64,000 nucleotides of DNA. Source: Candidatus Omnitrophota bacterium. GTDB lineage: Bacteria; Omnitrophota; Omnitrophia; Omnitrophales; Aquincolibacteriaceae. Shown here piece by piece: positions 1 through 64,000 of this stretch. Every line of letters begins with the position of its first letter. The first letter of the stretch is position 1. The position numbers and the translations under genes were made by a program. The stretch is from positions 4,947 to 68,946 of the forward strand of contig CAIOAT010000042.1 of NCBI GenBank assembly GCA_903856085.1, given 5' to 3'. Under the pieces are notes generated by a model, which saw nothing but the letters and a program-made list of their open reading frames with translations, searched no databases and was not told where the DNA came from.

Positions 1-418
1 CTTTACCGAATTGGATCTGCTTGGGACCTTCCGGAGTCTCAACGCGCAGGATCTTGGGTCCTTCAAACGCTGCGCGGCCGGTGATCACCTGGACACTTCG
101 CCGCGCGGCAAGATTCGTGATCCCGGTCCCGAGTTTTTCCAAAACGGAATCTTTCCAGGCACGCAATTGTTCGAGATGGATCACGGGCTTGGAGAATGTC
201 ACGCCACACTTCCCGCTCTCGGCAGCCTCGTAGATAAGTTTCGCCATGTGAAGAAGGGCTTTGGACGGAATGCAGCCGCGATTGAGACACACACCGCCAA
301 GGCGCTTTTCCTGTTCGATCAGGACAACTTTTTTCCCAAGAGCGGCGGCATAAAACGCGGCCGTATAACCCCCGGGCCCCGCGCCCATCACCACAATGTC
401 TGTCTGGATTATTTCCAT
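1..418 (-). CDS. lpdA: dihydrolipoyl (lipoamide) dehydrogenase E3, N-terminal fragment running off the window start
   Basis: Not in ORF track because no stop lies inside the window. Minus-strand translation from ATG 418..416 reads MEIIQTDIVVMGAGPGGYTAAFYAA...LGGVCLNRGCIPSKALL: FAD GxGxxG fold plus the class-I redox-active disulfide motif. Confidence 0.75.
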   Translation of the reverse strand, partial: MEIIQTDIVVMGAGPGGYTAAFYAAALGKKVVLIEQEKRLGGVCLNRGCIPSKALLHMAKLIYEAAESGKCGVTFSKPVIHLEQLRAWKDSVLEKLGTGITNLAARRSVQVITGRAAFEGPKILRVETPEGPKQIQFGK

Positions 419-496
419 AAGTTCCTCTTAAACCAATGAGGGGTTATTGTAGCAAAACACTCCCCAAAATGAACGGGTTTCTTGAACAGAGTTCGC

Positions 497-1462
497 TCAA
501 AGCATGACTTCGGATGAACTCTTTTTCTGGTAAAGCACGGCGACCCACCGATGCCCGCGAAGAATCTTCAGGCATTTCAACGGAGTACCGGAAAATTCGT
601 CCTTGAAGGCAACAAAATTCTGTCGAGCAATTCCTGAGACAAGAAGGTACCCCCCCGAACGAACCCGGGCGACGATCCTCGCGCGATGCTCCAAAAGGGC
701 CTTGGAAAGAAGATTTGCGCCGACAGTGTCGAAAGAACCGGAAACTTTCGATCTCTTGAGTTGAGCGCAAAAAAACGTCCCGCCCTCACATTGGTTCGAT
801 CGGCAATTCTTTCCAGCCACAAGGGCTGAGGGCCTGTCATTATCGTATCCGGTAATCTTCGTGGCGCCCAATTTCGAGGCTGCGATCGACAGGATCCCGG
901 TCCCGCACCCAATATCCAAAAAGCTCCCGATTTTTCCTTCAAGCGATTCCAGAAGCCTCGTTATGAGACGCGTGGTCTCATGATACCCGGACCCAAAGGC
1001 ACTCCCTGGTTCCAGAAAAATCGGGATACGGCGGCCGGAATAGTGTGATCGCGAAACGTTCGCATGATCTTGTGGATTTCGTCGCCGTAGCCCTGACATG
1101 AACTTCTGCTTTTCCCAAACCGGCACGATCATGAACTTTGCTCCAAGCGGCCTGATGTGATAATCGCGTTTCCATTTATCAAACCAGTCGTGCCGCCTGA
1201 GCCTCTTGACGTTGAAGATAAGCGAGCGAGATCCCGAAGTTTTGTATTTTCTCCTAATTTCGTCGACCTTTTTTGGAGAACGGGTGTAAAAGCTAACACG
1301 AAAACTGCCTTTGTAATCGGAAGAGACGAGACTTCGCTCCGGAATCCGGCAACTCAAAAGAAGTTTGCAGGCGGATGCCTTTTCCCTGGTTCGGAGGTTC
1401 TGACCGCTAAGGGCGATCTCGATAACAGAATATTTTCCCGAAGACAATGCGAGGGTTTTCAT
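497..1462 (-). CDS. prmA: ribosomal protein L11 methyltransferase
   Basis: PGSAFGSGYHETTRL and LDIGCGTGILSIAA SAM-binding motifs; ATG verified; ATGA stop/start overlap with the upstream gene. Confidence 0.8.
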   Translation of the reverse strand: MKTLALSSGKYSVIEIALSGQNLRTREKASACKLLLSCRIPERSLVSSDYKGSFRVSFYTRSPKKVDEIRRKYKTSGSRSLIFNVKRLRRHDWFDKWKRDYHIRPLGAKFMIVPVWEKQKFMSGLRRRNPQDHANVSRSHYSGRRIPIFLEPGSAFGSGYHETTRLITRLLESLEGKIGSFLDIGCGTGILSIAASKLGATKITGYDNDRPSALVAGKNCRSNQCEGGTFFCAQLKRSKVSGSFDTVGANLLSKALLEHRARIVARVRSGGYLLVSGIARQNFVAFKDEFSGTPLKCLKILRGHRWVAVLYQKKSSSEVML

Positions 1463-2280
1463 TCCAGAGGATAATCGGAAACTTTGACGAACTTGTAACC
1501 CTTGGACCGAAGTTTACGGACCGCTTCGATCACGCTATCTACAAAAGAACTTTGGAGAGAAACGCCGCCAAGGATCGCAATCGCACCCGCAACCGGATTC
1601 ACGAGTACATCCAGAACCTGCTTTTTCTCAAGGTCAAGTCCCCGCGGGCCGTGACCCGAAGAACCGAGGGCTTCGTACCCGAGCGCCTTGACGATGCGCA
1701 CCGCCACTTCATCATAGTACCCGGAACTAGAGTGGTAATACTGCGGCAGAATCCCGGTGACGGCCTCGATCTTCCGGGCGTTCTGTTCAACCTCCGTAAA
1801 AAGTTCTTCGACATTCCCCGTCCCGGACACTCCGTTCACGGTCTTGCCTGTCACAGAGCATGCCTTATGGGATACGCCTTGATTGGCGATCTCAAAAATA
1901 GGATTGGCGGCAAGTTGTTTGAGGATCGCGCTGTTCTTATCAACCCAATCCCCGCAGATAAATAAAGTAGCGGGAATGTTCTCAGCCGCAAAAAATTTGA
2001 TGAGCTTCGCGTCTTGGCCCTTGCCCATCAAGTCACAGGCATCCACCCCGAGCGCAACAACCTTGTCCTCGGTCTTAAGACGTGTCTTGACCCCCGAGAC
2101 TGATTCGCCCCACTCGTGCGGGGCCTGGCCGGAGAACTCTGTACTAATGATCTCGCGAAGAAGCTGGTAATCCTCGGGCTCAGGATCTGACTCGCGCTGA
2201 GGATTGGCAGCGATACAAAACCCCATCCCCTGAACGCTGCCCCACACCAGGAATAGAAGAATCCAAACGACGCGTTTCAC
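1459..2280 (-). CDS. secreted polysaccharide deacetylase (NodB/CE4-like) family protein, motif 1 degenerate
   Basis: GTG start, signal peptide; KVVALGVDAC...ATLFICGDW...EIANQGVSH aligns to NodB motifs, but TFDDG is replaced by GVDAC. Confidence 0.55.
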   Translation of the reverse strand: MKRVVWILLFLVWGSVQGMGFCIAANPQRESDPEPEDYQLLREIISTEFSGQAPHEWGESVSGVKTRLKTEDKVVALGVDACDLMGKGQDAKLIKFFAAENIPATLFICGDWVDKNSAILKQLAANPIFEIANQGVSHKACSVTGKTVNGVSGTGNVEELFTEVEQNARKIEAVTGILPQYYHSSSGYYDEVAVRIVKALGYEALGSSGHGPRGLDLEKKQVLDVLVNPVAGAIAILGGVSLQSSFVDSVIEAVRKLRSKGYKFVKVSDYPLE

Positions 2281-2903
2281 TTATTCGCCCCCGAAGCGCA
2301 CTGTTTTTCTCTCTTAGAAACATCGGACTTTTGCCCGATTGCGTTGAGCATCTTTCGCAATAATTCTTTGGGCAGGCCCACTACATTCGAATAGGACCCT
2401 TGGATCTTTCGCACGATCTTAAGTTGAACCTGGATCGCGTAAGCTCCGGCTTTATCGAAAGGATGGATGGTATCCACATACTTCTGAAGCCATGCCTCTC
2501 CAACCGGTTTCATCCATACATCGGTCTTGGCGCATCCGGTGAGAACACTTCCTGTTTTCCTGTCCCAGATTGCCAGACCTGTATAAACGGCGTGTTTTTT
2601 TCCCGCAAGTCCGCGCAACATGCGTAACGCTTCGGCCCGGCTTCGCGGTTTTCCGAGTCCGCGGCCCTGATGCCAAACGATCGTGTCGCCACCCAGGACA
2701 AAGCGCGCAGCCTGTGGAAGGACGGCCTTACGGGCTTTTCCGATCGCATGACGCACGCAAAGAACCTCGGGAACGCTTTTACGGCACCATCGCTCTCGGT
2801 AAGCGCTTGGAACGACCTTGAAAGAAACTTTTAAATCCTTGAGGAGTTCCTGTCTTCGAGAAGACTGGGAGGCAAGATAGATTATCCATCGACATCTAGG
2901 CAT
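2277..2903 (-). CDS. maf: Maf-like nucleoside triphosphate pyrophosphatase / septum formation protein
   Basis: IYLASQSSRRQELL...KAGAYAIQ...GSYSNVVGLP Maf signature; ATG at 2903 verified; the ORF-track N-terminal extension was trimmed. Confidence 0.8.
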   Translation of the reverse strand: MPRCRWIIYLASQSSRRQELLKDLKVSFKVVPSAYRERWCRKSVPEVLCVRHAIGKARKAVLPQAARFVLGGDTIVWHQGRGLGKPRSRAEALRMLRGLAGKKHAVYTGLAIWDRKTGSVLTGCAKTDVWMKPVGEAWLQKYVDTIHPFDKAGAYAIQVQLKIVRKIQGSYSNVVGLPKELLRKMLNAIGQKSDVSKREKQCASGANK

Positions 2904-2960
2904 GATCAGCGCCCCTGAACAACGTGAGAAATCCAAAAAACAAGGCTTGCGGTGAGGTCA

Positions 2961-2995
2961 AAAAAAAAGAGGGGGTCGCGAAACCCCCTCTTTTT
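2961..2995 (-). terminator. bidirectional rho-independent terminator (A8 - 8-bp GC stem - T5)
   Basis: aaaaaaaa GAGGGGGT cgcgaa ACCCCCTC ttttt, immediately 3' of the 3017..3349 gene. Confidence 0.65.
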
Positions 2996-3016
2996 CGAAC
3001 ACAAAATTCAAACAGA

Positions 3017-3349
3017 CTATTTGCCGCCGAGATCCACACCGTTATTCGGGAGCGGAAGATCCGCGGGGATCGGGAAGGTAACGAGCTGGAGCGCGCCACC
3101 GACCGTATCCACAACAGTTTCAACTAGGCCCTGACCAATGCCGGACCAAACATTCTTGCCTTCACTGGCATATTTGTTAGGAACAGCGAAGAGCTGAATC
3201 CAGCCGAGCAGCGTGTTCTGGAGACCGAACACCAGCTTGCCGGTAACCCTGTCACCGTATGTCTTCTCTGCCGTCCACGGACTCGCCGCGAAAGCCAACG
3301 GTGCGAGAATCATGGAAAGTATCACTACGAGACTCATGATCTTCTTCAT
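3017..3349 (-). CDS. small secreted protein, paralog of 52897..53235 (possibly TIGR04073-like exosortase-associated family)
   Basis: Signal peptide MKKIMSLVVILSMILAPLAFA; shared motifs YG..GKL.FGLQN...G.G.G...FPIP with the mla-linked paralog; strong SD GGGAGG. Confidence 0.6.
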   Translation of the reverse strand: MKKIMSLVVILSMILAPLAFAASPWTAEKTYGDRVTGKLVFGLQNTLLGWIQLFAVPNKYASEGKNVWSGIGQGLVETVVDTVGGALQLVTFPIPADLPLPNNGVDLGGK

Positions 3350-3384
3350 TGTATTTCCTCCCTTGGTTAGAACCTGAAACTCCT

Positions 3385-3400
3385 GAATCCTTAAGGATTC
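3385..3400 (-). promoter_or_regulatory. perfect 16-bp palindrome GAATCCTTAAGGATTC, candidate dimeric-regulator operator
   Basis: Lies 36-51 nt upstream of the ATG of the 3017..3349 gene; perfect dyad symmetry. Confidence 0.4.
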
Positions 3401-3701
3401 CGTTCTGATTCACTTTACTAAAAAAAAATTAATGATGCAACCGATTTTTCCTTTTTTTTCAACAGCGTCCCCGTTAGTAGATCGAAGGGGCCTGACTCTC
3501 AGGCCAGGTCCCAATCGATGCCGGACACGACTCACCCCAAAGAATACCGGCGTTGCACATGCGCTGGCGTGCAAGTGTTCCCGCTCACATATTTAAAAAA
3601 ATCGCCCTGATGCAAAAGTGCATGAGGACTGATTCTTCTGCTTACTTCCTAAAAGACAGGCCTTGCTAGAGAAGATCTCTCTATCCAACGCAGCAAAAGA
3701 A

Positions 3702-3774
3702 TCGGGGTGACAGGAATTGAACCTGCGACATCTTGCTCCCAAAGCAAGCGCTCTAGCCCCTGAGCTACACCCCG
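3702..3774 (-). tRNA. tRNA-Pro (anticodon UGG)
   Basis: Minus strand CGGGGTG-TA-GCTC-AGGGGCTA-GAGC-G-CTTGC-TTTGGGA-GCAAG-ATGTC-GCAGG-TTCAATT-CCTGT-CACCCCG-A; cloverleaf with perfect acceptor stem, G18G19 and TPsiC loop; CCA not encoded. Confidence 0.85.
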
Positions 3775-3926
3775 ATGTGTCCTGTTTGTAAAAATCAATT
3801 GAAACATCGGAGCAGTCATGATTCCCTTAGAACCTTCTGAAATAGGAATCAAGGCGCCCCGAATAATTCTTAATAACAACCGCTTCCGCCATTGTATCGA
3901 CGGAATCTACGGATGGCAAATGCTTC

Positions 3927-5009
3927 TCAAAATATCGACCGCTCTTTGTAGACACTCAAAACAAGCCCCAAGCATATGCAGGTCATGATGAAGGAAGACC
4001 CACCGTAACTGATCAGAGGAAGCGGCACCCCGGCGATCGGCATCAGGCCTATGGTCATCCCAATATTGATCATTACATGCGAAAAAAGAAGCGCGAGCAC
4101 TCCCCCGCAAAGCATCTTCGCCTTCACATCCGTCGTATGCTGCATGACCAGAAAGATCGAATGGAAAAGAAAGCCATAGAGACATAGCACAAGAAGACTT
4201 CCTAGAAATCCCAACTCCTCACCGATTACGCAGAAGATGAAATCCGTGTGGTGTTCAGGCACAAAATGAAGCTGCGTCTGAGTCCCGCCCAAATACCCTT
4301 TGCCCCAGAATCCTCCTGACCCGACTGCGATCTTGGATTGGAGCGCCGTATAACCGGAACCCAGCGGATCCAGGTTGGGGTTAAGAAATACCATCAAACG
4401 TTTTTTCTGATACGCCTTGAGGAATCCCCAGGCTAAGGGGGCCGCCAGGGCCAGTGCGCTAAAGCACGCTACCAGGAAACGCTTCCTCACGCCCCACAGG
4501 AATAGGATGACGACCGACATGGGAATAAAAAGAAGCGCCGTCCCGAGATCGGGTTGTTTGATGATCAAAAAGAGAGGGATCGCCAGAAGCAAAAGCGCGA
4601 TGCTCACCGTCTTCGTCTGTCCTTCCCAAGGATGATGCGATCCCAGAAAATTGACGCCCGCCAGAAGCGCTCCGACTTTTGCAAATTCCGAAGGCTGGAT
4701 TGCGATCGGCCCCAACATCAGCCATCGCTGAGCGCCTAAAACCTTACTGCCAAAAAAATCGACTAACACAAGTAAAATAATTGTCAGCACATAAAAAGGA
4801 TATGAAACGCTCAGAAAGGGACGGTATCCGATGAAAGGCACGCCAACCAGCACCGCCAACCCCACAAGAATCCAGAAAACCTGTTTAACCTCATAATCCC
4901 CGGGATCGCGATAGGACGCGCTGTAAATGAAAAGGATCCCGATCGCCGCTAAAGCGACGACCGAAAAAAAGAGTGGGAAATGGATCCCGTTAAGTAACCG
5001 GCGGAGCAT
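3927..5009 (-). CDS. rodA: rod shape-determining protein RodA (SEDS family)
   Basis: Polytopic FtsW/RodA/SpoVE family sequence directly downstream of mrdA in the mre operon. Confidence 0.85.
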   Translation of the reverse strand: MLRRLLNGIHFPLFFSVVALAAIGILFIYSASYRDPGDYEVKQVFWILVGLAVLVGVPFIGYRPFLSVSYPFYVLTIILLVLVDFFGSKVLGAQRWLMLGPIAIQPSEFAKVGALLAGVNFLGSHHPWEGQTKTVSIALLLLAIPLFLIIKQPDLGTALLFIPMSVVILFLWGVRKRFLVACFSALALAAPLAWGFLKAYQKKRLMVFLNPNLDPLGSGYTALQSKIAVGSGGFWGKGYLGGTQTQLHFVPEHHTDFIFCVIGEELGFLGSLLVLCLYGFLFHSIFLVMQHTTDVKAKMLCGGVLALLFSHVMINIGMTIGLMPIAGVPLPLISYGGSSFIMTCICLGLVLSVYKERSIF

Positions 5010-6714
5010 GAAGGTCCTTCCACATCTCGAGCATCTGTTTCACAAGACGGGCACTTGTAATGCCGCCGGACCCACCATGTTCCACGAACACGACGAACGC
5101 GATCTTCGGGTCTTTGTAGGGGAAAAATCCAGTCATCCAACTGTGCGCCTGCAGGGGCGGCGCCTGAGCAGTCCCGGTCTTGCCGGCCAGTTTATCAAAA
5201 TCTACACGGGCCAACTGCCCGGTTCCGTAGTCTGATTCTACGACTTGAAGCATGGCCCTTTTGATCACATCGAGATTCTCCTCCCGAATGGCCACCCGTG
5301 GAGTTTCAGGCATGAACGTACGATCCTGAACGATCAGATGGGGCTCCACAACCTTACCGTTCTTCGCGATGATCGAAGTAAGGCGAAGAATCTCAAACGG
5401 AGTCACAAGCATATAACCCTGCCCGATCGCCATGTTGAGAGTTTCACCCTGATACCAAGGCTGATTGAAACGCGCTTTCTTCCATGCAGAATCCGGAATG
5501 AGACCCGGGGCCATGCGCGAGATCTCAAGCTTCAGCGGTTCGCCAAGGCCGAGTTCGTGGGCGTAATGCGCGATCTCATCCGGCGTCAGCCTTTTGGCCA
5601 CATTAAAAAAATAGACATTACAGGAACGTTCGATAGCCTCATAAAGATTAAGATTCCCATGCCCCTCATGAAGCCAGCAGCGCGCGGGCTTCGACTTGGG
5701 AGTCAATTGAAAAGAGCCCGTACACCGGAACCGGGTTTCCGGAGTGATCTTCCCGAGATCGAGTCCCGCAAGTGCCGTCACCAGCTTGAAAATCGAACCG
5801 GGAGGATAAGCGGCATTGATGCCGCGATCCAACATCGGAGAATTCTCATCCTTCAGCACTTGAAGACGCTGTTCACTGGCTGAAGGAGAAACAAAGATAT
5901 TCGGATCATAGGCCGGCGCACTCGCCATCGCCAAAAGCCCATCCGTTTCAAGATCCAGCACGGCAATGCTTGCGTGCAGCCCCTTGATCAAGTCCATGAT
6001 CTTCTTCTGAAATTCAAGATCCAACGTGAGCATGATATCGGAACCGGCCTCAGGCTTGCGATCTGAAAGAACCCGGACCATTTGACCGCGCGCGTCCACT
6101 TCGATCTGCTGCCCTCCCCGCCACCCACGCAGAGAATCGTCAAACGCCCGTTCAATACCAGCCCTCCCGATCTTGGAATTCGCGCCAAACCGGTCATGGT
6201 CCATATCTTCGCTTTCACGACGATTGATCGTCCCGATGTAGCCGATGACATGCGACGCGGTTTCACCATAGGGATAATAACGGACGCCCTCGACGCGAAC
6301 GCTGACACCCGGAAGTTCCGGTCGCCGTTCTTCGATTTGAAACGCAAGTTCTTGAGGAATGTCTTCCATGATCACGGCCGGCGCAAATGGATACTCACGA
6401 CCCGCACTCATGCGCCTTCGGACCTCTCTTTCGGGAATTTCCAACAGCTTTGCAAGCCTTGGATAGGCTTCGGGCGTGATATCTTCCGGGATCGCAATGA
6501 CGTTATACGAAGAACGATTCGCGGCAAGCAGGCGCTCTTTCTGATCGAACACGCGGCCGCGCGGGGCTTCGAGAGGAATAAGACGAATTCGGTTGCGTTT
6601 GCTAAGTTCGTAATAGTAAGAACCGCGCACGACCTGAGTCTGGAAGAGTCCTAACCCCAGAAGAGTCAAGACGATAAAAACGGACGCCTGAAAGAAGTGA
6701 AACCGTGTAAACAT
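4990..6714 (-). CDS. mrdA: penicillin-binding protein 2 (elongasome transpeptidase)
   Basis: PBP dimerisation plus transpeptidase domains (SxxK, SxN, KTG context); ATG 6714 shares one base with the mreD stop (TAATG). Confidence 0.85.
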   Translation of the reverse strand: MFTRFHFFQASVFIVLTLLGLGLFQTQVVRGSYYYELSKRNRIRLIPLEAPRGRVFDQKERLLAANRSSYNVIAIPEDITPEAYPRLAKLLEIPEREVRRRMSAGREYPFAPAVIMEDIPQELAFQIEERRPELPGVSVRVEGVRYYPYGETASHVIGYIGTINRRESEDMDHDRFGANSKIGRAGIERAFDDSLRGWRGGQQIEVDARGQMVRVLSDRKPEAGSDIMLTLDLEFQKKIMDLIKGLHASIAVLDLETDGLLAMASAPAYDPNIFVSPSASEQRLQVLKDENSPMLDRGINAAYPPGSIFKLVTALAGLDLGKITPETRFRCTGSFQLTPKSKPARCWLHEGHGNLNLYEAIERSCNVYFFNVAKRLTPDEIAHYAHELGLGEPLKLEISRMAPGLIPDSAWKKARFNQPWYQGETLNMAIGQGYMLVTPFEILRLTSIIAKNGKVVEPHLIVQDRTFMPETPRVAIREENLDVIKRAMLQVVESDYGTGQLARVDFDKLAGKTGTAQAPPLQAHSWMTGFFPYKDPKIAFVVFVEHGGSGGITSARLVKQMLEMWKDLHAPPVT

Positions 6715-7229
6715 TAGCGAAAAAGCTCGTATTGTCGGGTAGAAGAATGACCAAACCACCGATTCGTTAGAAAATTAAATAGTGGCAAGAGAGCGCATGT
6801 GTAAAGCGCAGTCATCGAGATCATCCCGAAATACCCCCAGACCGAAGACGTCGGCATTTCGCCCGCATAGCTCGCCAGAAGTCTTAAGGCTCCCGCACAA
6901 AAAACAAAAAGGAACGTCATAATGAAATAGATCCATGGTAATTGACGCTCCATTTTTTGAACTAAAAAATCAAGGGCCAGGGCTAAAGCGACCAACAGTG
7001 TAGCATCGAGCCCGATTAAACCACCCCCTAGAAGATCCCGTAAGATCCCGGCCCAAAACGCGACATAAACGGTCTTGGAGGCTCCCCATTCAAAAGCAGC
7101 ATAGCAAATGAAGAGGTAAAGAAAGCTTGGATACACGAAACGAACCTGAAAAGCCGGCATCACAGATCCGTCCAGGACCACAAGCAAGAGAAAATAAAGA
7201 ATTACTTTTGCGGAGACGAGACGAGGCAT
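6714..7229 (-). CDS. mreD: rod shape-determining protein MreD
   Basis: Small polytopic membrane protein between mreC and mrdA. Confidence 0.7.
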   Translation of the reverse strand: MPRLVSAKVILYFLLLVVLDGSVMPAFQVRFVYPSFLYLFICYAAFEWGASKTVYVAFWAGILRDLLGGGLIGLDATLLVALALALDFLVQKMERQLPWIYFIMTFLFVFCAGALRLLASYAGEMPTSSVWGYFGMISMTALYTCALLPLFNFLTNRWFGHSSTRQYELFR

Positions 7230-8002
7230 AGCACTTCCTCAAGCTTGGAGAATGACACGGAAGGTTTGACGAGCGCAAGAAGATGCATTCCATCGCTGTC
7301 GCGCTCGATGGCTTCGATCTTCCCTATCTGGAGACCTTTTTGAAAAATACTCCCAACACCGGACGTGGTGACATCCTCTCCGATCGCGACCTCGGCATCC
7401 AGGGCCAGATATTTCATTTGTAGCTTGTCTGTCCCGATCCCCGCGATGATCCCCTGAGCACGGCTTGTCGCGGTCAGCGCGCTCACACGAGAATCCGGAT
7501 CCGGCAAAAGTATCGCGTAAGCTGTGTAAGGCTCGACTTCCAGAATCCGTCCCACCAGCCCTTCCGGCACCACCACCACCATGTCTTTCTTAAGATTACT
7601 CCGACTCCCTTTATCCAGCAAAACAACTTTTTTCCAGGGCGTCACATCCTCCCCGATCACCCGAGCGCCGATGGTGTGCGTGGCAAGCGGCAGACTGAAA
7701 TTGAGAAGCTTCTTAAGCCGCTGATTCTCCCGATCCATCTCATGAAAACGGATCAGCTGACCCTCAAGCTCCTGAATACGCGCGAGATATTCCTTCTGCT
7801 TTCCAACAGCATCCAGAAAATTGCCGGATTGATAGCGAACCGTGTAAAACCCGTCCCGAAGACTGCTGCCGAGCACAAAAGCGGGTCGAGTAAGCGTGGA
7901 AAAGACAGAATGGACGGTCTCGTTCAAACGGGGGTATTGAAAAAAAACAATGAGGGCAATGACGGGAACCGCAAGAAAGTAATACGTGCGCCAGCGCCGC
8001 AT
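7202..8002 (-). CDS. mreC: rod shape-determining protein MreC
   Basis: N-terminal TM, coiled coil, MreC beta domains; position after mreB. Confidence 0.8.
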   Translation of the reverse strand: MRRWRTYYFLAVPVIALIVFFQYPRLNETVHSVFSTLTRPAFVLGSSLRDGFYTVRYQSGNFLDAVGKQKEYLARIQELEGQLIRFHEMDRENQRLKKLLNFSLPLATHTIGARVIGEDVTPWKKVVLLDKGSRSNLKKDMVVVVPEGLVGRILEVEPYTAYAILLPDPDSRVSALTATSRAQGIIAGIGTDKLQMKYLALDAEVAIGEDVTTSGVGSIFQKGLQIGKIEAIERDSDGMHLLALVKPSVSFSKLEEVLCLVSSPQK

Positions 8003-8106
8003 GGGGCAAAATCTCCGACAAGCAATTAAAGAAAAAGATCCTAAAAAACTGCCTCAGATCCCAGAAGGCGGCTTTCGGAAGGGGCGCTAAAAAAGAGAAA
8101 AGTTCT

Positions 8107-9159
8107 TTAGTATTCCCGGGTAGCGTTGCTATTTACCGACAAACGCTTCAGAAGATGGAAATCGCTCAAATAACGACCCGTACCAAGCGCCACGGCAGTG
8201 AGAGGATCATCCGCGATGTGAACAGGAAGCCCTGTTTCTTCGCTGATCAACTTATCAAATCCCCGTAGAAGCGATCCTCCTCCTGCTAAGACCAACCCCC
8301 GATCAATCAGATCCGCGGATAATTCCGGCGGCGTACGCTCAAGCGCGATACGAACAGCTTCGAGAATAGTGGAAAGCGGCTCAGAGAGAGCTTCCCGGAT
8401 CTCTTCGCTGGTCACGCTGATCGTTTTCGGCAATCCTGCGAGGACATCGCGTCCTTTGACGTCCAGTGTCGTTTCCTCTTCGAGAGGGTACGCGGAACCG
8501 ATACGGATCTTGATCTCTTCGGCCGTACGCTCCCCAATCATCAAATTATAGGCCTTCTTCAAGTGCGACATGATCGACTCATCGAACTCATCGCCGCCGA
8601 TACGGATACTCTTAGCGAATACAATCCCCGAAAGAGAAATTACAGCAATTTCGGTCGTCCCGCCGCCGATATCAATAATCATGTTCCCAGCCGGCTCATG
8701 AATCGGAAGTCCGACACCGATGGCCGCGGCAATGGGCTCTTCTACAAGGTAAACCGGCGTTCGAGCTCCGGCCCGTTCCGCGGAATCTTTCACGGCACGC
8801 TTTTCCACTTCGGTGATACCGCTCGGAACCGCGATCACAACACGCGGACTGATACCAGTCTTACGGCGGTGGACTTTGCGGATAAAATAACGCAGCATAG
8901 CTTCGGTAATATCAAAGTCCGCGATCACGCCGTCTTTCATAGGACGGATGGCAGTGATGTTTCCAGGCGTGCGGCCGAGCATGCGCTTGGCCTCTTCCCC
9001 GACGGCAAGGACTTGATGGGTCGAACGATCAATGGCAACCACGGAAGGCTCACACAACACAACGCCTTGACCTTTGACATAAACGAGGGTGTTTGCTGTG
9101 CCGAGGTCGATACCAATATCACTGGAAAAAAATCCTAACAATCTATCGATCAGAAACAT
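8107..9159 (-). CDS. mreB: rod shape-determining actin homolog MreB
   Basis: [28 protein letters not shown]... actin/Hsp70 fold; ATG 9159 verified; ORF-track extension to 9366 rejected. Confidence 0.9.
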
Positions 9160-9256
9160 GGGCTCTACCTTTTCGTATCTGTTGTGTGGGCTAGCGTTTA
9201 TAGAGGTGGTAGTATATCGAAAGCCTTTTTCACTGTCAAACCAAAACAACCTCGCG

Positions 9257-10549
9257 TCAAGACTTGAGAAGTCGGAAAAAATGGTCCGTAAAAGCAGGGT
9301 AAGAGGTTGCGATACACTCCGTATCCCTGACCGTGATCGTCCCCTTCGCGGCAAGGCTTGCCACACCCAGGCTCATCGCCGTCCGATGATCTCCAAAACT
9401 TTCGACAGTGGCGCCATGGAACTCCTCCACGCCCCGAATCAGAGATCCATCCGGCAGTTCTTCAATCGACGCCCCAATAGCCTTTAGATTTCGAACCATG
9501 GATTGAATACGATCGGTTTCCTTGACGCGCAGCTCCGCCGCTCCTGAGATAAGACTTTCCCCTTCCGCAAGCGCCATCGCGACCATCAGGATCGGAAGCT
9601 CATCGATCAGGGACGGGATCTCTTCGTGCGTGATCCCCGTACCTTTTAGTTTCGCGCCACACACATGGATCGTCCCCATCGGTTCCGGAACCGTTTGTTT
9701 TACCTGCGTCTCAATACTCGCACCCATGCGTTTTAGAACTTCGAGAAACCCGACGCGTGTTGGATTGAGGCCTACATCCTGGACGGTCACTTCGGACCCC
9801 GGGATCATCGCAGCGCCTACAATGAAAAAAGCAGCTGAGGAAATATCGCCCGCAACTCGCCCGTGTATCGGTAAAAGCATTTCAGTCTTTTCAACGATCA
9901 GGTTGTTACCGATCTTTTGGAAACGTGCTCCCGCGGCCTCAAGAAATCGTTCCGTGTGATCCCGCGACGGGATGGCTTCACGAACGATCGTTCTCCCTTC
10001 GGCATACATCCCCGCGAAAAGAAGCGCGGACTTAACCTGTGCGCTCGAAAGTTTATTATCAAAATCAATCCCGCGAAGTTTGCCGCCGCGGATCGTGAGA
10101 GGCGCGAAATTGCCGTTCTCTTTACCCTTGATCTGCGCGCCCATCTGCTTGAGGGGATCGGTCACGCGACGCATCGGCCGAACCGAAAGAGACGGATCCC
10201 CGGTCAACACGGTTTCGAAGCGCTGACCCGCCAGGATCCCCAAAAGAAGCCTCATGGAAGTCCCGGAATTTCCAAGATAAAGTTCCTGCCCCGGAGCGGA
10301 AAGCTTTTGAAGTCCCTTTCCAGATATCCGGACCTTGCCCGTCCCCTTTTCATGCTGGATCTCAACACCCATCCGTCGCATAGCCTCCAAGGTGTGGAGA
10401 CAATCCTCGGCCTCTAGAAAATTCTCATAGACGCTCTCACCTTCTGCTAAAGCGCCAAAAAGGATGGCTCGATGGGAAATGGATTTATCACCTGGAGGAA
10501 GATAGGTCCCGCGGAACTGGCAGGGTCCTGTAAACGCAAGAAGGGGCAT
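9257..10549 (-). CDS. aroA: 3-phosphoshikimate 1-carboxyvinyltransferase (EPSP synthase)
   Basis: [23 protein letters not shown]...[15 protein letters not shown] synthase motifs. Confidence 0.9.
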
Positions 10550-10557
10550 GGAAAAGG

Positions 10558-10794
10558 TTATTTCCGGTGGACCCAGATACGAACTCGATCGAGCTCCTCG
10601 AGAATCTTATCTTCTTTGGCAACAATTTCTTTCTGCCGTTCCTCAAGGGCCGTCATACGGGTCTTGATATCGCTGAGGTCACCCTTTAATTGTTCTCCCC
10701 AGGGCTTCTCTTCAACAGCAAAAAGACTGGGAACAAAAAGAATCACCCCTAACAACAAGGATACGAAAAGGAGCCTACGCCCTGCGAATCTCAT
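10558..10794 (-). CDS. small membrane-anchored coiled-coil protein (FtsB/DivIC-like architecture), hypothetical
   Basis: ATG 10794 verified; TM LLFVSLLLGVILFVPSLFAV followed by a heptad-rich segment; overlaps the upstream gene by 20 nt. Confidence 0.35.
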   Translation of the reverse strand: MRFAGRRLLFVSLLLGVILFVPSLFAVEEKPWGEQLKGDLSDIKTRMTALEERQKEIVAKEDKILEELDRVRIWVHRK

Positions 10795-11821
10795 CGCCTT
10801 CAACGACCTGCTGCTTGGGGTCTTCTTCCAGGAGGGTAGCCGCGGAAAACTTATCATAGAGTTTTTCGATCTGGACTGTTGCGCTCTCCTTGCCCTGCTT
10901 GAGGACCTTCAGCTTGTCCCCCATCTTGAGCCCGGCCTGAAGGCCTTGATTGATGACCACAAAATTAAATTTTCGGTTCACGGTAAGAACCTTGGCGCCC
11001 GTCGTTGACCCTGCCGTGACGGAGGATTCAGGAGTATGAACCTTAGTATCTGTCGTCGTCACGGCCGTAGTGGAAACTTCGGGAGACTGCACAGGTTCTG
11101 CCGTCACCGCTGCAGAAGTTTTCGGTGCGGGTGACACCACGATTGCAGACTCCTCTTTTACGACAGGAACCTCTCTCGTGGTTTCCGCGCTAAAGGGCTC
11201 TGCAGGCGCGACCTGGGCGGCCACGGGCGACGTTGGAGAACTCACGGCAGCGACCGAACTTGTGGAGGCAACGGGCTTGAAAACAAGCTGGGAAGTTCCG
11301 GTCTCAGGGTCGACCGTTGTTGAAACGGATGGCGCAGAAGTCGTTGGACTTGGAACAGATTGTGCCGCGGAAAAAGGATCTGTCTTCAGGTCCGCGGGGG
11401 TCACTCCGCAGGCAGCTTGAGCATCTTTGGCTTTTTTTTCAAGCTCCCCCATCTTCGTCTGAAGCTCCAAAATCATCGCCTGATGGCTCTTAAGCTGTTC
11501 TTCGAGGGCATCCTTTTCGGAATCAATTTGTTGATACTTGGACCTAAGTTTTTTAACCATGCCCTGCATCGCTTCGGCCTTGTTACGATACTCTTGGCTC
11601 TCAGCCGCGACCTGTTCGTTTTCAGCCTTGATTTGTTCCTTCTCGGACTGGACAGTGACCATCTGTTCTTTGACCTGATCGTACTTGGCCTCAACGCTGC
11701 TCCGAACAGTACGTTCTTGAACCCAGCCTTGATACAAAAAATAAGAGCCACCTGCGGCGGCAACAGAAAGAAGAAATGCCAGGATGATACCGATCTTACC
11801 CATAAGAAACCCTTTTCTCAT
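10775..11821 (-). CDS. membrane-anchored coiled-coil protein with S/T/P/A/V-rich linker and C-terminal beta domain, hypothetical
   Basis: N-terminal TM; about 130 aa of coiled coil; low-complexity linker; conserved-looking C-terminal NFVVINQGLQAGLKMGDKLKV domain; first gene of the aroA-mre transcription unit. Confidence 0.55.
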   Translation of the reverse strand: MRKGFLMGKIGIILAFLLSVAAAGGSYFLYQGWVQERTVRSSVEAKYDQVKEQMVTVQSEKEQIKAENEQVAAESQEYRNKAEAMQGMVKKLRSKYQQIDSEKDALEEQLKSHQAMILELQTKMGELEKKAKDAQAACGVTPADLKTDPFSAAQSVPSPTTSAPSVSTTVDPETGTSQLVFKPVASTSSVAAVSSPTSPVAAQVAPAEPFSAETTREVPVVKEESAIVVSPAPKTSAAVTAEPVQSPEVSTTAVTTTDTKVHTPESSVTAGSTTGAKVLTVNRKFNFVVINQGLQAGLKMGDKLKVLKQGKESATVQIEKLYDKFSAATLLEEDPKQQVVEGDEIRRA

Positions 11822-11896
11822 TAACTCTTATCGTAAAATATCACACCACTACAAAATGCGGAATGCCGAAGCTCCTGAGCGCCTTAGTCTCAGGCA

Positions 11897-11932
11897 GGAG
11901 AGGAACCGGAAGAAAACTTCCGATTCCTCTCC
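11897..11932 (-). other. strong stem-loop (15-bp stem with one bulge, AAAA loop) between the SWIB gene and the coiled-coil gene
   Basis: GGAGAGGAAcCGGAAG aaaa CTTCCGaTTCCTCTCC; no flanking U-tract on either strand. Confidence 0.35.
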
Positions 11933-12006
11933 GTCCATCCGACTTTTACATAGACCCTATTCTCCGTCTTGCGACGGCGAACAGGACGATGAAAAACGAA
12001 AGAGGC

Positions 12007-12261
12007 CTAAGAAAGGTGCTTGCTGACGAGTTTGGTCATCTCGAACATATTGACAACCGACTTGCCGCCGAACACAACCTTGAGCGAGGCATCCGCGTTA
12101 ATGTTGCGCTTGTTCGCCTGATCCTGAAGCTTATTCTTCTTGATGTATTCCCAAAGCTTTTTCACGACTTCGCTACGAGGTATCGGACCTTTGCCAACCA
12201 CTACCGCGAGTTCTTCGCTGATCTTCATCGGTTTCATAAACGCTGAGTTCGCTTTCGCCAT
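12007..12261 (-). CDS. SWIB/MDM2 domain protein
   Basis: MAKANSAFMKPMKISEELAVVVGKGPIPRSEVVKKLWEYIKKNKLQD...VVFGGKSVVNMFEMTKLVSKHLS matches the SWIB fold; ATG 12261 verified. Confidence 0.75.
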   Translation of the reverse strand: MAKANSAFMKPMKISEELAVVVGKGPIPRSEVVKKLWEYIKKNKLQDQANKRNINADASLKVVFGGKSVVNMFEMTKLVSKHLS

Positions 12262-12479
12262 AATGCTTTCTCCTTTTGGTTTAAACCGAGTTCCCGCGTC
12301 CGATGTTCCGAACCCGCTCCCACGGCTTTGCTGGGTTAGTATCATACAATACACTTTCAAAGACAACAATAAAGCATTTCTGTTTTTGTTAGTCCCAATT
12401 TCAATCAATTTCATCAAAGATGAAATTGGGCAATCCTTGTCACCATTCAAAAAAAAGAATGCGAGACAAGGATAGGGAA

Positions 12480-12938
12480 CTATTTCGGCTTCGCCAGTAG
12501 AAACTTCAGCTCTTTCATAAAATGGCTTACATCCTGAAAATCACGGTAGACACTGGCAAAACGCACATACGCCACTTGATCGATTTTCGCGAGCCTCTGC
12601 ATGATGAACTCCCCGATGATACGGGACGGAACCTCCCGATCATATTTTTCGCGGATCGTTGTCTCGAGATCATCGGCGACTTTTTCCTGGGTCGCGAGTG
12701 GCACGGGGCGCTTCTCGCAAGCCTTGTAAACCCCGGCGAGAACCTTGGAACGTTCGTACGACTCACGGCGCTGGTCTTTTTTCACCACAAACATCGGGAT
12801 CTCTTCGACCCTCTCATAAGTGGTAAATCGCTTACTGCAGGCCGTGCACTCGCGCCGCCGACGAACCACTTCTCCTTCGTTTGCCGCACGCGAATCGATC
12901 ACCTTATCCGAATCCTGTTTGCAAAAAGGACAACGCAT
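12480..12938 (-). CDS. nrdR: transcriptional repressor NrdR
   Basis: MRCPFCK...C zinc ribbon plus ATP-cone domain. Confidence 0.9.
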   Translation of the reverse strand: MRCPFCKQDSDKVIDSRAANEGEVVRRRRECTACSKRFTTYERVEEIPMFVVKKDQRRESYERSKVLAGVYKACEKRPVPLATQEKVADDLETTIREKYDREVPSRIIGEFIMQRLAKIDQVAYVRFASVYRDFQDVSHFMKELKFLLAKPK

Positions 12939-12953
12939 GCGATCTCTTTTCTT

Positions 12954-14219
12954 TTATTGAAGTTCCGGATAAAGCGGGAACTTTTGAGTCAGGGCTTCGA
13001 CCCGCGAAAGCACTCTGGCGAGATTCGATTCTTCTGCGGGAGCCTTGAGCGTTTCATCAATGAGCTCGGCAATGAGCTCCATTTCCTTTTCTTTCATTCC
13101 ACGCGTCGTCACGGCAGGCGTTCCCAAACGGACCCCGGACCCTTTGAAAGGCGATTCTTTGTCAAACGGGATCATGTTCTTGTTCACCGTGATCTTCACT
13201 TTATCTAACAGCTCCTGGACCTGTTTTCCGTTAAAACCCTTCACCGAGACGTCCACAAGCATAAGATGATTATCCGTACCGCCGGAGACGATCCTCCAAC
13301 CGCGCGCAGCCATCGCGCTCGCAAGCGTCTTGGCATTCCTCACAATCTGGGCACTGTATTCCTTAAACTCGGGACTCAAGGCTTCCTTGAGCGCCACCGC
13401 CTTCGCCGCGATCACATGCATAAGTGGGCCGCCCTGGATACCCGGAAACACGGCGGAATCGATCGCTTTCGCATATTTCTCTTTACAAAGAATCAGACCT
13501 GCTCGGGGCCCGCGGAGCGTTTTATGCGTCGTTGTGGTCACGATATCCGCATACGGCATGGGACTGGGGTGATGCCCCGTAGCCACCAGACCCGCGAAAT
13601 GCGCCATATCCACCATCAGAAGCGCCCCAACTTGATCGGCGATCTTTCGTCCACGCGCAAAATCAATAATTCTCGGATACGCGGAGGCCCCCAAAAGGAT
13701 CATTTTAGGTTTATGCTCTTTAGCCAGCTGCTCTAAGGCATCATAGTCGATCCTCTCGTCTTTGGGGCTGACACCGTAGGGAATGATCGTATAAAATTTC
13801 CCGGAATAATTCATTTTATGACCATGCGACAAATGGCCACCATGCGTCAGATCCATCCCCAGGATCTTGTCCCCCGGTTCCAACAGTGCCATAAAAACTG
13901 CGATGTTAGCCGAGGTTCCGCTGTGGGGTTGGACATTCGCGTGTTCAGCCCCAAAAAGCTGCTTCGCGCGATCGATCGCAAGTTGTTCGACCACATCCAC
14001 ATTTTCGCAGCCACCGTACCAACGCTTTCCAGGATATCCTTCGGCGTACTTATTCGTCAAAACCGAACCCATCGCCTCGAGGACAGAAAGCGAAGTGAAA
14101 TTCTCGCTCGCGATCAGTTCGATATTCTCGTTTTGCCGGCGAACTTCCGCCCGGATAGCGTTATAAATATCCGGATCGGTCTTTTTAAGCTGCGTTTGAT
14201 CGATGATGCTTCTGTTCAT
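12954..14219 (-). CDS. glyA: serine hydroxymethyltransferase
   Basis: [10 protein letters not shown]...[21 protein letters not shown]...HSGTSAN SHMT motifs. Start is ambiguous: ATG 14219 (MNRSIID) or ATG 14249 (MKSVLTK, better SD); both overlap the rpiB 3' end. Confidence 0.9.
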
Positions 14220-14655
14220 AAGCCCTAATTTTGTTAACACGGACTTCATGACGTCCCCTTTCAAATGGTGTGTTGAGCCAGGTATCCACGAGCGGAAAGA
14301 TAATGTCTTGCGGCAGAAACCCCGCGCCAAGGATCAGCATGTTGGAATCATTGTGCCCGCGGGAAAGACGCGCTTGTTCGATGTTTTGGCAAAGCGCCGC
14401 GCGAACGCCGTCCACCTTGTTGGCCGCGATCGTACTCCCGATCCCGGTATAGCAGATCCCGATCGCCCGATGACATTCTTTGCTGGCCACTTTTTCGGCG
14501 GCGGCAAAAATAAAATCCGGATAATCGCAGGACTCGTCGGTAAAAGCACCGCAGTCAATAACATCGAAATTCTTGTTCTTAAGAAAATCAATCAACGCAT
14601 TCTTCAGTTGAATGCCGCGGTGATCGGTCGCGATTGCGATCTTAGGTTTCATCAT
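14185..14655 (-). CDS. rpiB: ribose-5-phosphate isomerase B
   Basis: [10 protein letters not shown]...[13 protein letters not shown]...[12 protein letters not shown] RpiB/LacAB family. Confidence 0.85.
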
Positions 14656-14666
14656 GATTTCCGCCT

Positions 14667-15740
14667 TTAAGGTTGATCCAGCTGAAGGATCTTGTTCATA
14701 TATTGTTTCATTTTCGATTCGATATCAAGCAAGGTCTTCTCGTAAACCTGCACACCCATTCCGATCGGGTCTTCCACATTCAACGTGATCGTTTTTTCCC
14801 TCGCCGAAGGCAGCAGAGCCGCCGCATCCTCCGCATGCTGCGCCGCCATCGCAAGAATCAGATCCGAACTCCACAGATCTCCTTTTCGGCACCGCCGGCT
14901 GCGAAACCCGCTAAAATCGATCTCGCGATTACGCAACACAAGCTCCGCCTCGGGCGTACACGGAAGTCCATCCCGCGCGCTCGTCCCGCAGGAAATAACC
15001 TCGATCTCAGAGGACAACCCTTTTTTCTCAATCTCGTGCTTGAGCCACCCTTCCGCCATCGGGGAACGGCAAGAATTTCCGGTACAAACGATTACGATAC
15101 GCTTGCGCGGGCATTTTCCGGAACTAATCTTTTCGACAGCTCGCTCCACATCCGCGCCTTGCGCCGCTTTGCGGAGAATTACCGGGATTTCTCCCGTGAG
15201 GTCTACCACCGTCGAATCGAGCATCAGCTCGGTCTTACCGCCATCGATCAGTTGATCGAAAGCACCTTGTAATTGCTCAACCACCTGGTTTGCCGTATGC
15301 GGCGATGGCTTCCCGCTCCCGTTCGCGCTAGTCGCGATGAACGGCTCCCCCACCTCCTGGATCAAGGCAAGGGCGATCTTGTTCCTCGGAAATCTGATCC
15401 CGATCTTTTGGCCAACAAGGTCCGGAACCACCATCGTCACGGGCCCCGGCCAAAACTGCCGTGCCATCGTACGAACGAGCGGTGTTTTCTTGACCTTGAG
15501 CCGATCGAGCATCCCCCAATCGCTCACATGATAGGAAAATGGTTTTGCGTCCGAACGCCCTTTGATCTCACGAAGTCTCTTTTCAATCTCCGGAGCGCTC
15601 ATCTTTCCGCCGATTCCATAAACCGTTTCCGTGGGGAACGCAATGATCTTGCCCTCTTTGCAGGCGTTGGCGACCTCCCGGATACGTTTCATATCCGGAT
15701 CATGACTATCGATCTTGATCACTCCAGGCGTTACCATCAC
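14667..15740 (-). CDS. tsaC: fusion protein: L-threonylcarbamoyladenylate synthase (TsaC/Sua5/YrdC domain) plus low-molecular-weight protein tyrosine/arginine phosphatase
   Basis: N-terminal AFPTETVYGIGG YrdC signature; C-terminal VCTGNSCRSPMAEG LMW-PTP P-loop CX5R(S) in one continuous ORF. Confidence 0.8.
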   Translation of the reverse strand: MMVTPGVIKIDSHDPDMKRIREVANACKEGKIIAFPTETVYGIGGKMSAPEIEKRLREIKGRSDAKPFSYHVSDWGMLDRLKVKKTPLVRTMARQFWPGPVTMVVPDLVGQKIGIRFPRNKIALALIQEVGEPFIATSANGSGKPSPHTANQVVEQLQGAFDQLIDGGKTELMLDSTVVDLTGEIPVILRKAAQGADVERAVEKISSGKCPRKRIVIVCTGNSCRSPMAEGWLKHEIEKKGLSSEIEVISCGTSARDGLPCTPEAELVLRNREIDFSGFRSRRCRKGDLWSSDLILAMAAQHAEDAAALLPSAREKTITLNVEDPIGMGVQVYEKTLLDIESKMKQYMNKILQLDQP

Positions 15741-15771
15741 GATGCGTCAAACCCTCCGCATATTGTCTTGA

Positions 15772-15797
15772 GCTTATTCTGCTACCGGAATAAGCTA
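15772..15797 (-). other. stem-loop 3' of purE (9-bp stem AGCTTATTC/GAATAAGCT), possible atypical terminator
   Basis: Inverted repeat seen in sequence; no U-tract. Confidence 0.3.
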
Positions 15798-15842
15798 AGC
15801 ATCGAGCCTACCGTGAAAAACAATAGGGTCGAGGAATTCTGT

Positions 15843-16346
15843 CTATTTCTGAATCTTTTCCTGCAATTTTTTGTTCTTCTCCCGGCTGCTTTCCACCAAA
15901 GAATCTTTAAATTTCCGGAGTTTCTCCGCCAATTTTGCGTCCGAAAGAGCCAGGATCTGCACCGCCAAAAGACCTGCGTTGCGCGCACCGGGTTTTCCCA
16001 CCGCCACGGTCGCCACTGGCACTCCAGCCGGCATCTGAACCGTCGCCAAAAGCGCGTCCAAACCATTCATCTGAGTCGCCGCCAACGGAACCCCGATCAC
16101 CGGCAAGATCGTATTGGCAGCCACAGCCCCTGCCAAATGTGCGGCCCCGCCGGCTCCAGCAATAATAACTTTCAGACCCTTTTGCGTCGCTTGAATCGCA
16201 AAATCAGCGACAAGGATTGGTGTGCGGTGCGCCGAAAGCACTTGCATCTCGAAGCTCACCCCGAAATCTTTGAGCACTTCCGCGCATTCCTGCATCACTT
16301 CCAGGTCCGAATCACTTCCCATCACGATCGAAACAAGTTCGTTCAT
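15843..16346 (-). CDS. purE: 5-(carboxyamino)imidazole ribonucleotide mutase / AIR carboxylase
   Basis: IVMGSDSD...LSAHRTP PurE motifs; ATG 16346 verified; ATGA overlap with purD. Confidence 0.9.
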
Positions 16347-17623
16347 CGCAGCACCTCTATGGCCTTTTGGCCTATGTCGCGGCGGCAAAAACCGCCCTCG
16401 AAATGAATTTGTGGGATCACTTGATAAACACGTTCATGCGCTGCCTTGAGCGTATCACCCCAGGCTGTTACGGCCAACACGCGCCCCCCGGCTGTCACGA
16501 CCTGCTTTTGTGCGTTGAATGCCGTTCCCGCGTGAAAAATCGCCACATCCTCGTGCCCCCTCACAGAATCAAGCCCCCGGATCTGGAAACCTTTTTCATA
16601 AGAACCTGGATACCCGCCTGAGGCCATCACGACTGTAATACACGCCTTGTCATACCATTCAAGAGTTTCCGTTTCCAAGCATCCATTGGCGATCTGCACC
16701 ATAACAGGCAAAAGATCGGAGCACAGACGCGGCAAGATCACCTCCGTCTCGGGATCCCCGAACCGGCAATTGTATTCAAGCACAAACGGTCCTTCTTTGG
16801 TCATCATAATTCCGGCATAAAGAACGCCACGATAAGACATCCCGTCTCCAGCCATTCCCTCAAGGATCGGACGCACCGCGATATCGATAATACTCCCGAT
16901 CTCAGACTCTGGGATCTTCATGCTCGGTGAAAAAGCACCCATGCCTCCCGTGTTCGGACCTCGGTCATGGTCATACGCCCTTTTGTGGTCTCGCGCACTC
17001 GCCAGAGGAATGATCTTTTTCCCATCCGTCAGCACGAGAATCGAAAGCTCCTCACCTTCGAGCTTCTTTTCGATAATGACCTTGGAGCCCGCATTCCCGA
17101 AGATTTTTTCATCCATCATTTGTGTCAATGTCGCGACCGCGTGCTCGGAACTCTCGCAAATCACCACACCCTTACCCGCCGCGAGACCATCCGCCTTGAT
17201 CACAATCGGCATTTCCGATTCAATGACATAATGCTTGGCTTCTTTCACATTCGTGAAGATCTCGTAGTCGGCCGTAGGCACGCCATATTTGGTCATGATC
17301 TCCTTGGAAAAAGCCTTACTGCCTTCGAGGAGTGCGGTATCTTTAGAAGGACCGAAAAGCAACAATCCATTGTCACGAAACACATCTCCGATTCCCGCGA
17401 CCAGAGGAACTTCGGGACCCACCACGGTCAGATCGATCTTTTCACGAAGCGCAAATTCCAAAAGGCCATTGATATCATCTGAAGCAATGGAAACGCATTC
17501 CGCATGTTGGCTGATCCCGGCATTCCCCGGAGCGGCATAAAGCTTTGTGAGAAGCGGACTCTGGGCAATCTTCCATGCAAGCGCATGCTCTCTACCGCCG
17601 GAACCGATTAAAAGGACTTTCAT
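16343..17623 (-). CDS. purD: phosphoribosylamine-glycine ligase
   Basis: MKVLLIGSGGREHALAWK... GARS ATP-grasp. Confidence 0.9.
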   Translation of the reverse strand: MKVLLIGSGGREHALAWKIAQSPLLTKLYAAPGNAGISQHAECVSIASDDINGLLEFALREKIDLTVVGPEVPLVAGIGDVFRDNGLLLFGPSKDTALLEGSKAFSKEIMTKYGVPTADYEIFTNVKEAKHYVIESEMPIVIKADGLAAGKGVVICESSEHAVATLTQMMDEKIFGNAGSKVIIEKKLEGEELSILVLTDGKKIIPLASARDHKRAYDHDRGPNTGGMGAFSPSMKIPESEIGSIIDIAVRPILEGMAGDGMSYRGVLYAGIMMTKEGPFVLEYNCRFGDPETEVILPRLCSDLLPVMVQIANGCLETETLEWYDKACITVVMASGGYPGSYEKGFQIRGLDSVRGHEDVAIFHAGTAFNAQKQVVTAGGRVLAVTAWGDTLKAAHERVYQVIPQIHFEGGFCRRDIGQKAIEVLR

Positions 17624-18639
17624 GCGACCGTAACCCCGCTTTGTTTTGTGATCTTACCAACGACCCAGGAACTCAATTTAAAACTCTTTAGAACCTTTTG
17701 CGCAGACTGCACATGACGTTTTTCAAGGATCACCACCATCCCGACGCCCATATTGAAGGTTTTGTACATTTCATGGTCAGAAATACCACCAGCTTTTTGG
17801 GCAACACGGAAGATCTCCGGAACTTCCCATGAATTCCGGTCCAAGCTTGCGCCCAATCCTTTCGGGATCACACGCGGCAAATTGTCATAAAAACCGCCTC
17901 CGGTGATATTGACGATGCCTTTCACCGGCAATTGCTGCACAAGCGCCAGGACCGGTTTCACATAGATGATGGTCGGCGTGAGAAGCTTGCGTCCGACATT
18001 ACCTCTCAGCTCTTTTTCAGAGAAAATCTTTCTTAGAAGCGAATATCCATTCGAATGAAATCCTGACGATTGGATGCCGAGAATGACATCCCCCGCTTTA
18101 ATCTTCTTTCCGGTCACGACCTTCTTACGGTCCACCGCGCCGACTGAAAACCCGGCGACATCATACTGCGCCGCAAGCGTTTTTTTCTTGTCGGTGTAAA
18201 ATCCCGGCATGATGGCTGTTTCGCCGCCCACGAGCGCGCAACCGGACTGCCGGCAACCTTCGGTGACTCCTTTGAGGACCTCCCCGATCACATGCGTCTG
18301 GAATTTCCCGGAAGCATAATAATCCAAAAAGAAAAGCGGGCGCGCCCCGGAAGTAATGAGATCGTTCACGCACATAGCGACAAGATCAATTCCAATCGTG
18401 TCGTGTTTATCGAGAAGCCGCGCGAGTTCCAACTTGGTCCCCACCCCATCGGTCGAGGCTACAAGCAGCGGGTCCTTGATGCCGGTCTTCTTGAGATCAA
18501 AAAGTGAGGCAAACCCAAGCGTGTCCCCACAAACGCCCGGAGTATGGGTTGAGCGGATAAGACCCGCTATCTTCCGGTTGTACGCAGGATCACCTTTCAG
18601 ATGCGGCACTCCCGCCTTTTCGTAGGTCCAGGCGCTCAT
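17620..18639 (-). CDS. purM: phosphoribosylformylglycinamidine cyclo-ligase (AIR synthetase)
   Basis: VASTDGVGTKL PurM motif; ATG 18639 chosen over the upstream TTG. Confidence 0.9.
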   Translation of the reverse strand: MSAWTYEKAGVPHLKGDPAYNRKIAGLIRSTHTPGVCGDTLGFASLFDLKKTGIKDPLLVASTDGVGTKLELARLLDKHDTIGIDLVAMCVNDLITSGARPLFFLDYYASGKFQTHVIGEVLKGVTEGCRQSGCALVGGETAIMPGFYTDKKKTLAAQYDVAGFSVGAVDRKKVVTGKKIKAGDVILGIQSSGFHSNGYSLLRKIFSEKELRGNVGRKLLTPTIIYVKPVLALVQQLPVKGIVNITGGGFYDNLPRVIPKGLGASLDRNSWEVPEIFRVAQKAGGISDHEMYKTFNMGVGMVVILEKRHVQSAQKVLKSFKLSSWVVGKITKQSGVTVA

Positions 18640-20057
18640 ATTTTGCAGCAATTCCTTTTGTGCTCCAGTTTATACTTGTCATCCGCATCATAGATCTTGG
18701 TCGGGTATTTCCCCGTAAAACAGGCTGCACAAAAATCCTTCGGGTCCTGCGTCGTCGAACCAAGCATCCCCTCAAGGCTCAGATACCCGAGCGTATCCAC
18801 ATTAAGGAACTTCGTGATCTCCTCGATGCTTTTATTGGCCGCCAAGAGTTCTTTCTTCGACGGAAAATCGATCCCATAAAAACAAGGAGAAACATGAGGC
18901 GGACAGCTAATCCGCATATGCACTTCCTTAGCGCCGGCACTCCTCAAAAGTTTCACGCGGTTCTTTGCCGTGTTCCCGCGCACGATCGAATCATCGACCA
19001 CGATCACGCGTTTGCCAGCCACGACCTGACGAATCGGATTCAGTTTGATCTTCACTTTGAGAATGCGCCCCGCTTCTGAAGGGCTAAGGAATGTTCGCCC
19101 GATATAATGGTTACGGATGAACCCATGGGAAAACGGTATCCCTGATTCCCTCGAATAGCCCAAGGCCGCAAAACTTCCGGAGTCCGGCACCGGGATCACG
19201 ATATCCGCGTCTACGGGATGCTCTTTGGCAAGCTGACACCCCAATTTTTCGCGCACAAGTCCCACGCTATCGTGGAAAATGTTCGAATCCGGCCGAGCGA
19301 AATAGACGTGCTCAAAAATGCACTGCGCTTTAGCGATCTTTTCATCCTTAAAAGGAAAATGGCTGCGAATCCCCTTACTGTCAATCACGACGACTTCGCC
19401 CGGCTCGATCTCGCGAACAAACTCCGCTTCGATCAGATCGAACGCGCAGGTCTCAGATGCGAGCACGTAGCTCTGCCCTAATTTCCCGAGGCAAAGAGGC
19501 CTAAACCCGTGCGGATCGCGAACTCCGAACAAATGATCTTCGGTCAGAAGAACCAGACTAAACGCACCTTTCGCACGCTTTGCCGCTTCGATAACACCCT
19601 CTTCGTGAGACCGATAGGACGGCTTGGCGATCATGTGGACAAAAACCTCGGAATCAATGGTGCTCCCGAAAATGGATCCGTAAGCCTCCAACTCCGCACG
19701 CAAGATCTGCGCGTTCACAAGATTTCCGTTATGCGCGATGGCAATCTGCCCGCGCGAATAATCAACTTTGTAAGGCTGCGCATTCAAAAGCGTCGAGGCC
19801 CCGGTCGTGGAGTAGCGAACATGGCCGATGGCATTTTTTCCGGGGAGCTGCGCAAACGAGGCTTCGTCAAACGCCTCCCCCACATGCCCCATTTTCTTGA
19901 CTAGATAAAGGTCGGAACTGTCGCTTGTGCAAATACCGGCCGCTTCTTCGCCTCGATGCTGAAGCGCAAAAAGCCCAAGCTGCGTGATCTGCGCCGCTTG
20001 AGGATGATTGTAGATACCGAAGATACCGCAATGGTGCTTGATATTTTCGCCACCCAT
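18636..20057 (-). CDS. purF: amidophosphoribosyltransferase
   Basis: N-terminal ...HHCGIFGI Ntn-glutaminase domain followed by a PRTase domain. Confidence 0.9.
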   Translation of the reverse strand: MGGENIKHHCGIFGIYNHPQAAQITQLGLFALQHRGEEAAGICTSDSSDLYLVKKMGHVGEAFDEASFAQLPGKNAIGHVRYSTTGASTLLNAQPYKVDYSRGQIAIAHNGNLVNAQILRAELEAYGSIFGSTIDSEVFVHMIAKPSYRSHEEGVIEAAKRAKGAFSLVLLTEDHLFGVRDPHGFRPLCLGKLGQSYVLASETCAFDLIEAEFVREIEPGEVVVIDSKGIRSHFPFKDEKIAKAQCIFEHVYFARPDSNIFHDSVGLVREKLGCQLAKEHPVDADIVIPVPDSGSFAALGYSRESGIPFSHGFIRNHYIGRTFLSPSEAGRILKVKIKLNPIRQVVAGKRVIVVDDSIVRGNTAKNRVKLLRSAGAKEVHMRISCPPHVSPCFYGIDFPSKKELLAANKSIEEITKFLNVDTLGYLSLEGMLGSTTQDPKDFCAACFTGKYPTKIYDADDKYKLEHKRNCCKI

Positions 20058-22324
20058 TATTGACGCTCCATAATGTTGGGAATCGTTTTTTCGAAAAGGT
20101 TTGTCATCTCCCGGATCGTCAAACGGACCCGGTCTTCTAAAATGAGCACATCCCCGCCCACCTTGCCTATTTCATAAAGTGCAACGCCCTGTTTCTGCGC
20201 CAAATTCCTGATATCTTTTTGATGCTCGGGCTTGACCGAAATCACCACACGCGACTGGCTTTCGCCAAAATAAAGAGCATCTGCACGAAGTCCCTTCTGG
20301 CTCTTCCGAACACCATCAAAATTTTTCATCTCTGCCCCTAGACCGTCACGACTTCTCAAGCAACATTCCGCAACTGCCACGGCAAGCCCTCCTTCAGAAA
20401 GGTCGTGGCAAGAAACTAGTTTTTTTCCGTCCGCGGCGGCAAGAATGAATTGATGCAGTGCTTTTTCCCGCGCGAGGTCAAGACGGGGTGGCAAGCCCTG
20501 CTTCAAGCCGTGTTCGATCATCAAATAATGGCTCCCGCCAAGTTCATTGAACGTTTCACCCGCGAGAAAAATAATATCCCCCTCATTCCGGAATGCCGAC
20601 GGAACACGCTTTTCGATATTTTCCAAAAGACCGACCATGCCGATCGTCGGCGTCGGATAGATGGCGCCTTGCGGGCTCTCGTTGTAAAAGCTAACATTCC
20701 CGCCCGTCACCGGGACCTCAAGTGCTTTGCAGGATTCGATGATGCCGGACACCGCGCTATGGAATTGCCAGAAGATCTCTGGCTTCATGGGATTGCCAAA
20801 ATTAAGGCAGTTCGTCACACCGATCGGCCGAGCACCGGAACAGACAACGTTGCGCGCCGCTTCCGCGACGGCGATCTTCCCGCCTTCGAGAGGATCAAGG
20901 AAAACATAAAGACTATTGCAATCGGTTGAAACCGCTATCCCCTTCTGTGTTCCCTTGATGCGGATAAGCGCCGCATCGTGCCCCGGATAAAAAACCGTGT
21001 CGGTACGGACCATGTGGTCGTACTGCTGCCAGACCCAAGCCTTGGAAGCGATGGAAGGATGTGCGAGCAATCGCTTGAGCACAGCACTGAAATCTTGGGG
21101 CTCGGAAACTGCGGCCAGATCCAGTTTCTGTGCTTCGACAAGATAGGCTGGTTTTTCTTCTTCGCGCGTATAGACCGGCCCGTCATCGGCCAGAGCCTTC
21201 GCCGGGATCTCCGCGGCCATTTTCCCACCATCGAGCACACGATATTTGTCACCCCGGGTCACTTCACCAATCTTCACGGCATGGAGATCCCATTTTTTAA
21301 AAATATCCTCAACTTCTTTTTCTTTTCCTTTTTTGACAATGACCAGCATGCGCTCCTGTGATTCTGAGAGCAAGGTTTCATACGGAGTCATTCCGGGCTC
21401 GCGACGCGGCACTTTGGCGAGGTCGATCTCGACCCCGGTGCTCGCGCGGGAAGCAGTTTCGCAACCGGCACAGGTCAGACCCGCAGCGCCCATATCCTGC
21501 ATCCCCACCAGCGCGTCGGTCTTGAGAAGCTCCAGGCACGCTTCCATCAAAAGTTTTTCCATGAAGGGATCCCCCACTTGCACGGCCGGACGATCCTCAT
21601 GACTTTGTTCCGAAAGTTCTTTGGAAGCGAATGCCGCACCGCCAAGTCCGTCACGGCCGGTCGTGGCCCCCACGTAATAAACCGGATTGCCGATGCCGTG
21701 CGCCGCGCCGCGCACGATCTCATCTTTTTTGATGATCCCAAGCGCCATCGCATTCACCAGAGGATTTCCTTCGTAGGATGCGTCAAAATAGATGTCGCCG
21801 CCGATCGTCGGAATACCCATGCAATTACCATAGTGTGCGATCCCGGCGACCACTCCGCGAAAAAGCCGCTGACTCACCGGCTGCGCGAGATCCCCGAACC
21901 GGAGAGAATTCATAAGAAGGATCGGCCGCGCACCCATCGTAAAAATATCCCGGAGAATACCGCCCACGCCCGTGGCGGCACCCTGGAATGGCTCGATCGC
22001 CGAAGGATGGTTATGACTTTCGATCTTGAAACACACCGCAAAACCGTCCCCGATATCCACGATGCCGGCATTCTCCTGCCCCGGCTTCACGAGCAAGTGC
22101 TCCTGACGCGGAAGTTCCGCATTCATTTTAGAAAAAAGTCTGAGGATGGACTTGGAATTCTTATAAGAGCAATGTTCACTCCACATCACACTGAACATTC
22201 CGAGTTCCGTGATATTGGGATCGCGTCCGAGAATATCCCGGATATGCTGATACTCTGCCGGGGTGATCCCGTGGGCCGCGATCAATTCCGAAGTGATGGG
22301 TGTAGTCGAATCCAATGCCGGCAT
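20057..22324 (-). CDS. purL: phosphoribosylformylglycinamidine synthase subunit PurL
   Basis: 755-aa PurL-type FGAM synthase II (duplicated PurM-like domains). Confidence 0.9.
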
Positions 22325-22327
22325 ATT

Positions 22328-23017
22328 TTATTCCAGTGCGTTTAAAATGCTTTCGAAGATCTTGCGTCCGTCCGAAGAACCGAGGATATCCTCACTCGAC
22401 CGCTCCGGATGCGGCATCATACCCAAGACATTCTTCTTCTTGTTTACGATGCCCGCGATATGGTCCTTGGAACCGTTCGGATTAAACTCGTCCGCGAGCT
22501 TTCCTTCTTCAGACGAATAACGAAATACAACCTGGGAGTGGTCATGCAAAGATTTCAGCGTATCATCATCACAATAATAATTCCCTTCGCCATGTGCGAT
22601 AGGGACACAAAGCGTCTCTCCCGGATCCATCTGACCGGTGAAGATCGTCAGATTCTCTTCTGTGCGGATCCAAGTAGACTTGCAAATAAATTCCAGTGTC
22701 TTATTCCTGAGCATCGCGCCCGGCAAAAGCCCGGCTTCCAGAAGAATCTGAAATCCGTTGCAAATCCCGATCACCGTACGGCCATCGTTGGCGTGTTTGA
22801 TCACGGATGCCATGACCGGCGAAAAACGCGCAATAGCTCCCGTTCTAAGATAATCCCCGTAACTGAACCCGCCTGGGATCACCACCAGATCAACCTTAGG
22901 AAGATTTCGTTCCTTGTGCCAAACGTATTCCACCGGCACTTTGACGACGTCTTTAAGGGCGTGAAAACAATCCGTGTCGCAATTCGAACCCGGAAACACA
23001 ATAACCGCGGCTTTCAT
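22328..23017 (-). CDS. purQ: phosphoribosylformylglycinamidine synthase glutaminase subunit PurQ
   Basis: [14 protein letters not shown]... class-I glutamine amidotransferase; ATG 23017 with GAGGAAG SD. Confidence 0.9.
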
Positions 23018-23154
23018 GAACTTCCTCTTCAGAGAACGTTGACCGGGAAACACAGAACGTCAAAAATCTTTCGTTCCCCGCTCCACGCTTCCCGGTATTT
23101 TAATTAGGATGGCAACTTTAGTTTTTTATGATCAGAATGAACAAAGTAACAAAG

Positions 23155-23409
23155 CTAAGACACTTCCTGAATTTCGAACGAATATTCTTCGATTACAGGA
23201 TTATGAAGCAGTTTATCACACATGACGTGAATGCATTCTTCCGCCTTCGCACGATCATCCGCTTCCAGTGCCAGCTCGAAATACTTCCCGATTCTCAGAC
23301 TCTTTGCTTCCTTGAACCCCATCGACTCAAGCGCATGAAGTGTCGTCTGCCCCTGCGGATCCAAGACCGATTTTTTCAAACTTGTATGAATTGTCGCTTT
23401 AAATTTCAT
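23155..23409 (-). CDS. purS: phosphoribosylformylglycinamidine synthase subunit PurS
   Basis: 84-aa PurS fold (MKFKATIHTSLKKSVLDPQGQT). Confidence 0.85.
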   Translation of the reverse strand: MKFKATIHTSLKKSVLDPQGQTTLHALESMGFKEAKSLRIGKYFELALEADDRAKAEECIHVMCDKLLHNPVIEEYSFEIQEVS

Positions 23410-23417
23410 ATTCTCTC

Positions 23418-24344
23418 CTACTTCTGGCTTCGGATATCTTTCCCGGATAAACGTTGATAGATTTCACAATAGGCCTCGGTGGTTTTTTCAATGATATCGC
23501 CCGGAAGTTCCGGCGCAGGCGGACGCTTGTCCCACGCGAGTGTCTCAAGATAATTCCGCACGATCTGTTTATCGAAACTCGGCTGATCATGACCGGTCTC
23601 ATACCGGTCCGCCGGCCAGAAACGCGAACTGTCCGGCGTCAGGATCTCGTCAATCAACATCATCTTCCCGTCATGGATGCCGAATTCGAATTTTGTATCC
23701 GCGATGATGATCCCGCGTGAGGCCGCGTATTCCTGGCCCTTTTTGTAAAGAAGGATGGACAGTTCCTTCGCCTGCTGGGCGATGTCCTTCCCCACAATCC
23801 GGATCGCTTCGCTAAAATCGATGTTGATATCATGCCCAGTCTTCGCCTTCGTGGACGGCGTAAAGATCGGCTCCGGAAATTTCTGGCACTGTTTCATCCC
23901 GGGCAAAAGCGTGTGCCCGCAGACACCTCCAGTCTTAAGATAATCCTTCCAACCCGAACCGGTGATGTAACCTCGCACCACGCATTCGATCGCAAGCGGC
24001 TCGGCACGTTTCACAAGCACCGAACGTCCCATCAGTTCATGACGAAAGTTAGCGACCAATTCCTTCGGTAAACCCATCGCATCCACATCCGCGGTGATCA
24101 AATGCTGCGGAAGAATATCCTTAAAATGCTCGAGCCAGAAAAGGGTGATCTGATTGAGGACTTTCCCCTTCATCGGGATCGGGTCCGGCAGCACCACGTC
24201 AAAAGCACTGAGCCGATCGGTCGTCACGATCAAAAGTTTATCGGCGCCCACGCCATAGATGTCTCTCACCTTACCGACCGCAACGCGCGGTAGCGGCAGA
24301 TGCGTTTCCAGAATCGCATCATTTCGATCAAGATCACTGACCAT
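23418..24344 (-). CDS. purC: phosphoribosylaminoimidazole-succinocarboxamide synthase (long form)
   Basis: GKVRDIY...DRLSAFD SAICAR synthetase motifs. Confidence 0.9.
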   Translation of the reverse strand: MVSDLDRNDAILETHLPLPRVAVGKVRDIYGVGADKLLIVTTDRLSAFDVVLPDPIPMKGKVLNQITLFWLEHFKDILPQHLITADVDAMGLPKELVANFRHELMGRSVLVKRAEPLAIECVVRGYITGSGWKDYLKTGGVCGHTLLPGMKQCQKFPEPIFTPSTKAKTGHDINIDFSEAIRIVGKDIAQQAKELSILLYKKGQEYAASRGIIIADTKFEFGIHDGKMMLIDEILTPDSSRFWPADRYETGHDQPSFDKQIVRNYLETLAWDKRPPAPELPGDIIEKTTEAYCEIYQRLSGKDIRSQK

Positions 24345-24355
24345 GTTTTTCTTCC

Positions 24356-25666
24356 TTATTTTGGAGATGACAGGATCCCCGTGCGTTTCAGAATGACCGA
24401 CACATTCTTCAGGTGTCTGTCATAGCTGAAGACCGCGCGTATCTCTTGGGGCGTCAGGACTTTCAAGATCTTCTCGTCTTTTAAAACGACTTGCTCCAAA
24501 TAAAGCTTTTCATCTTCCCAAAGCTTCTTGGCCGCATCCTGCACAAGCTTGTAGCCATCTTCGCGCGTCAGACCCTTTTTGACGAGTTCGAGAAGCAGGC
24601 TTTGGGAGAACACCATCCCTCGGCTCGACTCCAGATTCTTGAGCATCCGGTCTTTATTGACCACAAGGTTCTCGATTACGTTCTGCATAAGCCCGAGCAT
24701 ATAATCAAGGAGAATCGTGCTATCAGGGAAAATGACGCGCTCCACGGAGGAATGCGTGATGTCCCGCTCATGCCAGAGAGCGATATTCTCAAAACCCGCA
24801 AGCGCATTTCCACGAAGGATGCGAGAAAGTCCCGCCACGCGTTCGCACGTGATCGGATTGCGCTTGTGTGGCATGGCCGAAGAACCTTTTTGCCCTTTTG
24901 AAAAAAATTCCTGGACTTCAAAAGTCTCGGTCTTCTGAAGACCGCGAATCTCGGTCGCGAGTTGCTCAAGCGTTCCCCCGACGATCGCGATCACTCCGAG
25001 ATATTCCGCGTGACGGTCACGCTGAAGGACCTGTGTGGAGACCGGCGCCGGGTTCAATCCAAGCTTTTTACAAACAAATTCCTCGACCTTGGGATCCACA
25101 TTCGCAAAAGTCCCGACCGCGCCGGAAATCTTGCCATAGCGGAGATTTTCTTTGGCCGCTTCAAAACGCACGAGCCCGCGCGTACATGCGGCATGAAAAA
25201 GCGCCATCTTGAGCCCAAACGTGATGGGTTCGGCATGAACCCCGTGCGAGCGGCCCACCATCAGAGTCTGAGCATGTTCTTTAGCTTTTTTGCCGAGCAG
25301 GAAAATAAGTTTTTTCAGTTCACGGATAAGAATATCCGAGGCTTCCTGAACCTGAAGCGAAAGCCCGGTATCCAGAATATCGGAGGAGGTCAGACCAAAG
25401 TGGACATAGCGGCCCACAGGACCGACGTTCTCGGAAAGATTGGTAAGAAAGGCAATGACGTCGTGATTGACGATCTTTTCGATCTCTTTAACGCGCTCCA
25501 CGTCGAATTTCGCCCGGGAACGGACTCTGGCGGGAACATCTTTTGGAATGTAGCCGTAACGTGCAAGCCCCTCCAGCGCGGCCAGTTCCACCTCAAGCCA
25601 CTTTTGAAGCTTGTTCTCTTCAGTCCATATCTTCGCCATTTCCTGGCGCGTATAACGAGAGATCAT
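24356..25666 (-). CDS. purB: adenylosuccinate lyase
   Basis: Fumarase/ASL superfamily; SSAMPHKRNP signature. Confidence 0.9.
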   Translation of the reverse strand: MISRYTRQEMAKIWTEENKLQKWLEVELAALEGLARYGYIPKDVPARVRSRAKFDVERVKEIEKIVNHDVIAFLTNLSENVGPVGRYVHFGLTSSDILDTGLSLQVQEASDILIRELKKLIFLLGKKAKEHAQTLMVGRSHGVHAEPITFGLKMALFHAACTRGLVRFEAAKENLRYGKISGAVGTFANVDPKVEEFVCKKLGLNPAPVSTQVLQRDRHAEYLGVIAIVGGTLEQLATEIRGLQKTETFEVQEFFSKGQKGSSAMPHKRNPITCERVAGLSRILRGNALAGFENIALWHERDITHSSVERVIFPDSTILLDYMLGLMQNVIENLVVNKDRMLKNLESSRGMVFSQSLLLELVKKGLTREDGYKLVQDAAKKLWEDEKLYLEQVVLKDEKILKVLTPQEIRAVFSYDRHLKNVSVILKRTGILSSPK

Positions 25667-25698
25667 CTTGTATCCGCCTTCCTTATGGCTAAAACCAC

Positions 25699-25776
25699 TG
25701 GTAGCGCTAACGGGATTTAAACCCGTGTTTCTGCCTTGAGAGGGCAGCGTCCTAGATCAGGCTAGACGATAGCGCC
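25699..25776 (-). tRNA. tRNA-Glu (anticodon CUC), CCA encoded, atypical D/T loops
   Basis: GGCGCTA-TC-GTCT-AGCCTGATCTA-GGAC-G-CTGCC-CTCTCAA-GGCAG-AAAC-ACGGG-TTTAAAT-CCCGT-TAGCGCT-A-CCA; D-arm as in E. coli tRNA-Glu; A19/U56 replaces G19/C56. Confidence 0.75.
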
Positions 25777-25985
25777 CTGATGGATCTATTAATTTTCCCA
25801 ATGGTCCATTAGGGCTGCACTGGTTTCCCAATTCATTTCTTGATGGAAAGCCAGGCGGGGAGAATGAAACGTCTAAGAACAAACTCAGTATAACTTTGCC
25901 CCTATAGAATGTCAACGCCCACCAGCCCCAACTTCATTGAAATTGAATAAAAGCCGGAGCCTTCGAATGACTTGGAAGACTCCCT

Positions 25986-26264
25986 TTAAAATTTTCTATC
26001 TACTTTATCCTTCAAGTCATAGACGGATTTTTCAAGCATCTTCACGCGTTCCGACATGAACCGGTTCGCCTGCTCCAAATCCGCGACGCGGCGTTCCAAA
26101 GTATCCGCCCGATCCTGCTTGAGGGTCTTCTCCATATCGGAGAATTCCTCCGGAGTCCCGCTCATCCCTGTTGCCGCGGCCTCACTCTCCTCTGCCCAGC
26201 AGACAGGCAGAGCGATTGAAAGAAACAACATTCCCAAAATTGAAACTGCCACGAGTTTTTTCAT
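25986..26264 (-). CDS. small secreted coiled-coil protein, hypothetical
   Basis: ATG 26264 with GAGGTG SD; signal peptide then a heptad-rich segment. Confidence 0.4.
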   Translation of the reverse strand: MKKLVAVSILGMLFLSIALPVCWAEESEAAATGMSGTPEEFSDMEKTLKQDRADTLERRVADLEQANRFMSERVKMLEKSVYDLKDKVDRKF

Positions 26265-26401
26265 AGGAGTCACCTCGGTCGGGAGTATACCATATCTTCG
26301 GAGAACGCAAAACGGGAAACGCTACATGTAGTACAGCCTAAGTCGCACTGTGTACGGCAGCACAAGCCACAGGATTAAATCATTTTTTTATGCCGTACGC
26401 C

Positions 26402-27346
26402 TTACCCTCTGGGGTGGAATTTCGCGTGGACGGACTTGAGGCGATTCCCGGACACATGCGTGTAGATCTGTGTCGTGGAAATATCGGCGTGGCCGAGGAG
26501 TTCCTGCACGACACGCAGATCCGCGCCGCGTTCTAGGAGATGAGTCGCGAAAGAATGACGAAAGGTGTGAGGCGTGATGGTTTTGGTGATACCGGCAAGG
26601 AGCGCGTATTTCTTGATCATTTGCCAAACGTATTGACGTGTCAGCCCTCCTCCATTCCTTCCGAGAAAAAAATGATTCGTCTTGGGCTTCATCTTGGGCC
26701 GGATACGCGTCAAATAGTCCCGGCAGGCTGTGACCGCCACACCGCCGAGCGGCACAAGCCGTTCCTTATCCCCCTTACCGCGACACTTGATGAATTTATT
26801 ATCCAAATATACATGCTCCACGCTAATCTCCGTGATCTCGGAAACCCGCATTCCCGTCGCATAAAGGCACTCCAAAAGCGCCAGGTCGCGTATCCCCCCG
26901 GGCTTTTTACCGTCCGGCATCTTGAGAAGAGAATCCATCTCCTGCGAGGTCAAAAAATGCGGCAACTTTTTCCAAAGCTTCGGCGACTCCAGAACACTGG
27001 TAATATCGTTTTGGACATACCGCTCTTTGGTGAGAAAACGATGGAAAAGCTTGACCGAGACAAGCCCTCGCGCGATCGAGGAAGATTCGAGCCCCCGTTT
27101 ACTTTCCGCGTTCAGATATTTCAGGATATGCGTCCGTGAGACTTTGCTCCAATCCAAGACCTTTTCTTTTTTGAGGAACGTGTCATAGCGCGTAAGATCC
27201 TGACGGTAGGCATCGAGAGTGTTCTGCGCCAGCCCCTTTTCGACGGAAAGATAATTCAGGAACTCTTCAAAGAGGATCCGGCTCTTGTCCTTGGGTTTTT
27301 CCGGAGTGGTCGGCGGTGTTTCCATGGTTAGATTATCGGCCATCAC
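26402..27346 (-). CDS. xerD: tyrosine site-specific recombinase XerC/XerD
   Basis: HTFRHSFATHLLERGADLRVVQELLGHADISTTQIYTHV C-terminal catalytic signature. Confidence 0.85.
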   Translation of the reverse strand: MMADNLTMETPPTTPEKPKDKSRILFEEFLNYLSVEKGLAQNTLDAYRQDLTRYDTFLKKEKVLDWSKVSRTHILKYLNAESKRGLESSSIARGLVSVKLFHRFLTKERYVQNDITSVLESPKLWKKLPHFLTSQEMDSLLKMPDGKKPGGIRDLALLECLYATGMRVSEITEISVEHVYLDNKFIKCRGKGDKERLVPLGGVAVTACRDYLTRIRPKMKPKTNHFFLGRNGGGLTRQYVWQMIKKYALLAGITKTITPHTFRHSFATHLLERGADLRVVQELLGHADISTTQIYTHVSGNRLKSVHAKFHPRG

Positions 27347-27401
27347 GATGCGGGACTAGAGATTGGGAGCCCTTGGGCGACCCTCCGGTTCGTCTAAAAA
27401 T

Positions 27402-28127
27402 CTATTTATGGCCGATCTTTGCGAGCTCTTTTTTGAAATACATCTCGGCGCTCTTGATGTACTGAGCTTCCGGAATGATCGGTTTTCCCAGCTCTTCCTG
27501 TAATTCGGCGGAGATCTTTCCATGCTTCACAACCTCCCCGCCCGCCTTTCGCAGTAAGGATTTGTAATGCCGGAGCGGAAACCACAACATAAAAGATTTC
27601 TCCGAAAGGATCGCCCCGCCGCCACGGTAGATCTCGGCAATAAGTTCCGTGCTCATATTCCGGGCAATGCGTTTGAAGAGCAGTTTCAGAACCTGAAAGT
27701 GACTTTGTTCCGGAAAGCCACAGTTCGAGATCACCATGATCTTCGGGACTTTCGACGTGATCTTGTGCCGGCATTCGCCTCCTGCATCCTTTTCAAAGTA
27801 AGGATCTGCGACCGGGATCATCCTGTCCATGAAATTCTTCGTGATCCCTGACACGTTATCCACATAAACCGGTGTCGCAAAAACCACGATGTCAGAAGCG
27901 TACATTATGGGAAGCAACTCCGCCATGTCATCCTGAATGGCGCACTTGCCGGGTGTCTTGAGCCAACAGGTATAGCATCCCACACAGGGATGGATCTTTT
28001 TGTGCGTAAGAAAGACGGTTTCCGCCTCCGCACCCGAGGCCCGTGCTCCTTCCAGGAACGCCTCCACCATGATGTTCGTATTTCCCTTTTCCGCCCGCGG
28101 ACTTCCGTTAAATACTGTGATTTTCAT
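27402..28127 (-). CDS. iron-sulfur flavoprotein (Isf-like, flavodoxin-fold NAD(P)H-dependent FMN reductase family)
   Basis: MKITVFNGSPR flavodoxin-like start; compact cluster motif C-x2-C-x2-C-x7-C (HPCVGCYTCWLKTPGKC). Confidence 0.6.
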   Translation of the reverse strand: MKITVFNGSPRAEKGNTNIMVEAFLEGARASGAEAETVFLTHKKIHPCVGCYTCWLKTPGKCAIQDDMAELLPIMYASDIVVFATPVYVDNVSGITKNFMDRMIPVADPYFEKDAGGECRHKITSKVPKIMVISNCGFPEQSHFQVLKLLFKRIARNMSTELIAEIYRGGGAILSEKSFMLWFPLRHYKSLLRKAGGEVVKHGKISAELQEELGKPIIPEAQYIKSAEMYFKKELAKIGHK

Positions 28128-28705
28128 AAAGATCCGCAAGAAGCTGCGGAGATCCTCTTAATCATCCGTGCCGGATTTCCGGCGACAACAACGCGTGCCG
28201 GGACATCTTTCGTCACAACCGCACCAGCACCAATGACACTTCCTTCTCCAATCGTCACACCAGGGCAGAGGACTGCCGAACCTCCGATCCAAACATTATT
28301 CTGAATCGTAATGGGTTCCCCCGATTCAAGACCCTGGTTCCTCTCTTCAGCATGCAAGGGATGGGTTGCTGTGTAGATTTGAACATTCGGCCCCAGAAAA
28401 ATGTTGGAGCCTAACGTCACCCTAGCAACATCGAGGATCGTGCAGCCGAAATTCAGATAAACGTTATCACCCAAAAAGATATTCTTCCCATAATCGCAAT
28501 GGAAGGGCGGCTGAAGCCAGAGGTTCTTCCCCACCTGACCGAACAATTCAGCGCAAAGACTAAGGCGCATGTCCAAACCCCTCAGCTCAGCCGTCGTGAC
28601 ATTGATCCTGTCGGCCAACTCTCGCGCGGTCTTCCTCATCTGCATCAATTCGGAATCCAGCGCGTTATAAAGTTCCCCCGCAACCATCTTTTCGTATTCA
28701 CGCAT
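28124..28705 (-). CDS. sugar O-acetyltransferase (maltose/galactoside acetyltransferase-like, left-handed beta-helix)
   Basis: Hexapeptide repeats ...NVWIGGSAVLCPGVTIGEGSVIGAGAVV...; ATG 28705 verified. Confidence 0.75.
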   Translation of the reverse strand: MREYEKMVAGELYNALDSELMQMRKTARELADRINVTTAELRGLDMRLSLCAELFGQVGKNLWLQPPFHCDYGKNIFLGDNVYLNFGCTILDVARVTLGSNIFLGPNVQIYTATHPLHAEERNQGLESGEPITIQNNVWIGGSAVLCPGVTIGEGSVIGAGAVVTKDVPARVVVAGNPARMIKRISAASCGSL

Positions 28706-28718
28706 CGTAGACCACCCT

Positions 28719-31456
<2,738 letters not shown>

Positions 31457-31458
31457 GG

Positions 31459-31737
31459 TCAATAGCTGATGGAAAACCGGTTAAAACAATTTTCGGATTC
31501 CGACCAGTGGGCTTCCGCATCGCGGATATAATCCTTCATGCCGGACTCGCGGAGGGCCGTCAGAAACTCGACAAGCTTCGCCTCGCTCCCTTCGGCGACC
31601 ACCTCCACGCGGCCGTCCTCAAGATTACGGACAAATCCCGTCACCGGAAAGCGCCGGGCAAGCCGCTCGGCCGTAAAACGAAAACCCACGCCCTGCACTG
31701 TTCCGCTAAAAAAAATCTGCATTCGTTTCTCGCTCAT
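31459..31737 (-). CDS. acyP: acylphosphatase
   Basis: MQIFFSGTVQGVGFRFT...GFVRNLEDGRVEV acylphosphatase signature; ATG 31737 verified; ATGA overlap with the upstream gene; ORF-track extension rejected. Confidence 0.8.
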   Translation of the reverse strand: MSEKRMQIFFSGTVQGVGFRFTAERLARRFPVTGFVRNLEDGRVEVVAEGSEAKLVEFLTALRESGMKDYIRDAEAHWSESENCFNRFSISY

Positions 31738-32270
31738 GACACTGCCGCTTTCGTTTTGAGACAGTGGCGGAAATGATACGCGACCACGCCAAACGCGACG
31801 GCCACGTTCAGGGAATTTTTCAACCCCGCCATTTCGATCTCGAGGGTCTTGTCGCAAAGAGAGATCAGCTCCTCGGAAACTCCGGAGACTTCGTTCCCGA
31901 TCACCAGACACACGGGCTGAGCAGGCCGGAAATCCTGGAAAGGAATACTTTCAGCAAGTTGCTCGAGGAAAACGATCTGATAACCCAGGGTTTTAAGTTC
32001 CCGTAACACCTCGCGGGCATCCATGCGATATTCCCAGGGAACTTTTTTCTCGGCACCAAGGGCGGTCTTGGAGATCTGTGTATCAGGAGGATAACCGGTA
32101 ATCCCGCAGATCCAAAGTTTTTCAACCCCCACGCCATCCGCGGTCCTGAAGATGGAACCGACATTGTAGAGACTTCGAATATTGTTGAGAACCACGCAGA
32201 ATGGGAGCTTTGGATCTTCTTGTCGCTCTTGCTGGCGAGCCACAAGTTCCGGATGGCTTAATTTTCTCAC
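31734..32270 (-). CDS. TrmH/SpoU-family RNA 2'-O-methyltransferase (SPOUT)
   Basis: LVIGNEVSGVSEELI...LNVAVAFGVVAYH SPOUT knot motifs. Confidence 0.75.
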   Translation of the reverse strand: MRKLSHPELVARQQERQEDPKLPFCVVLNNIRSLYNVGSIFRTADGVGVEKLWICGITGYPPDTQISKTALGAEKKVPWEYRMDAREVLRELKTLGYQIVFLEQLAESIPFQDFRPAQPVCLVIGNEVSGVSEELISLCDKTLEIEMAGLKNSLNVAVAFGVVAYHFRHCLKTKAAVS

Positions 32271-32272
32271 AG

Positions 32273-33040
32273 TCAGGTCGCCGACGTTTTTTTATCCCAA
32301 GCGAGATAACGCCGGTAACCCCAATGGAGAACCGATTCCGGAAGACATCTAAAGAACCACATTACGGCCCTCCACCAGGATGGGACATAAGCGATCCTTT
32401 TCCCTTTCTGGACGGCCTTATAGATATCCTCGGCGGCTCTTTCCGGAGAAATGATCCCAAAAAGCCCTTTGCGGCCGCGCACCATTTCGGTATCCACGAA
32501 ACCGGGACGGATATCTACAACCTTGATGGCCGTATTCGAAAACTTCTGTCGCAGGCCTTCCAAATAATTGAACATGAACGCCTTGGAGGCATTGTAAGCC
32601 GGCGAACGCCCGCTGCCGCGATGCCCCGCCACGGAGGAAATCCCAACGATGCAACCGGAACCTTTTTGCAAAAAATAATCCGCGGCCACATTGGCCATGG
32701 CGGTAAAACCAAGCACGTTCACCTTGATCATGTCTTCTTCGAGGTTCCACTGCAATTTATCGTTATGAAAAAGCACGCCGGCATTAATGATCATCAGATC
32801 CAGATCGCGCAAAGCCATGATCATATTCCGGAGGCCATGGATCGCCTCGCGGGTGTCCCGAACATCGATCTGCCGGACAAGACTTTCCCCCGGAAGCTCC
32901 TTTTGCAAGGCCTGCAATTTTTCAAGCGACCGGCCGGCCAAACCGACGATATAGCCTTCGGCCGACAGTTTCTTGGCTAACGCACGTCCGATCCCGCTAC
33001 TCGACCCGATGATAATGGCTTTTTTCTTGGAGTGATCCAT
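32273..33040 (-). CDS. short-chain dehydrogenase/reductase (SDR) family oxidoreductase
   Basis: AIIIGSSSGIGRALA Rossmann motif; YxxxK context. Confidence 0.8.
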   Translation of the reverse strand: MDHSKKKAIIIGSSSGIGRALAKKLSAEGYIVGLAGRSLEKLQALQKELPGESLVRQIDVRDTREAIHGLRNMIMALRDLDLMIINAGVLFHNDKLQWNLEEDMIKVNVLGFTAMANVAADYFLQKGSGCIVGISSVAGHRGSGRSPAYNASKAFMFNYLEGLRQKFSNTAIKVVDIRPGFVDTEMVRGRKGLFGIISPERAAEDIYKAVQKGKRIAYVPSWWRAVMWFFRCLPESVLHWGYRRYLAWDKKTSAT

Positions 33041-33177
33041 AGGAGATGCATTCTACCTTATATTTGGAAATCCCGAAAATGATTTGGACACAAAAAAGAC
33101 GTTACCCCCTGAGAAGTAACGCCATTTCCCCATACTTTTGCAGCCCGGAACACTTTTAAGAGTCCCGACCGACACCT

Positions 33178-33378
33178 TCACCTTTTGTTCTGATGAAGGG
33201 AAAGAAACCTCTGGATCGACCGGTCATAGGTCTTTTCGATGTCGTCTGGAAAAAAACAGGCGGGCAACTGGTCCTGACTCTTGTGGTAGGCCACACACTC
33301 GCAGCAAATCCCTTTGCGGGGACAAGGATCGTAGGAACAATTACAACGTTTCTTGTTAACCTCGATCTTGCATTCCAT
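33178..33378 (-). CDS. small cysteine-rich (8 Cys / 66 aa) putative metal-binding protein, hypothetical
   Basis: [43 protein letters not shown]...; ATG 33378 verified with GGGAAG SD; upstream part of the track ORF overlaps the tRNA and was trimmed. Confidence 0.4.
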
Positions 33379-33409
33379 GATTACTTCCCGATGCACTTTA
33401 AAAAAAGAG

Positions 33410-33484
<75 letters not shown>

Positions 33485-33667
33485 TCAACTCTTTTAAAAT
33501 TCCTAATAAAGACCAAAACTGCACTGATAAACCTTTAACTCTTAACGAGAATCAGTACGCTCCGATGAAACTTATTCTAAAAATTCACCGAAGATAATCT
33601 CGATGAATCTACGGAGGCAAAGCGCGCGGATTATATCACCCTCATGAAGAGTATTCAATCAAAGGCA

Positions 33668-35423
33668 TTAATCATCGACCGCAAGATCTGCGGTCGCGGC
33701 CACCTGCTCTGGAGTAGGTGGGGGTGTGATTTCATGATGAGGCTGTGAGCCTTGGGTCAAAAGCGCCGCTTCCATGACCTCCTTGAACACAGGGGGCGGC
33801 AACCGTACCCCCATAATAGAGAGGCCGTGCTTCGTCCAGCACGACCACCATGGCATAACGAGGATTGTCGGCAGGAGCAAATCCCACAAAAGAAGACATG
33901 AAAGCAGAGTGAGAATAGCCTTTACCTCCGGGAAGGATCTTCTGAGCTGTACCGGTCTTCCCCCCGACCAGCACATCTGGAATCTTTGCCTTGGTCCCCG
34001 TTCCCCTTTCGACCACTTGTGTCAGAATTTCACGCATCGTCGCAGCCGTTTCGGGCTTGATCACCCTCTGCCGGATCAAAGGTTTCTTCTCTTTGATGGT
34101 CACACCTGCCGGATCCTGGATCTTGGAAACAATGTAAGGTTTTACAAGATAGCCGCCATTAGCAATCACGGACATTGCAGTCACCATTTGTAACGACGTC
34201 ACCATAACCTCTTGTCCCATGGGAATATTGTAAGGAGAAGTCTTGGACCATTGAGCCAACGGCCTCGTATACCCCGGTGCTTCTCCGGCCAAATCAATTC
34301 CGGTCGTGCCCCCGAATCCGAAACTTTTTACATAGCTTTGAAATTTCTGGGAGCCCATTTTGAGCGCGATCTTCACAGTCCCGATATTGCTCGATTTCAC
34401 GATCACTTCCATCATCGGCAGCATCCCATAGGGGTGAACATCGTGCAGCACCTTGAAGCCATAATTCCACTTACCATTCTCGCAATTGATGACCGTCTCC
34501 GGCGTCACGGTCCCATCGTTCAAGGCACCGCTCGCCGCTACGATCTTGAACACCGAACCCGGTTCATACATATCGGTGATCGCACGATTGCGCTTCGCAT
34601 CCGGCCCCGCATTGGCGTAATGATTGGGATCAAACCCGGGCTGATTGGCCATCGCCAGGATCTCACCGGTCTTGGGATCCATCACAATCGCCCAAGCGCC
34701 TTTGGCTTTCCACTGTTTAAAAGCCTGTTCAAGTGCTTTTTCCGTCAGATACTGGAGATGCTGATCGATGGTCAATACAACACGGTTTCCGTCGATCACA
34801 GGCAAGCTTTTAATTTCGAAAGCCTTGATCTCTCGTCCTTTGGCATCACGCTGGGTCACACGCTTGCCGGGTTTCCCGCGAAGATCGCCATCCAAGGATC
34901 GCTCGATCCCCTCCACTCCCTGATTGTCTACAGTGGAAAATCCAAGCACCTGAGCAAGCATCGTTCCTTGGGGATAGAACCGCTTGTATTCTTCCAAAAT
35001 ACCCAGCTCGGGACACTCGAGCTTCTTGATCTTTTCAGACTCCTCAAAAGTGACGCGCCGCTTGATCCATACGAACGATTTATCCCGACTCAATCGTTCC
35101 GTCACCCACTTCCGGTCAAGCCCCAAGATGTTCGCAATCTCACGGCTGAGGTCTGCACGGTCCTCGTCCTTCAAGGCGCGCGGTATCGCGTAGATGGAGG
35201 GGATCTTGAGATTGGCGACAAACTCTTTCCCATTACGATCCGTAATAGGACCTCGCATGGGAGATACATCGATCGTCAAATAGTGTTGGCGATGCGCCAG
35301 AGCAAGAAGTGAAGACTGATGGAGCCAGGTCAGCTGAAGGATTTGATAAATAACGAGACAAAAAAGAACGAGCAGAACGATATAGAGGAACCAGAACCGA
35401 CGCGGCGAAAGCAACGCACGCAT
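33668..35423 (-). CDS. ftsI: peptidoglycan D,D-transpeptidase FtsI (PBP3), with an apparent +1 frameshift in a G5 homopolymer at 33792..33796
   Basis: Frame A (33732..35423) ends ...YYGGTVAAPCVQGG*; frame B (33668..33976) continues ...PPPVFKEVMEAALLTQG, the conserved PBP C-terminus. Dropping one C/G in the run gives the expected VAAPVFKEVMEAAL. Confidence 0.8.
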
Positions 35424-35426
35424 TTT

Positions 35427-35819
35427 TTAGGAGGAGAGATCGGTCTTGGCCTGGGCCGTTTGAATCCACCGGCCAAGAAAACTCGTAACCTCGGAAGAAA
35501 AAGTACGCGCGACCTTTTGTTCCGATGTCGCGGGAATAACAAGCTCGGAGACGGGTGGAACTTCCACCACCTGGATCTTGTTAGGAAGCGCCAAACCCAT
35601 ATCGTGACGTTTCATTTTTTCTTCAAGAAGGCGGGGGGCCCTCAACTGGTCGACCTTGAACTGGAATCTTCGGAGCAGTTCTTGCTTTTCGGCAAAAGCA
35701 CGCGAGCTCTTTTGTATATCAAATGAGACTAAAACGGAGGAGACCTGAAGATGCACATAAAAAAGCATCGAGCAGGTCAGAGTCGCTATCAGAATTAATA
35801 TTTTTCCGCTGCCTCTCAT
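35427..35819 (-). CDS. ftsL: cell division protein FtsL
   Basis: Bitopic membrane protein with a short coiled coil between rsmH and ftsI. Confidence 0.55.
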   Translation of the reverse strand: MRGSGKILILIATLTCSMLFYVHLQVSSVLVSFDIQKSSRAFAEKQELLRRFQFKVDQLRAPRLLEEKMKRHDMGLALPNKIQVVEVPPVSELVIPATSEQKVARTFSSEVTSFLGRWIQTAQAKTDLSS

Positions 35820-36724
35820 GATGTTTTCTCGATCACTCTCAGTTTGGCGCTTCTCGCTCTTGGATTATTCAATATTTCAGAACGGTTTGCAACCATTGGT
35901 TTGCGAAAAATTAAATTCCCACGTTCTTCGTCGTCCCATTTCCGGAACTGTTGTTTCACAATCCGGTCCTCAACCGAATGAAAGCTGATAATGCCAAGCC
36001 GTCCGGCTTTCTTCAGATGCTCAAACGCGACCGTCATGCCTTCCTTGAGCGCCTCTAGCTCATCATTCACCCCTATCCGGAGAGCTTGAAACACTTTAGT
36101 CGCCGGATGACGCCGCGCCCATGAAGGTCTTTGCCCTTTCTTGAATCGCATATGGGGGGGCAGCGCCTGTTCCAATGCCTGGTTGAGATCTTCGATAGTC
36201 TGGATGGGTTGTTGGCGCCGCCTTTCGACGATCACGCGGGCAAAACGCCGTGATTTGTGCTCTTCTCCGTAGTGATAAAAAAGATCCGCCAGCTCAACCT
36301 CGGACATTTGAGCAAGCAGCTCTGAGGCTTTAAGACCGACTTCCGGGTTCATCCGCATATCCAATTCCCCTTCCGTTTGGAAACTGAAACCGCGCTTCCC
36401 ATCCGCCAACTGTTCCGACGACGTCCCGATATCCAATAGCACCGCATCGAATGCTGCTACTTCCAATCCCGAAAAGACCTTCTTCAAATTCCTGAAGTTC
36501 TCGTGTACCAACGTAACCCGCGGATCTCCTCGAAACAACATCTGACATCTTGCGATTGCTTCAGGGTCCTGATCAAATCCGATCAATTTCCCCGAGGGAC
36601 CTATTTTCTCGAGAATCGCCTCCGAGTGCCCCCCACTCCCGAGCGTCCCATCCATCACCACAGCACCGGGTCTTAACGCTAAATGCTCAAGGACTTCTTG
36701 TAAAAGAACGGGCTTATGACGCAA
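35816..36724 (-). CDS. rsmH: 16S rRNA (cytosine1402-N4)-methyltransferase
   Basis: HKPVLLQEVL...VMDGTLGSGGHS...GIISFHSVEDRIVK MraW motifs. Confidence 0.9.
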   Translation of the reverse strand: MRHKPVLLQEVLEHLALRPGAVVMDGTLGSGGHSEAILEKIGPSGKLIGFDQDPEAIARCQMLFRGDPRVTLVHENFRNLKKVFSGLEVAAFDAVLLDIGTSSEQLADGKRGFSFQTEGELDMRMNPEVGLKASELLAQMSEVELADLFYHYGEEHKSRRFARVIVERRRQQPIQTIEDLNQALEQALPPHMRFKKGQRPSWARRHPATKVFQALRIGVNDELEALKEGMTVAFEHLKKAGRLGIISFHSVEDRIVKQQFRKWDDEERGNLIFRKPMVANRSEILNNPRARSAKLRVIEKTS

Positions 36725-37052
36725 AACTAAGAATCGCCTCTTCTTCCGTCGAATAACTTTCCATCAAACCATTGACCCCGATCATCTGGAGGGTCCTTTC
36801 TACTTCAGGACGCAAGTTGCACAATTTGATGTCCCCTTTTTGTTCGCGCACCTTACGCAAGCGGTCCACCAAAATACCAACACCCGCCAATTCCACATGT
36901 TTCGTATCTTTCAGATCCAGCAAAAGACGCTTGTGGTTCCTGTTGAGCAAACGGTTCATACGACCTTTCATTTTGATCATGCTAAGAGCGTCGAGATCTC
37001 CGTTGAAACGCAACACGTCCACTCCAACCTTCGTCCTGGCGTGATAGACCAT
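36714..37052 (-). CDS. STAS-domain protein (anti-sigma-factor antagonist-like) inserted between mraZ and rsmH
   Basis: SpoIIAA-like fold: LRFNGDLDALSMIKMKG...LLLDLKDTKHVELAGVGILV. Confidence 0.65.
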   Translation of the reverse strand: MVYHARTKVGVDVLRFNGDLDALSMIKMKGRMNRLLNRNHKRLLLDLKDTKHVELAGVGILVDRLRKVREQKGDIKLCNLRPEVERTLQMIGVNGLMESYSTEEEAILSFAS

Positions 37053-37065
37053 AATGGCTCCTTTT

Positions 37066-37503
37066 CTATTCCGATGCTAATTTTTCTGCGAGTTCTTCAA
37101 AATGGTTCTTATGATGATCAAAAAAGCCCTGCCATTTTTCTTTCGCCCAAATTTCAATACGACTTGATACACCGACGATCATGACCTCCGCCTTAATGTC
37201 GGCATAGGTCTTGAGATAATCCGGGATGAGAATCCTCCCCTGCTTGTCGCAAACAACTTCCGAAGCGCCCGAGAAAAAAAGCCGATTGAAGGTTCTGGAT
37301 TCGGCTTTAGTGAAAGGCATATCGCGAAACTTTTTTTCTTCCGTCTTCCATTGTTCTTCTGTGAAGACAAACAAGCATTGATCAAGACCGCGTGTAATGA
37401 AGAATCGTTCCACGTAACGTTCCTTGAAGATCTCTCGGAACTTGGCGGGGATCATCACGCGACTTTTTGTATCGATCACATGTTCGAATTCACCGTAAAA
37501 CAT
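37066..37503 (-). CDS. mraZ: transcriptional regulator MraZ
   Basis: Tandem MraZ/SpoVT-AbrB-like domains (MFYGEFEHVIDTKSRVMIPAKFRE...). Confidence 0.9.
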   Translation of the reverse strand: MFYGEFEHVIDTKSRVMIPAKFREIFKERYVERFFITRGLDQCLFVFTEEQWKTEEKKFRDMPFTKAESRTFNRLFFSGASEVVCDKQGRILIPDYLKTYADIKAEVMIVGVSSRIEIWAKEKWQGFFDHHKNHFEELAEKLASE

Positions 37504-37526
37504 GGATTCTCTTTCCTTTCAGGGTT

Positions 37527-37595
37527 CCCACTCTCTACCACTTTCCCCCACTTTATTATCGGCGGTAGTATATCTTTCCCTTAATATCGTGTCAA
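37527..37595 (-). promoter_or_regulatory. mraZ promoter (TTGACA-17 nt-TATACT) followed by three direct GTGG(G/T) repeats at 10-11-nt spacing (MraZ operator boxes)
   Basis: -35 at 37595..37590, -10 at 37572..37567, repeats at 37552..37527 (AGTGGGggaaAGTGGTagagAGTGGGaacc). Confidence 0.55.
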
Positions 37596-37764
37596 CATTC
37601 ATTTTAATTGGGAATCTCTCAAACAAAGGCACCTCTTATCCAGAGCACTCCCCTATAGGAGACAGCAGAGCGATGAGACAAGAAATGATGGGTTCCAGAT
37701 GGGGTAAGACAGTCTGGGCATAGCTTGGGGATAAAAGGCAGCGAACGGTTAAAACGGGAGAAAA

Positions 37765-38520
37765 CTAATTTTCGAAATAGAGAATGCGGGAGCAGTTCTC
37801 ACAAACAATAATCTGTTCACCCAAGCGGATTTCATTGATAAGCTGAGGACGCAGCTTCATCTGGCACGCAGCACAAACCTCACCGCTCACAACGGCGAGA
37901 GCAAGCCCCTGCTTCTTCAGAGCGATCCGGCTGTAAAGCTCTCCGAGCTCGGGCGGCAATTGCGCAACGGATTCTTCGCGTTGCTTTTTTAAATCCGCAA
38001 GGCGCCCCTGCAAGCTCTTTTCCTGACCGACCATTTCGTTGTCTCGGTCCTGAAAAGACTTGGTGATAGATGCGAACTTTTCTTTTTCTTTACGAGCCTC
38101 TTCTTTAGCCGCATCCACTTCATCAAAAATATGGATAATCCCTTCCTCGAGAAGTGAATTATCGGCCTTGAGCGAAGCGATCTCTTGTTGCAGCGCGGCG
38201 TATTCCTTATTCGTTTTTATCTGCGATAATTGCCCGTCAAGTTTTTTGATCTGAATCTCTTTTTGAGCAAGCTCCAGCTCCTTTTCCTTCAGTTTCAATT
38301 GAATATCTTTGAGGGATTTTTCCAACTCATTAGAGCGAATCTTTTCGAGCTCCAGTTCGGATTTGAGCTGGGCTCTCTCGGAGGGGATCTCTTCCAGGAG
38401 CAAATGGGCGCGATGAATCTCACTGTCCAATTGCTGGGCTTTTTTCAGGACATCGAGATTCTGGGTAATGGGACTTAGCATAAGTGGGGAGATTATAGAA
38501 GAGATGGCAGACACCATCAA
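37765..38520 (-). CDS. coiled-coil protein with C-terminal C4 zinc-ribbon (COG1579/zf-RING_7-like)
   Basis: Long heptad region; C-terminal CAAC...x17...CENC. Confidence 0.65.
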   Translation of the reverse strand: MMVSAISSIISPLMLSPITQNLDVLKKAQQLDSEIHRAHLLLEEIPSERAQLKSELELEKIRSNELEKSLKDIQLKLKEKELELAQKEIQIKKLDGQLSQIKTNKEYAALQQEIASLKADNSLLEEGIIHIFDEVDAAKEEARKEKEKFASITKSFQDRDNEMVGQEKSLQGRLADLKKQREESVAQLPPELGELYSRIALKKQGLALAVVSGEVCAACQMKLRPQLINEIRLGEQIIVCENCSRILYFEN

Positions 38521-38556
38521 GGACGAAATACAGCGAGCTTGTCCGGGAGAGGGGTC

Positions 38557-39093
38557 TTAGATCCGATGCAAAGCCAGAGACAATTCTGCAAGACCCGAGA
38601 TTTCCTCTGACGTCAGGCGAGCACTCTGCAAAAAACTACTCGAAGAAGCATGACGGTGGGAGGGCGCCTCCCCATCGGGGCTAGGGCTTGGAACATGCAT
38701 CGAAGAAGGGATCCATTTACAGATCCGGACGCCGAGTTTTTCTTTATCCGCACCACAAAGGCCCCCATATTCAAAAAAGCTCAAACGATCACTGAAACCG
38801 TTCATCCTGAAAATCTGCTGGCGGTCCAATTCCGGATAGAAAAGGTAGAGCACCGCGTCATGGGACATCAGCACCCAAAGTTTCTTAATTTCCCGCTGCA
38901 ACTCTTCCACGGAAAAATCCCTCATTGACCGATAAAAGATACGCACCCAAACTTGCGCATCTTTACTTTTAAAAAGAAACGGAGTGCCATTCACATCTTC
39001 GAGAATTACTTTATCCGCGTGAAGCTCCTGAATGGACAAACGAATCGATTGGAATATCTCCTGACGGACAACGCGCTCTTGGGTCGCTATCAT
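38557..39093 (-). CDS. hypothetical protein, third gene of the ParA-CBM48 operon
   Basis: ATG 39093 overlaps the upstream stop by 1 nt; no recognisable domain. Confidence 0.45.
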   Translation of the reverse strand: MIATQERVVRQEIFQSIRLSIQELHADKVILEDVNGTPFLFKSKDAQVWVRIFYRSMRDFSVEELQREIKKLWVLMSHDAVLYLFYPELDRQQIFRMNGFSDRLSFFEYGGLCGADKEKLGVRICKWIPSSMHVPSPSPDGEAPSHRHASSSSFLQSARLTSEEISGLAELSLALHRI

Positions 39094-39902
39094 CGTGATA
39101 CCTCTACGGGGGCGCTGGCCTGCGTTTTTCTCTCTAAAGATTCGATCCAGCCAGCCAGCACGAACTTCGGAAGACTGGGCTTTGCATTCCAATGCTGATA
39201 TTTCAATGGCTCTGTGTGAAGAGCTGCCGAGAAATGCCGCGCAGGGTCTGCAAGGTCCATCCACCCTAACCATCCAAGATGAGTGTCAAGATGCTTGTAC
39301 GCAAAATCCGAGAACCGATCGAAGACCATGACGCCCTTCGCTTCCTCTGCCTTTCCGGACAGAGTGATGTGAAATTCGAGTTGCGGGTTAAGCGCGAGTC
39401 CGATCTTCATCATCTTGTAACCTTCCGTCAAGGATTCAGCCGTGGGTTTTAACAATAGCACCCATTTATCTAGCAGAGAAACGGCCTTTTCAAAGTGAAG
39501 AAGGTGACGATACTCGAAATCCAGAAAAATATCCCGGCTCTGCAGCACTCCCTCGGCTCGAGACGAGAAAGGCTCGCTGATAAGATCGCGAAGCTCATCC
39601 CAATAAAGGCAATACCTCTCAAGACGGTCCCCAAACGATTCTGGCATACCCTGCCCAGATCCAGAAGAAACCTTGGCATAACGCGATAAAACACTGAGGA
39701 GAGAACATGGTTTATCGGGAGACGCGATCTGCGAAGCAAAGAATGTGTTCAAAAGGAGCGAATCTCCATCGCAGTCTGGACTCGAAACCCCCACCACCTG
39801 AACTTCGGGAGAACGAAGGCCCGGGACTTCTCCGGGAACCGCGCTAAAAAGAGGCGAGATATCCCTCAACCCACGAACAAGTTTTTTAGGATCGTCTATC
39901 AT
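39090..39902 (-). CDS. hypothetical protein with ParB-like N-terminal basic peptide (candidate partner/adaptor of the ParA-CBM48 ATPase)
   Basis: ATG 39902 verified, overlaps the ATPase stop (TGATG); N-terminus MIDDPKKLVRGLRDISPLF resembles ParB/partner ATPase-stimulating peptides. Confidence 0.5.
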   Translation of the reverse strand: MIDDPKKLVRGLRDISPLFSAVPGEVPGLRSPEVQVVGVSSPDCDGDSLLLNTFFASQIASPDKPCSLLSVLSRYAKVSSGSGQGMPESFGDRLERYCLYWDELRDLISEPFSSRAEGVLQSRDIFLDFEYRHLLHFEKAVSLLDKWVLLLKPTAESLTEGYKMMKIGLALNPQLEFHITLSGKAEEAKGVMVFDRFSDFAYKHLDTHLGWLGWMDLADPARHFSAALHTEPLKYQHWNAKPSLPKFVLAGWIESLERKTQASAPVEVSR

Positions 39903-41002
39903 CAGGCAAACTCCATGTACGAATCGACGCCGCCATAGGCATTTTCTTTCTGCGTCGGCTGGCTTGGATCCACCTGCCACTCTCCGTCCACAATAAACTT
40001 GTAACGGAACGTCTTGAGCTCCACTGAAATAACCTTCTGCCAAAGCCCATCCTGATTACGGCGAACGAGGGGCTCCGGAACCCAGTGATTGAAATCTCCG
40101 GCGATTTCCACCGAAGACGCTGTTTTACTCGAAAACTGGAAAAGGATCCCATCGGAGATCTGACGCGGTCCAAAATGGTTCTTAAAGACCTGCTCCCAAC
40201 CGAGCTCTTTTTCCGGAAGTTTCCGATTCCAATCTCGCTCCAGATATTCTACTGCGAGATTCAGATAATCCTGAAAAGCCAGCGATTGGGGCGCATATTG
40301 AACAATGCTCTGTCCTGCAGCTGCCGCTTCCTTCAGACTGACATGTTCATGAATGATCGTCGTGAAAAGCCGGTTCTGGAAATGAGCTTTCACTTCGTCA
40401 TAGATCTCGTGAGAAAAATTTACTTCGGAATTGAAAAGCGTCAACAGCGCATGAACGGCAAGAGGCACTTCCCGGCTCCGGTTTACGACCTGGAGGGTCT
40501 CCGAGATCTTCGCAAGCCCGTGAAGTGAGAAAAAAGACGGCTCAACCGGAACCACGACCTCATCGGCCGCATTTAAGGCATTCCAGGTGAGGATTCCGAG
40601 ATTAGGCGGACAGTCCAGAACTACAACGTCATAATGGCGCTGATCTTCACAAATCCGATTCAGAAGATCGCGGAGCTTGAGATGGTAATTGGGCATAAAC
40701 CCGAATTCTTCTTCAAGCGCATTCAAGCTGGCATTACATGGGATAAGATCAAAATCGGGTTTCAGACTCCGAATAACTTGAGAGAAAGGCGGAACGATAC
40801 GCTGAAGCGGGCTTAAAAGATCATAAAGGGTCAACATCCCCTTCTGGGTCTTGATCCCCAACCCAATCGTGGAATGCCCCTGCGGGTCCAAATCGATCAC
40901 GAGAACTTTCTTCTGCAGAAAATTCAGACACGCTGAGAAATTGATGCTGGTCGTGGTCTTCCCACACCCGCCTTTTTGGTTCGCAATAGCGATAATTCTC
41001 AA
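39902..41002 (-). CDS. ParA/MinD-family P-loop ATPase fused to a C-terminal AMPK-beta-like glycogen-binding domain (CBM48)
   Basis: TTG start with AAGGAG SD; deviant Walker A NQKGGCGKTTTS and DLDPQGH; C-terminus VEIAGDFNHW...FRYKFIVDGEWQVDPSQP aligns to the AMPK-beta GBD motif (GSFNNW...YKFFVDGQWTHDPSEP). Confidence 0.8.
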   Translation of the reverse strand: MRIIAIANQKGGCGKTTTSINFSACLNFLQKKVLVIDLDPQGHSTIGLGIKTQKGMLTLYDLLSPLQRIVPPFSQVIRSLKPDFDLIPCNASLNALEEEFGFMPNYHLKLRDLLNRICEDQRHYDVVVLDCPPNLGILTWNALNAADEVVVPVEPSFFSLHGLAKISETLQVVNRSREVPLAVHALLTLFNSEVNFSHEIYDEVKAHFQNRLFTTIIHEHVSLKEAAAAGQSIVQYAPQSLAFQDYLNLAVEYLERDWNRKLPEKELGWEQVFKNHFGPRQISDGILFQFSSKTASSVEIAGDFNHWVPEPLVRRNQDGLWQKVISVELKTFRYKFIVDGEWQVDPSQPTQKENAYGGVDSYMEFA

Positions 41003-41203
41003 AAAGATAGTCTCCTTGAATTGAAAATAGTTGGTGTTAATGTAACGGCTTCGCTTAGTAAAGCTTTATAGTAATGAAAGCGCCCTGAGAGAGATCAAAA
41101 TGTCAGGGAGAAGATCGGCAAGAAAAGCGATAAAACCGGAACTGCTTTAGTAAGATCAATAGCTGCAGAAGACTTATCGGACGGAGAAAACGGATCTCGC
41201 TGT

Positions 41204-42157
41204 TCAGTGCTTTTCGAACATAAGAAGCCGCTCGATCGGGACAACCCCTTTAATATCCCCGCTTCGATCGGTCACCACAGCATAGGACTGGCGTTTCTTC
41301 TGAAGCATCAGGAAGGCTTTCGCCAAGGAGGTATCCTCGGAGATAAAAATGGGGGCCCGAAGAAAATCATGAAGCCCTTGAGCATTCTCCTCCTCCCAAA
41401 GGATATCGAAGATATAGACCATCCCCATGACAATGGACGGCACTTCCTCGTAAACGAGCATCATACGAACGTGCGTCTCCCGTGCGATTTTTTTGACATC
41501 CTCGATTTTGCTATGAATATCCACCATCGGGACCTTCCCCACCGGCACCATCACCGAGGAGACATGGATCCGCTCAAAATCAAGGATGGTATGGATCAAT
41601 TTTTCTTCCTGGAGTCCTACGATGCCTCTCTGCGTGCTTTCTTCGATAAGTGAGCGGAATTCTTCCTCGTTCACAAAGATATCCCGGACCACGCCCTGCT
41701 GGAAAGACGGCCAGACAAAGTCGAGCGCCCTGAAGAACAGGATGATCGGCCCGTACAAAACTGCCTTGAGACCTTTAAGCCAAACGGTCTGCCCCAGCAG
41801 AAAAGGGATCGCATTTAAGCGACCGTAATCCTTGGGAACCATTTCCGCGAAAATAATCAGAACCGGAGCGATCACCAACATCACAGCCCATTCGTTGTTC
41901 CAACCGCAATATTCCTTAAAGAAGCAAGTTGCGATCGAGATTGCCGTGACGTTCACCACACTATTCCCGATCAGAATCGCGGTCAGAAAATAATTGGGAT
42001 ACTGTTGAAGCTGCATAATGAACCTGGCTTTTTTATCGCCAGTATCCGCCATTTCACGAAGTCGCAGCTTGTTCGCGGAAACAAAAGCCATCTCAGCCCC
42101 CGAAAAGAAGGCCGAAGCAACCAACGATAAGAAAAACAGGGTCAGAAGACCGATCAT
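41204..42157 (-). CDS. CNNM/DUF21 plus CBS-pair membrane protein (CorC/HlyC-family paralog lacking the C-terminal CorC_HlyC domain)
   Basis: N-terminal DUF21 TM region, two CBS domains, ends after CBS2. Confidence 0.7.
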   Translation of the reverse strand: MIGLLTLFFLSLVASAFFSGAEMAFVSANKLRLREMADTGDKKARFIMQLQQYPNYFLTAILIGNSVVNVTAISIATCFFKEYCGWNNEWAVMLVIAPVLIIFAEMVPKDYGRLNAIPFLLGQTVWLKGLKAVLYGPIILFFRALDFVWPSFQQGVVRDIFVNEEEFRSLIEESTQRGIVGLQEEKLIHTILDFERIHVSSVMVPVGKVPMVDIHSKIEDVKKIARETHVRMMLVYEEVPSIVMGMVYIFDILWEEENAQGLHDFLRAPIFISEDTSLAKAFLMLQKKRQSYAVVTDRSGDIKGVVPIERLLMFEKH

Positions 42158-43389
42158 GGCTTTCTCCTGACCGTCACTTGGTGGATGCGCTGACGGACCA
42201 TATCTTGAATCACAAAATCGAAGTGCTCCGTGCTGAAAATCGCCCCCTTGACAGGAACAACGCCCATTTTTTCAAAAAGATAGCCCCCAAATGTCGTGGC
42301 CTCATCCGCCACAAGATACGAAGAGAAAAAATTATTGAACTCCTGGAGACTGATTTTCCCCTCCACCAAATAGAGATCCTCACCCAAACGCCGGATAGGA
42401 TTCTCAACCTTGGCATATTCATCATAAAACTCCCCGAATATTTCCTCCAAAATATCTTCTTGCGTCACCACCCCGGCCGTTCCCCCAAACTCATCCACGC
42501 AAACCGCAAAACGCTCATTCTTGCTTTGAAATGTTTCCAGAAGAGCATCGATCCGTTTGCTTTCCGGAACAAAGAGCGGCTCCAGCATCACCTGCTTTAC
42601 GTCGGGAAGAGGTTCCTGCAAAAGATAGTTCTGGGACTCAACAACCCCCAGGATATGATCGATCGAACCCTGAAAAACAGGTAACCGTGTAAAGTGAAAC
42701 TTCCGGATAAGTTCTTCATGCCTTGCCGAAGGTTCCTCAATATCCAAACCGATCAGGTCGGTGCGCGGCGTCATGATATCCTTGACCGGCCGTTCACCCA
42801 GCTCCAGGAGCTTTTGAATCATATGACGTTCCTGCCCCCCCAAAACCCCTTCTTCTTCTCCGATTTTCACAAGCACCTTGAGTTCCTTTTCCGAGATCAT
42901 GTCCGATTGGTCGATCTTTTCATGAACAAGAAAGGAGAGAATACGATCTGTAACAAAACGCATCAGGATTCTAAAAGGTGCAAATAACGCGGCGAAGAAC
43001 TTCAGGGGCAGGGACACCCATAGGGCCATTTTGATTCGCGACCGTACTGCCAGGATCTTGGGGAGCATCTCACAGAACACAATCAAAAAAACAGTGAACG
43101 CTGCCATTAACATGCCAAGCCGCGCGTTCCCGAAAAGCTCGAGAACGACAAGTGTGACCATGGCCGTCGCCAACGAATTCACCGTTAAGTTACCGATCAG
43201 AACGGTTCCGAGCGTTTTACGTGGCGCTTGCAAATGTTCAAAGATCCACTTTGAAAGATGAGGGTATCCCTCTTTCAGTTTGCGCTTATCCAACTTAGAC
43301 AGAGAAAAAAGAGCCGTTTCGGACGCGGAAAAGAAAAAGGAGAACAAGAAGAGCACTCCCAAAACGACCCCGTGAAAAGTTGTATTCAT
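42154..43389 (-). CDS. CorC/HlyC-family transporter (DUF21, CBS pair, CorC_HlyC)
   Basis: Full three-part architecture; 4-nt overlap with the downstream paralog. Confidence 0.8.
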   Translation of the reverse strand: MNTTFHGVVLGVLFLFSFFFSASETALFSLSKLDKRKLKEGYPHLSKWIFEHLQAPRKTLGTVLIGNLTVNSLATAMVTLVVLELFGNARLGMLMAAFTVFLIVFCEMLPKILAVRSRIKMALWVSLPLKFFAALFAPFRILMRFVTDRILSFLVHEKIDQSDMISEKELKVLVKIGEEEGVLGGQERHMIQKLLELGERPVKDIMTPRTDLIGLDIEEPSARHEELIRKFHFTRLPVFQGSIDHILGVVESQNYLLQEPLPDVKQVMLEPLFVPESKRIDALLETFQSKNERFAVCVDEFGGTAGVVTQEDILEEIFGEFYDEYAKVENPIRRLGEDLYLVEGKISLQEFNNFFSSYLVADEATTFGGYLFEKMGVVPVKGAIFSTEHFDFVIQDMVRQRIHQVTVRRKP

Positions 43390-43392
43390 CGT

Positions 43393-43971
43393 CTAGTCTT
43401 TCCGGTAAAGCGCATGCGTGTGGATATATTGAAGAACTTTCTGAGGAACATGATCGCCCACATCCCGTCCGTGTTTGATCGCCTCCCGGATCCCGGAGGC
43501 CGAGATCGGACATAAAGGCATCTGAATCCATTCGGCACGGGCCCCTTCCGGCGCACAAACTTCACCCGGGCCTCGCTTCGCCACCAAAAACAAAATCTTT
43601 TTTTTGAGCTCGACAGAACGATGCCAGGTATCGATCCCTTCAAACGCGTCTTTTCCAAGGATTAAAAAGAATGTGCTTTCGGGAGATTTTTTCTCAAATT
43701 CCGAAAGCGTATCAAAAGTATAAGAAGCGCCCTTTCGCTTGAGCTCACAGTCAGAGAGCTCGAAAGAAGGCTCACCCTGGATGGCCAGGCGAACCATTTC
43801 GTAACGATCTGCAGCAGAGGTGAGCGAAAGAAGTTCTGGTTTGTGGGGTGGCAAATTGGCGGGAACAAAGATAACTTTATCGAGCGAGAATTGAACCCGG
43901 GCATTTCGAGCAAGTTCCAAATGCCCACGGTGGACAGGATCAAAGGTCCCTCCCAAAATACCGATCTTCAT
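43393..43971 (-). CDS. nadD: nicotinate-nucleotide adenylyltransferase
   Basis: GILGGTFDPVHRGHL HxGH nucleotidyltransferase motif. Confidence 0.85.
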   Translation of the reverse strand: MKIGILGGTFDPVHRGHLELARNARVQFSLDKVIFVPANLPPHKPELLSLTSAADRYEMVRLAIQGEPSFELSDCELKRKGASYTFDTLSEFEKKSPESTFFLILGKDAFEGIDTWHRSVELKKKILFLVAKRGPGEVCAPEGARAEWIQMPLCPISASGIREAIKHGRDVGDHVPQKVLQYIHTHALYRKD

Positions 43972-43986
43972 GCGGAAAGACCGCTT

Positions 43987-45243
43987 TTAAGAACGTATAT
44001 GGCCATTCCCTTCCACGATATATTTATACGACGTGAGCCCTTCCAGCCCCATCGGGCCGCGCGCATGGATCTTGTCGGTTGAAATCCCGATCTCCGCGCC
44101 GAACCCGTATTCGAATCCGTCAGAAAAACGAGTCGAGGCATTGACCATTACCGATGACGAGTCTATTTTCGCCTTAAAGATCTTGGCCGCTTTTGCGTCT
44201 TGGGTTACGATCGCGTCCGTATGATGGGAACCATGAGTTTCAATGTGCTGGATCGCCTCTTCAAGATCTTTGACAACACGTACCGCGAGGATCTTTTCCA
44301 AGAATTCATGACCGAAGTCGGCCGCCTTAGCGCGCTTCGCCCAAGGAATAAAACGGCAAGTCGCGGCATCGCCCCGGACTTCGCAGCCTCCCTGTTGAAG
44401 CAGATCGCCCGCCATCGGCAGAAATTTTCCGGCGATATTTTGATGTACCAGGAGTGTCTCCATCGCGTTACAAACCCCCGGACGCTGAAGTTTGGCGTTT
44501 AACGTGATCGCGACAGCCTTTTTGGGATCGGCATTTTTATCGACATATACGTGGCAGATCCCCTGATAGTGTTTGATCACAGGAATACGCGATTTCTCCA
44601 CAACCCGGCGGATCAGTTTTTCCCCGCCGCGCGGGATCACAAGATCGATCCGGCCTTCTTGTCCCAAAAGAAAATCCAGCGCGGCATAATCCGTTGTCGT
44701 CACAAGATTCACATGAAAAGGCGAGAGTCCGTGTCGTTTGAGAGACTCTTTAAAGATTGATACGAACGCGCAATTGGAAGCCATTGCCTCACGTCCGCCG
44801 CGAAGGATCGCTACATTTGAACTCTTGAGACAAAGCGCCGCACATTCCACGGTCACGTTCGGACGGGACTCATAGATCATCAGGATCACACCCAGCGGCA
44901 CGGTCACTTTTTGTAGCTTGAGACCGTTCGGCCTCTTCCAACTCGCCTGCACATGACCGATGGGATCCTTGAGATGGGCAACCGCCCGAACACCTTCCGC
45001 CATGTCCTTGATACGCTTTTCATTGAGCGTTAAACGGTCGATCATCGCCGATGAAAGCCCGCTCGCTTGGGCTTTATTAAGATCTTTACGGTTCGCAGCA
45101 ACAAGCCATTTTGTTTTCCTCTCGATCCTAGAAGCAATATCCAAAAGAAGCTTACGCTTAAAAACCGAGGACTCTTGTCCAGCTTGAGATGCCGCCTTCC
45201 GAGCGCCCACAAGCACTTTCTCCAATTCACGTTTCCAATTCAT
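43987..45243 (-). CDS. proA: gamma-glutamyl phosphate reductase
   Basis: Aldehyde dehydrogenase superfamily, ProA-type. Confidence 0.9.
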   Translation of the reverse strand: MNWKRELEKVLVGARKAASQAGQESSVFKRKLLLDIASRIERKTKWLVAANRKDLNKAQASGLSSAMIDRLTLNEKRIKDMAEGVRAVAHLKDPIGHVQASWKRPNGLKLQKVTVPLGVILMIYESRPNVTVECAALCLKSSNVAILRGGREAMASNCAFVSIFKESLKRHGLSPFHVNLVTTTDYAALDFLLGQEGRIDLVIPRGGEKLIRRVVEKSRIPVIKHYQGICHVYVDKNADPKKAVAITLNAKLQRPGVCNAMETLLVHQNIAGKFLPMAGDLLQQGGCEVRGDAATCRFIPWAKRAKAADFGHEFLEKILAVRVVKDLEEAIQHIETHGSHHTDAIVTQDAKAAKIFKAKIDSSSVMVNASTRFSDGFEYGFGAEIGISTDKIHARGPMGLEGLTSYKYIVEGNGHIRS

Positions 45244-46355
45244 CGTTCGCTCCAGATCACGAGATCGTTGCGATGGATCACTTCATCATGAGATTTTTTG
45301 CCAAGAATCGCCTGAATTTCGTCGGTCCGTTTTCCGAAAATCCGGCTAAGATCCCGGCTATTGTAGTGCACCACTCCGCGACCAAAGACTTTACCGTCCG
45401 GCGTTTCGAGCTCCACAACATTTCCTTGATCGAAATCCCCCTTCACCTTAACGATCCCACCGGGCAACAAACTTTTTTTCGCAAGCAGTGCCTGATAGGC
45501 CCCACCATCGACTACGATGCTGCCACTTCGGGTCGCTGAGAAGGCTATCCACTTGTGCCGCATATCCTTTTTGGCCCCGGCGGTGATGAATAAAGTCCCG
45601 ACATCTTTCCCGCTAAGGATCTCCTGCAGAATATGCGGCTTGTGACCATTCACGATCATAAAAGGAATCCCGAGACGCATCGCCACTTGTGCGGCTTTGA
45701 GCTTCGCGCGCATACCGCCAACGGTCTCTTCCCGCTTTTTATCCGCTAAATGCAGCACGAGCTTATTGTCGATCTCATCTTCGGAAGTCACTTCCCGGAC
45801 ACGGGTTCCATCTCTCAGGAGGAAACCCTCCGCATCCGAAAGATTGACGAGAAGGTCCGCACCCACCAGATGCGCCACATGAACCGAAAGAATGTCATTG
45901 TCCCCAAAGGCGATCTCTTCGACCGCCACAGTATCGTTCTCATTGACGATCGGAAGGATGTTGAGCTTCAAGAGCGTCTCCAGGGTATTGCGAGCACAAA
46001 GGAACCGCTTGCGATCCTCCAGCCCATCGCGTGTCAGGAGCAGCTGGGCGGTATGCACTTTTTTCTTTGCAAAAAAACTCTCATAGGCATGCATGAGCTT
46101 CCCCTGCCCAATGGCAGCACAAGCCTGAAGTTCCGCCATTGCTTTCGGCCGCTTTTTAAAACCGCAACTTTTCATCCCGAGCGCGATCGCGCCGGAGCTT
46201 ACCAGGACCGGCCGCCGGCCTTTCTTGATAAGCGCATAAATCTCTTGGCAGACACGGGCATGCTCCTTATGGGAAAAACTTTCCCCCCGAGTTTTGAGGA
46301 TGCTTGTGCCGATCTTGATGACGATCTTTTGGGCATGACGGACGCGATCAGACAT
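45240..46355 (-). CDS. proB: glutamate 5-kinase (with PUA domain)
   Basis: Amino-acid kinase fold IVIKIGTS...; C-terminal PUA domain; ATG 46355 verified. Confidence 0.9.
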   Translation of the reverse strand: MSDRVRHAQKIVIKIGTSILKTRGESFSHKEHARVCQEIYALIKKGRRPVLVSSGAIALGMKSCGFKKRPKAMAELQACAAIGQGKLMHAYESFFAKKKVHTAQLLLTRDGLEDRKRFLCARNTLETLLKLNILPIVNENDTVAVEEIAFGDNDILSVHVAHLVGADLLVNLSDAEGFLLRDGTRVREVTSEDEIDNKLVLHLADKKREETVGGMRAKLKAAQVAMRLGIPFMIVNGHKPHILQEILSGKDVGTLFITAGAKKDMRHKWIAFSATRSGSIVVDGGAYQALLAKKSLLPGGIVKVKGDFDQGNVVELETPDGKVFGRGVVHYNSRDLSRIFGKRTDEIQAILGKKSHDEVIHRNDLVIWSER

Positions 46356-47319
46356 GGCCTTCGTTCTCGATCTTCTCATGGACGAACTTCATGAGAGATT
46401 CTACCCCTTCCCCGGTTTTCACCGAAATCAAAAAATAGATCAGTCCCAAACTCTGGAGCTCTTCCTGGATTTTCCCAATATCGTGTCCAAGATCGATCTT
46501 GTTAACCACCACCACACTCGGAATCTGCCGAAAAGCAGCATCGTGCTCATAAACAATCCTCTGCAAAGCACTCAACCCTTCGATGGCGGTATGGGAGAAC
46601 TTCAAGGTCGCGTCGATCATGAACACGATGAGCTTGGCGCGAGCCAAGTGCCTTAAAAAATCAGTTCCCAATCCCCGCCCGTCCGTGGAGCCTTCAAAAA
46701 TGGACGGAAGCTCGCAGAAATTGATCTGTTTATAGTCGTCATACGGGTGAACCCCCAGCACGGGACTGCGGGTCGCAAAAGGATAATCCTTGCCTTCCAC
46801 AGGGGCCCGCGTCAAATGGTGGAGCAGCGAGGATTTCCCGGAGCTGGGAAGCCCCACAAGAAACACATCCGCCATGATTCGAAATTCCACATCGATTTCG
46901 AGGTTTTCGCCTTCTTCACCGGAAGTCGCCGTTTTGTCCCCGATATTCCCGGACCCACCCCGGCCCCCTTTAGCTACAATCACTTCTTCACCCTCGAGAT
47001 AAAGATCCCGGATCGCAAGATGGTTCTCGCGGCGATAGATTGAAGTCCCGATCGGAACCAATACGATCAGGTCCGGCCCTTTGCTTCCACGTTTATTGTC
47101 GCTGCTACCGTGTTCGCCGGACGCTGCATCCAAATGCTGTTTCAATCTAAGACGATCAAGACCCGGAGCGTTATGCGAAGCGCGGAAGATCACGCTCCCC
47201 CCGTCACCACCATCGGCACCGTTGGGAACTTTTTTATGGTCCTTACGGTGGTTATAACTTTCACAGCCTTTACCACCGCGTCCGCCCTGAACTTTGAGAT
47301 GTATTTTATCAACTAGCAT
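46348..47319 (-). CDS. obg: GTPase Obg/CgtA
   Basis: Glycine-rich Obg fold (GGDGGSV, GGRGGSGN), G domain GLPSSGKSSLL. Confidence 0.9.
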   Translation of the reverse strand: MLVDKIHLKVQGGRGGKGCESYNHRKDHKKVPNGADGGDGGSVIFRASHNAPGLDRLRLKQHLDAASGEHGSSDNKRGSKGPDLIVLVPIGTSIYRRENHLAIRDLYLEGEEVIVAKGGRGGSGNIGDKTATSGEEGENLEIDVEFRIMADVFLVGLPSSGKSSLLHHLTRAPVEGKDYPFATRSPVLGVHPYDDYKQINFCELPSIFEGSTDGRGLGTDFLRHLARAKLIVFMIDATLKFSHTAIEGLSALQRIVYEHDAAFRQIPSVVVVNKIDLGHDIGKIQEELQSLGLIYFLISVKTGEGVESLMKFVHEKIENEGHV

Positions 47320-47395
47320 AGAGGTCCTTAAAAAGAGAAAAGGCCAAAAAGCTTAGGATCGCTTTTTAGCCTTTTCGAACTTGGTTGGAACTGGA

Positions 47396-47638
47396 TTAAC
47401 TCGGAATAATATGGACAGATCGGTTCGCCCGGAACTCCACGATCCCAGCTCGCTTCGCGAAAAGAGTGTAATCAGTGCCGATCCCGACAAAATTCCCGGG
47501 GTGGTACCGCGTTCCACGCTGACGGACGATAATGCTACCCGCGGTGACCTTCTGCCCGCCATAGGCCTTGACGCCCAAGCGTTTGGAATTGGAGTCTCTT
47601 CCGTTGGTTGTACTTCCCTGACTCTTTGTATGTGCCAT
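47396..47638 (-). CDS. rpmA: 50S ribosomal protein L27
   Basis: [24 protein letters not shown]... L27 signature. Confidence 0.9.
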
Positions 47639-47734
47639 GTTTTCCTCTAAAAGATGATTGTACCGCGTTACTGTTTGATTTTAAGGGTTCGCAGTACGAC
47701 ACCGTTAACCCATAAAAATAAATCGAGAACGGTG

Positions 47735-48058
47735 TTAGCTAACTTTGATCTCTTTGACAAGCAATCGGAGCAAATCCTGCCGATGCCCCTGCTTCTTCCG
47801 GGACGACTTACGTCGGCGCATCCGATAATGGATCAGTTTGGGACCTCGAAACTCCCCGAGATTTTCGCACACAATGGTAGCCCCCGCGATCACCGGGGTC
47901 CCGACCTTCACTTGGCCTCCATCCTGAACGAGCATCACCTGGTCCAAAACAACCTCTTTTTGACCCTCAGCCACATCCAATAACTCGACCTCTATCACTT
48001 GCTGAGGCGCCACCCAATACTGCTTGGAACCCGTCTCAACGATTGCATATTTTTCCAT
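47735..48058 (-). CDS. rplU: 50S ribosomal protein L21
   Basis: MEKYAIVETGSKQYWV... L21 signature. Confidence 0.9.
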   Translation of the reverse strand: MEKYAIVETGSKQYWVAPQQVIEVELLDVAEGQKEVVLDQVMLVQDGGQVKVGTPVIAGATIVCENLGEFRGPKLIHYRMRRRKSSRKKQGHRQDLLRLLVKEIKVS

Positions 48059-48126
48059 GAAATGACTCCTTTGAATTTAAGAGAGCGCATATCTTATGGG
48101 AATTCACTAGGGCTGTCAATGCTTTT

Positions 48127-48160
48127 TAAAAAACCGCAACCCTTTGGAATAAAAAGGGTT
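48127..48160 (-). terminator. putative intrinsic terminator 3' of the DUF547 gene (8-bp stem AACCCTTT/AAAGGGTT, then T6 four nt downstream)
   Basis: Minus strand: AACCCTTTttattccAAAGGGTTgcggTTTTTT. Confidence 0.4.
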
Positions 48161-48210
48161 AGGTGTTCGGAACAGGCGGGTCGAAAAAATCCACAACAAG
48201 TCTAAGCGGC

Positions 48211-49026
48211 TCACTTCTTCCAATCGTTGAGGGACCAATCAAAAGAGGGATACTCTATCTTGTAGTTGCCTTCCTGAAGATATTCTCCCTTAGCCTCATC
48301 TTCAAGATAATATGCCAAAAAAGAAAGCACCGCGTTATCATTCGCTGAAAACTTACCATGGGATTCGGGGGTCCCAAAATCCAGCTTGAAATCTTTTGCA
48401 TACCATTTGAAGATCCTCGAGATCTGGATCTTTTTCCGGCCGGGGGTGATATCCACATAGGCAGGGTTTGTCACGAATTTCCTTGTTAAAAGAAAAAGCT
48501 GCCCTTCCACTTTAGGCCCCGTGAATGCTTCAGTCATCAGCTTAGGGCCGCCCTTCGCTGCCACAGAAAGTGCCAGGTGGACCTTCTCGTCATGATAGAC
48601 AGCCATCAGGTTCTTCACCCGAATGTCGTTGAGACTGTATTGACTTTGATCCTTAGATCTCTTGCCGAAATGGAACAACGCGATATCCCAAAAACTCGGG
48701 ATCTTCTGGACCGACGTCACAGGATAGTTCTCGATCACTAGTTTAATCAGCACCACGTGATACACATTCAGCCAGAACGCCAACGCCTCTTCCCGAGGCC
48801 ACGAAGCAATCTCCGATTCCTTCACCGCCATCAAGCTTGCGAGATAATCATTCAGATCCTTCGGATCTTTCGTGATCGACTGATAATTTACCTCGCCTCT
48901 TTCGTTCACATTTTTTTTAAGGAAGGCATCCCAAGCGGAGTGATCAAACGCCGTCGCTGCATGAAGACCAGCGGGAAAGGAGCACAGAAGAAAAATCAGG
49001 ATGAAAATTTTCTTTTGAAATGACAT
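48211..49026 (-). CDS. secreted DUF547-domain protein
   Basis: Signal peptide; ALAFWLNVYHVVLIKLV motif typical of DUF547. Confidence 0.65.
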   Translation of the reverse strand: MSFQKKIFILIFLLCSFPAGLHAATAFDHSAWDAFLKKNVNERGEVNYQSITKDPKDLNDYLASLMAVKESEIASWPREEALAFWLNVYHVVLIKLVIENYPVTSVQKIPSFWDIALFHFGKRSKDQSQYSLNDIRVKNLMAVYHDEKVHLALSVAAKGGPKLMTEAFTGPKVEGQLFLLTRKFVTNPAYVDITPGRKKIQISRIFKWYAKDFKLDFGTPESHGKFSANDNAVLSFLAYYLEDEAKGEYLQEGNYKIEYPSFDWSLNDWKK

Positions 49027-49038
49027 GGGGCAATAATC

Positions 49039-49353
49039 CTAGAAACGAATACCGTGCTGTTTGAGGAACACTTGGTCATCATCGTTGAGTTCACACTTCA
49101 GCTCCCCCGTCCTGAAATGCTCGCTCATCGCCCCTTCTTCAAACATCTCTTCGATCTCGTCGAATTCTTCCGGAGAAAGCGGCGACATATTCAGAAAGAA
49201 AATATTCACTTCAGGGCTTTTATCTTTCATATCTTTAAAGAATTTCATCATTTCCGCAGGACTTTTCCCTTCCAGAGGATACTGACTCATAATCTTTTTG
49301 AGAAGGCTCATCAATTGCTTCATGTTCTGCTCGAATTCTTTGTCAAAACTCAT
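49039..49353 (-). CDS. acidic hypothetical protein
   Basis: ATG 49353 with AAGGAG SD; no recognisable domain. Confidence 0.4.
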   Translation of the reverse strand: MSFDKEFEQNMKQLMSLLKKIMSQYPLEGKSPAEMMKFFKDMKDKSPEVNIFFLNMSPLSPEEFDEIEEMFEEGAMSEHFRTGELKCELNDDDQVFLKQHGIRF

Positions 49354-49469
49354 AAACACTCCTTCAGATAAACTATTTATAAGAACGTTCGCTCTGATGC
49401 CACAAAACATCTAAATTTAGAGGTGTGCGGCAAAGTTCTGTTAACTCTTAACATCAAATAGAGACAAGA

Positions 49470-50396
49470 CTAACGATGATCGTCTAAAAACGCTTGGACT
49501 GCCAAAGCTGCGGCACAACCTTCGCCGCAAGCCGCCACCAATTGACGCACAGCCCCTTGGCGCACTTCCCCGGCCGCAAAAACCCCAGGCACGGACGCTG
49601 CCAGAGAGGAATCGGTTACGACATACCCCTTGTCATCTAAGGCCACCAGACCTTTGGCAAGATTGCTGTTAGGATCGTGCCCAATAAAAACAAATATTCC
49701 GTCCGCCGCAACCTTTTGTATCGCGCCGGTCTTGATATTCCTTAAAAGAACAGCCTCCACTTTTTTTTCACCTTCAATTTTATCAACAACAGAATCCCAA
49801 ACAAAGCTTATCTTGGAATTCATTTTAGCTCGTTCTTGCAGGATCGAACTCGCCCGCAATTGATCACGACGGTGGACGATCGTCACCCTCTCGGCGAACC
49901 GCGTCAAAAAGATCCCTTCCTGAAGAGCAGAATCTCCGCCGCCGACGGCCAAAACTTTTCTGCCTTTAAAGAAAGCCCCGTCGCAGGTCGCACAATAAGA
50001 AACACCCTTGCCCGTAAGCTCTTTTTCATGAGGAACCCCTAGTGTGCGGAACGAGGCGCCCATCGCGAGAATAACAGTCCGAGCCGCATAGCTCGTCTCA
50101 GTGCTAACGGCTTCAAAAATACCCTCTTTTTTTGAAAGATGCGTCACTTCTTCATAAATAATTTTCGTTCCGTAGCGTAAGGCCTGGGCTTCCATTTTCT
50201 GAGCGATCTCAGTCCCCAAAACACCTTCGGTGAAACCGGGATAATTCTCCACCCAATCGGTCGAGGCAATCTGCCCGCCCGATACAAGCTTTTCGAAAAG
50301 GATTGTGGAAAGATTGCCGCGTGAGGCATAAAGAGCGGCGGTCAGCCCCGCACCACCGCCACCGATGATCATCACATCGTAGATCTTTTTTTCCAT
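49470..50396 (-). CDS. trxB: thioredoxin-disulfide reductase
   Basis: GGGGAGLTAALY FAD motif; CATC redox centre; GGGDSA NADPH motif. Confidence 0.9.
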   Translation of the reverse strand: MEKKIYDVMIIGGGGAGLTAALYASRGNLSTILFEKLVSGGQIASTDWVENYPGFTEGVLGTEIAQKMEAQALRYGTKIIYEEVTHLSKKEGIFEAVSTETSYAARTVILAMGASFRTLGVPHEKELTGKGVSYCATCDGAFFKGRKVLAVGGGDSALQEGIFLTRFAERVTIVHRRDQLRASSILQERAKMNSKISFVWDSVVDKIEGEKKVEAVLLRNIKTGAIQKVAADGIFVFIGHDPNSNLAKGLVALDDKGYVVTDSSLAASVPGVFAAGEVRQGAVRQLVAACGEGCAAALAVQAFLDDHR

Positions 50397-50399
50397 GTC

Positions 50400-50807
50400 C
50401 TAGACCTCGTAAACGCTCGCCGTTTTCAATATATCTTCTTCAACGAACACAGGAACTTTTGCGCGTAAGGCGATCGCCACACTATCGGAAGGCCTGGAAT
50501 CGATCACCACCGTTTGCCCGTCTTCCTTGAGGATATGCAACTTGGCATGGAACGTATTGCTCTCAAGCTTGTCGATCACGACCTTCTGGAGTTTGCCGCC
50601 AAGCTCCTGAACGATTTTGAGCATTAGGTCATGGGTCATAGGCCGCGGTGGCTTGACGTTGCCAAGTTTCAATTTAATCGCATGAATTTCCGGCAGACCG
50701 ATCACGACGGGAAGAAACCGGTTCCCGTCCTTTTCACGGAAGACCACGAGTTGCTCATGCCGGTTCTCATCAACCTTGATCTTACTTAAGACCATTTCAA
50801 TCATCAA
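50400..50807 (-). CDS. bifunctional nuclease (BFN/DUF151) family protein
   Basis: VDENRHEQLVVFREKDGNRFLPVVIGLPEIHAIKLKL matches the BFN N-terminal pattern. Confidence 0.65.
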   Translation of the reverse strand: MMIEMVLSKIKVDENRHEQLVVFREKDGNRFLPVVIGLPEIHAIKLKLGNVKPPRPMTHDLMLKIVQELGGKLQKVVIDKLESNTFHAKLHILKEDGQTVVIDSRPSDSVAIALRAKVPVFVEEDILKTASVYEV

Positions 50808-52371
50808 TAGCCTCGGGATGAGCCGTGGACGTGTGAAATTCGGAGACTTCGGGGGAACTCGCGGGTTTACGTTGTTCCAATGGAGAGACCTCTTGTTTTA
50901 TCTTCTCGGCCAAATGCCGCTGGGCCTGCTTTGCTTCGATCACTTCGCGCTCGATTGCTTCCTGTTCCGCGAGGAGTTTGCGCATATCCTCCTCACGTTC
51001 ACGAATTTCGGATTCGATCTTCTCCTGTTGTTTTACCACCTGCTTCAGGCGCAACTCTTTGGTCACAAGCTGATCATGAAGCTGGGACTTTTTCTGCACA
51101 GTCTCACGTTGATCCAACTCGGCGTGAAGCTGACGAATCTGCTTGCGGGCATTTTCAAGATCCATTTCCCGAGCCTCGAGCTGTGCAAGACGCACCTGCC
51201 AGGACTTCTGCTGATCCTCAAAAGATCCCCGCATCTGCCGAATCTCTTTTTCAAGCTCTGAAGATTTCTGCTCCCACCGCTTGGCCTGTTGCGTCTGCAG
51301 CTCTAATTCTTGGATCAAACGGGTTTCACTCGACTGAACGATCTTCTTACCCTCCTCGATATTCTTGATCTTTGCGTGAAGACCCTCCGCTAGAGTTTTT
51401 TGATTTTCCATCTCTCTCCGGAACTGAGCGGCTTGGCTCTCCCCTTCGCGACGCGCTTGTTCCTGCTCGTCCTTAGCGCGCTGAAGATCATTCTTCGCGG
51501 CATGAAAACTTTTGAGAAGTGCCTGTTTCTCTTGAAGCAACTCTTTATGAGTCAGATCACGCTCTTCGAGCTGTTTGAGGAATTCTTCGGACTTATGATC
51601 TTCGGAACCAAGCTTTTCTTCGAAATACTGACGGGTCTGGCGAAACTCCTCGCGAAGGAGCTCGTATTTCTCCTCTGCGTGATTCACCAAAGCCTGCAAT
51701 TCCTGGGCTTCTTTTTCTTTCTGTTTTCTCGCGGCCTCGCTCAATTGCACGGCTCTTTCCTTTTCCGAGACCTCCGCCTGCGCCTTTTCAAGTGCCTTTC
51801 GAAGCTGACTCACACTCTCTTTCAGCCCCACGCTCTCCTTCAAAAGCTTTTCTCGTTCTTCCTCAAGAATGCTCCGAAAATGACGGTTATTTTGATTGGA
51901 CATGCCGTTCTTTGCAGGGGACCGCGTATCGCCGCGCTCCGAAGAAACGCCTTCGTTCTGTACCCACGACCGGATTTCCTGGATCGCTTCACCGTGATCT
52001 AGCTTTTCGGTTTCATTTTTCTGTGGAGACACCGCAGGGGATCCCAGCTGATGTAGAAATGCGAGATTCGGCGGCGTAGGCCATACGGTCCGATAGCATC
52101 GTCGCTTCAAAAAGCTGTCATTACTCACCACAATATCCGTTTGAGAACTCCGGAAATATTGCTTCACCTGAAGCGCAGTCGCATACAGAAGATTATCCAT
52201 CAGGATGATGGGGGTGTTTTGGACAAGATCGAGAGCTTCGTCCACGGGAAGGCGAAAAGCCTTGGCAATTTCACGAGCTATTTTGTTGCGTTCCAGCTCA
52301 CTCTTAAGGGGATTGAGGACCACGAACCAATCCTGCCCGCCTGGTTGAACCTTTTTAGTGCCTGTAAGCAT
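50797..52371 (-). CDS. large coiled-coil protein with N-terminal ribosomal L7/L12-CTD-like domain, hypothetical
   Basis: About 400 aa of E/K/Q-rich heptads; N-terminal 80 aa alignable to the L12 C-terminal domain (KIAREIAKAFRLPVDEALDLVQNTP versus [22 protein letters not shown]). Confidence 0.5.
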   Translation of the reverse strand: MLTGTKKVQPGGQDWFVVLNPLKSELERNKIAREIAKAFRLPVDEALDLVQNTPIILMDNLLYATALQVKQYFRSSQTDIVVSNDSFLKRRCYRTVWPTPPNLAFLHQLGSPAVSPQKNETEKLDHGEAIQEIRSWVQNEGVSSERGDTRSPAKNGMSNQNNRHFRSILEEEREKLLKESVGLKESVSQLRKALEKAQAEVSEKERAVQLSEAARKQKEKEAQELQALVNHAEEKYELLREEFRQTRQYFEEKLGSEDHKSEEFLKQLEERDLTHKELLQEKQALLKSFHAAKNDLQRAKDEQEQARREGESQAAQFRREMENQKTLAEGLHAKIKNIEEGKKIVQSSETRLIQELELQTQQAKRWEQKSSELEKEIRQMRGSFEDQQKSWQVRLAQLEAREMDLENARKQIRQLHAELDQRETVQKKSQLHDQLVTKELRLKQVVKQQEKIESEIREREEDMRKLLAEQEAIEREVIEAKQAQRHLAEKIKQEVSPLEQRKPASSPEVSEFHTSTAHPEAIDD

Positions 52372-52439
52372 GCCAACCCCTGAAGGTCTTTGATCAGAAA
52401 AGAAAAGGATGCGTGATGAGGTCTAAATCCCTGCTCGTC

Positions 52440-52784
52440 TTAGAACGTAATCCTCTCGGCGATCTCATGGATCACCGGAATCTCCCACCGCTCCCCCATC
52501 AGCACCTTCACAATCCCGATGAGTGAAAGGATCCCGAGAACCACAAACGCCAACGTAAATACCAAGTCCCCCAATGCGGGAACGACCTTCAGGATTGCCG
52601 CGGCCAACTCCAGGATAAAAAGCACCAGGGCCTGTTTTCCGTGAAAAAGCGCAAACTTGTTCTCTTTCTTGAGTACAAGCGGCACAAAACAAAGAAAGCT
52701 CAGATAGCCAATCGCCGCAAAAAACTGCGCATCCTGAATCTCCGGGTCCTTGGGCGCCACAACTTTTTCATTCGCAGTCATCAT
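52440..52784 (-). CDS. DUF4870-family small membrane protein
   Basis: AAIGYLSFLCFVPLVLKKENKFALFHGKQALVLFI pattern. Confidence 0.55.
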   Translation of the reverse strand: MMTANEKVVAPKDPEIQDAQFFAAIGYLSFLCFVPLVLKKENKFALFHGKQALVLFILELAAAILKVVPALGDLVFTLAFVVLGILSLIGIVKVLMGERWEIPVIHEIAERITF

Positions 52785-52896
52785 TTCTCCTTCGTTTAAA
52801 CAAGCAAGCTATTATAGGAAGACCCGTGCTCAACCGTCAAGGTGCAATCCTGAAAAATTGATACCGCTAATCCATCGAGTCGCACGTTGACCCGGA

Positions 52897-53235
52897 TCAC
52901 GCAACCGCGGGATTTGTTTCACGACAAACCGGTGGAATCGTCCGTTCCATCGGAATAAAAAAACTCCCCACTTCGCATACTCCGATGAACATCCGGCGCA
53001 ACATGTAAACAGTTCCCATGCCTAATCCTGGGAAAAATCCGGAACCGCCTTGATCCTTCATGTCCGTATGGATCGTACACGGGATTTCGGCAAAGCTGGT
53101 CACAATGTTCTCAAGTCCGCGACCGAACTTTGTTCCGATCCCGTACATGTAATCGCCAACCGTCTCTTCGGCAGACACAAAAGGCACCAACAGCAACATC
53201 CCCACGGTCATTAAAAGCAATATTCTGATGCGCAT
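52897..53235 (-). CDS. small secreted protein, paralog of 3017..3349, last gene of the mla operon
   Basis: Signal peptide; shared motifs with 3017..3349 (YG.GTKFGRGLEN...GSGFFPGLGMG...FFIP); 10-nt gap after mlaD. Confidence 0.6.
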   Translation of the reverse strand: MRIRILLLMTVGMLLLVPFVSAEETVGDYMYGIGTKFGRGLENIVTSFAEIPCTIHTDMKDQGGSGFFPGLGMGTVYMLRRMFIGVCEVGSFFIPMERTIPPVCRETNPAVA

Positions 53236-53245
53236 AAACCTGCTC

Positions 53246-53881
53246 CTAGGAACCCTTGCGAACCATACGCCAGGGATGTAATTTTAGGTCCGCAGTCATG
53301 TCGCGAAGATTTGCGGAAACCTCATGAAAATTGCCAAGGGTTTTCGAGATCTCTTCTTTATTCCCTCCGACCACATCGTTTACGGTCTTCAGCAGCGGAT
53401 TCAAGCTTTCGGTCATCTTCGCCACCTCATCCGCCAAAAGATTCATCTTACGGATTAGGACATGCATCGGGATCGGATCCACGCCCTCGATCACTTTGCC
53501 AGCTTCCATGGGAGGAGCATCTTTCGAACCAACGGAAATCTCGATAAACTTTTCTCCCATCATCCCAAGGGTATCGATATACGCCACACTATCCTTGCGG
53601 ACAAAGGCGTCCTGAGAAACCTTGATTGTCACCAAAACAGGCCTAGCTTGCCCTCTCAGGATCTGGATACTATCCACCTTGCCGACTTCGCGACCCGCAT
53701 AATAAACGGGCGCGCTGTCGCTCAAACCGCTCAAGTATCCGAACTGAACCTTCCATTCGTTGGCCCCTTTCTTAAAATAGCCTCCGACCACGAACGTGAG
53801 CACCAGCAGCAGAACGAGTGCGACCAGCACAAAAAATCCTGATTTAATCTCGGATGACGAATAAGCATTTGATGAATCCAT
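53246..53881 (-). CDS. mlaD: MCE-domain phospholipid ABC transporter substrate-binding protein MlaD
   Basis: N-terminal TM plus MCE domain. Confidence 0.8.
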   Translation of the reverse strand: MDSSNAYSSSEIKSGFFVLVALVLLLVLTFVVGGYFKKGANEWKVQFGYLSGLSDSAPVYYAGREVGKVDSIQILRGQARPVLVTIKVSQDAFVRKDSVAYIDTLGMMGEKFIEISVGSKDAPPMEAGKVIEGVDPIPMHVLIRKMNLLADEVAKMTESLNPLLKTVNDVVGGNKEEISKTLGNFHEVSANLRDMTADLKLHPWRMVRKGS

Positions 53882-53906
53882 CTTTTCCTCCTCTGGAAAC
53901 GACTTC

Positions 53907-54712
53907 TTAAGTGGAAAGAAGCCCTTTTAAATAAGCTTCGCTAGTTTGTTTGAACGGGATGACACCTTCGGACTCTCCATGAATAAACTGCTGAACATAC
54001 GAATCTTTTGAATTTTTGATCTCGTCGGCCGTACCCACCTGCAGCACTTTGCCTTTATGAAGAATGATGATTTTGTCAGCAATACGGAATGCGCTTTTCA
54101 TTTCATGCGAAACCACCACAGAAGTAATATTGAGTTTCTTGCTGAGATCCAGAATCAGGCGATCGATCATGCTTGCAGTAATCGGGTCCAGACCCGCACC
54201 CGGTTCGTCATAGAACACTATTTTCGGGTCAAGTGCGATCGCACGCGCGAGTGCCACGCGTTTTTTCATCCCGCCCGAGATTTGATGCGGCATGAAATCC
54301 TCAAAACCTGTCAGCCCCACCAGCTCCAATTTCACACGAACAATGATACGGATGATCTCAGGAGAAAGGTCCGTGTGCTCCTTGAGTGGCACCGCAACGT
54401 TCTCCCCAACGGTCATAGAATTAAAAAGCGCCGATCCCTGAAAGAGCATGCCAAACTTACGCCGAACTTCGTTCATATCCTTTTCTTTGAGCCCCACGAT
54501 GTTCTTGCCATCCACCAAGATCTCACCAGAAGTCGGTTGATGCAAAGCAATCAGATGACGTAAAAGGGTCGTCTTGCCGCACCCCGAGCCTCCCATAATG
54601 ACCGTGATCTTACCCCGCGGAAGCGTGACGTTGATACCGTCCAGCACGTAAGATCCCCGAAACGCTTAACAAGATTCTTGACTTCGATAACAGGTTCTTC
54701 AGATTCGCTCAT
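53907..54712 (-). CDS. mlaF: phospholipid ABC transporter ATP-binding protein MlaF, apparent frameshift near the 5' end (54640..54665)
   Basis: ATG 54712 frame gives MSESEEPVIEVKNLVKRFGDL then garbage; the main ORF (GTG 54647) starts VLDGINVTLPRGKITVIMGGSGCGKTT; together they reproduce the canonical ABC N-terminus if one base is added. Confidence 0.75.
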
Positions 54713-54719
54713 AAATTCC

Positions 54720-55520
54720 TCACGTGGGCAAGGCGTAATAAATGACCGCCGTCGCCAAACAATCCACCACAATGATCAGCACGATCGAGATCACAACCGC
54801 TTGTGTTGTAGCTTTCCCTACCGCATCCGCGCCGCCGGAAACAGAAAGCCCCTGGTGACAACTGACAAGTGCAATCAGAATGCTAAAAATAAAACTCTTG
54901 AGAAGCCCGGTATAGATGTCTTTGAGAACAAGGGCATCAATACTCTTGGCGATATAAAGACTGGAATTGATCCCAAGACCCGTCGTCCCGATTGCCCAGC
55001 CACCGATCATCCCCATGACATCTACAATGACCGCCAAGCACGGCAACATCAAAGCCAACGCAAGAACACGCGGCACAACGAGATACCGGATCGGATTAAT
55101 GCCCATGGTAGTAAGCGCATCCACCTCTTCCTGAACCATCATGGTCCCGATCTCGGCTGCCATCCGTGCGCCAATGCGTCCAGAGATCACGATCGAAGCG
55201 ATCAAGGGTCCGAGTTCACGGGCCATCGCAACGCACACAAGACTCCCCGTGTACATGATAGCCCCAAAGGTTTTTAAGGAATAAGCCGCTTGCAGGGCGA
55301 GTACCGTCCCGACCGAAGCTCCCACTAGCGAAACGATCGCCGTGGAATCAATGCCGATCAAGACCATCTGGCGAAAAAGCACTTCACGAGGGATGACCTT
55401 CTTTTTAAAGAAAGCCGAGATCGTATAACCAGCAACCGCCGCCCCTAGCTCCCACAACCGGGCGACACCCGCCAAAACAAAAAGCAAACCCTGTCCGATA
55501 TTGCCTGCGAATTCTTTCAT
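54720..55520 (-). CDS. mlaE: phospholipid ABC transporter permease MlaE
   Basis: MlaE/Ttg2B permease family. Confidence 0.85.
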   Translation of the reverse strand: MKEFAGNIGQGLLFVLAGVARLWELGAAVAGYTISAFFKKKVIPREVLFRQMVLIGIDSTAIVSLVGASVGTVLALQAAYSLKTFGAIMYTGSLVCVAMARELGPLIASIVISGRIGARMAAEIGTMMVQEEVDALTTMGINPIRYLVVPRVLALALMLPCLAVIVDVMGMIGGWAIGTTGLGINSSLYIAKSIDALVLKDIYTGLLKSFIFSILIALVSCHQGLSVSGGADAVGKATTQAVVISIVLIIVVDCLATAVIYYALPT

Positions 55521-55545
55521 ATGTAAATATTCCTTAAATGTCCGC

Positions 55546-55890
55546 TCAGGTTTTAGCGCCTAAACACTCGACCGCCTCCGCGACGGTGGCGGTGATCTCA
55601 AAAATGCTGTCAAGTTTTGCGATCTCGAAAACACCTCGAACCGTGGAAGTGAGCGCCGCGAGAATAAGCCGGCCTTGATAGCGTTTAGCCTTCTGGAATG
55701 CTTCTACAAAGGTCGCGATGCCGGAACTGTCCATATAGTCCACGCCGCCCAAGTTCACAAGGATCTTGGGAGCCTGTTTCGCGGTCAATTCCGTCAATTT
55801 TTCACGAAGTTCAGGCGAAGAATGATAATCCAATTCCCCGGAAAGTTCTAACACTTGAATATCCCCTTGATTCGACGATTGTATTTTCAT
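55546..55890 (-). CDS. STAS-domain anti-sigma-factor antagonist (RsbV/SpoIIAA-like; MlaB-like by position)
   Basis: VLELSGELDYHSSPELREKL...VNLGGVDYMDSSGIATFV with the phosphorylatable Ser context. Confidence 0.75.
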   Translation of the reverse strand: MKIQSSNQGDIQVLELSGELDYHSSPELREKLTELTAKQAPKILVNLGGVDYMDSSGIATFVEAFQKAKRYQGRLILAALTSTVRGVFEIAKLDSIFEITATVAEAVECLGAKT

Positions 55891-55906
55891 AGTTCACCTT
55901 CCCTTT

Positions 55907-56311
55907 TCAAATTTTGGTCCTGTGCTTGATCAAACGAAGCCGGTTCCCTTCCGGGTCCTGATCGTCATAGATCATCTGATCCATGATCGTCCTGATAAAA
56001 TGAACTCCCAGACCGCCCGGTTTGTGGCGTGGAAGTTCCGGGGAGGGCACTTGAGTCGGATCAAACTTCTTACCCCAGTCCTCCAGCACAATTTCGATCT
56101 TATCGTCAGAGGTTCCAACGGTCACCGCCATCTTGCCCGATTTGCCCTGATAAGCGTGCCTGATAATATTCGTCAAAGCCTCATCGACCGCTAAAAGAAT
56201 CTCTTCGGCGGACTTCTTTTCCCATCCCGCCTGGTTCAGAATGTGGCGAAGTTCCTTTCGGAAAGGCGAAAGAACCTCGGACGAGGCTGTCAGTTCAAAT
56301 CTTTTTTCCAC
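55907..56311 (-). CDS. anti-sigma regulatory factor / Ser-protein kinase (RsbW/SpoIIAB-like GHKL ATPase)
   Basis: EALTNIIRHAY N-box and GGLGVHFI G-box; preferred start GTG 56311 (AGGGGG SD) rather than the track's GTG 56389. Confidence 0.6.
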   Translation of the reverse strand: MEKRFELTASSEVLSPFRKELRHILNQAGWEKKSAEEILLAVDEALTNIIRHAYQGKSGKMAVTVGTSDDKIEIVLEDWGKKFDPTQVPSPELPRHKPGGLGVHFIRTIMDQMIYDDQDPEGNRLRLIKHRTKI

Positions 56312-56961
56312 TCGACCCCCTGCTGGAGGAGTTCCCGGAGGATCGTGCGAGACGAAAAGATTCTCCGAGTCCTTTCTTTCGCAAAGCACATCTGAAGATA
56401 CCGCGCGACGATATCGACTTCGAGATTGACCTCAAAACCCACCCGTTTGATCCCAAGAGTTGTGACTTGAAGCGTGTGCGGTATCACCGCGATCTGAAAT
56501 ATCTTCCCGCGAACTTTCTGCACTGTCAAACTAATCCCGTCGCAAGCAATCGATCCTTTGTCCGCGAGAAGTGCGATTATATCCTTGGAGGCCGTCAGGA
56601 ACAAGGTCGTATTCTTCTTTCGCTTTTCGATCTTCACAATCGTACCACGACCATCAATATGCCCTGTGACGAAATGCCCGCCAAGCCCATCCCCGATCTT
56701 CAAAGATCTCTCAAGGTTCACGCGTCCTCCGCGTTCCAGCATTCCCAGCGTGGTCGCTTCCAGAGTTTGGCGCACCACATCCACTTCAAAACCTCTGGCG
56801 CTCGCGCGCACTGCGGTGAGACACACCCCGGATACCGCGATGCTGTCCCCGACCTTCAAACCTTTTTCTTTTTTCTGAAAGCGAAACCCGAACCGGACTT
56901 GGCCGCCGCGCTCTTCTTTCTTTATAACGATACCCTGATTCTCAACAATGCCTGTAAACAT
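56290..56961 (-). CDS. ribE: riboflavin synthase
   Basis: MFTGIVE...duplicated lumazine-binding domains. Confidence 0.85.
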   Translation of the reverse strand: MFTGIVENQGIVIKKEERGGQVRFGFRFQKKEKGLKVGDSIAVSGVCLTAVRASARGFEVDVVRQTLEATTLGMLERGGRVNLERSLKIGDGLGGHFVTGHIDGRGTIVKIEKRKKNTTLFLTASKDIIALLADKGSIACDGISLTVQKVRGKIFQIAVIPHTLQVTTLGIKRVGFEVNLEVDIVARYLQMCFAKERTRRIFSSRTILRELLQQGVEWKKDLN

Positions 56962-56973
56962 AATCTCCTCGCC

Positions 56974-58089
56974 TTATTTTTTATGAAATGATCCTTCAAA
57001 AATCCAATCATCTCCTGAACGCATGACCTTGTCCGTCTTAAACAAGAACGCCTCCTCCGGCGTTCTCACCCCAAATCCCTCCACCGAAGTCTTGGCATTA
57101 CGCCCACCGAAGACCTTAGGTGCGAGGATCCAAAAAGCGCGGTCCACGCACCCCGCTTCCAAAAAGGACCATGCCAATTCCCCTCCGCCTTCGACCAAGA
57201 GTTTAGTCACACCCAACGACGCGAGTTTTTTAAGAAGCTCACGCACTTCGATCCTGCCGCGTTTTTCCTTAACAGGCAAAAGCATCAGCGTTCCTTTTTG
57301 AGTCTCCGTTTTTTTAACAATCGTCTTAAGCTCTTTTTCTGAGAATACGAGAATCGTAAGCCGATTGTCTTCAAAGATACGCGCTTTCCGGGACCAACCT
57401 TGGGCGGAGATCATCACGATCTTCCATGGTTTTCCGGCAGCAAGAGAGCTCGAACCTTTCGGGACGGTGAGTCGGGGATCATCCTGACAGAACGTGTTCT
57501 TCCCCACCAGGACTGCGTCATGACTTGCCCGAAGCTTGTGGACGAATTTCCGTGAAAGCGGCGAAGAGATCCAGCGAGAGAAACCCTCCCGCGTTGCGAT
57601 CTTGCCATCCAAGGTTTGCGCCATCTTGAGCGTCACAAATGGACGCTTTGCGGTCATCGTTTTAAAAAAACCTTCATTTTGCCTCCGAATTTCATCTTCT
57701 AGAATGCCGATGGTGACGGTGATTCCCTGTTCGCGCAGAAAACGGACCCCTTTACCGTGATTCAAAGGATTGGGATCCAGACAACCGATCACGACTTCCC
57801 GGATGCCTTTTTCCTTGATGAGAGGCGCGCAAGGCGGTGTTTTCTGCCAGGTTGCGCAAGGTTCCAGGGTCACATAAAGGGTAGCGCCTTTGGCTTTTTT
57901 CCCTGCCTGAGCCAGGGCATGGGGCTCGGCGTGCGGCCCGCCAAATTTTTCATGAAAACCGGAACCTACGAGCTTTCCTTTGGAAACGACACAGGCGCCA
58001 ACCATGGGATTGGGACTGACGCAAAAACGTCCCCTCTCCGCCAAAGCGATCGCTCGCTTCATCCATATTTCATGCGGCGGAAGGGTCAT
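56974..58089 (-). CDS. ribD: bifunctional diaminohydroxyphosphoribosylaminopyrimidine deaminase / 5-amino-6-(5-phosphoribosylamino)uracil reductase
   Basis: HAEPHAL...TLEPC CDA zinc motif plus C-terminal RibD_C reductase domain. Confidence 0.9.
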   Translation of the reverse strand: MTLPPHEIWMKRAIALAERGRFCVSPNPMVGACVVSKGKLVGSGFHEKFGGPHAEPHALAQAGKKAKGATLYVTLEPCATWQKTPPCAPLIKEKGIREVVIGCLDPNPLNHGKGVRFLREQGITVTIGILEDEIRRQNEGFFKTMTAKRPFVTLKMAQTLDGKIATREGFSRWISSPLSRKFVHKLRASHDAVLVGKNTFCQDDPRLTVPKGSSSLAAGKPWKIVMISAQGWSRKARIFEDNRLTILVFSEKELKTIVKKTETQKGTLMLLPVKEKRGRIEVRELLKKLASLGVTKLLVEGGGELAWSFLEAGCVDRAFWILAPKVFGGRNAKTSVEGFGVRTPEEAFLFKTDKVMRSGDDWIFEGSFHKK

Positions 58090-58519
58090 GGTCCTTGGGA
58101 TTTTTCGGCTTTTCGGTGTGATTGATCTTATCGAGGATGCCGTTGACGAACTTGCCGGATTCTTCCTGCGAAAATTTCTTGGCGAGATTCACAGCTTCAT
58201 TGAGAGTGACCTTCGGCGGAACATCGGCCAGATAAAGGAGTTCATAAGTCGCGAGTCGCATGACATTTCGGTCGATCATGGCCATCCGGGAGAGTTCCCA
58301 GTTGTCCGCATACTTCTCAAGAACCTTGTCGATCTCCACTTGATGTTCTACGGTCCCGAGAGCGAGCTTTTCAGAAAAACGCCGGGTCTCCTCGGAGTAA
58401 GTCTCATCTTGTTCGGACCAAAATTTCTCCAGGATCTGCGGCATGGGTTCAGGGTTCATCTCATACTGATAGAGGATCTGAAGCGCGCATTCACGCGACT
58501 GGGTTCTTTTACGAAGCAT
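58070..58519 (-). CDS. nusB: transcription antitermination factor NusB
   Basis: RECALQILYQ...WELSRMAMIDRNVMRLATYELLY NusB fold. Confidence 0.85.
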   Translation of the reverse strand: MLRKRTQSRECALQILYQYEMNPEPMPQILEKFWSEQDETYSEETRRFSEKLALGTVEHQVEIDKVLEKYADNWELSRMAMIDRNVMRLATYELLYLADVPPKVTLNEAVNLAKKFSQEESGKFVNGILDKINHTEKPKNPKDHDPSAA

Positions 58520-58552
58520 TTTTTCCTTTATGTCCGGCCCGAAACGAAAACG

Positions 58553-59056
58553 TTACTTTTTCCGTTTTCGGATCTTGGGACTTTTTATCTTTTCGGATAA
58601 TTGCTCATTAAGACTCGCGATCTCAAGTGCCGCCAGAGCAGCCTGTTCGCCTTTATTGCCGTGTTTCAGGCCTGCCCGGTCGATCGCCTGCTCCAGATTA
58701 TCCACCGTGATCACACCGGTTGCGATCGGAGTTCCGGTCTCAAGCGCCACCTGATCGATCCCGCGCGTCAGCTCGTTTGACACGCACTCAAAGTGGTAAG
58801 TCCCTCCGCGGATCACACAACTGAGAGCGATCACTACATCGCAATGCCTTCGGGCCTTCAACTGTTTGCAAAAAAACGGCACTTCCAAACCTCCTGGGAC
58901 CCAAACGATCTTGATATTCTTTTCTGGCACCCCAGCCTTGCGCAAGGTCGTCACGGCTCCCTCTAACAGGCGATCGGTGATGTACTTATTGAACCGGGAA
59001 ACAACAATCCCGAATTTTTTATTCCCGGCAATGAGTTTCCCCTGATACGTGGTCAT
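58553..59056 (-). CDS. ribH: 6,7-dimethyl-8-ribityllumazine synthase
   Basis: KFGIVVSRFN...ALSCVIRGGTYHFE lumazine synthase motifs. Confidence 0.9.
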   Translation of the reverse strand: MTTYQGKLIAGNKKFGIVVSRFNKYITDRLLEGAVTTLRKAGVPEKNIKIVWVPGGLEVPFFCKQLKARRHCDVVIALSCVIRGGTYHFECVSNELTRGIDQVALETGTPIATGVITVDNLEQAIDRAGLKHGNKGEQAALAALEIASLNEQLSEKIKSPKIRKRKK

Positions 59057-60261
59057 GGATTCGGATCGCCTTCCAAGATATGCCCGAGTTTGTCTTTTTT
59101 AGTTTGCATGTATTTTGCGCTGACAGGATTCGCGGGCATGATGATCGGAAGGCGCTCCACCACCTGCAGTCCATAACCCTCCAGCCCTACGATCTTGCGA
59201 GGATTATTCGTCATGAGACGAAGCTTCGAAAGACCGAGGTCATGCAGGATCTGCGCCCCGATCCCATAATCCCGAAGATCCGGTTTAAACCCCAGCGCTT
59301 CGTTCGCCTGAACCGTATCAAGCCCATGTTTATCCTGAAGTTCATAAGCCTTAATCTTATTCGCCAAACCGATCCCACGGCCTTCCTGGCGCATGTAAAG
59401 AATCACGCCGGCGCCTTCGCGTTGGATCATTTTCATGGCCGCGATGAGCTGTTCCTGGCAGTCGCAACGGATAGAACTCAAGACTTCCCCCGTAAAACAT
59501 TCGGAATGAACGCGCACCAGCGCTGGCTTATCGCCGATCTGTCCCTGAATAAGTGCAACATGTTGAGCCCCGTCAAGAACCGACTCATAGATTCGAATGG
59601 TCCAGATCCCGAACTTTGTCGGAAGTTGAGCCTCGCTCACTTTTTGGACGAGCTTGTTTGTTTTCGTACGGTAAGCAATAAGATCACGGATGGTCCCGAT
59701 CTTGAGATCATGCATTTTCGCGAACTCTTTGAGATCAGGAAGGCGTGCCATTTTTCCATCATCATTAACGATCTCACAGATCACAGCAGCAGGAGGCAAC
59801 CCGGCAGCCTCCACTAGGTCGACGGCCGCTTCGGTATGTCCGGCACGACGTAACACACCGCCCTGTTTGGCCTTCAGCGGAAAAATATGCCCGGGGATCA
59901 CAAGGTCTTCGCGTTGGGTCTTAGAGTCGGCCAGAAGCTCAATCGTTCGATTGCGGTCATAGGCCGAAATCCCGGTCGTAACACCTGTCTTTGCGTCCAC
60001 CGATACCGTAAAGGCGGTCTTCATGGCATCTTCAGGATTCGGGTTCATTTGATCGAGCCCCAAGACCTGAATACGATCCGCCGTCATGGGAACACAGATC
60101 AGTCCCCGCGCAAATCTCATCATGAAATTAATCATCTCAGGGGTCGTCTTGGACGCAGCGAAAACAATATCCCCCTCGTTCTCGCGGGTCTCGTCATCGG
60201 TCATGATGACCATGCGACCTTCGCGAATATCCTGAATGATCTCTTCCGTTGTGTTGAGCAT
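59053..60261 (-). CDS. ribBA: bifunctional 3,4-dihydroxy-2-butanone-4-phosphate synthase / GTP cyclohydrolase II
   Basis: [12 protein letters not shown] synthase motif; C-terminal CxC...C zinc motif (CDCQEQ) and [13 protein letters not shown]. Confidence 0.9.
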
Positions 60262-60303
60262 TTTTATAACGTCTCCGGGTCACGCACAAGACACTACTGG
60301 GCT

Positions 60304-60332
60304 ATGGTAACAACAACCTGTTTTCTTGTCAA
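60304..60332 (-). promoter_or_regulatory. candidate sigma70 promoter of the rib operon (TTGACA-17 nt-TACCAT)
   Basis: -35 at 60332..60327, -10 at 60309..60304, about 40 nt upstream of the ribBA ATG. Confidence 0.3.
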
Positions 60333-60627
60333 AACCTGTTTTCCTAAGTCATTCATTAGAAGTGACTTACGAGTCTTGACGGAAAAACTTCAGGAGATTT
60401 CCGTTAAGCTGAGGGGTTTTGCAAGGCATCTCTTTGGCGATGAGAAACAACCGAGGAACCTTGAGGCCTTGTTCGCTTCTTTCAAAAGCTAAAACCTCTT
60501 CGTGAGCAAAACAACCAGAGCCTCAAGGGTTTTGCCTATCGAGCCATGAACTTTTTAATTTTGTAATATTGCTAAAGAAAGCGGCAATCCAAAGTTCACC
60601 GTTAGCGCTTTTTTACCTAAAGCGCCG

Positions 60628-61494
60628 CTACGCGGGCTTATTAATCTTGGCCTTCAGAATCGCGCTGGTCTGATCCAGAACGTCCATGATATTGATCGGC
60701 ACAGCAAGCACCACCGTATTCGAAGCCGTGGGCCCAAGACCGTCTATGGTTTGAAGGGTCCTGAGCTGCATAGCCCCAGGGCTTTCCGCCATGATCTTAG
60801 CTGCCAGAGCAAGATTCGCCGAGGCATCCCGATCGCCTTCCGCTTTGGTGATCGTCGCACGTTTTTCCCGTTCGGCCGAGGCCTGACGCGACATCATTTT
60901 CTTGAGATCTTCCGGCATGTCGATATCCTGGATCCGGATGCCGGTCACTTCAAGGCCCCAAGCTTCCGTGTCTTTTTCCACATTCGCCTCGATCTTCTTA
61001 CCGATCTCCTCGCGCTCGGTGAGAAGCTGGTCAAGCGTCATCTGCCCGATCACATCACGAAGCGAGGTCTGGGAATACTGCGAGATCGCATAACGGAAAT
61101 CCTGCACTTTAATGATCGCATTCGCGGGATCATCGACTTTAAAAAAGATGACCCCATTGATCTTCACAGGTACGTTATCTCGGGTAATAACCTGCTGGGA
61201 AGGAATGTCCATGGTAAGGACGCGCATATCGATCTTCCTCACTTCTTCAATGACCGGAATGATGAAAAACAACCCCGGACCCGCAATCCGGCTGAATTTC
61301 CCGAGCTGGAACACCACGCCTTTTTCCCATTGCGCGGCTATCTGAACTCCGGAAGCAATGACCATGGAGGCAAAGAACCAGACCATGCCCAAAAATCCCC
61401 CGAGAGCCTGATTCGCCATAAAAATAGGTGCGCCTACAAAAAAACCCGCAATGAGAAGAGCAAAGAAAATGAGCCCTGAGATTGGATTATTCAT
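60628..61494 (-). CDS. SPFH/band-7 (stomatin/slipin-like) membrane protein
   Basis: TM followed by an SPFH domain (QQVITRDNVPVKINGVIFFKV...); ATG 61494 with GGGAGG SD preferred over the track start. Confidence 0.8.
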   Translation of the reverse strand: MNNPISGLIFFALLIAGFFVGAPIFMANQALGGFLGMVWFFASMVIASGVQIAAQWEKGVVFQLGKFSRIAGPGLFFIIPVIEEVRKIDMRVLTMDIPSQQVITRDNVPVKINGVIFFKVDDPANAIIKVQDFRYAISQYSQTSLRDVIGQMTLDQLLTEREEIGKKIEANVEKDTEAWGLEVTGIRIQDIDMPEDLKKMMSRQASAEREKRATITKAEGDRDASANLALAAKIMAESPGAMQLRTLQTIDGLGPTASNTVVLAVPINIMDVLDQTSAILKAKINKPA

Positions 61495-61665
61495 GGGAGA
61501 CCTCCCTGTTGGGGTTGCAAAGACTTTGCCACTCGCTGGACGGGGCAATTCGCTATTATTTTTCAGAGATTCAACGATATCGAGCAGACCAGGATCGTTT
61601 TCCATACAACACAGCTCCCCGTGGTTTTTAAAAAACCTCGGGGCGATTCTAACCCCAGAGTGGGA

Positions 61666-64000
61666 TTATTGCAAGCCACCGATCTGGACGCGAAGATCAC
61701 CGACCTCGTCCCCCGCAGTCACCGAAGAAGGATCCACCGTGAAAGAGATCTTTTGGATATGTTTAAGATCGACCTTCTTTGCCGCAAGCGAGGTCAGGAA
61801 CTTGTAATAATTTTTGGAAACATCCACATTATCAACCTTGAACGCGGCACGTTTCCCTTTCGTGTCCTCGATCTCAAAAATAACGCTTTTAGCCTTGTCT
61901 GAGTCGATTTCAAAAACAATTTTTTCTTTTTTGGAAAGATCAATGCTCTTCCCCTTTGTGTTCGGATCGAATTGAAAGACAAGCCGCGCATACGCATTCG
62001 CAGTCGCGACATCAAAATGAAGCCCGAACACATTCTTCGCGAACCGCCTCATACGACTATTCGCCGAAGAGCCCACCACTTGCGCCACCCCGTTCCCGGG
62101 AAGTATTGTCACAGCCGATGTCATCCCGGTGCTCATGGGAACCAGGTCCTGAATCGTTGACGAAAGAGTAGTTAACTGCGGAGTCAGCACTAGGGCTGCC
62201 GTCACAGGCGGACTACTTGCATCCACTGAACTTTGTGCTTCCAATACCGGAAAATTTTCCGATCCGCTGCTGGATCCCGTAGTTTGTTCTGTCTCGGATT
62301 GACCGCTCAGGCTCGCTGCTAAAGTGGAACTTCCCGACGTTTCACTGCTCCCTACCGATAAGACAGCCGTGGTCATAGCAGGCGCTACGGCAAGTTTTGT
62401 GGCAACCATGCCAGCGGCCGCTACTAAAGGGCTTGGGGACGACACAAAATGCTGGAACGTGAGAGAGTGGATCGTAAAATCAAAGCTCTTATCTCCCGTC
62501 GCGTTCTGATCAACGATGATGTGAACTTCTTTGACCGCATTGAGAATAGCCGCGTTCTTCAAATTGATGACCAAACGGCCAACACGCACGCCATTGGCCA
62601 ACGTTTGCGTCACAGCATCCAGAAGCGCGCCACTCGCATCCTTGAATTCGATCCTGATCGCTTGCGGAGTATCCACAGTCGTGTAATAAATGACCAACTG
62701 GTTCGCCTGAGCATTATACGCATCTTTTAACTTCCAATAGTGTCCGCCCCATCCTCCGGCTAACGCAACGCTGCTCTTGAACTGGACACCGTAAACACCG
62801 GTGGTGCCGCCATTGGGATAGATACCGGGGAACGAACCGTCAGTGCCTTCGCTTTCAACATGACTGAAAACCGCGAGTGAACGATCCGGGACCTCGGGAG
62901 CGTTCGAAAATCCTGCCGTCGTTTTTGTGATTTCCACAAGTCTCTTGCTTGCGGCATCGTACAAAAGATTGTACGCAGACTCAAGAGTGTACTTTCTGAG
63001 ATAAGCTTGAAAATCAACGGCGCCTTGCCCTCCAAGCCCAAGAATGGCCGAAGCGACATCGATCCCAATATATTCCCGGGCCATTTCGCTGGCGGAACGG
63101 GCCGAATCAAAAAATCCGTAAGTGCCATTGAGACCTGGGACGTAGTTATAAGCATCCAGCCAACCGAGCACCGCATTGCGATCAATAGGCAATGCCGATG
63201 CCAAGGCGTAAGTCGAACCCACGTTCATCACCACCGTGTCGTAATAGTTCGCAAGATGCGAAGGATTGAGCATTTGCTCCGCGAGACTCGGGACACCGGT
63301 CGCTCCGGAATAGCCTCCTTCGGGAAGTGCACTGGCGGAGGGAATACCCGGCAGATTGTTCTGCGCCGCCCAGTCCAGTTGACTGACAAGCTGATTGTAG
63401 AGCATGTTCCGGAATCCGATAAAAGACATCTCGTCGTTTCGGAGCATCGGCCAGAAACTCTGAAACGCGGCCCCATCCCAGGACATGACGTTCTCGATCA
63501 CAGTGCCATTCCGGTCCGTATAATTCGCAGTTTTGATCTCGAGATTGTCCCAAACTGTTCTTGAGATTCCAGGATAACGCACCTGGATAAAAGCCACTGC
63601 ACCACGAACTTCAGAATTCAGCCGATCCACATAAGAAGAGAATTGAGCTGCATCCCGGTCGTAGCTCATGTGAAACACTCCATAAAGGGGGTCCACAAAC
63701 GCCTGATAGCCGGACGTCTGAGCCGTCAAAAATTGCTCTGCCTTCACGAGGATTGGATCGGTCGCACTAATCCCCGCACTCAATAACGCCCCTTCCATCA
63801 CGGCAATGCTCTGCGCCATGTTCGCATTATCAAGTAAGCCGAAGGACACATGACCGCTTGGGTAATCGAGAATAGGAGTTCCGGTATCAAGGTTCATCCA
63901 CGGGATAAGCCCGTTCCAGTTCGTTGCGTTATTCGTCTGCAAGTTCCGAAGACTCGTCAGAACCGCATTGATCTCCGCGAGTGCCTCAGTCGTGCTCATA
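61666..64000 (-). CDS. large (over 777 aa) secreted/surface protein with Ser/Thr-rich linker, N-terminus beyond the window end, hypothetical
   Basis: Single long ORF reaching the window edge; globular N-terminal region, S/T/G-rich low-complexity segment, C-terminal beta-rich region. Confidence 0.45.
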   Translation of the reverse strand, partial: MSTTEALAEINAVLTSLRNLQTNNATNWNGLIPWMNLDTGTPILDYPSGHVSFGLLDNANMAQSIAVMEGALLSAGISATDPILVKAEQFLTAQTSGYQAFVDPLYGVFHMSYDRDAAQFSSYVDRLNSEVRGAVAFIQVRYPGISRTVWDNLEIKTANYTDRNGTVIENVMSWDGAAFQSFWPMLRNDEMSFIGFRNMLYNQLVSQLDWAAQNNLPGIPSASALPEGGYSGATGVPSLAEQMLNPSHLANYYDTVVMNVGSTYALASALPIDRNAVLGWLDAYNYVPGLNGTYGFFDSARSASEMAREYIGIDVASAILGLGGQGAVDFQAYLRKYTLESAYNLLYDAASKRLVEITKTTAGFSNAPEVPDRSLAVFSHVESEGTDGSFPGIYPNGGTTGVYGVQFKSSVALAGGWGGHYWKLKDAYNAQANQLVIYYTTVDTPQAIRIEFKDASGALLDAVTQTLANGVRVGRLVINLKNAAILNAVKEVHIIVDQNATGDKSFDFTIHSLTFQHFVSSPSPLVAAAGMVATKLAVAPAMTTAVLSVGSSETSGSSTLAASLSGQSETEQTTGSSSGSENFPVLEAQSSVDASSPPVTAALVLTPQLTTLSSTIQDLVPMSTGMTSAVTILPGNGVAQVVGSSANSRMRRFAKNVFGLHFDVATANAYARLVFQFDPNTKGKSIDLSKKEKIVFEIDSDKAKSVIFEIEDTKGKRAAFKVDNVDVSKNYYKFLTSLAAKKVDLKHIQKISFTVDPSSVTAGDEVGDLRVQIGGLQ

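Follow-up and report, generated by a model that had tools for sequence, protein, structure and literature searches.

A 64,000 nt stretch of DNA from a Candidatus Omnitrophota bacterium (contig CAIOAT010000042.1; hereafter the window) carries an operon headed by the gene for a ParA/Soj-type ATPase that is fused at its C-terminus to an AMPK-beta-type glycogen-binding domain (CBM48). We tentatively propose that the ATPase and the products of the two genes that follow it form a ParA-type spatial-organization module, in which the ATPase itself would be anchored to alpha-glucan (glycogen). The fusion is real and widespread: it gave at least 577 matches in species-representative genomes, the same domain pair is present in more than 120 full-length homologues, and its carriers include Omnitrophota, Desulfobacterales, Planctomycetota, Acidobacteria, Eisenbacteria, Latescibacterota and others. 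Databases name these proteins only 'AAA family ATPase', 'chromosome partitioning protein' or 'hypothetical'. Full-text literature searches did not retrieve a description of the fusion, and a targeted reading of a survey of ParA/MinD systems (PMC10241942) found none, in agreement with the preliminary description of this DNA, which had named no characterized system of this kind. The features of the locus are given in Table 1, and the same four genes were called independently on public contigs of identical sequence.

Table 1. Features of the operon and its flanks (window coordinates).
Feature	Position	Strand	Remarks
Intergenic gap ahead of operon, 201 nt	41003..41203	-	holds AAGGAG (41017..41012)
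ATPase gene, 366 aa, ParA/Soj-type + CBM48 fusion	39902..41002	-	TTG start; Pfam
ATPase domain, aa 1-250	40253..41002	-	deviant Walker A, Walker A', Walker B, EPSFFSLHGL
Linker, aa 251-290	40133..40252	-	YLERdWnRkLPekELGW...GPR; fusion-family-specific, conserved
CBM48 / AMPK-beta-type glycogen-binding domain, aa 291-366	39905..40132	-	phmmer alignment to AMPK beta-1 CBM
ORF2, 270 aa, predicted ATPase-activating partner, flexible N-terminal tail	39090..39902	-	ParA/MinD-fold pseudo-ATPase
ORF2 N-terminal peptide, aa 1-19	39846..39902	-	MIDDPKKLVRGLRDISPLF; resembles ParA-interaction motif of ParB/Spo0J
ORF3, 178 aa, accessory protein	38557..39093	-	probable PD-(D/E)xK/NucS_C-like fold, disordered linker, conserved C-terminal helix (aa 162-177, 38563..38610)
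CT398/HP0958-like coiled-coil zinc-ribbon gene	37765..38520	-	Pfam Zn_ribbon_9 + CT398_CC

The TTG start codon of the ATPase gene (41002..41000) is preceded, 9 nt upstream, by the Shine-Dalgarno sequence AAGGAG (sequence inspection). Its product carries a deviant Walker A motif, KGGCGKTT, with the signature lysine K10 as well as K15, followed by DLDPQGH (D37xD39PQGH), the Walker B aspartate D130 and a family-specific motif, EPSFFSLHGL; the length, start codon, ribosome-binding site and first two motifs had been reported previously, and each was recovered in place. Both AAA_31 (160.6 bits, E 5e-47; cut-off 27) and CbiA (61.4 bits, E 1.1e-16; cut-off 25.4) match the protein well above their Pfam thresholds. 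The closest solved structure to the ATPase domain is M. xanthus ParA (8ray, E 3e-48), and the other best solved relatives are the Soj proteins of T. thermophilus (1wcv, E 8e-42) and H. pylori. Conservation was counted over 81 members of the fusion family from several phyla, some of them only 33% identical: K10, K15, D37 and D39 are kept in 80/80 aligned proteins (one row is gapped at these positions) and D130 in 81/81.

The residues with which such a domain would contact DNA are less well preserved in this protein. In the alignment with H. pylori Soj (HpSoj), the DNA-contacting lysines K199, K227, K230 and K247 correspond to H198, E219, S222 and Q239, so that none of the four aligned sites has a basic residue for non-specific DNA binding, which fits a matrix other than DNA. 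The conserved K224 might compensate for these replacements. Many of the relatives do have basic residues nearby, K/R at 222 and R at 193 (81-protein alignment). The sites that we tentatively take to be equivalent to R189 and R218 of B. subtilis Soj have R in 71/81 and K/R in 50/81 proteins, respectively. Since most members outside the clade of this operon keep these basic, Soj-like residues, nucleoid binding may be ancestral. A C-terminal amphipathic helix is absent from the ATPase, the C-terminus being the CBM48 domain.

This domain is joined to the ATPase by a linker in which W258, P263, W269, G278 and P279 are invariant (alignment A3). The preliminary description had recognized it as AMPK-beta-like, and it scores above the Pfam thresholds of both AMPK1_CBM (aa 293-359, 43.2 bits; cut-off 26.8) and CBM_48 (29.5 bits; cut-off 22.4). 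The C-terminal 97 aa also match solved AMPK beta-1/beta-2 CBM chains (4yef, 1z0m; E 2.4e-7) and the CBM48s of pullulanase, SEX4 and GlgB, and on these sequence comparisons the assignment is well past chance level. In the phmmer alignment, W307, K335 and W342 fall on W100, K126 and W133 of AMPK beta-1, and extending the alignment by hand puts D360 in the place of N150 and an aromatic residue, 356, beside the position of L146. These five beta-1 residues, whose numbering was checked, are what we take to be the sugar-contacting set. Across the family, W307 and W342 are each present in 79/79 proteins, K335 is K/R in 73/79, residue 360 is D/N in 73/73, and the aromatic at 356 is likewise conserved. 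Such near-invariance of the Trp/Lys/Trp set and D/N360, at identities down to 33%, would be difficult to account for if the domain bound no sugar, and it is predicted to bind glycogen.

Gene context offers independent support for a glycogen link. A gene for a GH57 alpha-glucan enzyme lies near the fusion in 16/80 related loci, 13 of which have a same-strand GH57-U195-ATPase cluster. At two of the three scored partner-type loci (L020 and L037), the GH57 product scores about 340 bits against branching-enzyme models, short of the equivalog cut-off. Also in favor, glycogen synthesis is commonly encoded by Omnitrophota MAGs (PMC8542988). Against the glycogen link, no glg or GH57 gene lies less than about 78 kb from this operon. 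That absence of glg genes would suit a CBM48-like domain that has lost carbohydrate binding and become an Ig-like protein-interaction module, its protein cargo being set by ORF2 and ORF3. The large non-peptide bodies of these two proteins could bind cargo, as partners usually do (PMC10241942). Such an exchange of ligand is, however, improbable when the sugar-contacting positions have been held almost invariant across several phyla and GH57 genes sit next to the fusion in one-fifth of the loci.

The gene directly downstream of the ATPase is a partner of the ORF2 type in 43/80 related loci, which span several phyla and the deep branches of the family tree. Neither ORF2 nor ORF3 matches a Pfam or NCBIfam model, and it is by intermediate profiles that ORF2 is related to ParA-like ATPases; its fold is MinD/FlhG/FleN-like. 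The P-loop position reads VSSPDCDGDS, the Walker A motif being replaced by SSPDCDGDS with loss of its lysines, and an invariant D47 occupies the site expected for the GKT lysine. Because of this degenerate Walker A and the invariant D47, ORF2 is best regarded as a pseudo-ATPase rather than a functional member of the FlhG/FleN/MinD group. The partner at one related locus (L053) reaches the Pfam CbiA threshold and retains SGKGVRGKT. This degenerate fold did not feature in the preliminary description.

The most conserved stretch of the partner across phyla is the GLGRGL-like N-terminal peptide already remarked upon in that description. Residues L8, R10, G11, L12, D14, S16 and F19 are invariant (alignment A1), and a [KR]KLGRGLxD[IV]SHLFLS motif is present in partners of other phyla too. 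Compared residue by residue with the first 20 amino acids of T. thermophilus Spo0J, MSRKPSGLGRGLEALLPKTG, the ORF2 peptide agrees with the Spo0J/ParB motif at P5, L8, R10, G11, L12 and P17. Most of residues 1-28 have pLDDT values below 50 in the structure model, and the tail is predicted to be flexible. N-terminal peptides of this type suffice for ParA binding and stimulation (PMC12462528; PMC10241942). By its sequence, the ORF2 peptide would stimulate the fused ATPase in the same way.

A ParB-like peptide on a partner encoded immediately downstream (LxRGLxD..LF against GLGRGLEALL of Spo0J), the database name 'chromosome partitioning protein', and an ATPase domain that has all the catalytic motifs and is nearest to M. 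xanthus ParA and T. thermophilus Soj are what chromosomal ParABS systems would also present. An ordinary chromosome or plasmid partition ATPase with an incidental extra domain is nevertheless very improbable. There is no ParB, as ORF2 lacks CTPase, ParB/Srx and HTH domains and folds like MinD/FlhG. Within 37400..41400, only short two-copy chance repeats were found, with no parS-like repeats, iterons or other centromere-like array, though a parS may lie farther away, and the locus lies in a housekeeping chromosomal context. The C-terminal CBM48 and the replacement of the canonical DNA-contact residues, including the four HpSoj lysine sites, are further departures from ParABS.

At the ATPase/ORF2 junction, the TGATG overlap of 1 nt (at 39902) is as first described, but that at the ORF2/ORF3 junction is an ATGA overlap of 4 nt (39090..39093) rather than a second one-base overlap. 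The ORF2 and ORF3 starts are each preceded by GGAG/GAGG at 7-8 nt, and both junctions are of a kind typical of translational coupling. The promoter-sized gap reported ahead of the operon is real, but a simple sigma-70 scan found no sigma-70-type promoter on the minus strand of 41003..41203. ORF3 had been described as lacking a recognizable domain, which holds for sequence-family searches but not for its fold, which appears to be PD-(D/E)xK/NucS_C-like and to lack the catalytic ExK. The coiled-coil zinc-ribbon gene, whose identification in the preliminary description agrees with Pfam, is located 36-75 nt downstream, with a promoter-like site of its own (38520..38492); its product scores 81.7 bits against the NCBIfam CdsZ-like model, below the cut-off. 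It is adjacent to the module only within a close Omnitrophota clade and is probably a mere neighbor, not a component of the module. The conserved core is the ATPase and its peptide-bearing partner, in a unit of two to three genes and not the block of four that had been envisaged.

Only in this one clade are the zinc-ribbon gene and the mraZ cluster found alongside the module, which there lies directly upstream of CT398-mraZ-STAS-rsmH-ftsL-ftsI. A YfiH/PgeF-type gene follows the module at L020 and L022. These neighborhoods, together with the Soj-like DNA-binding residues of most relatives, which could act on the nucleoid in the manner of MipZ/PomZ, would accord with a glycogen-sensing regulator. 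The ATPase and its partner would then position or regulate another target (divisome, nucleoid or pili), and the CBM48, serving to sense glycogen or as a handle for sequestration, would couple this activity to the state of the carbon reserve, as its counterpart does in AMPK. The domain does belong to the AMPK-beta type, and AMPK-beta CBMs make protein contacts too, so that a regulatory role could be accommodated. We consider this unlikely: the dcw genes adjoin the module as members of a syntenic block of 15 genes, much longer than the module itself, and do so in no other clade; none of the division proteins shows a consistent link with it; and the GH57 linkage favors glucan metabolism over division.

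For a glucan-anchored module, the following cycle can be envisaged. Binding of ATP would yield a dimer of the ParA domain presenting two CBM48s, and hence avid, ATP-dependent binding to glycogen particles, paralleling the way in which MinD dimers gain membrane affinity through two amphipathic tails and ParA dimers gain affinity for DNA. The disordered, ParB-like peptide of ORF2 would dock on this dimer and trigger ATP hydrolysis, returning a weakly binding monomer, and ORF3, with its apparently dead nuclease fold and C-terminal helix, may be an accessory joining ORF2 to a further structure. Through this cycle, the ATPase would tether, space or partition glycogen granules, or enzymes on them; glycogen may be its cargo, or even its matrix. 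More doubtful than the anchored module is a self-organizing glycogen-granule system in the full sense, in which an ATPase bound to glycogen via CBM48 and found, with GH57 linkage, in at least six phyla would be cycled by a pseudo-ATPase with a ParB-like peptide. Because glycogen particles in bacteria are small and present in large numbers, they may not need active positioning, which counts against both proposals. The glycogen-linked interpretation of the preliminary description was put to three tests (domain score, partner conservation and membership of a known family), none of which spoke against it.

ParA/MinD ATPases are the means by which bacteria generally place chromosomes, plasmids, carboxysomes, chemoreceptor arrays, flagella and the divisome. 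Glycogen is the most widespread bacterial carbon store, yet we know of no ParA/MinD positioning system for it, and the distribution and inheritance of glycogen particles are, to our knowledge, essentially unstudied. If the self-organizing reading is correct, active positioning or partition of glycogen would be described here for the first time, and a cargo-binding module on the ATPase instead of the partner would be equally new. The fusion family is a concrete candidate, having a built-in glucan-binding module and a cognate activator peptide that is easily synthesized, and the lineages with relatives (Desulfobacterales, Planctomycetota, Acidobacteria) may include culturable members.

Parallels with several known systems can be drawn. 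The MinD-like protein FlhG uses an N-terminal peptide to activate its partner FlhF, a SIMIBI NTPase, and so provides a precedent for a MinD-fold protein activating another NTPase via its N-terminus. In ORF2, however, the Walker A lysines are lost, the peptide is ParB-like and not the FlhG DQAxxLR, the predicted target is a ParA ATPase instead of an SRP-type GTPase, and there is no flagellar context. The CBM48 of the ATPase keeps the equivalents of AMPK beta-1 W100, K126 and W133, with D for N150, and AMPK beta, the plant PTST proteins, SEX4 and STBD1 illustrate how proteins without enzymatic activity can be directed to glycogen or starch by a CBM; all of these are eukaryotic regulators or adaptors, and none carries a P-loop positioning ATPase as a fusion partner. 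With McdA/McdB, PomXYZ, ParC/ParP and PpfA, the module shares an ATPase with an adjacent partner and, by our reading, a non-DNA cargo. In cargo-positioning partners, it is a disordered, charged N-terminus that contacts the ATPase (PMC10241942). There, nucleoid binding falls to the ATPase and the choice of cargo to the partner alone, whereas here the ATPase itself bears the putative cargo- or matrix-binding module. The fusion would thus break the usual division of labor (ATPase for matrix, partner for cargo), and a ParA-fold pseudo-ATPase appears to have been recruited as the predicted activator; both features bear on the evolution of such systems and on the design of synthetic positioning modules.

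All genes of the module lie on the minus strand of the window, and their positions are listed below together with those of other features mentioned in the text. The preliminary description had the junctions between the first three genes as one-base overlaps of the form TGATG. This is the arrangement found between the stop codon of the ATPase-CBM48 gene and the ATG of ORF2; the ORF2 stop and the ORF3 ATG also overlap, but by four bases (ATGA). A GGAG/GAGG sequence sits 7-8 nt before the starts of ORF2 and ORF3, and a promoter-like TTGATG-17-TATAAT site is found directly before the CT398-like gene, which codes for a coiled-coil zinc-ribbon protein. Upstream of the ATPase-CBM48 gene is a 201-nt gap, preceded by two CNNM/CBS genes, and no promoter was matched within this gap by a sigma-70 consensus scan.

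Positions of the module genes and of other features discussed (window positions unless a public contig is named)
Feature	Position	Strand	Description
ATPase-CBM48 gene	39902..41002	-	366 aa, TTG start, AAGGAG 9 nt before start
ORF2	39090..39902	-	270 aa, ATG start
ORF3	38557..39093	-	178 aa, ATG start
CT398-like gene	37765..38520	-	36-75 nt downstream of ORF3
STAS-domain gene	36714..37052	-	anti-sigma-antagonist-like; between mraZ and rsmH, head of division/cell-wall cluster
Small membrane protein gene	52440..52784	-	MamF_MmsF Pfam match (…FFAAIGYLSFLCFVPLVLKKENKFALFHGKQALVLF…); not beside any ParA
Second STAS gene, paired with HATPase_c_2 gene	55546..56389	-	HATPase_c_2 product anti-sigma-factor kinase-like; pair upstream of MlaEFD-type transporter
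Giant gene (part)	61666..63999	-	runs past window end (L084 173-6424); 2083 aa as called on public contig
Second Methyltransf_5 (RsmH-like) paralogue	L085 12479-13543		same contig, ~1 kb past left end of window

The same gene calls are present on identical public contigs of up to 188 kb, and homologues are labelled Candidatus Omnitrophota. The surroundings are chromosomal and of the housekeeping type, including L21/L27, obg, proBA, nadD, the pur operon, mreBCD and mraZ-rsmH-ftsL-ftsI. The insertion of a STAS gene between mraZ and rsmH is kept in about 12 related Omnitrophota loci, and the Methyltransf_5 paralogue is additional to the rsmH of the dcw cluster. The product of the giant gene is without a Pfam match and is of a kind reported for Omnitrophota.

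The ATPase part of the fusion protein matches Pfam AAA_31 (5e-47) and CbiA (1e-16) and reaches no NCBIfam equivalog cut-off; its nearest solved structures are chromosomal ParA/Soj proteins, those of M. xanthus ParA (8ray, 3e-48) and T. thermophilus Soj (8e-42). Residues 293-359 score 43.2 bits against AMPK1_CBM (cut-off 26.8) and 29.5 bits against CBM_48 (cut-off 22.4), and the C-terminal 97 aa match the solved CBMs of AMPK beta-1/beta-2 (E 2.4e-7), as well as the CBM48s of pullulanase, SEX4 and GlgB. The sugar-contact residues of beta-1 are W100, K126, W133, L146 and N150 (numbering checked in this analysis). The first three align with W307, K335 and W342 of the window protein, and extension of the alignment by hand adds D360 at the position of N150 and residue 356, an aromatic, beside that of L146.

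Conservation was assessed over 81 family proteins (the window protein and those of 80 related loci, 33-95% identical). The Walker A/A' residues K10, K15, D37 and D39 are kept in 80/80 aligned proteins, one row being gapped, and the Walker B residue D130 in 81/81. In the CBM, W307 and W342 are each present in 79/79 proteins, K335 in 73/79 (as K/R) and D360 in 73/73 (as D/N). The 40-aa linker between the two domains is specific to the fusion and contains five invariant residues (W258, P263, W269, G278 and P279). Since these residues and the linker are conserved over the family, the fusion is a real, selected architecture, with an ATPase that is probably active and a CBM that is probably sugar-binding; given the retained contact positions, we consider it distinctly unlikely that the CBM has been turned into a protein-binding module. 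An assembly or frameshift artefact was ruled out, as fusion and linker are kept in hundreds of genomes.

The lysines involved in non-specific DNA binding by H. pylori Soj are K199, K227, K230 and K247 (PMC6393308). The corresponding residues of the window protein are H198, E219, S222 and Q239. Across the family, the position of K230 is K/R in 50/81 proteins. A second position, E193 in the window protein, which we take to be the equivalent of B. subtilis Soj R189 by way of the alignment to 8ray, is R in 71/81. Both basic residues are lost only in the clade of the window, where a conserved K224 lies two residues away from a lost basic position. By these alignments, the canonical DNA surface of the window protein is degraded. 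Loss of DNA binding by the whole family was ruled out by the basic residues that most members have at the two Soj-equivalent positions, and departure of the family from the nucleoid is accordingly not claimed here. Ordinary DNA partition, for all the closeness of the ATPase to chromosomal ParA/Soj, is nevertheless a very improbable function of the module, given the degraded DNA-contact residues, the absence of ParB and the lack of any centromere-like repeats in 37400..41400.

ORF2 has no match in Pfam or NCBIfam, and its 114 homologues are all unnamed or annotated as 'hypothetical protein', those with organism labels being Omnitrophota/Omnitrophica MAGs. Counts for ORF2 were taken from iterative HMM search rounds at 1e-4 and from the N-terminal motif; a round at E 1e-3 drifted into true ParA ATPases (from 50 to 128 matches), so its counts were dropped. 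The most conserved segment of ORF2 is the N-terminus, KKLxRGLKDISPLF, with L8, R10, G11, L12, D14, S16 and F19 invariant in the family alignment (A1). This peptide aligns with the ParA-interaction motif of Spo0J/ParB: between the ORF2 N-terminus (MIDDPKKLVRGLRDISPLF) and residues 1-20 of T. thermophilus Spo0J (MSRKPSGLGRGLEALLPKTG, confirmed in 1vz0), M1, P5, L8, R10, G11, L12 and P17 are identical. Peptides of this type are by themselves enough for ParA binding and stimulation (PMC12462528), as is also the case for diverse ParA/MinD partners (PMC10241942). The AlphaFold model of ORF2 (pLDDT 79, pTM 0.78) has low confidence for most of residues 1-28, and the remainder is modelled as an alpha/beta domain. 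At the P-loop position ORF2 reads VSSPDCDGDS, and with an invariant Asp in place of the GKT lysine it is a pseudo-ATPase.

Compared directly, the profiles of the ORF2 family (A1) and the ATPase family (A3) gave no significant match. A profile built from partners of other phyla finds both the ORF2 family, at probability 98.6 (E 1e-15), and the ATPase domain, at probability 97.1 (E 5e-11); in the latter match ITSGKGVRGKT is set on ANQKGGCGKTT. It is only through this intermediate that the homology of ORF2 and the ATPase becomes visible. One of these partners, that at L053 (one of the numbered public loci), exceeds the Pfam CbiA threshold (32.9 bits). ORF2 is probably the cognate partner of ATPase-CBM48 and is itself of the ParA/MinD fold.

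A scan of GTDB (one genome per species, candidates drawn by Walker A stretch and CBM motif patterns) gave at least 577 confirmed matches to the family alignment, the full-length fusion being verified only for those examined in detail. In the best 80 of these, the whole 366 aa are mostly covered; L039 ends at a contig end and seven others end at residue 346-357, before the C-terminus. The 80 loci come from Omnitrophota, Desulfobacterales and 'delta proteobacteria', Planctomycetia and Phycisphaerae, Acidobacteria, Eisenbacteria, Latescibacterota, Auribacter and Pseudomonadota MAGs. The next downstream gene starts with [KR]KLGRGLxD[IV]SHLFLS or a close variant in 43 of the 80, and partner-bearing loci are found on all deep branches of a neighbour-joining tree. 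The partner body is ParA/MinD-like in most of the 43, with GKT kept in a few; at six Desulfobacterales loci (L034, L035, L036, L040, L042 and L057) the partner is short and Cys-rich (182-187 aa), retaining the peptide (KxLGRGLxDISDIFLS) without the MinD-like body. At L035, L040 and L057 the short partner is followed by a conserved protein of ~230 aa without Pfam matches.

The zinc-ribbon gene, proposed earlier as the fourth gene of the block, does not belong to this core. It is in the close Omnitrophota clade alone that the CT398-like gene adjoins the module, together with mraZ, STAS, rsmH, ftsL and ftsI; the block there also takes in the CNNM genes, obg, proBA and nadD. As the adjacency is confined to this one-clade, obg-to-ftsI syntenic block, the CT398-like gene and the mraZ/dcw cluster were ruled out as module parts and are treated as neighbours.

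ORF3 has 122 close homologues; a deep profile search of 1.84 billion representatives retrieved only 35 relatives and connected the protein with no named family. The model of ORF3 (pLDDT 71) combines a helix with a small mixed sheet; residues 130-157 are disordered, and the terminal helix, residues 162-177, is conserved. ORF3 shows no ExK motif and therefore probably serves as a binding module, not as a nuclease. At 11 non-close loci, the third gene specifies an N-terminal NucS_C-like domain (a weak match, E 2e-3, without ExK) and a C-terminal L[ST]xEE[IL]xxL helix. Comparison of this third-gene family with ORF3 by hhalign was not significant; from the shared architecture, the weak NucS_C match and the common C-terminal helix, we infer that the two are equivalent. 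L019 and L025 have no separate ORF3; there the ORF2-like partner adjoining the ATPase carries the ORF3 helix motif (F..x.RLsxEEIxxF) as a fusion at its own end. This fusion ties genes 2 and 3 together and is a Rosetta-stone hint that their products may act together.

When all neighbours within 6 kb were clustered, a GH57 gene was found at 16 of the 80 loci. At 13 of them it heads a same-strand cluster, followed by 'U195' and then ATPase-CBM48, an arrangement that characterizes a derived subfamily (33-39% identical) without a peptide-bearing partner (L046, L048, L050, L055, L059, L061, L065, L070, L072 (5807-9837), L074, L079, L080 and others). The cluster is conserved in this subfamily and runs, on one strand and in order, from GH57 through U195 (a ~190-aa single-pass membrane protein with a conserved N-terminus, MxKxEIYEHLAxxYLG, and no Pfam match) and ATPase-CBM48 to a membrane protein of ~108 aa and, as the fifth gene product, a protein of ~130 aa whose N-terminal tail is rich in Lys and which has a weak EF-Tu-domain-2 match. 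The role of partner may here be taken by U195 or by the Lys-rich protein. The small MamF_MmsF protein of the window resembles, as judged by eye, the ~108-aa membrane protein.

Among partner-type loci, L020, L022 and L037 have GH57 1-4 kb downstream; branching-enzyme models, scored for L020 and L037, match both proteins over their full length at ~340 bits, below the equivalog cut-off. At L020 (10123-13071) and L022 (11725-15386), a few genes past the module, a DUF4912/glucodextranase-B-like protein is encoded directly before GH57 and is possibly a further glycogen-associated protein. With few GH57 genes per genome, their frequency near the fusion is far above chance, though the loci are phylogenetically related. 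Glycogen synthesis is commonly encoded in Omnitrophota MAGs (PMC8542988). No glg gene was found near the operon of the window within ~78 kb (a span reaching ~10 kb past the left end of the window and ~4 kb past the right). That the module is a glycogen-sensing regulator of another process is conceivable, if unlikely.

From the parts of the module, their motifs, folds, conservation and context, we infer a ligand, a mode of stimulation and an outcome in a tentative scheme, which we favour over the alternatives although it falls a little short of even odds. Dimerization of the ParA domain by ATP would unite two CBM48s for avid glycogen binding, and docking of the flexible ParB-like peptide of ORF2 on the dimer would bring about hydrolysis and release. 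The pseudo-ATPase body of ORF2, with ORF3, would provide a second attachment point, and the cycle would tether or distribute glycogen particles, or enzymes on them.

Source annotations of the fusion are generic, and neither a ParA-CBM48 protein nor an active glycogen-positioning system was found described in full-text literature searches of incomplete coverage or in a survey paper on ParA/MinD. The likeness to known ParA/partner modules lies in the proposed way of working. Unlike in those modules, the cargo- or matrix-binding domain is here carried by the ATPase, the predicted activator is a ParA-fold pseudo-ATPase, and there is an accessory protein with a putative dead-nuclease fold.

Follow-up and report, generated by a model that had tools for sequence, protein, structure and literature searches.

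Partners of ParA/MinD-type ATPases vary notoriously between systems and in many cases have not been identified, so that a large number of these enzymes count as 'orphan' ATPases. In general, a disordered and basic N-terminal peptide of the partner addresses the ATPase, while the remainder of the protein is specific to the cargo (PMC10241942). In ParB from M. xanthus, ParA binding was assigned by mutation to L11, R13, L15, L18, and I19; R13, which sits across from the peptide's hydrophobic side, serves chiefly in ATPase stimulation (PMC12462528). The hydrophobic pocket that receives the ParB peptide in M. xanthus ParA comprises L150, G151, L152, and L155 (PMC12462528). The N-terminus of H. pylori ParB reads 1-MAKNKVLGRG-10, with L7 and R9 being conserved (PMC11229316).

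A 270-aa protein from Omnitrophota (hereafter, the partner) is probably the cognate ATPase-activating adaptor of ParA-CBM48, the ATPase encoded directly upstream, and would act via a ParB-type peptide. Its gene (39090..39902, minus strand, as are all features described below) lies in the window, i.e., the whole stretch of 64,000 nucleotides that was analyzed. The translation starts MIDDPKKLVRGLRDISPLFS; in it, a flexible linker joins an N-terminal peptide to a domain of MinD/FlhG fold devoid of a P-loop. The 1-nt stop/start overlap with the ATPase gene, given in the initial annotation, was confirmed: the TGA stop codon of ParA-CBM48 occupies 39904..39902 and the ATG of the partner 39902..39900 (TGATG), with a GGAG sequence located about 10 nt 5' of the ATG. 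A longer open reading frame (TTG at 40043, 317 aa) was rejected as the gene because the homologs, 268-271 aa in length, share the Met start of the partner. The 114 close homologs (268-271 aa) belong to Omnitrophota wherever they are named. A deeper set, obtained by searching a 50%-identity library at E<=1e-3, contains 269 cluster representatives, and the N-terminal motif was read among the 150 listed. A further gene, third in the module (178 aa, 38557..39093), overlaps the partner gene (ATGA) and is translationally coupled to it. It has 122 homologs, nearly all of them unnamed or named Omnitrophota, with one partial match labelled Deltaproteobacteria. Among the 20 genome loci that reach past the partner gene, 18 have this gene next, and in deep branches its place is taken by a gene of 201-210 aa with a similar C-terminal motif. 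The AF2 model of its product (pLDDT 72) bears a weak similarity to PD-(D/E)xK-like folds. A motif scan for ParB within the window found none.

ParA-CBM48 combines two domains. The first (residues 1-262, 40217..41002; Pfam AAA_31, 5e-47) is a Soj-type ParA ATPase domain whose best solved relative is ParA from M. xanthus (PDB ID: 8ray, E = 6e-48). Judging by its sequence, this domain is catalytically intact, as the deviant Walker A, Motif 2, and Walker B are all present in unaltered form; K10, K15, D37, and D39 are invariant in 24 orthologs, and D130 is likewise conserved in all orthologs. The pocket for the ParB peptide appears to be largely conserved as well. Within the Walker-B-proximal loop NLGILTWN (residues 134-141, 40580..40603, aligned to 8ray), the equivalents of L150 and G151 are invariant in the 25 orthologs having this region, 22 of 24 orthologs have a hydrophobic residue at position 152, where the remaining two carry Thr and Gly, and an aromatic residue occupies position 155. 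Among the other pocket equivalents, compared in 24-26 orthologs, Y81 (Tyr) and E82 (Asp or Glu) are invariant, and E117 is retained as Glu or Asp except in two deep branches. Three pocket positions are changed, namely D110 (to Ser, Ala, or Val), V116 (to Glu or Gln), and L192 (to Arg or Lys). Covariation of R10/G11 of the partner's peptide with D110/V116/E117 of the ATPase was inconsistent in a deep sub-branch, where L028 carries S10 and L029 carries R10, both combined with Q117. The non-specific DNA-binding arginines of the M. xanthus protein, R235 and R238 (PRNVRLSE motif), are not found in the ATPase of the window, which reads IHEHVSLKE (E219, S222); the equivalent of R235 is never kept, and that of R238 is Ser, Ala, Gly, Thr, or another residue in the window clade and Arg or Lys in three deep branches. 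The second domain (residues 277-366, 39905..40174; Pfam AMPK1_CBM, 4.5e-11, and CBM_48, 9e-7) is a CBM48/AMPK-beta-type glycogen-binding module. It matches AMPK beta CBM structures (E = 1e-7) and keeps the equivalents of W100, K126, and W133, including in the deep-branch orthologs.

The partner is syntenic with the ATPase in other genomes: the two genes are adjacent and overlapping at every locus examined, with each of the 27 loci that extend into the upstream gene showing a stop/start overlap. The overlapping loci cover partners of 31-34% identity and others of about 20% identity, and every named source of the pair is a member of Omnitrophota. Across loci, the partner diverges much faster (31-86% identity) than the ATPase (55-95%), with its peptide remaining fixed. 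In the loci examined, the module consistently adjoins a gene for a CT398/CdsZ-like coiled-coil protein and the head of the dcw cluster (mraZ-ftsI), and none of these loci contain flhF or flagellar genes.

The N-terminal peptide of the partner (residues 6-19, KKLVRGLRDISPLF, 39846..39887) is conserved, amphipathic, and basic, and is proposed to bind and activate ParA. The first 20 residues had been described as having Lys and Arg residues together with a GLRxxxxL core; the peptide is basic and conserved, and its core is better rendered as L8-x-R10-G11-L12-x-x-Φ15 ... L18-F19. The motif [KR][KR]L-x-R-G-L-[KR]-[DE]-Φ-S-P-L-F occurs in every one of the 110 full-length close homologs and in almost all of the 150 listed representatives (269 matches, 50%-identity library). 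In an alignment of 75 sequences with a mean identity of 25%, R10, L12, and F19 are conserved at 96-97%. Residues 11-20 constitute the most informative ten-residue block of the partner (2.69 bits per column vs 2.0-2.3 in the best blocks of the core), and no other part of the protein is as well conserved among orthologs as the peptide. By chance, the pattern L.[RK]GL..[LIVM] is expected about 5e-4 times within the first 25 positions of one protein. A deep sub-branch deviates (K-[RS]-[DE]-L-K-[DE]-V-V-x-V-F), being devoid of G11 and L8 and sometimes of R10. The helical hydrophobic moment of the peptide is the highest in the protein (muH 0.90): the side chains of L8, L12, I15, and F19 share one face, with R10 on the opposite one, and the basic residues are K6, K7, R10, and K/R13. 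Its AlphaFold pLDDT is below 50, and it is predicted to be disordered when unbound, with no docking in cis. The following linker (residues 20-33, 39804..39845), which tethers the peptide to the domain, is flexible and poorly conserved (0.53 bits per column); its length varies widely among homologs and its pLDDT is low. A signal peptide and an overlapping-frame constraint were both rejected as the origin of the motif, the latter because the overlap amounts to only 1 nt and loci overlapping by 23-38 nt show the motif just as well conserved.

The resemblance to the N-terminus of ParB/Spo0J, pointed out in the initial annotation, is borne out by residue types and spacing, which match the mapped ParA-binding motif. 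The spacing K-x-L-x-R-G-L-x-x-Φ equals that of L11/R13/L15/L18 in M. xanthus ParB together with K5-x-L7-x-R9-G10 in the H. pylori protein. With respect to the ParB motif L-G-[RK]-G-L-x-x-L-[IL], five of the six key positions are matched, since the position equivalent to I19 is occupied by Ser. This Ser is invariant in the partner, whereas I19 is one of the four critical hydrophobic residues in ParB; besides, the position of ParB G12 is variable. The S16-P17-L18-F19 tail, invariant in the partner, is family-specific and has no counterpart in the ParB motif. A phmmer search with the 24-aa peptide against PDB sequences, using what is a very short motif, returned no matches; for the equally short 22-column peptide profile, hmmsearch against PDB sequences did not retrieve ParB and gave only a chance match to agmatinase (E = 3). 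The ParB resemblance thus rests on a short pattern, as the unbiased peptide profile finds no ParB. The peptide had also been likened to the N-termini of McdB and MinE; by sequence type, it belongs with ParB and not with McdB, PomX, or MinE.

The remaining part of the partner, about 250 aa, was considered to have no recognizable domain. This is true of Pfam and NCBIfam, neither of which gave a domain match, but not at the level of profiles and structures, where the remote-homology check including Foldseek recovered a MinD/FlhG fold. According to the AlphaFold2 model (pLDDT 79, pTM 0.77), Foldseek matches, and profile, residues 34-262 (39117..39803) form a predicted α/β domain of the MinD/FlhG type (SIMIBI P-loop NTPase fold). 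The best Foldseek match is FlhG (PDB ID: 4rz3, E = 1e-8, TM 0.50-0.55), followed by FleN, ParF, Soj, and MinD, and the partner family profile matches FlhG (PDB ID: 4rz2, E = 4.8e-5) at residues 141-217. Compared with its own ParA, the partner family profile gave no match; hhalign of the diverse partner alignment against the cognate ParA family yielded a weak similarity that is in register (124-183 vs 126-185). The deviant Walker A (xKGGxGK[ST]) gives way in the partner to a degenerate loop, SSPDCDGDS (residues 40-48, 39759..39785), located between strand E34-40 and helix H48-59 in the model. D47 lies at the position expected for the P-loop lysine and is invariant among close homologs. Walker A, including its signature lysine, is absent at this loop in the approximately 260 homologs inspected, which contain SSPDxDGDS or another variable sequence instead. 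The Walker-B Asp (D128) and a switch-II-like segment (D145, P153, Y162, and K166) are retained and aligned in register with ParA. As Walker A is replaced, the partner would be a pseudo-ATPase, unable to act as an ATPase; its body, judged from sequence and model, appears to be a MinD/FlhG-type P-loop fold with a destroyed P-loop. The C-terminal helix (residues 244-262) was considered as a MinD-like amphipathic membrane-targeting helix and rejected (muH 0.21). The FlhG-specific activator motif DQAxxLR is absent in all partner homologs inspected.

Loss of the P-loop along with strong conservation of a ParB-like peptide therefore makes the partner most likely the cognate activator or adaptor of the ATPase. 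We infer both the binding of the peptide to the ATPase and the stimulation of the latter, along with what the pseudo-ATPase body does and which cargo is involved. The first 20 or so residues of the partner, disordered, basic, and amphipathic, represent a short linear motif of the chromosomal ParB type, extended by S-P-L-F, which would fold into a short helix upon meeting the ATP-bound dimer of ParA-CBM48. Its hydrophobic face (L8, L12, I15, and F19) could fit the cleft of the Walker-B-proximal loop (L135-G-I-L-T-W140), while R10 might contact the patch formed by Y60, D61, and E99 of the ATPase. By docking in this way, the peptide would act on the ATPase as ParB acts on Soj/ParA, stimulating both ATP hydrolysis and the turnover of the dimer. 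Through the variable linker, the peptide would be tied to the P-loop-less MinD/FlhG-fold domain, which could bind a cargo or scaffold; candidates are the 178-aa protein translated along with it and division proteins encoded by adjacent genes. The C-terminal CBM48 would link the ATPase to α-glucan (glycogen).

The constant vicinity of the module to the CT398-like gene and the dcw head brings up another assignment of the peptide, in which it docks onto a different protein (the 178-aa protein, the CT398/CdsZ-like protein, or a divisome component encoded within mraZ-ftsI), its likeness to ParB is coincidental, and contact with ParA-CBM48 is made by the body. The unbiased search with the peptide profile, which finds no ParB, and the invariant S16-P17-L18-F19, which the ParB motif does not account for, agree with such docking; however, the L-x-R-G-L-x-x-Φ spacing and the placement of Arg opposite the hydrophobic face fit ParB, the ATPase retains a matching pocket, basic N-terminal peptides are the usual route of partners to ParA/MinD ATPases (PMC10241942), and the partner is translationally coupled to the ATPase gene. 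We consider this assignment unlikely. It is quite improbable that the partner is a dead subunit whose MinD-like face pairs with a ParA-CBM48 monomer, sequestering or regulating it as a pseudo-heterodimer, with the peptide being accessory or acting in cis. Both the signature lysine and the P-loop lysine for the nucleotide sandwich are absent, in profile comparisons the partner is only very distantly similar to its own ParA and closer to FlhG and FleN, AlphaFold leaves the peptide undocked in cis (pLDDT <50), and the concentration of the best conservation in the peptide would be left unexplained. What speaks for such pairing is that SIMIBI NTPases work as dimers and that the body shares the fold of the ATPase, with D128 and the switch-II-like segment kept in register with ParA.

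FlhG is built of an N-terminal peptide, a linker, a MinD fold, and a C-terminal helix; FlhF, a further SIMIBI NTPase, is activated by this peptide. The overall architecture of the partner parallels this layout, and both structural and profile comparisons of the partner place FlhG and FleN first. It could accordingly be seen as a degenerate regulator of the FlhG type, the peptide of which activates an FlhF-like SRP-type GTPase in the manner of the DQAxxLR helix of FlhG, with the link to ParA-CBM48 being incidental. This possibility is contradicted by motif and context, is largely refuted, and has a very low probability: DQAxxLR is absent, no flhF or flagellar genes occur in the loci examined, the Walker A needed by FlhG is missing, and the C-terminal helix is not amphipathic (muH 0.21).

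As a tentative wider reading, the three overlapping genes might constitute an undescribed positioning system of the ParA/MinD type, universal in Omnitrophota. The CBM48 would anchor the ATPase to glycogen granules instead of, or besides, the nucleoid, and a pseudo-ATPase of the same superfamily bearing a ParB-type peptide would be the activator. Located at the head of dcw, the system could segregate or position storage granules, or set the division site relative to granules, in very small cells. No description of ParA-CBM48 fusions or pseudo-ATPase partners was found in the literature searched, nor of a partner in which a ParB-type peptide has been transplanted onto an entirely different body, in this case an inactive member of the ATPase superfamily. 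The partner of ParA-CBM48 would represent a phylum-wide example of partner identification by sequence alone, and supports the view that the N-terminal peptide serves ParA-type motors as a portable 'luggage tag'. Given the glycogen-binding module that the ATPase carries, a new class of cargo (storage polysaccharide) or a new positioning matrix seems possible, and a compact three-gene system from an uncultured phylum could be reconstituted.

Compared with known systems, the partner resembles chromosomal ParB/Spo0J (M. xanthus residues 1-20, H. pylori residues 1-10, and R10 of T. thermophilus Spo0J) in having a disordered, basic, and amphipathic peptide at the extreme N-terminus. As in ParB, an Arg lies opposite the hydrophobic face, the gene is situated directly downstream of parA, and the putative target belongs to the Soj-type ParA proteins, its Walker-B-proximal loop and Tyr/acidic patch being conserved. 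Unlike ParB, it contains neither the ParB/Srx CTPase domain nor the HTH parS-binding domain, having no Pfam or NCBIfam match and a predicted MinD-like fold. FlhG (YlxH) and FleN provide its closest fold and profile match, and its domains are arranged as in FlhG, with a short regulatory peptide at the N-terminus followed by a linker and then the MinD fold. The partner differs from FlhG by the absence of the deviant Walker A, a DQAxxLR-related peptide, an amphipathic membrane-targeting helix, and a flagellar context. With McdB, PomX/PomY, MinE, and ParG it shares a basic N-terminus and a gene adjoining that of the ATPase, and the module, like PomXYZ, is linked to cell-division genes, in this case by gene neighborhood only. 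To our knowledge, none of McdB, PomX/PomY, MinE, and ParG has been reported to have a P-loop NTPase fold, and the peptide of the partner is of the ParB type, unlike those of McdB, PomX, and MinE. In contrast to the systems of McdB, PomX/PomY, MinE, and ParG, the ATPase has a CBM48 of its own, and, unlike in the AMPK beta subunit, this module is fused to a ParA ATPase rather than to a kinase scaffold.

The N-terminal peptide of the 270-aa partner (residues ~1-20) is the most conserved part of the protein. A search over 5.8 billion proteins yielded 114 close homologues, none of which contains a Pfam domain and every named one of which comes from Omnitrophota. The motif [KR][KR]L-x-R-G-L-[KR]-[DE]-[IVL]-S-[PS]-[LI]-F is located near the start in 110/110 full-length close homologues, the remaining four being N-terminal truncations. 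Searching 1.84 billion cluster representatives with a profile extended the family to 269 members (E<=1e-3, identity down to ~20%); among the 150 matches listed, nearly all keep the motif, with the sequence behind it diverged beyond recognition. In a 75-sequence alignment (mean identity 25%), just eight columns are at least 90% conserved, R10, L12, and F19 among them. No other ten-residue block of the partner is as informative as residues 11-20, which carry 2.69 bits per column; the best blocks of the core reach 2.0-2.3, and the linker after the peptide 0.5. The initial annotation had named a lack of conservation across orthologues as the outcome that would count against it; as the motif is kept by nearly all of the family, the opposite is clearly the case.

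The peptide had been described as reminiscent of the ParB N-terminus, and the resemblance extends to residue classes and spacing. In Myxococcus xanthus ParB, mutagenesis showed that L11, L15, L18, and I19 are required for ParA binding, while R13, which in the bound helix lies across from these hydrophobic residues, is required chiefly for stimulating the ParA ATPase (PMC12462528). The ParB N-terminus of Helicobacter pylori reads MAKNKVLGRG; its L7 and R9 are conserved across bacterial ParBs, and its K5 / R9 are equivalent to K3 / K7 of Bacillus subtilis (PMC11229316). The composite ParB pattern, K-x-L-G-[RK]-G-L-x-x-L-[IL], is paralleled in the Omnitrophota family by K6-K7-L8-x-R10-G11-L12-K13-D14-[IVL]15-S16, in which the K, L, R, G, L, and Φ classes occur at identical spacing; unlike in ParB, the I19 position is always Ser, and the P-L-F that comes next is specific to this family. 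On a helical plot, L8, L12, I15, and F19 fall at 180-240 degrees and R10 at 40 degrees, and the hydrophobic moment of residues 5-15 (0.90) is the maximum of the whole partner. Residues 1-30 are unstructured in the AlphaFold model (pLDDT <50), as expected for a motif that would fold on binding. The chance that any one protein has L.[RK]GL..[LIVM] within its first 25 positions is ~5e-4, a post hoc figure. ParB was not among the hits of an unbiased profile search of PDB sequences with just the peptide; the likeness is therefore a short-motif resemblance and not detectable homology.

The upstream gene encodes ParA-CBM48 (366 aa, 41002..39902, minus strand), a ParA-type ATPase with a C-terminal CBM48 / AMPK-beta-type carbohydrate-binding module (Pfam: AAA_31, 5e-47; AMPK1_CBM, 4.5e-11; CBM_48, 9e-7). 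Among solved structures, M. xanthus ParA comes closest to this ATPase (8ray, E 6e-48), and Soj from Thermus thermophilus and H. pylori come next. The peptide-pocket residues of M. xanthus ParA, identified by mutation and NMR (PMC12462528), were mapped onto 24-26 ParA-CBM48 orthologues. Y81, L150, and G151 (M. xanthus numbering) are invariant; E82 (D/E) and E117 (E/D, but Q in two deep branches) are kept by class; L152 is mostly I/V/L/M/F (T in one orthologue, G in another), L155 is W/F/Y, and L187 mostly V/I. D110, V116, and L192 are not conserved among these orthologues. With Walker A (K10, K15) and Motif 2 (D37, D39) intact and the pocket mostly kept, the ATPase looks catalytically competent and retains most, not all, determinants for recognising a ParB-type peptide.

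A deep sub-branch of the partner family carries a variant peptide, K-[RS]-[DE]-L-K-[DE]-V-V-x-V-F-L-S-K (loci L026, L028, and L029; proteins P0333, P0339, P0344, P0346-P0348, P0354, P0362, and P0377). It lacks Gly and Pro, in some cases its basic residue is moved by one position, and in the corresponding ParA-CBM48 the linker preceding the CBM is longer by ~60 residues. This sub-branch could be a natural specificity variant for probing the peptide-pocket code.

The two genes are tightly linked. The last base of the ParA-CBM48 stop (TGA, 39904..39902) is the first base of the partner ATG (39902..39900), and the TGA of the partner (39902..39090, minus strand) lies within the ATG of a 178-aa gene (ATGA, 39093..39090; gene at 38557-39093, minus strand); because of these overlaps, the three genes are translationally coupled. 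Translation of the partner begins with MIDDPKKLVRGLRDISPLFS, in agreement with the initial annotation. A longer mechanical ORF with a TTG start at 40043 was rejected, since homologues are 268-271 aa long and share the same Met. Scanning a single genome for each GTDB species gave 22 loci, all from Omnitrophota wherever the record gives a taxon. As far as each contig reaches, the order nadD, two CNNM genes, ParA-CBM48, partner, (178-aa gene), CT398/CdsZ-like Zn-ribbon gene, mraZ, STAS, and rsmH is constant in 21/21 scanned loci with upstream DNA and in three loci from an exact protein look-up, and all 21 + 3 show an overlap between partner start and ATPase stop. Four deep-branch partners (~20% identity, variant-peptide sub-branch included) also lie directly behind the ParA-CBM48 gene and overlap it, followed, where contigs reach, by the third gene (missing in locus L027), the Zn-ribbon gene, and mraZ-STAS-rsmH-ftsL-ftsI; their upstream neighbours differ from those of the window clade. 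Named members of the deep clusters are Omnitrophota too. Synteny with the ATPase, the other point on which the adaptor role could have failed, was thus found at every locus examined. Identity across genome loci is 55-95% for the ATPase versus 31-86% for the partner, whose body is fast-evolving and whose peptide is frozen.

In the window, two tandem CNNM/CBS/CorC-type genes (41204-43389, minus strand; putative Mg/Co efflux) precede the ParA module, with nadD and proA next beyond them in the window clade; in L028 and L029 the upstream block is swapped for a histidine kinase, a response regulator, and an HD-domain gene, the ParA-to-ftsI block being the same. The 178-aa protein has 122 homologues, almost all of 178 aa, and is as phylum-restricted as the partner. 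In its AlphaFold2 model (pLDDT 72), residues 1-126 form an alpha/beta domain and residues 130-157 a disordered linker, ahead of a conserved C-terminal helix (SFLxxxRLTxxEIxGLxELS); Foldseek shows just a weak likeness to PD-(D/E)xK nuclease-like folds (NucS/EndoMS 2vld, E 0.011). In deep-branch loci its place is taken by a gene of 201-210 aa with a similar C-terminal motif, LTSFFYKMGKLSEGEL. The CT398/CdsZ-like coiled-coil and C4 zinc-ribbon gene (37765-38520, minus strand) is invariably flanked by the ParA module on one side and mraZ on the other. Its homologue alignments begin at ~residue 13, and 38520..38492 holds a sigma-70-like promoter match (10/12); the TTG listed as its start is therefore probably too far upstream, and a promoter specific to this gene may exist. 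A near-consensus sigma-70 match upstream of mraZ (TTGACA-17-TATACT, 11/12; 37567-37595, minus strand) would agree with the dcw cluster having a separate promoter behind the ParA module. At the head of the dcw cluster, mraZ and rsmH are separated by the STAS-domain gene (anti-sigma-antagonist-like; 36714-37052, minus strand) in all Omnitrophota loci examined; it is an unusual member of an otherwise canonical cluster. In the window the cluster consists of mraZ-STAS-rsmH-ftsL-ftsI only, the usual following mur/fts genes not being contiguous; tRNA-Pro (CGG; 33409-33483, minus strand) lies directly behind ftsI, and an SDR-family gene comes next.

The rest of the partner had been regarded as devoid of any recognisable domain, which holds for Pfam and NCBIfam, where it has no match, but not for profile and structure comparisons. 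The family profile matches FlhG (4rz2, E 4.8e-5) and FleN over residues 141-217. The AlphaFold2 model (pLDDT 79, pTM 0.77) contains a Rossmann-like alpha/beta domain (residues 34-262), and the remote-homology search proposed for such a model gave FlhG as the best match (E 1e-8, TM ~0.5), with FleN, ParF, Soj, MinD, and Get3, together indicating a predicted SIMIBI / deviant-Walker-A ATPase fold. The hhalign match to the cognate ParA family is weak and in register, pairing IFLDFEY with the Walker B VVLDCPP and LLDKWVLLLKPTAESL with AADEVVVPVEPSFFSL. The strand 1-helix 1 loop, at the expected site of xKGGxGK[ST], reads SSPDCDGDS; an invariant Asp replaces the P-loop Lys in close homologues, deeper branches have unrelated sequences, and Walker A occurs at that loop in none of ~260 family sequences. 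The predicted MinD/FlhG fold and the lost Walker A make the partner a pseudo-ATPase, one distinct from FlhG itself.

The carbohydrate-binding module of the ATPase matches AMPK beta-subunit CBMs (E 1e-7). Residues aligned to W100, K126, and W133 (human beta-1 chain numbering in the alignment), the sugar-contacting residues of AMPK beta, are kept in ParA-CBM48, deep-branch orthologues included. The Soj DNA-binding motif PRNVRLSE corresponds to IHEHVSLKE in the window clade (ParA-CBM48 residues 216-225; 39902-41002, minus strand). In the window protein the R238 equivalent is Ser and the R235 equivalent Glu; R235 is kept in no orthologue, and R238 is S/A/G/T in the window clade and R or K in three deep branches (L027-L029). 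R238E serves as a DNA-binding-deficient variant of M. xanthus ParA (PMC12462528). The window clade has therefore plausibly lost canonical DNA binding, which suggests that it may have abandoned the nucleoid as a matrix; such a loss is no family-wide rule.

Motif, pocket, conservation, and gene coupling make it fairly probable that the peptide docks in ParB fashion on the ATP-bound ParA-CBM48 dimer and stimulates hydrolysis. A flexible linker (residues 20-33) would join it to a nucleotide-free MinD-fold body giving cargo or scaffold specificity, and the ATPase would be held on alpha-glucan by its CBM48. Ideas on the cargo and on a connection with cell division come from the CBM and the invariant place at the head of the dcw cluster and are speculative. 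The conserved peptide might instead be directed at some other protein, as its S-P-L-F tail, which has no counterpart in the ParB motif, would allow; given the largely kept pocket and the overlapping genes, we consider this unlikely. That the partner is a dead subunit in a heterodimer would suit its ATPase-like fold, leaves the frozen peptide aside, and seems quite improbable. An FlhG-like role, in line with the best structural match, is hardly credible: the partner lacks the DQAxxLR peptide, its loci show no flagellar context, and its C-terminal helix is non-amphipathic (muH 0.21).

Activation of a ParA/MinD ATPase by a disordered basic N-terminal peptide is a well-established principle (PMC10241942). 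The literature searched contained no account of a ParA-CBM48 fusion or a pseudo-ATPase partner; its limited coverage makes this weak evidence of absence. The pair described here differs from the known ParA/MinD partner systems in that the ParB-type motif is carried by a non-ParB protein, the partner itself belongs, in degenerate form, to the superfamily of the ATPase, and the ATPase is fused to a glycogen-binding module.
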